A program made the position numbers and the translations under genes. Under the pieces are notes generated by a model, which ran no database searches, was not told the DNA's origin, and was given only the letters and a program-made list of their open reading frames with translations. Below, in pieces: positions 1 to 7,841 of a DNA stretch of 7,841 nucleotides. Location of the stretch: the IMG/VR virus record IMGVR_UViG_2534681763_000020; one strand, written 5' to 3'. This stretch comes from a virus. Taxonomy: Duplodnaviria > Heunggongvirae > Uroviricota > Caudoviricetes. Positions within the stretch are counted from its first letter, which is position 1, and the number at the start of each line of letters is the position of its first letter.

Positions 1-28
1 TTACTTGATAAAACTCCGTAAAGCTCAT
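1..28 (-). CDS. 5' end of an unidentified gene starting at 28 and running off the left window edge (only ~9 codons visible: MSFTEFYQV...)
   Basis: ATG at 28-26 on the minus strand, preceded by purine-rich AGAGAGGG (complement of 31-38). Frame stays open to the window edge. Too short to identify. Confidence 0.2.
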
Positions 29-97
29 GCCCTCTCTGGTTTGGTTATCATTCATCAAGCCAGAGAAAAATTTAATAGCCCCCCCCTTTTGCGCGCA

Positions 98-116
98 GTG
101 CTTTCCCCGCCTCGCC
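98..116. other. cos: P2/P4-type cos site, 19-nt cohesive-end sequence
   Basis: 98-116 reads GTGCTTTCCCCGCCTCGCC, the reverse complement of GGCGAGGCGGGGAAAGCAC, which I recall as the cohesive end shared by P2, 186 and P4. Flanked by GC-rich dyads at 115-138 and 166-185 (CCGCGCC-GGGAAT-GGCGCGG). Confidence 0.7.
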
Positions 117-219
117 CGCCCGCTTTGCGGGGCGGTTTTAATGCAGTTGCACTGACACGCTCAGGCCGCGCCGGGAATGGCGCGGTCTGCAGAAAATGAG
201 GCAGGAAAACGCATGCAAA

Positions 220-250
220 GCCATGCACCTTATCGATGCATGGCTTTTTT
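220..250. terminator. Hairpin plus T-tract between cos and the 3' end of psu (candidate intrinsic terminator, stronger in the plus orientation)
   Basis: Stem GCCATGCA (220-227) / TGCATGGC (237-244), 9-nt loop, then TTTTTT (245-250) on the plus strand. On the minus strand the same hairpin is followed only by UUUG and preceded by an A-run. Confidence 0.45.
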
Positions 251-280
251 CAGTAAAAACGGGCGGATTTTCGGGGAATT

Positions 281-853
281 TTACACGGACTGATGTGATG
301 CCAGTTGCGCACTTTTACGCGAAAAAATCATGTTCTGCGCAGGGGTGAATTTTTCACGGCTGTCATCCACCGAAGCCGCGTCAGGCCTGAATCCGATGGT
401 CGTTAAAATGTCGCTATCCTGTGCGGAATAATTAATTTTTTCACCCTTCGCAAGCCAGGACAGAAGGGCTTCACGCAGGGCATCTGTGGCACGCTGTATG
501 GCACAGTTTCGGGCAATGGCCGTCAGCTCACTGTAGCCCATCAGCTCCGGTGCCAGTGCCGCCGCCAGTGCTGTGCCGTGCTGCTGCATAAAATCATTCA
601 GCCGGTCGCGGATGCTGATGTGCTGAACGGCTTCATGCGAACGAATATAACGACCGGCAGCCTGATTCACCTGCCATTTTCTGACTTCGATAATATTGCG
701 TAATTCGTCCAGGCGACTGACGTTTCTGCCTTCTCCTGACAGAAGCCGCAGGTATTCCTGTTCGGCCGCTGCCAGCTCATTTTTGCGTTGCAGCCATGCT
801 GCTTTGTTATTCTGACAGGTGTCAAAGGCCTGCTGTAAGGCTGTGCTTTCCAT
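281..853 (-). CDS. psu: Psu, polarity suppression protein (Rho antagonist and capsid decoration protein), 190 aa
   Basis: 190-aa ORF, the length I recall for P4 Psu. Last gene of a three-gene minus-strand operon next to cos. ATG at 853-851. Confidence 0.88.
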   Translation of the reverse strand: MESTALQQAFDTCQNNKAAWLQRKNELAAAEQEYLRLLSGEGRNVSRLDELRNIIEVRKWQVNQAAGRYIRSHEAVQHISIRDRLNDFMQQHGTALAAALAPELMGYSELTAIARNCAIQRATDALREALLSWLAKGEKINYSAQDSDILTTIGFRPDAASVDDSREKFTPAQNMIFSRKSAQLASHQSV

Positions 854-926
854 CGTTATCTCTTTCTCATCATGCTGAAGAATAAAAATACGGTGTGCGG
901 CGACGGCCGGTGTTAACCGGCAGCCC

Positions 927-1427
927 TCATTCCAGACGCAGCGAATATGATTGTGTTTTTAACCGTACTGGCGGCAGTTCCTGTTTTTCATGCAGGCGTT
1001 CTGCCAGTTCGTCCGGTGTGACCGGGCGGACAATGAAGCGGTTGATGGTCTGAAGCGTTTTAAACACCAGACCACATCCCGGATCCGTGCACACATAAAA
1101 ACGCTCGGTGACTTCCTGAGACAGACGCCGCGATGTTCTTGACAGTGCAAGGCCTTTACATCTCCGACAACAATATCCGGTAACAAGCATTCTTTTCGGG
1201 CGCTTCATGCTGCCGGAGGCTGACGTCAGTGAATCGCGGTATCTCTGTTTGCCTGAAATGTATTCCATTCCTGAATCTTTACAGTCAGAGAAAAAGCTTT
1301 CACTCGCTTCAAATGTCGCAGAGCAATAAATATTCCGGCACTGTGCAATCATTATCTTGGTGCCATCGTCCATGAAATGTGCGCGACGGGTGTGAGCAAC
1401 ATGTCCACACGACGGGCAGTAAATCAT
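927..1427 (-). CDS. delta: Delta, late transcriptional activator (tandem duplicated Ogr-like zinc finger), 166 aa
   Basis: 166 aa. Two copies of the Ogr-type zinc-finger spacing C-x2-C-x22-C-x4-C (C4/C7/C30/C35 and C87/C90/C113/C118). The N-terminus MIYCPSCGH resembles P2 Ogr. Start ATG overlaps the sid stop (ATGA at 1427-1424). Confidence 0.9.
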   Translation of the reverse strand: MIYCPSCGHVAHTRRAHFMDDGTKIMIAQCRNIYCSATFEASESFFSDCKDSGMEYISGKQRYRDSLTSASGSMKRPKRMLVTGYCCRRCKGLALSRTSRRLSQEVTERFYVCTDPGCGLVFKTLQTINRFIVRPVTPDELAERLHEKQELPPVRLKTQSYSLRLE

Positions 1428-2158
1428 GACAGCAGTCCTCTGGCCTTAAGCTCTGCACCCTGCTGGTCTATTTTGTCCTGCCACACCTTGCGCTGTGCCG
1501 GTGTGCCTGCCACCTCATAATCCATGTGCGGGAGCGTTGCCGCTGACAGTCCGGTCAGCCGGAGAACCGGCTCGCCGGTGAGACTGATTTGCATCTGTTT
1601 AATTTTCTGTTCCAGCGATGATTTCACCTGCTGCATGACAGCCTTTTCCGGTGCGACGTAGCCCTGATGGCCGGTGGTGTTGGCGAGCGGATTTTCCTGT
1701 ACCAGAATGCTCAGATGCATTGCCCGGACAAGCGCCTCACAGGTTTCATTCAGGGCGTGTTCCAGCTCATGCTCTGCATACAGACTCAGAAGGTGATGAT
1801 GTGCCTTCCGGTAGGCGGTGGCCGTGCTGTCACACGCCCCTTTCAGGCGTTCGCGTTCAAAATTCAGCACCACGGCCAGATTGTCATATTCCTGTACCAG
1901 CTCCCGGCGTGCCACGCGCTCAATGTGGCGCTGTTTCAGCTCGTCGCTCAGGACACCACCGGCTGCACGAAAGGCCGTGCGCCAGTCGTCAGCGTCGTTT
2001 CCGTCGGCCTGCGTCAGCGCATTTTTTTCCTGCTCTGCCCGTTCAATGGCCGTGACGGTCTCATCCATCAGGCGGGCGTTCTCAAGGTGGGCGGCTCTGG
2101 CCTTTTCCAGTTGTGCCAGTGCGGGTTGCAGATATTCAGGGATGGTGTTGTCAGACAT
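1424..2158 (-). CDS. sid: Sid, capsid size determination (external scaffold) protein, 244 aa
   Basis: The track ORF (1424..2224) is 266 aa. The internal ATG at 2158-2156 (MSDNTIPEYL...) gives 244 aa, the recalled Sid length, and is preceded by GAGGAG at the proper spacing. Coiled-coil-like, Ala/Glu/Leu-rich composition. Confidence 0.85.
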   Translation of the reverse strand: MSDNTIPEYLQPALAQLEKARAAHLENARLMDETVTAIERAEQEKNALTQADGNDADDWRTAFRAAGGVLSDELKQRHIERVARRELVQEYDNLAVVLNFERERLKGACDSTATAYRKAHHHLLSLYAEHELEHALNETCEALVRAMHLSILVQENPLANTTGHQGYVAPEKAVMQQVKSSLEQKIKQMQISLTGEPVLRLTGLSAATLPHMDYEVAGTPAQRKVWQDKIDQQGAELKARGLLS

Positions 2159-2179
2159 TTTCCGGCTCCTCGTCACTTC

Positions 2180-2250
2180 AGGTTGAGAAAATTGTGACGT
2201 ACACCGGACAACAACACGACGCATTGCAGATGTGCCAGCCCTGACACAGG
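2180..2250 (-). promoter_or_regulatory. Psid: Late promoter Psid with Ogr/Delta-type activator site (TGT-N12-ACA)
   Basis: Dyad TGT-N12-ACA at 2231-2248 (TGTGCCAGCCCTGACACA), about 55 bp upstream of the predicted start near 2184, with CACAAT as a -10-like hexamer. A second TGT-N12-ACA lies at 2193-2210. The P2/P4 late-promoter consensus is established knowledge. Confidence 0.6.
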
Positions 2251-2301
2251 AGACTCATCCTCAGACCGGCAAGCCAGGAAAAGGTCGCAGGAAAAACCGG
2301 C

Positions 2302-2472
2302 TTACTGTTTGTTTTTTTATATTTTACTGTTCACCTCTGTTCACCTTAAGAAAAAAGATAAGTAATACAGTAAGTTAAAGGGTGAACAATCGCAGTAATG
2401 ACTGTTCACCGTCTGTTCACCACTGTTCACCCGTTGATGGACTTTTTGTGCTGTTTATTACTGTTTGTTTTT
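2302..2472. repeat. ori: ori-like replication origin: six type I iterons (TGTTCACC) bounded by a 15-bp perfect direct repeat and AT-rich DNA
   Basis: TGTTCACC at 2328-2335, 2338-2345, 2403-2410, 2414-2421 and 2424-2431; inverted GGTGAACA at 2381-2388. Spacing is 10-11 bp. TTACTGTTTGTTTTT occurs at 2302-2316 and 2458-2472. The same octamer recurs in the crr repeats downstream of the primase gene. Confidence 0.75.
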
Positions 2473-2584
2473 ATTAATTCGCCGGGAATGAATAAGAAAA
2501 AACGATTTGTATTTCACTATAAAAATTACGAATTGCTTTAAGTGGCTTTAAATGACTTTAAGTGGAGATGAACAAAAAATACAC

Positions 2585-2660
2585 AAGCATTGTAAGGCTG
2601 CCGGAACAAATCCCCCCTGTTGCGTCTGCTGAAAATATTCACAAAATAAAGCGCTACCCG
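2585..2660 (+). promoter_or_regulatory. PLL: Late promoter PLL with Ogr/Delta-type activator site (TGT-N12-ACA) upstream of vis
   Basis: TGTAAGGCTGCCGGAACA at 2591-2608. AATATT -10-like element near 2644-2649. Predicted start around 2655, about 55 nt before the vis ATG. Mirror arrangement to Psid across the iteron cluster. Confidence 0.55.
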
Positions 2661-2710
2661 AAGCCGGACGGACTTATCCGGTGCTGTATGGACATTAACG
2701 AGGTAGCCCG

Positions 2711-2977
2711 ATGCAAGCTGTTTTTTCTTCCCCGTCTCCCGCCCCTGTGACGCCACTGATGCCGCTGCCGGACATCACGCAGGAGCGTTTTTTACGTCTG
2801 CCGGAAGTGATGCACCTGTGCGGCCTGTCACGCTCGACCATCTATGAACTCATCCGTAAGGGGGAATTTCCGCCGCAGGTGAGTCTTGGCGGTAAAAATG
2901 TGGCCTGGCTGCACTCTGAAGTCACCGCATGGATGGCCGGGCGCATTGCCGGACGCAAACGGGGGTACGACGCATGA
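2711..2977 (+). CDS. vis: Vis, AlpA/Xis-family HTH DNA-binding regulator and excision factor, 88 aa
   Basis: 88-aa ORF with AlpA-like helix-turn-helix core ([48 protein letters not shown]). First gene after the PLL-like promoter. Stop TGA (2975-2977) overlaps the first eta ATG. Confidence 0.85.
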
Positions 2978-3564
2978 TGATGCCTGTTCTGCAAAAAGTC
3001 CCTTTTTCTGGCTTGCCTTTTTCCGGCATTTGCGGATATAGTTTTTCCGCTGTCGCAAAATCGGCAGCCGGGCGTGGAAACCCGAGCAATCTAACGGCGA
3101 CATATGACGCGCCATGCGTCTTTTTTTACGTCGTTGCTTCGGCACACCTGTTTGTGTGGTGTGTGGTCAGTCGAGCAGATGGCACTCCGTGCATCCTGCC
3201 CGCGTCCGCTCATTATGCCGCAGAGTCAATGGTAGCTCAGGCGGGGCAGCCTCCGGGCTGGCCGGTATCCGTTAGAGCCGGTATTTCCACCCCCGTCTGG
3301 GCTATCGCCATCGAGCGTGGAAACTCCGGCGATAGCGTAACCTGCTATCTAACGGAGGCTGCCATCATGGCTACAACCCTTACCCCCTCACACCCTGAAT
3401 TTGTCTTTGTGTTTGCGGCTGTCCGTCGCGCAGATCGTCATCCCCGTATCTGTATGCTTCGCACCGTCGCCGGTGATGAACGCAGCGCCCGCCGTTCCCT
3501 TGTCCGTGACTATGTGCTCTCCCTTGCTGCCCGTCTGCCGGTGGTGGAGGTGTCCCGTGCGTAA
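2974..3564 (+). CDS. eta: Eta: long ORF starting at a triple ATG, reading through the immunity RNA region and ending as kil (nested genes)
   Basis: ATGATGATG at 2974-2982 in the same frame as kil, continuous to the kil stop at 3564 (194-196 aa). From memory, P4 eta starts at one of three adjacent start codons upstream of PLE and contains kil as its C-terminal part. Confidence 0.5.
3013..3050 (+). promoter_or_regulatory. PLE: Candidate sigma70 promoter PLE for the immunity transcript
   Basis: TTGCCT (3013-3018), 18-bp spacer, TATAGT (3037-3042). Lies about 20 nt upstream of seqA and about 400 nt downstream of the PLL site, consistent with the recalled P4 layout. Confidence 0.4.
3072..3098 (+). 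promoter_or_regulatory. seqA: seqA: leader element complementary to seqB of the CI immunity RNA
   Basis: GTGGAAA (3074-3080) and TCTAACGG (3090-3097) are reverse-complementary to TTTCCAC (3284-3290) and CCGTTAGA (3269-3276). GTGGAAA may sit in a small stem-loop, CGGG-loop-CCCG. Confidence 0.55.
3240..3320 (+). ncRNA. cI: CI RNA (P4 immunity factor) containing seqB; boundaries approximate
   Basis: seqB core CCGTTAGAGCCGGTATTTCCACCC (3269-3292) pairs with both seqA and seqC. GC-rich structured region with repeats GCCGGTAT (3261-3268 and 3277-3284). Ends were not determined from sequence. Confidence 0.45.
3313..3358 (+). promoter_or_regulatory. seqC: seqC: second target of seqB, containing the kil Shine-Dalgarno
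   Basis: GTGGAAA (3317-3323) lies in the loop of a 9-bp hairpin, GCTATCGCC (3301-3309) / GGCGATAGC (3328-3336). TCTAACGG (3348-3355) runs into GGAGG (3354-3358), the kil ribosome-binding site. Confidence 0.55.
3367..3564 (+). CDS. kil: Kil, 65-aa cell-killing (Icd-like) protein; first translated gene after the immunity leader
   Basis: 65-aa ORF ([65 protein letters not shown]). GGAGG lies 8 nt upstream of the ATG. Length equals the recalled 65 aa of P4 Kil. Confidence 0.75.
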
Positions 3565-3844
3565 TAAAAAAGCCCCTCAGACCGTCTCAGCGCGTCATGA
3601 CGCCCGTGAACACCTCAGCATTGAGGCTTACCATAAGCTCAACCGCGCCAGCGCCGTATCCCAGTTTGTTGGGGGTGATTTGATTCACCGTGAACTCTCC
3701 GGCCTGCATCAGCTCTACATTCCGCATATTTTCAGCTACCTGAATGAAGATATTGATTTTGTGCTGAATGAACTGAAAGCCAAAGGCCTGTGCCGCGATT
3801 TTCTCGCCCAGCAGAAAGACCGGGGAGACAGGACGCATGTTTGA
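3557..3844 (+). CDS. eps: Epsilon (E protein), candidate anti-repressor that derepresses helper prophage P2; 95 aa from a GTG start
   Basis: GTG at 3557 preceded by GGAGG (3547-3551) and overlapping the kil stop (GTGCGTAA). 95 codons. The 3' end overlaps the orf151 start (ATGTTTGA). Assignment is by position between kil and orf151; start codon is uncertain. Confidence 0.55.
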
Positions 3845-4292
3845 TTTTCCCCAGCCCGGTGAGATTTACCGTTCTGCCGGTTTTCCCGATGTGGCCGTGG
3901 TCGGCATTCTGGAAGACGGTATTCCGTGGGAAATGCCGTACCGCTGCCCGGACATTGTCTGGAACCCGTACCGCCGTAAATTCAGTATCCTTGTGCGTAT
4001 CCTCGCTGACGGGCGCACCACAGACATCCCGCTGGGGCGTTTTCTGCGGGAATTTACCTGTGACCGTCCTGACCTGTTTAAACGCAGCCCCGTAAACCGG
4101 CATGCGGTACTGAAAGAAATGGCCGGAGACCCGGAATTACAGAAATGGCGGGAGAAATATCTGGATATTTACCCGCAGGACCCTGTTCCGGTCAGCCGGG
4201 CGGCACCGGTGGCGCGGGAATGGCGGGAAATTCCCCGCACGGAGCCTGACCCGGAAATCACCCCGGATAACAGTTACCGCAATTATCTGTAA
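3837..4292 (+). CDS. orf151-like protein, function unknown
   Basis: 151-aa ORF translationally coupled to the upstream gene. Matches the size and position of P4 orf151 in the left operon. Confidence 0.8.
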   Translation: MFDFPQPGEIYRSAGFPDVAVVGILEDGIPWEMPYRCPDIVWNPYRRKFSILVRILADGRTTDIPLGRFLREFTCDRPDLFKRSPVNRHAVLKEMAGDPELQKWREKYLDIYPQDPVPVSRAAPVAREWREIPRTEPDPEITPDNSYRNYL

Positions 4293-4365
4293 TTAAAAAA
4301 CGACACCCGAAAAATTAAATGTGCGTATTCGCGCAGGGATACGCACGTCTTCAGGAGACGCAGAT

Positions 4366-4431
4366 ATGCCTTATCAGTTAATGCAACCGGCACGGAATGC
4401 AGTCATCTGTCACAGGGAGGAAAACAAATGA
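4366..4431 (+). CDS. Candidate 21-codon upstream ORF coupled to cnr
   Basis: AGGAG (4353-4357) sits 8 nt before the ATG at 4366 ([21 protein letters not shown]). Its stop TGA (4429-4431) overlaps the cnr ATG (AAATGA). Follows an 8-bp-stem hairpin at 4321-4346. Confidence 0.25.
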
Positions 4432-4748
4432 AAACACCCTTACCGCCCGTCTTACGCGCTGCCCTTTACCGTCGCGCTGTCGCCTGTGCCTGGCTGACCG
4501 TGTGCGAACGTCAGCACCGCTACCCGCATCTCACCCTTGAGTCACTGGAGGCGGCCATCGCCGCTGAGCTGGAAGGCTTTTATCTGCGCCAGCACGGTGA
4601 GGAAAAAGGGCGTCAGATAGCCTGTGCCCTGCTGGAAGATTTAATGGAATCCGGCCCCCTGAAGGCTGCGCCGTCGCTGTCCTTTCTCGGGCTGGTTGTG
4701 ATGGATGAACTCTGTGCCCGTCACATAAAAGCGCCGGTACTGCACTGA
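4428..4748 (+). CDS. cnr: Cnr-like protein (copy number regulation of the plasmid state, acts on alpha), 106 aa
   Basis: 106-aa ORF immediately upstream of the primase gene, with GGGAGG ribosome-binding site. Assignment by position and size in the P4 left operon. Confidence 0.7.
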
Positions 4749-4762
4749 AGGAGAACAACACC

Positions 4763-7096
4763 ATGAAAATGAACGTAACCGCCACCGTCAGCCATGCGCT
4801 CGGCCACTGGCCGCGTATTCTCCCGGCGCTGGGGATTCAGGTGCTTAAGAACCGTCATCAGCCCTGTCCGGTCTGTGGCGGGAGTGACCGCTTCCGTTTT
4901 GATGACAGGGAGGGGCGCGGCACCTGGTACTGCAATCAGTGTGGTGCCGGTGACGGCCTGAAACTGGTTGAAAAGGTGTTTGGTGTTTCCCCGTCCGACG
5001 CGGCCGCAAAGGTGGCTGCCGTGACCGGCAGCCTGCCCCCGGCTGACCCGGCAGTGACGGCCGCCGCCGGCGCTGAAACAGACGCTGCCCGGAAGAACGC
5101 CGCCGCACTGGCACAAACCCTGATGGCAAAAACCCGTCCCGGAACCGGTAACGCCTACCTGACCCGCAAGGGCTTTCCCGGCCGGGAATGCCGGATGCTG
5201 ACCGGCACACACAGAGCCGGTGGCGTGAGCTGGCGCGCCGGTGACCTTGTGGTGCCACTGTATGACGACAGCGGCGAACTGGTTAACCTTCAGTTAATCA
5301 GTGCTGACGGCCGTAAGCGCACCCTGAAAGGTGGACAGGTCAGGGGCACCTGTCACACCCTTGAAGGACAGAATCAGGCCGGAAAACGTCTGTGGATAGC
5401 GGAGGGATACGCGACCGCACTTACCGTGCATCACCTGACCGGTGAAACGGTGATGGTGGCGCTTTCTTCCGTGAACCTCCTTTCTCTGGCCAGCTTTGCC
5501 CGGCAGAAGCACCCCGCCTGTCAGATTGTCCTTGCCGCTGACCGTGACCTCAGTGGTGACGGCCAGAAAAAAGCCGCCGCAGCCGCAGATGCGTGTGAAG
5601 GTGTTGTTGCCCTGCCGCCGGTCTTCGGTGACTGGAATGATGCCTTCACGCAGTACGGCGGGGAAGCCACCCGTAAGGCCATTTATGATGCCATCCGGCC
5701 ACCGGCTGAAAGCCCGTTCGACACCATGAGCGAAGCGGAGTTTTCCGCCATGAGTACCAGCGAAAAGGCCATGCGTATCTATGAGCATTACGGCGAGGCG
5801 CTCGCGGTCGATGCCAACGGCCAGCTTCTGTCCCGCTATGAAAATGGTGTCTGGAAGGTGCTGCCGCCACAGGACTTTGCCCGGGATGTGGCCGGGCTGT
5901 TTCAGCGTCTGCGCGCGCCGTTCTCCTCCGGGAAGGTGGCCTCCGTGGTGGACACCCTGAAGCTGATTATTCCGCAGCAGGAAGCCCCCTCCCGCCGCCT
6001 GATTGGCTTTCGTAACGGCGTGCTCGACACGCAGAGCGGCACGTTCCACCCGCACAGTCCGTCACACTGGATGCGTACCCTGTGCGATGTGGATTTCACC
6101 CCGCCGGTGGAAGGGGAAACGCTGGAAACCCACGCCCCCGCGTTCTGGCGCTGGCTTGACCGTGCCGCCGGTGGTCGTGCGGAAAAACGCGACGTGATTC
6201 TGGCCGCACTGTTTATGGTGCTGGCAAACCGCTACGACTGGCAGCTCTTTCTGGAGGTGACCGGTCCCGGCGGCAGCGGCAAAAGTATCATGGCCGAAAT
6301 AGCCACCCTGCTGGCCGGGGAGGATAACGCCACGTCGGCCACCATCGAGACGCTGGAATCCCCGCGTGAACGTGCCGCGTTAACTGGCTTCTCACTGATA
6401 CGCCTGCCGGACCAGGAAAAATGGAGCGGCGACGGAGCCGGACTCAAGGCCATCACCGGCGGCGATGCGGTGTCCGTTGACCCGAAATACCGGGATGCAT
6501 ACTCCACGCACATCCCGGCGGTGATTCTGGCCGTGAACAATAACCCGATGCGCTTCACCGACCGCAGCGGCGGCGTGTCACGCCGGCGGGTGATTATTCA
6601 CTTCCCGGAACAGATAGCCCCGCAGGAGCGCGACCCGCAGCTTAAGGACAAAATCACCCGCGAGCTGGCGGTCATCGTGCGTCACCTGATGCAGAAATTC
6701 AGCGACCCGATGCTCGCCCGGTCACTGCTTCAGTCCCAGCAGAACTCAGACGAGGCGCTGAACATCAAACGGGATGCCGACCCGACGTTTGATTTTATCG
6801 GCTATCTGGAAACCCTGCCGCAGACCAGCGGCATGTATATGGGGAACGCCAGTATCATCCCGCGTAATTACCGTAAATACCTCTATCACGCCTATCTGGC
6901 CTACATGGAGGCAAACGGCTACCGGAATGTACTCAGTCTGAAAATGTTCGGACTGGGGCTGCCGGTGATGCTGAAGGAATACGGGCTGAATTACGAGAAG
7001 CGCCATACCAAACAGGGGATACAGACCAACCTGACGCTGAAAGAGGAAAGCTACGGCGACTGGCTGCCAAAATGTGACGACCCAGCAACAGCCTGA
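4763..7096 (+). CDS. alpha: Alpha: multifunctional replication protein (primase, SF3-type helicase, C-terminal origin-binding domain), 777 aa
   Basis: 777 aa, the length of P4 alpha. N-terminal zinc motif CPVCGG...CNQCG. Primase motif EGYATA and acidic ADRD. Walker A GPGGSGKS at 6263-6286 (residue ~501). AGGAG ribosome-binding site. Its recalled binding octamer TGTTCACC is clustered on both sides (ori and crr). Confidence 0.95.
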   Translation: MKMNVTATVSHALGHWPRILPALGIQVLKNRHQPCPVCGGSDRFRFDDREGRGTWYCNQCGAGDGLKLVEKVFGVSPSDAAAKVAAVTGSLPPADPAVTAAAGAETDAARKNAAALAQTLMAKTRPGTGNAYLTRKGFPGRECRMLTGTHRAGGVSWRAGDLVVPLYDDSGELVNLQLISADGRKRTLKGGQVRGTCHTLEGQNQAGKRLWIAEGYATALTVHHLTGETVMVALSSVNLLSLASFARQKHPACQIVLAADRDLSGDGQKKAAAAADACEGVVALPPVFGDWNDAFTQYGGEATRKAIYDAIRPPAESPFDTMSEAEFSAMSTSEKAMRIYEHYGEALAVDANGQLLSRYENGVWKVLPPQDFARDVAGLFQRLRAPFSSGKVASVVDTLKLIIPQQEAPSRRLIGFRNGVLDTQSGTFHPHSPSHWMRTLCDVDFTPPVEGETLETHAPAFWRWLDRAAGGRAEKRDVILAALFMVLANRYDWQLFLEVTGPGGSGKSIMAEIATLLAGEDNATSATIETLESPRERAALTGFSLIRLPDQEKWSGDGAGLKAITGGDAVSVDPKYRDAYSTHIPAVILAVNNNPMRFTDRSGGVSRRRVIIHFPEQIAPQERDPQLKDKITRELAVIVRHLMQKFSDPMLARSLLQSQQNSDEALNIKRDADPTFDFIGYLETLPQTSGMYMGNASIIPRNYRKYLYHAYLAYMEANGYRNVLSLKMFGLGLPVMLKEYGLNYEKRHTKQGIQTNLTLKEESYGDWLPKCDDPATA

Positions 7097-7103
7097 CCCA
7101 CCT

Positions 7104-7128
7104 GACCGGCATCTGCCGGTCTTTTTTT
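7104..7128 (+). terminator. Rho-independent terminator after alpha
   Basis: Stem GACCGGC (7104-7110) / GCCGGTC (7115-7121), loop ATCT, followed by TTTTTTT (7122-7128), 8 nt after the alpha stop codon. Confidence 0.7.
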
Positions 7129-7140
7129 ATCCCTGAATCC

Positions 7141-7440
7141 CCCGAAGGTGAACAATCCAGTGTTCACCCTTCACCGTATATTCACCCGTTATCACACTGA
7201 AATTAAAAGAGAAAAACGAAAGGTGAACAGTGTGAACAATCAAATCAAAAAAAACTTTTTTCTCACTGTGTGATTTCAGTACGGAGGATTAATCACCGGT
7301 ATGAGTCACACCGGCAGAATGCCGGAGGTGAAGAATCGAATGTTCACCCTTCACCCATTATTCACCACCTATCATACTGAAATAAAAGGAGAAAAAAGAA
7401 AGGTGAACAGTGTGAACAGTTCTTTCGAAAAAAAATTTTT
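7141..7440. repeat. crr: crr (cis replication region): two direct repeats of ~120 bp, ~180 bp apart, each carrying type I iterons
   Basis: Unit 1 about 7141-7260, unit 2 about 7321-7440. Each has GGTGAACA/GGTGAAGA, then TGTTCACC, TTCACC-like half sites, an A-rich block (AAAAGAGAAAAA), and GGTGAACAGTGTGAACA. Perfect octamers at 7147, 7161, 7222, 7341 and 7402. Confidence 0.75.
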
Positions 7441-7560
7441 TTCCTGAGTTAACATGCGTGAAGATACGTGTAAAAATTAATCGATAGATATTATATGTAT
7501 AAGGATGTGTATAAATGAATTATAATAGAAAAATATAAACGATTTGAATCAAATGGTTAT

Positions 7561-7701
7561 ATGGCAATTTTGACTCCTGTGATCTTCCGCCAAAATGCCT
7601 CTCCTGACGTTCTCCAACCCCTTGTAATACTGTCAATCCAGATATTTTCTACTGCTCAATATTCAATCGGCTTCAGGAATACCTGGTCTAAGGTTTTGTG
7701 A
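7561..7701 (+). CDS. Candidate small hydrophobic ORF (46 aa), unknown
   Basis: MAILTPVIFRQNASPDVLQPLVILSIQIFSTAQYSIGFRNTWSKVL. No convincing Shine-Dalgarno. Its stop overlaps the next ATG (TGATG at 7699-7703). Lies in AT-rich DNA. Confidence 0.2.
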   Translation: MAILTPVIFRQNASPDVLQPLVILSIQIFSTAQYSIGFRNTWSKVL

Positions 7702-7841
7702 TGGACGATGAGCGGCTGAAGAATCCGCCTGTCGGTTCTTCTGTCCTCGAACGCATCCGCGATATGCGCGCCAGCATGTGCCGTGTTTATTTGCAGGTGA
7801 TTTGCCCCCTGCTGGCTCTCAGCCAACTGTATCGCCATTAA
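7701..7841 (+). CDS. Candidate small ORF (46 aa), unknown; ends exactly at the window edge
   Basis: MDDERLKNPPVGSSVLERIRDMRASMCRVYLQVICPLLALSQLYRH. Codon usage is enteric-like (CTG, CGC, GCC). The antisense 60-aa track ORF (7656..7838) uses rare ATA/AGA/AGG codons. Weak AAGG ribosome-binding site. Confidence 0.3.
   Translation: MDDERLKNPPVGSSVLERIRDMRASMCRVYLQVICPLLALSQLYRH

What the first reader, a model, noticed from the sequence alone, without database searches (positions are those of the whole stretch)
1..190. cos is internal and a gene begins just beyond it, reading out of the window
Left of the cos sequence a minus-strand ATG (28-26) with a purine-rich upstream element opens a frame that leaves the window. 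In P4-like satellites the segment beyond cos and psu is, as I recall, a variable cargo locus where anti-phage defence systems are found. The neighbouring DNA outside this window is therefore the most likely place for something novel. Two GC-rich dyads (115-138, 166-185) flank the cohesive-end sequence and may be terminase recognition elements.
Basis: partly seen in the sequence, partly recalled or inferred. Interest (0 to 1): 0.45.

Follow-up and report, generated by a model that had tools for sequence, protein, structure and literature searches.

The report
P4 satellite cos beside defence cargo
The left end of this window is the packaging (cos) site of a P4-like phage satellite, next to its known swap-in slot for anti-phage genes; the proposed gene start is not real, and the neighbouring cargo is a catalogued single defence gene of the recently validated Reve family.

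Summary
The window is a P4-like satellite prophage, 98% identical to P4, inserted at tRNA-Sec.

The proposed minus-strand gene start (ATG 28-26) is not a gene. In the closest genome it opens a 29-codon frame antisense to the 3' end of a plus-strand gene. Its "purine-rich element" is one arm of a hairpin (33-66), and it sits 1 nt from the ATG.

Window 1-90 is the 3' flank of the cargo. It occurs in 11 of 5,426 complete E. coli genomes, always directly after a 588-aa P-loop ATPase gene whose stop codon abuts window position 1.

That ATPase is the whole cargo between int and cos. Rousset et al. 2022 list the exact protein (WP_000160301) as a P4 hotspot locus. It is 63% identical over its full length to "Reve", a single-gene system shown in 2026 to block Drexlerviridae.

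Both GC-rich dyads exist, but both lie on the psu side of the cohesive end. Only the first is inside the segment shared with P2. Neither shows covariation.

The hotspot idea is right and already published, the specific gene call is wrong, and the find is low in novelty.

The parts
1..90 (+). 3' untranslated flank of the hotspot cargo gene, a Reve-family 588-aa P-loop ATPase whose stop codon ends at window position 0. This is the tail of the variable region.
   Evidence: It is 100% identical to L001 12001-12090, directly after the CDS at 10234-12000. Window 1-97 is found in 11/5426 E. coli genomes, all carrying the ATPase gene. All other P4-like loci diverge left of position 88-91.
26..28 (-).
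   Evidence: The frame is 29 codons (MSFTEFYQVIIAMRLLLKRCFVLKLLLCV*) and runs antisense to the ATPase 3' end. The SD-like run ends 1 nt from the ATG. No feature is annotated here in the 11 genomes.
33..66 (+). Inverted repeat TCTCTGGTTTG / CAAGCCAGAGA, a hairpin just downstream of the cargo gene. It probably acts as a 3'-end or terminator-type hairpin of the plus-strand transcript.
   Evidence: Reported as I2 by the repeat finder. Window 1-90 folded as plus-strand RNA gives -19.4 kcal/mol (z -3.4). The minus strand gives z -0.1.
79..86 (.). Poly-C tract at the cargo/cos junction. It is C8 here and in ETEC-2265, and C7 in L003 and L004.
   Evidence: Sequence comparison. The other genomes are 99.0% identical over the 97 nt, a difference I did not map.
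91..151 (.). cos core shared by P4-like satellites and P2-like helper phages: GCGCGCA, the 19-nt cohesive end, dyad 1 and TTTTAATGCAGTTGCA.
   Evidence: Alignment A1 with P4, P2 and 11 other P4-like loci. P2-like phage hits cover window 91-151 or beyond. The literature describes a conserved 55-bp cos (PMC9594776, citing Ziermann & Calendar 1990).
98..116 (-). The 19-nt cohesive-end sequence (cosN), GGCGAGGCGGGGAAAGCAC on the minus strand.
   Evidence: The P4 record end 11624 maps to window 117, and P4 positions 1-19 map to window 116-98. P2's cosR end maps to window 98.
116..135 (.). Dyad 1, CCGCCC-N8-GGGCGG followed by TTTTAAT. It lies inside the conserved cos core on the psu side of the cohesive end.
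   Evidence: Terminator-like match on the plus strand. Fold z is -0.6 and -1.2, no better than shuffles. 81% of cells pair, with no compensatory change.
162..189 (.). Dyad 2, CAGGCCGCGCC / GGCGCGGTCTG, a strong GC hairpin outside the P2-shared segment.
   Evidence: Reported as I3. It folds at -25.2 kcal/mol, z -5.3 on the plus strand and z -3.4 on the minus strand. It is absent from P2, and its register and sequence vary among P4-like loci. 69% of cells pair and covariation does not exceed shuffles.
206..250 (.). Second conserved block, with ATGCA repeats and the perfect 11-bp hairpin 217-227/237-247 flanked by A and T runs. It looks like a bidirectional terminator after psu, and it is also conserved in P2-like phages.
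   Evidence: Reported as I1 and I4. Fold z is -3.1 and -4.2. It aligns without gaps to P2. Alignments to phage 186, Salmonella SW9/BIS20/SEN1, Klebsiella and Yersinia P2-like phages run through it.
281..853 (-). psu, the polarity suppression and capsid decoration gene that bounds the hotspot on the conserved side.
   Evidence: A 190-aa ORF, matched to P4 psu and annotated as such in L001.
7572..7594 (+). attR, a 23-bp direct repeat of the tRNA-Sec 3' end. It shows that the element is an integrated prophage with cos inside it.
   Evidence: Exact 23-mer shared with L001 8846-8868, inside tRNA-Sec 8772-8866.

Best explanation
Window 1-190 is the junction between the variable defence hotspot and the packaging site of a P4-like satellite prophage integrated at selC.

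Layout (shown). Positions 1-90 are the untranslated tail of the cargo. Positions 91-151 are the cos core that the helper (P2-type) terminase nicks at 98-116 to give 19-nt cohesive ends. The remaining conserved packaging or termination elements (to about 250) lie on the psu side.

Why the cargo can vary so close to cos (inferred). Everything the satellite shares with its helper lies on the psu side. Only 7-10 bp left of the nick are constrained, so cargo can be swapped right up to cos.

The cargo. In all 11 genomes that share window 1-97, the neighbour is one plus-strand gene. It is co-oriented with int and converges on psu. It encodes a 588-aa ORC/Cdc6-like P-loop ATPase of the Reve family.

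Function (inferred). A 63%-identical relative protects E. coli against Drexlerviridae, so this gene most likely acts as a single-protein, ATP-dependent anti-phage sensor or switch. Its effector step is unknown.

The proposed gene start. The minus-strand ATG at 28-26 is a chance triplet inside the cargo gene's downstream hairpin region, not a gene start.
For: - Identity with P4 and the cos end.
- cos core shared with P2 and 11 other P4-like loci, with divergence immediately to the left.
- Hotspot definition in the literature.
- Closest genome annotation (tRNA-Sec, int, ATPase ending at window position 0, psu).
- Window 1-97 is exclusive to ATPase-bearing loci (11/5426; the gene is in 12/5426).
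- Same int-ATPase-cos order for homologues of 31-100% identity in E. coli, Klebsiella, Yersinia and Serratia, at three different integration sites.
- The exact protein is listed as a P4 locus in Rousset 2022 Table S1A.
- Reve description, construct sequence and identity (63.2% over 582 aa; 99.5% to P0035).
- Reve phenotype: efficiency of plating (EOP) 2.5e-6 to 2.5e-2 on seven Drexlerviridae.
- Pfam AAA_22/KAP P-loop and PADLOC PDC-S49 hits.
- Structural model with ORC/Cdc6 as top folds.
- The 29-codon antisense ORF and the hairpin.
Against: - The window's own source genome is not in the collections. The best whole-window match is 99.3%, so the left neighbour is inferred from the 97-nt tail, not read.
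- The allele next to the window has not been tested. Only a 63%-identical relative has.
- No experiment or covariation shows that the 33-66 hairpin, dyad 2 or the 206-250 block does what I suggest.
- The hairpin at 33-66 lacks a proper U tract.
Confidence: 0.88

Rival explanations
1. One reading: a real minus-strand gene starts at ATG 28-26, with a ribosome-binding site just upstream. It reads leftwards into a novel cargo, as gop does in canonical P4.
For: The ATG and the GAGAGGG run are present. In canonical P4 the first gene beyond cos (gop) is indeed transcribed away from cos.
Against: - The frame closes after 29 codons and overlaps the 3' end of a 588-aa gene on the other strand.
- The SD-like run ends 1 nt from the ATG, whereas functional spacing is about 5-9 nt (established knowledge).
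- The run is one arm of a hairpin.
- No feature is annotated there in the 11 genomes.
- The region is not conserved in other Reve-family loci.
Confidence: 0.03
2. In the actual source genome the 97-nt tail is a leftover from a cargo swap, and a different, possibly novel, system lies to the left.
For: Cargo turnover in this hotspot is very fast (PMC13586616 abstract). L020 has a 100%-identical Psu and the same dyad 2, but another cargo. One genome (PI6) carries only 87% of the ATPase query.
Against: - All 11 genomes with window 1-97 have the ATPase gene directly adjacent.
- The window begins exactly one base after that gene's stop codon.
- Other cargos replace the sequence right up to position 88-91, leaving no such tail.
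Confidence: 0.05
3. Both GC-rich dyads are terminase recognition elements (cosB-like).
For: Dyad 1 lies in the roughly 55-60 bp shared by P2 and P4, which must be recognised by the same terminase. Dyad 2 is a very stable hairpin, and some form of it is kept in most P4-like loci.
Against: - Dyad 2 has no counterpart in P2, although the same terminase packages both genomes.
- Its arms and register differ among P4-like elements.
- Neither dyad shows covariation, and dyad 1 folds no better than shuffles.
- The element conserved with the helpers beyond the core is the 206-250 ATGCA block.
Confidence: 0.15

Closest known systems
Satellite phage P4 (X51522 / NC_001609): cos and right end
   Same: 98% identity from the cohesive end through psu, delta, sid, the immunity region and alpha. 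The 19-nt cohesive end, both dyads and the 206-250 block are the same.
   Different: Left of position 88-91 there is no similarity. P4 carries gop-beta-cII and a 440-aa int, with gop reading away from cos. This element carries one ATPase gene reading towards cos, plus a 391-aa int that targets tRNA-Sec.
psu-int defence hotspot of P4-like satellites (Rousset et al. 2022, Cell Host Microbe; Moura de Sousa et al. 2026, NAR)
   Same: Same position directly adjacent to cos, the same sharp conserved/variable boundary, and low-G+C cargo. The exact cargo protein WP_000160301 is listed there as locus 'AAA_22' for E. coli ATCC 8739.
   Different: Nothing differs in kind. I found no record that this allele itself was tested.
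Reve single-gene defence system (pFD425 / UnknownSys7; Moura de Sousa et al. 2026)
   Same: Same position between int and cos of a selC P4-like satellite, and about the same length (586 vs 588 aa). Identity is 63.2% and collinear over 582 aa. Both show the AAA_22 plus KAP P-loop signature, and ORC ATPase is the top structural match for both.
   Different: 37% of residues differ, so target range may differ. Protection is shown only for the tested allele (Drexlerviridae). No mechanism is known for either.
KAP family P-loop NTPases (Pfam PF07693)
   Same: GxWGxGKT Walker A and a long insert between Walker A and Walker B (residues about 73-117, low model confidence).
   Different: The Pfam match covers only 28 residues at 20.7 bits. 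No hydrophobic segment approaches a membrane helix (maximum 19-residue hydropathy 1.18), whereas canonical KAP NTPases have membrane helices in that insert (my knowledge of Aravind et al. 2004).
PADLOC candidate PDC-S49
   Same: The N-terminal NTPase region (residues 22-317) matches at E 1.2e-14.
   Different: Only half of the protein matches, so it is a distant relative rather than the same family. No paper in the held library mentions PDC-S49.

Membership tests
P4-like satellite cos site | 19-nt cohesive-end sequence GGCGAGGCGGGGAAAGCAC shared with the P2 helper | tested here: met
   Exact match at window 116..98. It coincides with the ends of the P4 and P2 records.
P4-like satellite cos site | Conserved segment of about 55 bp shared with P2-like helpers next to the cohesive end | tested here: met
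   Window 91-151 aligns to P2 at 93-97%. The 55-bp statement is in PMC9594776.
P4-like satellite cos site | Cleavage and packaging by P2 terminase | not testable with these tools
   This needs a transduction or in vitro cos-cleavage assay.
P4 psu-int defence hotspot | Variable gene content between psu/cos and int in otherwise near-identical elements | tested here: met
   913 genomes hold at least 80% of window 1-1000. In the listed hits similarity stops at 86-91, except in the few that hold this cargo. L020 has a 100%-identical Psu and a different cargo.
P4 psu-int defence hotspot | The cargo is an anti-phage system | tested here: inconclusive
   Homology to validated Reve (63%) and to PADLOC PDC-S49. 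The allele itself is untested.
Reve single-gene system | Full-length sequence homology to the validated protein | tested here: met
   BLASTP gives 63.2% identity over residues 1-582 of both proteins, 747 bits.
Reve single-gene system | Sole gene between int and cos of a P4-like satellite | tested here: met
   The order int, ATPase, cos, psu holds in L001 and L003-L005, and for homologues in L007-L019.
Reve single-gene system | AAA (PF13401) plus KAP P-loop (PF07693) signature, with ORC ATPase as the top fold match | tested here: met
   Pfam hits and Foldseek PDB top hits ORC4/5 and Cdc6/Orc1 at E about 1e-4. The paper's annotation says the same.
Reve single-gene system | Protection against phage (Drexlerviridae) when expressed alone | not testable with these tools
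   Shown only for pFD425.
KAP family NTPase | Pfam KAP_NTPase match across the NTPase domain | tested here: inconclusive
   20.7 bits against a cut-off of 20, covering residues 18-45 only. Some homologues carry a precomputed PF07693 hit.
KAP family NTPase | Transmembrane helices inserted in the P-loop domain | tested here: not met
   No 19-residue window exceeds hydropathy 1.18. The insert at 73-117 is polar.
Protein-coding gene at minus-strand ATG 28-26 | Open frame of plausible length, proper ribosome-site spacing, conservation or annotation | tested here: not met
   29 codons, antisense overlap with the ATPase gene, 1-nt spacing, no annotation, and no conservation.

The most novel reading that the evidence does not exclude
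The Reve-family ATPase next to this window has an ORC/Cdc6-like AAA+ core and a helical C-terminal half. It has no recognisable nuclease, membrane or NADase effector. It could therefore defend by a mechanism not yet described for single-gene systems. One example would be ATP-dependent binding of a phage replication origin or initiator that stalls replication. The 63%-diverged allele might also have a different phage range from the tested one. Nothing in my data excludes this, and nothing supports it beyond fold resemblance.
Probability: 0.15. Interest if true: 0.5.

Novelty: already known. Interest (0 to 1): 0.12.

Why it matters
The practical value is in correcting the annotation. The gene call at 28-26 should be dropped. 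cos should be placed at 98-116, and the hotspot boundary at about 88-91.

The cargo beside the window should be labelled as a Reve-family defence gene, not as an unknown. It is the only gene between int and cos. It occurs in about 0.2% of complete E. coli genomes, including the laboratory strain ATCC 8739, which would make that strain a convenient host for mechanistic work on Reve.

The comparison also shows that all sequence shared with helper phages lies on the psu side of the nick. That is a simple reason why cargo can vary up to a few bases from cos.

Tried and rejected
- No exact source genome was found. The best whole-window match is ETEC-2265 at 99.3%, so the left flank had to be inferred.
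- The genome-contig scan with Psu returned only 6 loci, too few for a strong covariation test.
- Covariation counts on 14 cos regions did not exceed shuffles for any of the three hairpins. I therefore make no structural claim from them.
- Rfam gave only sub-threshold chance hits: RsmY at 17 bits and Hrs13 at 15 bits.
- NCBIfam gave nothing useful for the ATPase.
- A profile search of PDB sequences with the family alignment found nothing.
- No paper in the held library mentions PDC-S49.
- The NAR version of the 2026 paper has no held supplements. The bioRxiv version supplied the sequences.
- I considered PARIS (AriA/AriB), Old-like ATPase-TOPRIM and TIR-NLR as identities for the 'AAA ATPase'. 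I rejected them because there is no AAA_15/21, DUF4435, TOPRIM or TIR match.
- The plus-strand ORFs 5-199 and 27-155 and the minus-strand ORF 55-228 run across cos and the conserved packaging elements. I rejected them as genes: P4 has no counterpart annotation, and cos cleavage would split them.

Full report
**What the window is.** The 7,841-base window is a P4-like satellite prophage. Phage P4 (X51522) aligns to window 117-7441 at 98.0% identity. psu (281-853, minus), delta, sid and alpha are at the expected places. A 23-bp repeat of the tRNA-Sec 3' end at 7572-7594 marks attR. In the closest genome, tRNA-Sec and int lie just left of the window.

**Where cos is.**
- The P4 record ends at window 117. 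P4 positions 1-19, the cohesive end GGCGAGGCGGGGAAAGCAC, are window 116..98.
- P2's annotated cosR end maps to window 98.
- I aligned the window with the circularised P4 junction, P2 and eleven other P4-like loci from E. coli, Klebsiella, Enterobacter, Tatumella, Citrobacter, Kluyvera and Photorhabdus. Similarity starts at GCGCGCA (91-97; from 88 for P4) and runs rightwards.
- Left of that point every element is different.
- The block shared with P2 runs to about 151. This agrees with the roughly 55-bp conserved cos cited from Ziermann and Calendar 1990 (PMC9594776).

**The proposed gene start.** A minus-strand ATG does sit at 28-26, preceded by GAGAGGG. It does not start a gene:
- In ETEC-2265, which is identical to the window over 1-90, the frame ends after 29 codons (39 from an upstream TTG). 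It runs antisense to the last 60 nt of a 588-codon plus-strand gene.
- The purine run ends one base before the ATG, too close for a ribosome-binding site.
- That run is the 3' arm of an 11-nt inverted repeat, 33-43/56-66.
- The repeat forms a 13-bp hairpin only in the plus-strand RNA (-19.4 kcal/mol, z -3.4, against z -0.1 for the minus strand). That fits a 3'-end hairpin of the plus-strand gene.
- None of the 11 complete E. coli genomes that contain window 1-97 annotates anything there.

**What lies beyond the window.**
- The window's exact source is not in the collections. The best whole-window match is 99.3%.
- Window 1-97 occurs in only 11 of 5,426 complete E. coli genomes. Each of them carries the same gene directly to the left.
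- In three inspected genomes that gene's stop codon is immediately followed by the sequence of window position 1.
- The order is tRNA-Sec, a 391-aa integrase, one 588-aa 'AAA family ATPase' (WP_000160301), then cos and psu.
- The ATPase gene has 31% G+C against about 55% for the satellite backbone.
- The cargo is therefore a single gene. It is co-oriented with int and converges on psu, the opposite of gop in canonical P4.

**Identity of the cargo.**
- Pfam gives AAA_22 and a P-loop-only KAP_NTPase hit. PADLOC gives candidate PDC-S49 for residues 22-317.
- Homologues of 31-100% identity occur in E. coli, Salmonella, Klebsiella, Serratia, Yersinia, Pectobacterium, Hafnia, Citrobacter and others.
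- In every context I fetched, homologues sit between int and cos of a P4-like satellite, at three different integration sites: selC, near xylR, and ssrA. The one exception was a 25%-identical Pseudoalteromonas protein.
- Rousset et al. 2022 defined the psu-int hotspot adjacent to cos. Their Table S1A lists 'NC_010468 AAA_22 WP_000160301', the exact protein.
- Moura de Sousa et al. [quoted passage not shown] Its supplement lists PF13401, PF07693 and a human ORC ATPase fold hit.
- I translated the synthesised fragment Syst.19_UnknownSys7. It is 99.5% identical to homologue P0035 and 63.2% identical over residues 1-582 to the ATPase next to this window.
- The Reve construct (pFD425) lowered efficiency of plating to between 2.5e-6 and 2.5e-2 on all seven Drexlerviridae tested. 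It had no effect on the other phages shown, through CLB_P2; the rows for the rest of the 28-phage panel were on a part of the file I did not read.
- The link between pFD425 and Reve rests on the order of constructs in the supplement, where the heading was lost in text conversion.

**Structure and likely action.**
- An AlphaFold model built from 30 family members has mean pLDDT 78.7. It shows an N-terminal alpha/beta NTPase with a poorly modelled polar insert (73-117) and an all-helical C-terminal half.
- The best solved-structure matches are ORC4/ORC5 and archaeal Cdc6/Orc1, at E about 1e-4 and low TM scores. This is the same result the paper reports for Reve.
- Walker A (GEWGVGKT, 26-33) and the DD-E-R motif (129-133) are invariant in the family.
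- There is no membrane-helix-like segment. The protein therefore lacks the hallmark of canonical KAP NTPases.
- No effector domain is recognisable.
- I infer an ATP-dependent sensor or switch whose downstream step is unknown. This is inference only.

**The dyads.**
- Both dyads exist, but both are to the right of the cohesive end, so they do not flank it.
- Dyad 1 (116-135, followed by TTTTAAT) lies inside the P2-shared core and matches a terminator pattern. It folds no better than shuffled sequence (z -0.6 and -1.2). In divergent satellites its changes break pairs rather than compensate. Its sequence is conserved, not its structure.
- Dyad 2 (162-189) is a strong hairpin (-25.2 kcal/mol, z -5.3) but has no counterpart in P2. 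It changes arms and register among P4-like elements and shows no covariation above shuffles. A role in recognition by the shared terminase is therefore not supported.
- A second block at 206-250, with three ATGCA motifs and the perfect hairpin 217-247, is conserved with helper phages. It aligns to P2 without gaps, at the same distance from the nick. Alignments to phage 186 and to Salmonella, Klebsiella and Yersinia P2-like phages run through it.
- Since all helper-shared sequence is on the psu side, only 7-10 bp on the cargo side are constrained. That would explain why the hotspot can begin so close to cos. This is inference.

**Comparison and novelty.** The cos site, the hotspot and its sharp boundary are published. 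The cargo protein is catalogued, and its family has been experimentally validated. What remains open is the mechanism of Reve and the phage range of this 63%-diverged allele, both of which lie outside the window. I rate the finding as already known and of low interest.

Noticed in passing
window 206-250: This block has three ATGCA motifs and a perfect 11-bp hairpin. It is conserved between P4-like satellites and P2-like helpers (P2, 186, and Salmonella, Klebsiella and Yersinia P2-like phages), at the same ungapped distance from the nick as in P2. The about 55 bp in between are unrelated. It may be a second packaging-signal element and not only the psu terminator.
   Followed up: partly
L020 3639-5387 (contig URND01000141.1): This P4-like element has a 100%-identical Psu and the same dyad 2 as the window (its cos-psu spacer differs from the window at two bases), but a different two-gene cargo (278 and 302 aa) with no Pfam or PADLOC match. 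Its integrase is 92% identical to the one beside the window. The cargo is an unannotated hotspot candidate.
   Followed up: partly
L020 (whole contig): The contig is labelled 'uncultured Clostridiales bacterium UMGS1151' but carries an E. coli-type P4-like satellite. This is probably a binning contaminant in that metagenome-assembled genome.
   Followed up: no
window 7563-7841: This stretch covers attR and the chromosomal flank beyond it. It matches two 'Campylobacter phage' records (A18a, A11a) at 97-98%. That suggests E. coli DNA is included in those phage assemblies.
   Followed up: no
window 79-86: A homopolymeric C tract sits exactly at the cargo/cos junction. It is C8 here and in ETEC-2265, and C7 in L003 and L004.
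   Followed up: no
window about 3128 onwards: Relative to ETEC-2265 the window has an indel or replacement starting near 3128, in the region between the AlpA-like and Icd/Ash-like genes. The rest is nearly identical, so the source is a distinct variant of the element.
   Followed up: no
L015 16556-17743: In a Serratia fonticola P4-like element carrying a 31%-identical Reve relative, an ApeA_NTD1/HEPN_Apea protein lies beyond alpha. That is the secondary hotspot between the primase and att described in the 2026 paper.
   Followed up: no

Follow-up and report, generated by a model that had tools for sequence, protein, structure and literature searches.

The window, that is, the whole stretch of 7,841 nucleotides analyzed here, is a P4-type satellite prophage. 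Over positions 2250-2980 it is 97.9% identical to satellite phage P4 (X51522/NC_001609), and positions 2440-2980 share 100% identity with a prophage of E. coli strain D1. The genes psu, delta, and sid lie on the minus strand and are followed by the ori region and vis; the alpha primase is encoded at 4763-7096, and the crr repeats also belong to the layout of the window. The features of the region between sid and vis are listed in Table 1.

Table 1. Features between sid and vis, in window coordinates
Feature	Position	Strand	Basis or remark
Second TGT-N12-ACA dyad, upstream of sid (Psid)	2231-2248	sid on minus strand	Motif search and sid annotation
Six ori type 1 iterons, TGTTCACC	2328-2335, 2338-2345, 2381-2388 (minus), 2403-2410, 2414-2421, 2424-2431		X51522 annotation mapped
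Putatively exchangeable 45-bp cassette	2523-2567		Alleles A (window), B, and C; flanks CACTATAA and ATGnAnAAAAAA near-identical
Three tandem 10-bp repeats	2536-2565	(-)	Annotated P4 'ori type 2 repeats'; very probably core of the P2 Cox recognition array
Cox box TTAAAGCAA	2533-2541	(-)	1 mismatch to TTAAA(G/C)NC(A/C)
Cox box TTAAAGCCA	2543-2551	(-)	0 mismatches to TTAAA(G/C)NC(A/C)
Cox box TTAAAGTCA	2553-2561	(-)	0 mismatches to TTAAA(G/C)NC(A/C)
TGT-N12-ACA dyad upstream of PLL	2591-2608	+	At -120 from the vis ATG; conserved in close relatives
Conserved PLL core (cctgttgc...gaaaatattcacaaaata)	2616-2655	+	Conservation across satellites of many genera
vis (ORF88), AlpA family, first gene of the PLL transcript	2711-2977	+	Pfam Phage_AlpA, E = 7e-21

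The array at the center of this work consists of three 10-bp units, CTTTAAGTGG, CTTTAAATGA, and again CTTTAAGTGG, which are contiguous and arranged head to tail. Tandem Repeats Finder describes it as a repeat of period 10 with 3.1 copies at 2535-2565, and when the 7,841-bp window was searched for CTTTAARTGR with at most one mismatch, only three sites were found, all of them in the array. The lag-10 self-match at 2535 is 17/20, the highest in the whole window. In 300 dinucleotide-preserving shuffles, the window-wide lag-10 maximum had a mean of 12.4 (standard deviation, 0.8); a value of 16 was reached in 0.3% of the shuffles and 17 in none. The array in the window is thus real and nonrandom, and an earlier note on this DNA, which had described three perfectly contiguous 10-bp repeats ending about 25 bp before a TGT-N12-ACA dyad, was right about both the repeats and the distance, the gap to the dyad being 25 bp. 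All three units are identical in reference P4, where the flanking bases differ. They map base for base onto three features annotated as 'ori type 2 repeat' (X51522 9176-9205; positions 587-616 of our locus L001 in the mapping of the P4 annotation, with identical sequence), so the repeat itself has been in the public P4 annotation for decades. The repeats are an already known element, the ori type 2 repeats of P4, which very probably are the P2 cox boxes upstream of PLL.

Downstream of the array lies the PLL region. The dyad at 2591-2608 is the Ogr/Delta activator site. PLL probably starts near 2655, 55 bp from the center of this dyad, and relative to that inferred start the array occupies approximately -119 to -90. 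No sigma-70-like promoter was found in 2230-2760, which is consistent with PLL being activator dependent. Only the close relatives of P4 have an exact TGT-N12-ACA at position -120 relative to vis; two of our loci (L010 and L011) and most loci from species other than E. coli differ here. In distant satellites the PLL core is kept (cttgttgcc...gaaaatattcacaaaatag) and the upstream element is different (e.g., TGTTGTGTGGTG...TACAAAATG).

P2 Cox recognizes a box with the consensus TTAAA(G/C)NC(A/C). Cox boxes are directional direct repeats whose starts lie 10 to 11 bp apart, each turn being occupied by one Cox protomer, and binding is cooperative and leaves the DNA bent or wrapped (PMC3936717, PMC5009727). 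For Cox binding, six or more boxes and a footprint of 70 nt or longer have been described, and the P2 Cox binding site in P4 is located upstream of PLL, with its boxes pointing away from that promoter's -10 and -35 regions (PMC3936717). PMC3936717 cites Saha et al. (1989) for Cox binding and for Cox-dependent activation of PLL, and the GenBank record of P2 states that Cox activates a P4 promoter (spelled 'P11' there). PLL is activated by P2 Cox and not by WPhi Cox, which reads other repeats (PMC5009727).

The array agrees with these descriptions in several respects. Its reverse complement is cacTTAAAGtCAtTTAAAGcCAcTTAAAGcAAttc, and on this strand three cox boxes are read (Table 1), whose starts are exactly 10 bp apart and thus within the published spacing. 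These boxes form the sole cluster of consensus matches (at most one mismatch) in the 420 bp upstream of vis. It speaks against a Cox operator that only three boxes come this close to the consensus, where at least six are described, and that, by our own reading of the sequence, the in-phase positions flanking them match the consensus poorly. They are located on the strand opposite vis and face away from PLL, as published for P4. When the P4 array (CACTTAAAGTCATTTAAAGCCACTTAAAGCAATTC) is aligned without gaps to the Pc operator of P2 (CACTAAAAGGCATTATAAGACATTAAACGCAATTC), 27 of 35 positions are identical. The score of 19 compares with 8.1 ± 1.3 for the null (p <= 0.001), and this p-value holds with dinucleotide shuffles as well as with a null that keeps the 10-bp periodicity. 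In the P2 switch region that we fetched, the aligned stretch overlaps the annotated -10 and -35 signals of Pc. Because the units fit the cox-box consensus, its spacing and its orientation, share this identity with Pc, and lie where a Cox site upstream of PLL has been published, we consider it very probable, on the basis of sequence, that P2 Cox, the excisionase and repressor of the helper, recognizes the P4-type satellite through an operator array of which these repeats are the core. The proposal in the earlier note of a cooperative array on one DNA face, with one unit per helical turn, gains support as well, as it matches the binding described for P2 Cox (PMC3936717, PMC5009727).

A separate match was obtained with the C-cox intergenic region of phage P88 (KP063541; around 250-300 of locus L226), which aligns without gaps to window positions 2505-2553 (33/49 identical; score, 17; p of about 0.002). 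This match takes in CGAATTGC beside the first cox box, and P2 has GCAATTC where its Pc operator ends.

The repeats could also be an element of the replication origin, serving as secondary iterons for the alpha primase-helicase or as a DNA-unwinding element. The annotated rep_origin fragment takes in the array, which lies some 105 bp away from the alpha-bound type 1 iterons, adjoins an AT-rich stretch, and itself has a G+C content of about 33% (our own count). However, satellites that are 92 to 94% identical overall keep all six type 1 iterons as well as the AT-rich stretch, whereas the type 2 repeats are replaced, and the replacement sequence is richer in G+C (about 54% in the version that we call type C, again by our own count). 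The repeat unit is also unrelated to the type 1 iteron and is absent from crr, and the minimal ori1 (123 bp) of Tocchetti et al. (1999) is said to leave out the repeat site. As the repeats are neither conserved together with the other origin elements nor found in crr, we disfavor a role as an origin element, which we regard as very unlikely. The repeats apparently owe the name 'ori type 2 repeat' to where they lie in the mapped ori fragment and not to a demonstrated role in replication. In the same region, the sole terminator-like match (2381-2410, minus strand) consists of inverted type 1 iterons (GGTGAACA...TGTTCACC) and is probably an artefact of iteron orientation, not a terminator.

The replacement of the repeats is confined to a short segment. 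An alignment of the window with four E. coli satellites (L005 to L008) shows hardly any differences in the type 1 iterons, AT-rich stretch, dyad, PLL core, and leader, but the 45 bp at 2523-2567 (approximately 683-727 in each of the four) occur in three unrelated versions. Allele A, that of the window, holds the three units (CTTTAAGTGG x3), allele B is TTCCAGCTCCTTCCAGAGCGTTTTAAAGCTATCTGGCGCT, and allele C is TTCCAGGTCCTTCAGAACCCTTTGAGACCCTTCCAGTCCGG; all of them are 10-bp periodic. The polymorphism is also seen in the IMG/VR loci L063 to L136. Among the 75 IMG/VR satellites listed with a Vis at least 98% identical, approximately 31 carry A, 26 carry B, and 18 carry C, and in 30 of the 31 type A satellites sampled from IMG/VR the three units are invariant. 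The earlier note had raised the question of whether the triple repeat is conserved at the promoter: the repeat sequence itself is not, as it is replaced in relatives, but a helically phased array is present. At the epsilon position, two of the aligned satellites, L006 with cassette C and L007 with cassette B, encode one and the same protein (WP_001244670.1), so the antirepressor allele does not obviously covary with the cassette. Three further IMG/VR loci (L139 to L141), with a Vis that is 76% identical, have a homologous segment (AATTTTATGAGTGTCTCAGCGCGTCGTGTGCCG...) without an obvious phased array; these may represent a lineage without an excisionase-sensor cassette or one with a different register.

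These alleles also bear on Vis, which the earlier note had put forward as the protein that binds the repeats. The array would then be an autoregulatory operator whose three repeats are occupied by Vis protomers, with repression of PLL as the result. Pfam places Vis among the winged-helix excisionases of the AlpA type, and binding to direct repeats one turn apart is typical of these (PMC7498355). It is the excisionase of P4 and has been reported to bind P4 attP (PMC2603039), and Polo et al. (1996), a reference of the same paper, name Vis in their title as a regulator of the late promoters. However, the same Vis (88/88) is present in the window and in L005 to L008, which together hold three unrelated 45-bp versions, and in IMG/VR the reference Vis sequence occurs with each of the three. 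Three unrelated arrays next to one identical Vis mean that Vis cannot be their sequence-specific reader. In addition, a search of P4 attP and Psid for a counterpart of the motif or the array gave nothing above chance, and the units fit the consensus of Cox. We therefore rejected Vis as the reader of the array, and an autoregulatory Vis operator appears extremely unlikely.

We then consider the same position in a wider set of satellites, for which 42 vis-linked loci from genomes of other species and 11 from E. coli were gathered; the analyses cover 42 satellite loci drawn from both. Self-similarity at 10 or 11 bp (at least 13/20) is present in the cassette segment of 35 of the 42 loci versus 1 of 42 for the adjacent PLL core, and at lags of 7 to 8 and 13 to 14, with a threshold of 14, no segment of the 42 loci is self-similar. 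The repeat unit at the cassette position differs between lineages. The segments were also compared with the switch regions (C-cox or cI-apl) of 15 P2-like helpers. A best helper-operator score of at least 16 was reached by 16 of the 42 cassettes; for either of two control segments taken from these loci, the count was 0 of 42. This result also bears on the possibility that the repeats are a site for a host factor or an intrinsic bend (e.g., IVF-independent curvature, IHF, Fis, or H-NS), with no phage-specific reader. Phased TTTAAA tracts at 10 bp should indeed curve DNA, and the region is AT rich, but a host-factor site should be kept among the satellites of one host, and instead three alleles segregate within E. 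coli; moreover, the alleles of other genera resemble Cox or Apl operators of helpers specifically at the cassette segment. We consider such a site highly improbable.

The helper matches fall on different phages. Cassettes of E. coli, Phytobacter, and Citrobacter satellites (L010, L018, and L039) match the region of phage 186 annotated as '7 binding sites for Apl' at 28 of 33 positions (score, 23; null maximum, 15 to 19). Apl-type arrays, with GTTTGCCA or TGGCAAAC units, are found between about -170 and -135 relative to the vis ATG in these three loci and in L011, L019, L043, and L047, and in the opposite orientation in L027 and L053; the hosts are E. coli (TOE3), Citrobacter, Phytobacter, Edwardsiella, Enterobacter, and Kosakonia. 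Phages of Klebsiella and Erwinia encode an Apl that does not differ from the 186 protein, and close relatives occur in Yersinia and Salmonella, a host range that fits the hosts of these satellites. Allele A matches the P2 Pc operator, as described above, allele B (27/37; score, 17) matches the switch of the WPhi/SI7 family at -75 to -38 from the cox start, and allele C (25/35; score, 15) matches the same switch; these last two matches are weaker than those of A and of the Apl-type arrays. For type C, the ungapped comparison with the WPhi reference switch itself was not significant (score, 9; p of about 0.39), and IMG/VR prophages of the WPhi/SI7 Cox family gave a better match than this reference. 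The cassette of L028 does not match WPhi significantly either (p of about 0.19), though the boxes look alike. A Scandinavium satellite (L022) matches the switch of a P2 Cox variant of 80% identity (19/24; score, 14). Several cassettes are phased and have no convincing match among the 15 switches, with best scores of 10 to 13, namely, those of L026, L033, L045, and L048 (five ATGGCCAAT-type units), L035 and L055 (ATGTGCGAGG), and L044 and L051 (ATTGCAC type). In the P2-like phage fiAA91-ss (NC_022750; O157:H7; L059), the cox region is interrupted by an IS21-family element; the match covers only Cox residues 27 to 81, and the annotation shows no cox gene at this place. Matching by IMG taxon identifier brought a cassette and a helper Cox together in no more than three genomes, a number without statistical power. 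One pairs A with P2 Cox, another A with WPhi Cox, and the third B with an SI7-family Cox; the second counts against the P2 Cox reading of allele A, though only as an anecdote.

From these comparisons, we see about an even chance that 2523-2567 is an exchangeable helper-sensor cassette, held by P4-like satellites at a fixed place upstream of the conserved PLL core, whose phased array copies or mimics the Cox or Apl operator of a particular lineage of P2-like helpers. The putative pairings are P2 Cox boxes with allele A, arrays of the WPhi/SI7 family with alleles B and C, and 186 Apl operators with numerous satellites from Klebsiella, Enterobacter, Citrobacter, and Kosakonia. Cassettes may be swapped by recombination between the conserved flanks, and it would depend on the identity of the cassette which helper, incoming or induced, can wake the satellite. 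That WPhi Cox does not activate P4, which carries allele A (PMC5009727), agrees with such a specificity of the cassette.

For allele A, the following course of events can be proposed. Cox is described as nucleating on its boxes, polymerizing in the direction of the boxes, and bending the DNA; on the P4 array, its protomers would bind head to tail and cooperatively to the three boxes, one per turn. This binding would switch on the otherwise activator-dependent PLL, and the transcript would supply the excisionase Vis and the downstream replication operon, so that an incoming P2 leads to derepression of the P4 prophage. How Cox bound at -90 to -119 would reach RNA polymerase is most likely a matter of DNA bending or wrapping. 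Alternatively, it is possible that Cox displaces a silencing protein and in that way stimulates RNA polymerase.

The annotation of the window can now be regarded as settled: the repeats are very probably the long-known target of P2 Cox that couples derepression and excision of P4 to infection by the helper. The comparative by-product, the cassette polymorphism, matters more than the repeat itself. If it is what it appears to be, the helper specificity of satellite induction would reside in a short, swappable cis element and would be predictable from sequence, and the element would offer a simple handle for engineering P4-based delivery systems that answer chosen helpers. We found no description of an exchange of helper-sensor cassettes in the literature searched, which leaves out the older P4 literature, and the comparative papers on P4-like satellites that we examined never mention Cox. 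The cassette polymorphism across P4-like satellites may be new.

The closest known system is formed by the cox boxes of P2 itself at Pe-Pc and attP, which have the same 9-bp box, TTAAA(G/C)NC(A/C), in direct repeats at 10 to 11 bp. In P2, however, these boxes overlap Pc and repress it or direct excision at attP, whereas the P4 boxes lie approximately 90 to 120 bp upstream of a foreign promoter, face away from it, and activate it (PMC3936717), and only three of them are strong. The Apl operators of phage 186, seven between pR and pL and five at attP, are likewise helically phased direct repeats that are read cooperatively by the first product of the lytic operon of a helper. They differ in their unit, which is TGGCAAAC-like and is not present in the window, and Apl has no match to Pfam Phage_Cox. 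The X1-X1.5-X2 sites of lambda Xis and the arrays of other recombination directionality factors are also tandem repeats of one turn, bound head to tail and cooperatively in a bent microfilament (PMC7498355). Those arrays act on recombination in att, whereas the P4 array would act on the transcription of another element. The type 1 iterons of P4 share with the type 2 repeats the annotation as ori repeats and the intergenic region, but their sequence is unrelated, and they are conserved across satellites and repeated in crr, neither of which is true of the type 2 repeats. In the SaPI/PICI satellites, helper proteins inactivate the Stl repressor. As in P4, a specific early protein of the helper is detected so that the satellite can leave dormancy; in SaPI this is antirepression by protein-protein interaction, whereas in P4 a DNA-binding protein of the helper would be recruited directly to a site that copies or mimics its own operator.

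Follow-up and report, generated by a model that had tools for sequence, protein, structure and literature searches.

In the P4 CI immunity system (Forti et al. 1999 J Bacteriol 181:5225, Sabbattini et al. 1995 and Briani et al. 2000, via PMC10111431 and PMC4825925), pairing of the CI RNA with seqA and seqC is described as causing termination (PMC4825925). As PMC10111431 summarises the work of Forti et al. (1999), P4 has the eta/kil arrangement, full-length Eta is translated from the upstream late promoter (PLL) only, and its translation, coupled to that of the alpA homologue, prevents termination, allowing PLL transcripts to escape the CI-dependent event. The eta/kil feature is already known, textbook P4 biology. 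Here we compare with it a locus in the window, i.e., the whole 7,841-nt stretch of DNA analysed (IMG/VR record IMGVR_UViG_2534681763_000020), and add to the published model comparative support from Enterobacterales: selection acts on the frame and on its junction with vis, but not on the amino acids upstream of kil.

A related arrangement is the immI operon of P1/P7, reportedly running from the c4 antisense RNA through icd to ant in work attributed to Citron and Schuster (1990) and Riedel et al. (1993). It has in common with the window a C4 RNA family with a/b target boxes, an Icd-like small cell-division inhibitor directly downstream, and a target box that overlaps the ribosome-binding site of the next gene. 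The Salmonella Gifsy-1 IsrK RNA, from the orf45-anrP transcript, shows the layout of the window leader, with two hairpins and a terminator followed by a processed C4-like RNA, and acts in trans, opening a long mRNA isoform for anti-repressor translation; that account (PMC4825925) describes no frame that runs through the RNA and is nested with kil.

The window is about 96% identical to P4 (95.8% in DNA over 2600-3900) and has the P4-type gene order, with psu, delta and sid on the minus strand followed by vis, eta/kil, epsilon, orf151, cII(orf106) and alpha. These features mark the element as a P4-like satellite prophage with the eta/kil nested-gene arrangement already described for P4. A sequence-only reading had named vis, eta/kil and cI as those of P4, and the identity is borne out by the DNA identity, the gene order, a phage_ICD_like match and the RNA elements; its statement that eta translation lets transcripts escape immunity termination likewise matches what PMC10111431 relates of Forti et al. 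1999. P4 likewise starts the ORF at a ATGATGATG that overlaps the vis stop, contains PLE within the ORF and seqA, CI and seqC within the frame, and its 65-aa Kil is 100% identical to that of the window (tblastn). Eta has 196 aa in the window versus 199 aa in P4, and the window spacer is 9 nt shorter (in-frame deletions of 6 and 3) and carries a divergent patch. Neither the GenBank nor the RefSeq record of P4 annotates eta, and the P4 record lists a "cI gene product AA 1-137". The features of the locus are as follows.

2711-2977, plus strand: vis (orf88), AlpA-family excisionase/regulator (ORF list; Pfam Phage_AlpA, E = 7e-21; P4 ORF88 annotation)
2974-2982, plus strand: ATGATGATG, whose ATG1 overlaps the vis stop as ATGA
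2974-3564, plus strand: eta ORF of 196 codons, in the same frame as kil and ending at the same stop
3013-3042, plus strand: PLE-like sigma-70 promoter (TTGCCT, 18-nt spacer, TATAGT) inside eta
3049-3126, plus strand: PLE leader, isrK/seqA-like RNA (Rfam isrK, 72.5 bits; c4-a1b1, 45.8 bits)
3127-3224, plus strand: hypervariable spacer from the leader terminator to CI, whose length varies by multiples of 3 only
3225-3312, plus strand: CI immunity RNA (Rfam C4, RF01695; 76.2 bits versus a gathering score of 45)
3313-3366, plus strand: seqC target region (covariation across 63 loci; sequence read directly)
3367-3564, plus strand: kil, 65 codons, Icd-like cell-division inhibitor (NCBIfam phage_ICD_like, E = 1.6e-21)
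3557-3844, plus strand: epsilon, derepression protein (Pfam Derepression, E = 2.5e-50; P4 annotation; source-contig gene call)

Read directly, 2974-2982 on the plus strand is ATGATGATG, and its first ATG (2974-2976) forms an ATGA overlap with the vis stop TGA (2975-2977). The eta frame then contains no stop until TAA at 3562-3564, confirming a single open frame from the ATGATGATG triplet, where it overlaps the vis stop, to the kil stop, and the length of about 195 aa first proposed fits the 196 aa read from ATG1 or the 194 aa read from ATG3. Measured between stops, the open frame begins at 2920 and includes an earlier in-frame ATG at 2929 inside vis; PGAP and the source-contig gene call both chose ATG1, which is likely the translationally coupled eta start. 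The other five frames of the same stretch have 4-8 stops each. Eta homologues of 182-201 aa are present in many Enterobacterales. Arranged in order within the frame are the PLE-like promoter, the seqA/IsrK-like leader, the CI RNA, seqC and kil; epsilon, the next gene, overlaps the kil end. The frame indeed runs through the immunity RNA, as had been claimed, since the Rfam matches to isrK (3049-3126) and C4 (3225-3312) both lie inside it on the same strand.

The PLE-like site is the sole promoter-like site found in a scan of 2400-3900, and the Rfam isrK model starts at 3049, directly 3' of it. The leader contains the seqA boxes (a-box GTGGAAA, 3074-3080; b-box TCTAACGG, 3090-3097) and, in a terminator scan, a terminator-like hairpin (3106-3120) with a T run on its 3' side. 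In CI, the seqB boxes are the b'-box CCGTTAGA (3269-3276) and the a'-box TTTCCAC (3284-3290), and the C4/CI consensus fold derived from 62 homologues has 28 pairs; 7 of these show compensatory double changes, and hardly any are broken. The seqC boxes repeat those of seqA (a-box GTGGAAA, 3317-3323; b-box TCTAACGG, 3348-3355), the b-box overlapping the kil Shine-Dalgarno GGAGG (3354-3358). Elsewhere in the window, an Rfam Atu_L1 match at 7311-7450 (19 bits, E = 0.46) was dismissed as chance.

This anatomy is best explained, very probably, by P4-like eta/kil nested genes whose frame is kept open for the passage of ribosomes through the immunity RNA. In the immune, lysogenic state, transcripts would begin at the constitutive PLE inside eta, at about 3049, and would therefore lack the eta start codon. 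These transcripts would be processed to CI RNA, whose seqB loop is predicted to pair with seqA and seqC; as seqC overlaps the kil ribosome-binding site, the pairing would leave kil untranslated, and transcription would end prematurely, before the replication genes. Transcripts from the upstream PLL, in turn, would include vis. Ribosomes ending vis at TGA would restart at the overlapping ATG at 2974 and translate through seqA, the leader terminator hairpin, CI, seqC and kil, and this traffic would block CI pairing, formation of the terminator hairpin and exposure of naked RNA to Rho, letting the translated transcripts continue into epsilon and alpha. In this scheme, termination and its prevention are drawn from a secondary literature summary or inferred; the comparative data agree with the published proposal that eta translation on PLL transcripts suppresses CI- and Rho-dependent termination at timm.

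To follow the frame across relatives, 80 loci were fetched via the alpha primase and hence were not picked for having eta; their alpha identity ranges from 99 to 58%, and they span many genera. In about 62 of them, the kil frame extends back through CI in the same codon phase. Stops were counted in 69 unique loci, likewise chosen without regard to an open frame: the eta frame contains 0 in the leader, 0 in the spacer, 1 in CI and 1 in seqC, whereas the other two frames contain 28 and 57, 49 and 28, 85 and 41, and 20 and 113, respectively. The distance from seqA to CI, measured in 73 loci from the seqA hairpin loop to the CI 5' end, is 135, 138, 141, 144, 174 or 183 nt, and every difference among these six classes is a multiple of 3. 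The comparison thus supplies the check proposed with the initial claim, that the frame should be conserved open in related elements, and on these counts the eta frame is selected to stay open.

The junction with vis is conserved as well. The vis stop is embedded in ATGA in 61 of 62 junctions, whichever final sense codon is used (GCA, TCA, CAA, CCA, GAA), and in 39 loci the ATG of this overlap falls in the eta frame; in distant clades, an ORF of 67-86 aa intervenes, itself ATGA-coupled to vis, with an eta-like ATG about 3-10 nt after its stop. This near-invariance argues that the vis-eta ATGA junction is under selection. The triple ATG, which had been singled out as unusual, is present in the window but is not the conserved feature: ATG2 and ATG3 vary among relatives, and only the first ATG, that of the ATGA overlap, is invariant.

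Frame-disrupting changes in otherwise intact relatives, named beforehand as the observation that would make the long ORF fortuitous, are rare and do not overturn the frame, comprising one locus in roughly 70 (L030, Phytobacter, in which the eta frame is broken while vis and kil are intact) and one clade re-phased at the kil junction only. In Pectobacterium and Dickeya, the long ORF remains in the eta phase throughout CI, then passes over kil in a different frame and continues into the next gene; the crossing is weak evidence, because base composition keeps the +1 frame across kil poor in stops, which interrupt it in only 20 of 76 loci. An apparent disruption in an E. coli locus (L083), for which PGAP calls an "ash family protein" pseudogene and a separate kil, was rejected as an annotation artefact, the frame being open for 202 codons.

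We consider it very improbable that the long ORF is a by-product of a conserved, stop-poor RNA and a G+C-rich composition, with kil as the sole gene. Such a reading could draw on the stop-poor +1 frame across kil, on the P4 records that lack eta, and on the eta-specific part, in which amino-acid constraint is missing (see below). It is opposed by the spacer, where the eta frame has 0 stops versus 49 and 28 in the other frames, by the preservation of the frame in every seqA-CI length variant, by the near-invariant ATGA at vis amid variable codons, and by the shuffles, since the 196 codons stay open in just 0.23% of composition-matched ones. Moreover, the P1-like phage D6 carries isrK-like and C4 RNAs, yet its sequence around C4 is open for only 45 codons, has no plus-strand CDS annotated across c4 and lacks an eta-like upstream start, unlike the window, indicating that the RNA alone does not force an open frame.

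Selection on amino acids was compared between kil and the 131 eta-specific codons upstream of it. Kil residues 12-59 match NCBIfam NF033153 (phage_ICD_like) with 76.1 bits against a cut-off of 25, dN/dS for kil (0.23 with all pairs, 0.12 with close ones) contrasts with 1.4-3.05 in shifted frames, and third-position diversity is 0.45 versus 0.19 and 0.17. The 131 eta-specific codons show no amino-acid constraint, with dN/dS of about 0.85 versus 0.84-0.91 in shifted frames, and no codon periodicity or third-position excess; values near 1 are hard to interpret here, as the bases in question are also subject to RNA constraint and recombination, and divergence is high (p about 0.2-0.4). By segment, dN/dS over the leader, CI and seqC is 0.83-0.95, indistinguishable from that of shifted frames; in the spacer, the in-frame ratio is 0.45-0.57, somewhat below 0.70-0.88, which may reflect a bias of protein-guided alignment or weak real constraint. 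The RNA stems covary while the encoded peptide alters radically (e.g., QPPGW, ASHEA, LTSVR). These data place protein-level selection within the long frame in kil alone, and conservation of the eta-specific codons at the RNA level. The proposal of dN/dS analysis over the cI-overlapping part is thereby answered, no amino-acid constraint being seen in that part, and the idea that this DNA encodes part of a protein of about 195 aa holds for the open frame but not, at the amino-acid level, for the 131 codons upstream of kil. The Eta-specific amino-acid sequence is probably a passenger, and we infer that these codons serve as a ribosome track rather than a protein domain. The pattern of selection is consistent with a function of the act of translation rather than of the Eta polypeptide.

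The opposite possibility is that Eta is a true two-domain protein whose N-terminal "Ash" domain (PF10554) has a function of its own, e.g., as a regulator, so that the DNA is fully dual-coding. The Phage_ASH profile does match Eta residues 22-143 (E = 1e-29; 103 bits, cut-off 26), Eta homologues number more than 1000, many of them full length, PHROG families of the Eta kind are labelled transcriptional repressor or regulator, and the spacer ratio is the somewhat lower one given above. However, the match covers exactly the stretch of the isrK/seqA-like leader, the C4 RNA and seqC, and does so also in Pectobacterium and in an Ant protein of an Stx phage; in these three different contexts it coincides with Rfam isrK plus C4. 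The dN/dS of 0.83-0.95 equals that of shifted frames, third-position excess is lacking, and any change in the immunity boxes or RNA stems brings with it a radically different peptide. AlphaFold2, run on a 58-sequence alignment, gave no confident fold for Eta (mean pLDDT 42; residues 1-58 and 80-144 below 50), although a low-confidence Eta model says little because confidence for kil was also only moderate. The purifying selection and foldability expected of a real protein domain are thus not seen for Phage_ASH. The label "repressor", for its part, goes back to a time when cI was taken for a protein gene, as in the "cI gene product" entry of the P4 record. With this evidence, we regard a two-domain Eta as unlikely. 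The labels "Ash family", "transcriptional repressor" and full-length "Icd-like" likely rest largely on translated RNA genes, which is an annotation problem.

The reading of eta as a track for ribosomes can be taken further. We lean, by a modest degree, towards the view that the 131 eta-specific codons have no polypeptide function and form a stop-free, phase-fixed track over the RNA immunity module, in which case Phage_ASH would be the translated shadow of the isrK/seqA and C4/CI RNAs. The Rha-type Ant of lambdoid Stx phages, with its N-terminal Phage_ASH extension, contains isrK-like and C4 RNAs inside the CDS in the eta codon phase, and an internal ATG directly after a seqC-like site; it differs from eta/kil in that the downstream protein is a Phage_pRha antirepressor, not Kil/Icd, and the element is a complete phage, not a satellite. 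The same module in the same phase thus precedes different effectors, with Kil/Icd following it in the P4-like satellites, a Rha-type antirepressor in the Stx phages and a downstream gene in Pectobacterium. If the view is correct, this would point to a general design in which immunity exerted by an RNA is overridden from an upstream promoter, through translation of that RNA. New immunity specificities would then need to be stop-free at three sites at once.

The boxes themselves vary within this frame. The a and b boxes are complementary at seqA, seqB and seqC and show three-way covariation across 63 loci. Compared with P4, whose a-box is GTGAGAA and b-box TTCACAGG, the window has GTGGAAA and TCTAACGG, departing in a compensatory manner at all three sites; elements of the window type are therefore predicted to have an immunity other than that of P4, i.e., to be heteroimmune with it. 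P4-like satellites appear to diversify immunity specificity by combining a-box and b-box variants within a frame that must stay open. By estimate, about 82% of random 8-mers are stop-free in both the seqA and the seqB frames, so that ten box variants say nothing on whether the boxes avoid stops beyond chance.

The eta frame runs uninterrupted in the window from the ATGATGATG triple ATG, which overlaps the vis stop, to the kil stop, as the sequence-only reading had proposed: counted from its first ATG (ATG1), eta comprises 196 codons with no in-frame stop before TAA 3562-3564. Positions 2970-2984 read ...GAC GCA TGA TGA TGC..., with the first ATG of eta and the vis stop sharing an ATGA overlap. 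Measured between stops, the open frame extends back to 2920 and includes an earlier in-frame ATG at 2929, within vis. The other five frames carry 4-8 stops over the 591 nt of eta, and the eta frame stays open in just 0.23% of 20,000 composition-matched shuffles. All three Rfam matches lie inside the ORF on the same strand, bearing out the claim that the frame crosses the immunity RNA, and the promoter and the terminator-like hairpin are the sole sites of their kinds in a scan of 2400-3900. The elements are as follows.

2711-2977, (+), vis/orf88, Pfam Phage_AlpA; stop TGA 2975-2977
2974-2982, (+), triple ATG, read from the sequence
3013-3042, sigma-70-like promoter, TTGCCT / 18 nt / TATAGT
3036-3088, (+), c4-a1b1 target model match, Rfam
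3049-3126, (+), isrK-like leader, Rfam, 72.5 bits
3074-3097, seqA; 3269-3290, seqB (CI loop); 3317-3355, seqC
3106-3120, terminator-like hairpin, followed by a T run
3225-3312, (+), C4/CI antisense RNA, Rfam, 76 bits
3367, kil ATG; 65 codons in the eta frame, ending at the eta stop

On every test run, the feature belongs to the P4 eta/kil arrangement, here in a relative of P4. Window 2600-3900 is 95.8% identical to phage P4, and the gene order is P4-like, with psu, delta and sid on the (-) strand and vis, the long ORF, epsilon, orf151, orf106 and the alpha primase on the (+) strand. An identical 196-aa product is encoded, with the same neighbours, on the NCBI draft-genome contig GCA_000356065.2, and 1253 of 5426 complete E. 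coli genomes carry related copies, at most 96.8% identical over the ORF. RefSeq labels the equivalent 199-codon ORF, starting at the vis-overlapping ATG, 'host cell division inhibitor Icd-like protein'; old P4 records annotate nothing there but a 'cI gene product (AA 1-137)', internal to the ORF and in the eta frame.

According to the summary of Forti 1999 in PMC10111431, only transcripts from the upstream late promoter, PLL, yield full-length Eta, whose translation is coupled to that of the alpA homologue and keeps transcription from terminating; Kil is a truncated Eta made on occasional read-through. The literature describes PLE transcripts, which lack the eta start, as undergoing CI-dependent termination, and PLL transcripts, on which eta is translated, as being read through. 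CI pairs with seqA and seqC, and IsrK/C4 homology has been described (PMC4825925, PMC3632133). The sequence-only claim that eta translation lets PLL transcripts escape immunity-dependent termination agrees with the same summary of Forti 1999 (PMC10111431). Mechanistically, ribosomes arriving from vis would occupy the leader (seqA and the terminator hairpin), CI, seqC and kil, leaving CI unable to pair, the hairpin unable to form and Rho unable to load. At 3354-3358, the GGAGG Shine-Dalgarno sequence of kil is overlapped by the seqC b-box, which fits CI blocking kil translation. The eta/kil finding is real, was correctly interpreted from the sequence and is already known; our comparative analysis adds evidence that conservation concerns translation rather than the Eta peptide, together with a hint that Phage_ASH is a translated-RNA family.

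To avoid selecting for eta, 80 related loci were fetched via the alpha primase (alpha identity 99-58%), from genera including Enterobacter, Citrobacter, Klebsiella, Raoultella, Kosakonia, Edwardsiella, Pantoea, Erwinia, Serratia, Rahnella, Yersinia, Pectobacterium and Dickeya. Nearly all 80 contain recognisable CI and kil homologues, and in about 62 the kil frame extends back across CI in constant phase, CI position 1 being codon position 3, to give ORFs of 174-202 codons. Across 69 unique loci, with no filter for an open frame, the eta frame contains no stops in the leader (28 and 57 in the other two frames) or the spacer (49 and 28), and a single stop each in CI (85 and 41) and seqC (20 and 113), so the frame is conserved open in relatives. 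Measured from the seqA hairpin loop, the CI 5' end lies 135, 138, 141, 144, 174 or 183 nt away (73 loci), distances that all differ by multiples of 3, and the CI-to-kil distance measures 138 nt (62 loci) or 135 nt (6 loci). Frame-disrupting indels, which would have marked the long ORF as fortuitous, are confined to L030 (Phytobacter), with an out-of-phase deletion, and seven Pectobacterium/Dickeya loci (L058, L060, L064-L068), where the CI-to-kil distance is 137 or 134 nt. In these seven, an ORF of about 250 codons (e.g., L060 3622-4380) stays in eta phase across seqA and CI, and a 1-nt length change before kil shifts it into the +1 frame over kil, fusing it with the gene that follows; the 65-codon kil ORF is itself left intact. 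Because the +1 frame over kil is stop-poor, probably by composition, this fusion was counted only as consistent evidence. Among relatives, the kil +1 frame has stops in 20 of 76 loci and the +2 frame 211 stops, and the paucity is probably compositional. In the window, the epsilon frame (3353-3844) is likewise open back to 3353, crossing the whole of kil in the +1 frame. A further candidate disruption, the E. coli locus L083 (NZ_LR778149.1, 956-1555), was rejected: its eta ORF is intact (184 codons), and its treatment in RefSeq as two features, an 'ash family protein' pseudogene plus a 65-aa Icd-like CDS, is an annotation inconsistency. The P1-like phage D6 has both RNA families, isrK-like and C4, yet only 45 codons are open around its C4, indicating that the RNA alone does not impose a long frame. 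With so few disrupting indels in relatives, the long ORF is not refuted; the eta frame is under selection to stay open.

The vis stop lies within ATGA in 61 of 62 junctions; the last vis sense codon varies (GCA, TCA, CAA, CCA, GAA) but invariably ends in A, which argues for selection on the overlapping ATG. This ATG is the in-frame eta start in 39 loci. The triple ATG flagged as unusual is present in the window, but ATG2 and ATG3 are replaced in about one third of the 39 loci (e.g., ATGAATCAG, ATGATGTTG, ATGAAGAAG, ATGACGATG), making it a lineage feature rather than a conserved element. A conserved 67-86-codon ORF with the C-terminus ...L(T/I)(D/N)C (e.g., L044 3682-3900) separates vis from the eta-like ORF in Pantoea, Serratia, Rahnella and similar loci (L043-L081); ATGA couples it to vis, and the eta-like ATG follows its stop by about 3-10 nt, so that an unbroken chain of packed ORFs into the immunity region is conserved.

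The 62 non-redundant ORFs were codon-aligned under protein guidance, and Nei-Gojobori dN/dS was calculated per segment, with identical columns in two shifted frames as controls. For kil, dN/dS is 0.23 in frame against 1.40 and 1.56 shifted (all pairs), and 0.12 against 3.05 and 1.87 (169 close pairs); diversity at codon positions 1, 2 and 3 is 0.19, 0.17 and 0.45. Over the N-terminus, leader/seqA, CI and seqC, the values are 0.83-0.95 in frame against 0.61-1.11 shifted (all pairs), and the pooled eta-specific part gives 0.85 against 0.91 and 0.84 (169 close pairs). The lower spacer values (0.45 for all pairs, 0.57 for close pairs; 0.70-0.88 shifted) may reflect alignment bias. No third-position periodicity is seen in the eta-specific segments of this alignment. 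RNA-level constraint is clear: of 28 pairs in the CI consensus fold, 7 show compensatory double changes and almost none is broken. RNA-preserving changes rewrite the peptide radically (e.g., QPPGW, ASHEA, PTSVG, LTSVR), and, as weak evidence, AlphaFold2 with a 58-sequence alignment gives a mean pLDDT of 42, with residues 1-58 and 80-144 below 50. Peptide-level selection upstream of kil is absent, and we infer that the frame is selected for translatability, the amino acid sequence there being a passenger.

The Pfam Phage_ASH (PF10554) match covers Eta residues 22-143 (nt 3037-3402), exactly the leader/seqA, CI and seqC stretch; the NCBIfam Icd-like match is confined to kil. Phage_ASH coincides with isrK-like and C4 RNAs in three contexts: Eta/Kil (window 3037-3402), the long Pectobacterium ORF (L060 3703-4008) and a Stx1-phage Rha-type Ant (L084 1411-1699), whose annotated CDS contains this RNA module in the same codon phase as eta. 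This coincidence, and the lack of amino acid selection in the P4-like set, hint that the 'domain' may be the translation of an RNA module.

Differences between the window and P4 cluster in seqA, the CI loop and seqC and are mutually compensatory. The window has a-box GTGGAAA and b-box TCTAACGG, and P4 has GTGAGAA and TTCACAGG. Both boxes covary perfectly at the three sites across 63 loci, with about 6 a-box and about 10 b-box variants in many combinations; that of the window is common to L018 (Atlantibacter) and L082 (E. coli STEC299). The compensatory box differences predict that the window is heteroimmune to P4, i.e., of another immunity type. The window spacer is also 9 nt shorter than that of P4; at 3135-3160 it has lost 6 and 3 nt in frame and diverges strongly. 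This patch resembles the spacer of L083, and L082 combines window-type immunity boxes with a P4-type spacer, which suggests that the immunity region is a recombinational mosaic. Elsewhere, a pair of 120-nt direct repeats with 83% identity follows alpha (7142-7261 and 7322-7441, 180 nt apart); by position, they are presumably the P4 crr cis replication region. Between sid and vis, CTGTTCACC(T/A)CTGTTCACC repeats at 2327-2345 and 2413-2431 sit where the NC_001609 annotation places the P4 ori type-1 repeats.

Follow-up and report, generated by a model that had tools for sequence, protein, structure and literature searches.

In the window, i.e., the whole 7,841-nucleotide stretch of the virus record IMGVR_UViG_2534681763_000020 (Caudoviricetes) that was analyzed, a short sequence element upstream of kil is reverse-complementary to two elements that flank it, and one long open reading frame runs through all three. 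This raises the question of whether the elements act as RNA, as DNA operators for a protein, or merely as codons. A first-pass annotation had favored the first of these. It proposed an RNA immunity module of the type known from satellite phage P4, in which CI RNA (seqB) pairs with seqA and seqC, terminates transcription and blocks translation of kil. This P4 interpretation, made from the sequence only, is supported by the analysis described here. The feature is, with high confidence, a P4-type RNA immunity module that works as in P4. The system itself is already known and is recognized by curated models, and the window represents one natural specificity variant of it.

Setting of the locus and comparison with P4

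Positions 2900-3700 of the window are 94% identical to satellite phage P4, and all matches in the phage collection are P4 records. The gene order is the same as in P4 from psu to alpha (Table 1). Together with the matches to the Rfam families C4 (76.2 bits) and isrK (72.5 bits), identity and gene order agree with the P4 model that had been applied to the locus. Of 5426 complete E. coli genomes, 1149, i.e., about a fifth, carried a related region, at 1418 places in all, and the best E. coli identity over 3040-3370 did not exceed 94.7%.

Table 1. Features of the window, ordered by position.
Feature	Position	Strand	Remarks
psu	281-853	minus	P4 layout
delta	927-1427	minus	P4 layout
sid	1424-2224	minus	P4 layout
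vis / orf88 (AlpA-family regulator)	2711-2977	+	Pfam Phage_AlpA, 74 bits; same position as P4 ORF88
eta	2974-3564	+	long open frame in phase with kil; spans PLE, seqA, CI, seqC and kil
PLE-like sigma-70 promoter	3013-3042	+	TTGCCT, 18-nt spacer, TATAGT; consensus match
seqA RNA (isrK-like leader)	3049-3126	+	two hairpins, unpaired stretch, terminator; Rfam RF01394, 72.5 bits
seqA target	3074-3097	+	half-site 2 GTGGAAA, 3074-3080, hairpin loop; half-site 1 TCTAACGG, 3090-3097, unpaired
t1-like intrinsic terminator	3106-3127	+	GACGCG-CCA-TGCGTC, then T7; directly after seqA
CI RNA gene (C4 family)	3225-3312	+	Rfam RF01695, 76.2 bits, E = 4.9e-14, model positions 1-87 of 87
seqB	3269-3290	+	half-site 1 CCGTTAGA, 3269-3276; half-site 2 TTTCCAC, 3284-3290
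seqC target	3317-3356	+	half-site 2 GTGGAAA, 3317-3323, loop; half-site 1 TCTAACGGA, 3348-3356
kil Shine-Dalgarno sequence GGAGG	3354-3358	+	8 nt 5' of the ATG
kil	3367-3564	+	65-aa Icd-like cell-division inhibitor; NCBIfam NF033153 phage_ICD_like, 76 bits
epsilon	3557-3844		Pfam Derepression
orf151	3837-4292		P4 layout
orf106	4428-4748		P4 layout
alpha	4763-7096		777 aa

In a pairwise alignment with P4, the region was 96% identical over about 600 columns, and the differences clustered in the three elements, where they were compensatory. In both targets, GTGGAAA and TCTAACGG of the window correspond to GTGAGAA and TTCACAGG of P4; in seqB, CCGTTAGA and TTTCCAC correspond to CCTGTGAA and TTCTCAC. 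Thus, none of the three sites has the recognition sequence of P4, and the changes in seqB match those in its targets, whereas the promoter, the CI scaffold, the terminator hairpin, kil and the coupling of eta to vis are essentially the same, as are the Rfam families. Alignment to the published CI RNA had been named as a check of the P4 interpretation; the alignment with the P4 region showed this combination of a shared scaffold and compensatory differences at the three sites. The PLE sequence, hexamers included, is shared with P4. The t1 hairpin has a single difference: T3115 of the window is C in P4, so that the G·U pair of the window is G-C there. Compared with P4, the spacer after t1 (approximately 3128-3170) is of the type of another lineage and carries deletions of 6 nt and 3 nt. 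Two papers describe C4 and IsrK as structural homologs of P4 CI RNA and seqA, and report that pairing of P4 CI with seqA and seqC leads to premature termination.

The three elements also lie within a coding frame. The vis stop codon (TGA, 2975-2977) overlaps ATGATGATG (2974-2982) of the eta frame, which results in an ATGA overlap at 2974-2977. In 61 of 63 distinct relatives, Kosakonia and Mixta loci among them, no stop codon interrupted this frame over at least 354 nt 5' of the kil ATG, and in the window, Pfam Phage_ASH matched the protein sequence encoded by 3037-3402 in the frame of kil with 103 bits. In RefSeq, the equivalent coding sequence is annotated from the ATGA overlap as one 'Icd-like' CDS, with zero RNA features. 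Since the frame is open, coupled to vis and equivalent to a RefSeq CDS, the module is both RNA-functional and translated. The embedding of the whole module in eta was absent from the first-pass annotation. That the ORF matching Phage_ASH might be a spurious translation was ruled out by its open frame in these 61 relatives and by its identity with eta in the literature.

In P4, the long ORF is known as eta, and PLE is a promoter inside eta (PMC10111431). P4 Kil is a truncated form made from read-through PLE transcripts, and full-length Eta requires transcription from the late promoter farther upstream, with its translation coupled to that of the alpA homolog; translation of eta prevents termination and thereby overrides immunity (PMC10111431). 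By analogy, kil would be the first gene translated from PLE transcripts in the window as well. The Kil sequence of the window is 100% identical to many IMG/VR homologs.

Recognition elements and RNA folds

The central element CCGTTAGAGCCGGTATTTCCAC was read from the window sequence at 3269-3290. Its reverse complementarity at both ends to the flanking elements, on which the first-pass annotation was built, was confirmed, with every quoted string found where it had been placed: GTGGAAA at 3074-3080 and 3317-3323, and TCTAACGG at 3090-3097 and 3348-3355. Neither half-site has a further copy on either strand of the whole 7841-base window. The pattern GTGGAAAN{5,30}TCTAACGG had exactly three matches, namely 3074-3097 (+), 3269-3290 (-) and 3317-3355 (+), and the bipartite pattern was not matched in any of 200 dinucleotide-preserving shuffles. 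The three-copy bipartite motif is real and far above chance. The gap between the half-sites across the three copies amounts to 7, 9 and 24 nt.

With seqA, seqB pairs over 7 + 8 bp, and with seqC over 7 + 9 bp. The additional pair with seqC (U3268-A3356) was invariant in all 30 distinct sequences aligned, and the positions directly flanking each helix were paired in 0 of 30, i.e., the helices have sharp ends. The downstream copy had been described as running into the GGAGG used by kil. This is the case, as TCTAACGG at 3348-3355 overlaps the Shine-Dalgarno sequence (3354-3358), and the pairing with seqC reaches 3348-3356. The GGAG of this Shine-Dalgarno sequence was invariant in the alignment. 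The end coordinate of the module in the first-pass annotation, 3369, is already the end of the kil ATG (3367-3369).

A consensus scan of 2950-3600 revealed the PLE-like site as the sole promoter-like site and 3106-3127 as the sole terminator-like site. These putative signals match the placement of PLE and t1 in P4. The predicted start of PLE transcripts near 3049 would coincide with position 1 of the isrK model (RF01394; gathering score of 50 bits). The helices of the seqA RNA were 99.6% paired in 49 sequences, and the t1-like helix was 99.3% paired, with one compensatory pair. Within the seqA RNA, the hairpin that presents GTGGAAA has a stem (3069-3072/3081-3084) that was 100% paired in the 49 sequences, and TCTAACGG lies in a stretch left unpaired by the isrK model. 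In seqC, the hairpin with GTGGAAA has its stem (3313-3315/3324-3326) inside a second one (3302-3309/3328-3335); here, 99.1% of the pairs were formed, and double changes were observed at 4 pairs. The conserved stems in seqA and seqC bear out the earlier suggestion that GTGGAAA can sit in a hairpin loop in both flanking copies.

The CI RNA matched the C4 model RF01695, which has a gathering score of 45 bits. The mature CI RNA is predicted to extend from about 3231 to 3310, with a tRNA-like G-CCA end (3307-3310). The fold of minimum free energy (MFE; -48.1 kcal/mol) consists of a long closing stem around two hairpins and leaves both recognition segments unpaired: half-site 1 of seqB is part of a 12-nt hairpin loop, and the single-stranded joint that precedes the closing stem holds half-site 2. 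In 78 distinct sequences, 99.7% of the pairs of the family structure were formed, and the closing stem showed compensatory changes; the inner hairpins were invariant partly since the retrieval pattern demanded them. Variability within CI was concentrated in the two half-sites of seqB in the same 78 sequences. In these models, each contact would join a loop to a linear segment, in a reciprocal arrangement.

Co-folding, which the first-pass annotation had put forward as a check, did not reproduce these contacts. In RNAcofold of the full RNAs, the loop interactions were not recovered; each RNA kept its own fold, and only the ends paired. The program duplexfold was confounded by the CI 3' end overlapping the target window and was replaced by duplex energies of excised segments and by pair counts. 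Inspection of the predicted folds revealed no antiterminator that competes with t1 and is displaced by CI, and no structure that explains how pairing at seqA aids termination. A candidate helix sequestering the kil Shine-Dalgarno sequence in the MFE fold (3324-3328/3353-3357) was 83% paired, showed no double changes and was no better than shuffles, with noise stemming partly from a misaligned allele group.

Covariation among relatives and competing readings

For the analysis of covariation, 85 loci were collected through the Kil protein, yielding an anchored alignment of 30 distinct sequences (alignment A3). A Kil search of genome contigs confirmed at least five loci, and scans of viral contigs supplied the diversity. 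A second set of 120 stretches (L087-L206) was retrieved by the conserved CI stem only, with no condition on the targets.

Among the 30 distinct sequences, the helices seqA:seqB and seqB:seqC were each 98.2% paired, as compared with 38-52% for slid controls. Changes on both sides of a pair were found for 12 of 15 pairs in each helix set (107 and 108 cells, respectively). Shuffling lowered the covariation score from 0.69 to 0.23, and none of 500 shuffles attained the original value. Zero non-pairs among the 15 positions were obtained for seqA in 131 and for seqC in 130 of 140 distinct loci, the second set retrieved by the CI stem being part of this count. When a foreign seqB was used with the same flexible search, this result was reached in 0 of 420 trials, the usual values being 3 to 4 non-pairs. 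In 6 of 30 sequences, seqB had a U facing a G that never varied, i.e., G·U pairs are tolerated systematically. The RNA proposal had been tied to conservation and covariation of the three elements among homologous elements. Their strong covariation across relatives decided this point clearly in its favor.

In four natural loci (L061, L075, L096 and L192), the match between seqA and seqB has been lost. In L061, L075 and L096 the match to seqC is kept, and L192 matches at neither target. Because of these mismatched loci, pairing at seqA may be dispensable.

If the three elements were DNA operators for a repressor protein, such as the one encoded by the ORF formerly annotated as cI or Ash, no RNA pairing would be involved. 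The open and conserved frame with its Phage_ASH match would fit such a protein, and a 137-aa 'cI gene product' is still listed for P4 in GenBank X51522; however, the conserved frame is accounted for by eta. Moreover, a central copy that is inverted and gaps of 7, 9 and 24 nt are hard to reconcile with a single geometry of DNA binding, conserved and covarying RNA folds leave the half-sites unpaired, and tolerance of G·U pairs speaks for RNA. Curated RNA families match the region, and RNA is named as the factor in the literature (PMC10111431 among the sources). Operators of this kind are thus considered highly improbable. The frame, open in 61 of 63 relatives and backed by the Pfam match and the RefSeq CDS, could also mean that the region is conserved merely for the Eta protein, with the complementarity as a by-product of a repeated peptide motif. 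Against this, the half-sites are the most variable positions, and the three sites, the inverted central copy included, change together in a way that keeps base pairing. Selection on a protein cannot yield such pairing, and coding and RNA function coexist (PMC10111431). Conservation for Eta alone is, accordingly, hardly credible.

A different role for one of the RNAs has to be weighed as well. The short RNA of about 78 nt that would run from PLE to t1 and carries seqA might be the main active species in trans, by titrating CI as a sponge or by activating the translation of kil/eta. In such a two-RNA circuit, CI would be just one of the partners. This part of the window matches the isrK covariance model with 72.5 bits and has its own terminator, and seqA bears the exact sequence recognized by CI. 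IsrK of the Salmonella prophage Gifsy-1 (STnc1160-orf45-anrP) acts in trans on a long mRNA, and IsrK-like elements of P4-like prophages of S. Typhi were required in TraDIS. According to the Gifsy-1 paper, IsrK is a structural homolog of the P4 seqA RNA, a processed downstream RNA is complementary to IsrK, and the long mRNA is translated upon activation in trans by the short IsrK RNA, which also controls an antiterminator. In contrast to Gifsy-1, the window has a P4-like context, and for the P4 counterpart a role as CI target is documented. A trans-acting seqA RNA is considered unlikely, as no trans target was identified in this analysis and four natural loci have a seqA mismatched to seqB; moreover, it would extend rather than replace the P4-type explanation.

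Mechanism, specificity classes and relation to known systems

What the data show directly is the anatomy, the RNA folds, the covariation of the three sites and the uninterrupted eta frame; CI processing, CI-dependent termination, the translation block and the override by eta are carried over from P4 work. The steps of P4 immunity are reportedly laid out in studies by Briani et al. from 2000 and by Forti et al. from 1999. P4 possesses the terminators t1, t4 and timm, and its CI is processed by RNase P and PNPase to a stable RNA of about 79 nt. Following this scheme, the constitutive PLE promoter of the window would drive transcription of a leader comprising seqA, a weak terminator, CI RNA and seqC, followed by kil. 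From this leader, CI would be cut as a stable RNA of about 80 nt with a fold like a tRNA acceptor arm, in which the hairpin loop CCGUUAGA and the joint UUUCCAC would be left unpaired. Both segments would pair with the matching segments of seqA and seqC on nascent leader transcripts. Pairing at seqA would promote termination at the adjacent t1 and, as a feedback, limit the synthesis of CI itself. Pairing at seqC would cover the ribosome-binding site of kil and cause transcription to stop short of the replication genes (epsilon to alpha). The outcome would be a silent prophage and a block to a superinfecting element of the same type. Transcripts from the late promoter (PLL) would presumably escape, because ribosomes translate eta through the whole module.

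Among other known systems, immI of P1/P7 (C4 a'/b' versus a1/b1 and a2/b2; icd-ant; RF01695 and RF03163) belongs to the same RNA family and clan as CI of the window. Common to both are bipartite recognition with one upstream and one downstream site, and a downstream site over the ribosome-binding site of an Icd-like gene. They differ in what is controlled, which is the antirepressor (ant) in P1/P7 and the P4 replication genes epsilon, orf151, orf106 and alpha in the window. In the c4-icd-ant arrangement of P1/P7, ant lies 3' of icd; in the window, epsilon, orf151, orf106 and alpha are found at this place. In addition, immI resides in P1-like phage, whereas the element in the window is a satellite. 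The feature is real but ordinary and adds no new kind of system.

Homoimmunity with P4 would go along with the same seqA, seqB and seqC as in P4, and all three sites differ in the window. When seqB of the window was set against the P4 targets, 6 of 15 Watson-Crick pairs were lost, and 4 of 15 positions remained non-pairs with G·U allowed. The duplexes of excised segments had energies of -27.9 and -31.6 kcal/mol for the cognate targets as compared with -16.0 and -21.8 kcal/mol for the P4 targets, i.e., the latter were weaker by 10-12 kcal/mol. Because the recognition sequences differ from P4 at all three sites, the element of the window is predicted to be heteroimmune with P4. A partial cross-reaction would be possible, since only 4 of 15 positions are non-pairs when G·U is counted. 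Heteroimmunity of this kind has a precedent, as the retronphage φR73 was reportedly described by Sabbattini et al. in 1996 (Virology 216:389) as a P4-like satellite that is heteroimmune to P4. The immunity specificity of φR73 is reported to be set by the CI RNA and its targets, which is the same concept as in the window. That work is said to have established the principle of heteroimmunity for the single pair of P4 and φR73.

Perfect pairing of seqB to both targets was found in 126 distinct P4-like loci. Their loop halves fell into 17 specificity classes and their joint halves into 8, and 37 combinations of the two were present. When the commonest classes were tabulated against each other, 26 of 40 cells were filled. 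The combination of half-sites seen in the window was present in 5 distinct regions. Each specificity class was matched at three sites inside the translated frame. Two pairs of loci came from the same genome (n = 2): L030 and L031 carried the same allele, and L009 and L079 carried different alleles. Tentatively, the two recognition halves may be separately exchangeable specificity modules, which would make up a combinatorial RNA 'immunity barcode' that reassorts among satellites. The window would then be a P4 scaffold with non-P4 alleles in both halves. No published survey of half-site diversity in P4-like satellites was found in the literature searched, and the modular diversity of alleles across these satellites is possibly the sole new aspect of the locus.

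The locus illustrates that a textbook antisense-RNA switch can be recognized correctly from its letters. For P4-like satellites, annotation of CI, seqA and seqC combined with typing of their alleles would predict which satellites exclude one another. The natural three-way compensatory variation represents unusually clean data on the specificity rules of bipartite loop-to-linear RNA recognition, and this data set could guide the design of orthogonal RNA repressors.

Pairing options and 3' end of the CI RNA

The 3' arm of the CI closing stem, CUAUCGCC, can pair either with the 5' arm of CI or with the downstream GGCGAUAG, and the latter is in turn able to pair with GCUAUC. Covariation was observed for the first two pairings, i.e., of CUAUCGCC with the CI 5' arm and of CUAUCGCC with GGCGAUAG. 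Since both pairings of CUAUCGCC covary, it is suggested that processed and unprocessed transcripts adopt mutually exclusive folds.

Elements of the alternative folds around the CI closing stem
Sequence	Window position	Role
CUAUCGCC	3302-3309	3' arm of CI closing stem
	3231-3238	CI closing stem, 5' arm; partner option for CUAUCGCC
GGCGAUAG	3328-3335	downstream partner option for CUAUCGCC
GCUAUC	3344-3349	partner option for GGCGAUAG

After the CI closing stem, the window carries G-CCA (3307-3310), which resembles the 3' end of a tRNA; in many relatives, it is replaced by A-CCC or A-CCA. The tRNA-like CI 3' end is consistent with RNase P processing of the C4 family, to which CI belongs.

Apparently mosaic leader and mismatched recognition sites

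The spacer following the terminator-like hairpin t1 (window 3128-3175) is not P4-like and is of the type found in the lineage of the related loci L043, L044 and L050. Beyond this spacer, the P4 type resumes. Such a change of type points to a mosaic, recombinant leader in the window.

In the leaders of L061, L075 and L096, seqB of CI is matched by its target seqC, but not by the upstream target seqA. This pattern would be expected if one crossover had fallen between seqA and CI, and it also fits seqA/t1 being non-essential. In L192 (1665-1990), the CI loop allele CCAATAAG fits neither target; both targets read CTTCAAGG and are hence alike. Judged from these sequences, L192 could be an immunity-defective element or a recently converted one.

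Annotation, co-resident modules and other layouts

The part of the long reading frame Eta that overlaps seqA, CI and seqC is modelled by Pfam PF10554 'Phage_ASH' (window 3037-3402; also L207:1135-1734), and the whole ORF is named 'Icd-like protein' or 'ash family protein' in RefSeq. RefSeq has no ncRNA annotation at this region, although Rfam C4 and isrK both match there. In some relatives, the seqA region (L006:1209-1261, L138:8738-8790) is additionally matched by Rfam RF03163 'a1, b1 targets of C4 antisense RNA'. This match overlaps that of isrK; therefore, one element is described by two Rfam families.

A single IMG/VR contig of 14 kb, that of L096, carries two full isrK and C4 modules (7101-7334 and 9737-9963), 2.6 kb apart. 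In two cases, too few to assess avoidance, a pair of P4-like elements derives from one source genome; the immunity allele, i.e., the matched recognition sequences, is identical in L030/L031 and different in L009/L079.

On two contigs of about 86 kb (L088:9718-9805 and L186:3895-3982), a C4-family RNA occurs with a matching upstream target, with neither a seqC at P4 spacing nor an Rfam isrK match. Here, the same RNA family probably occurs in another architecture, one that is not of the satellite type.
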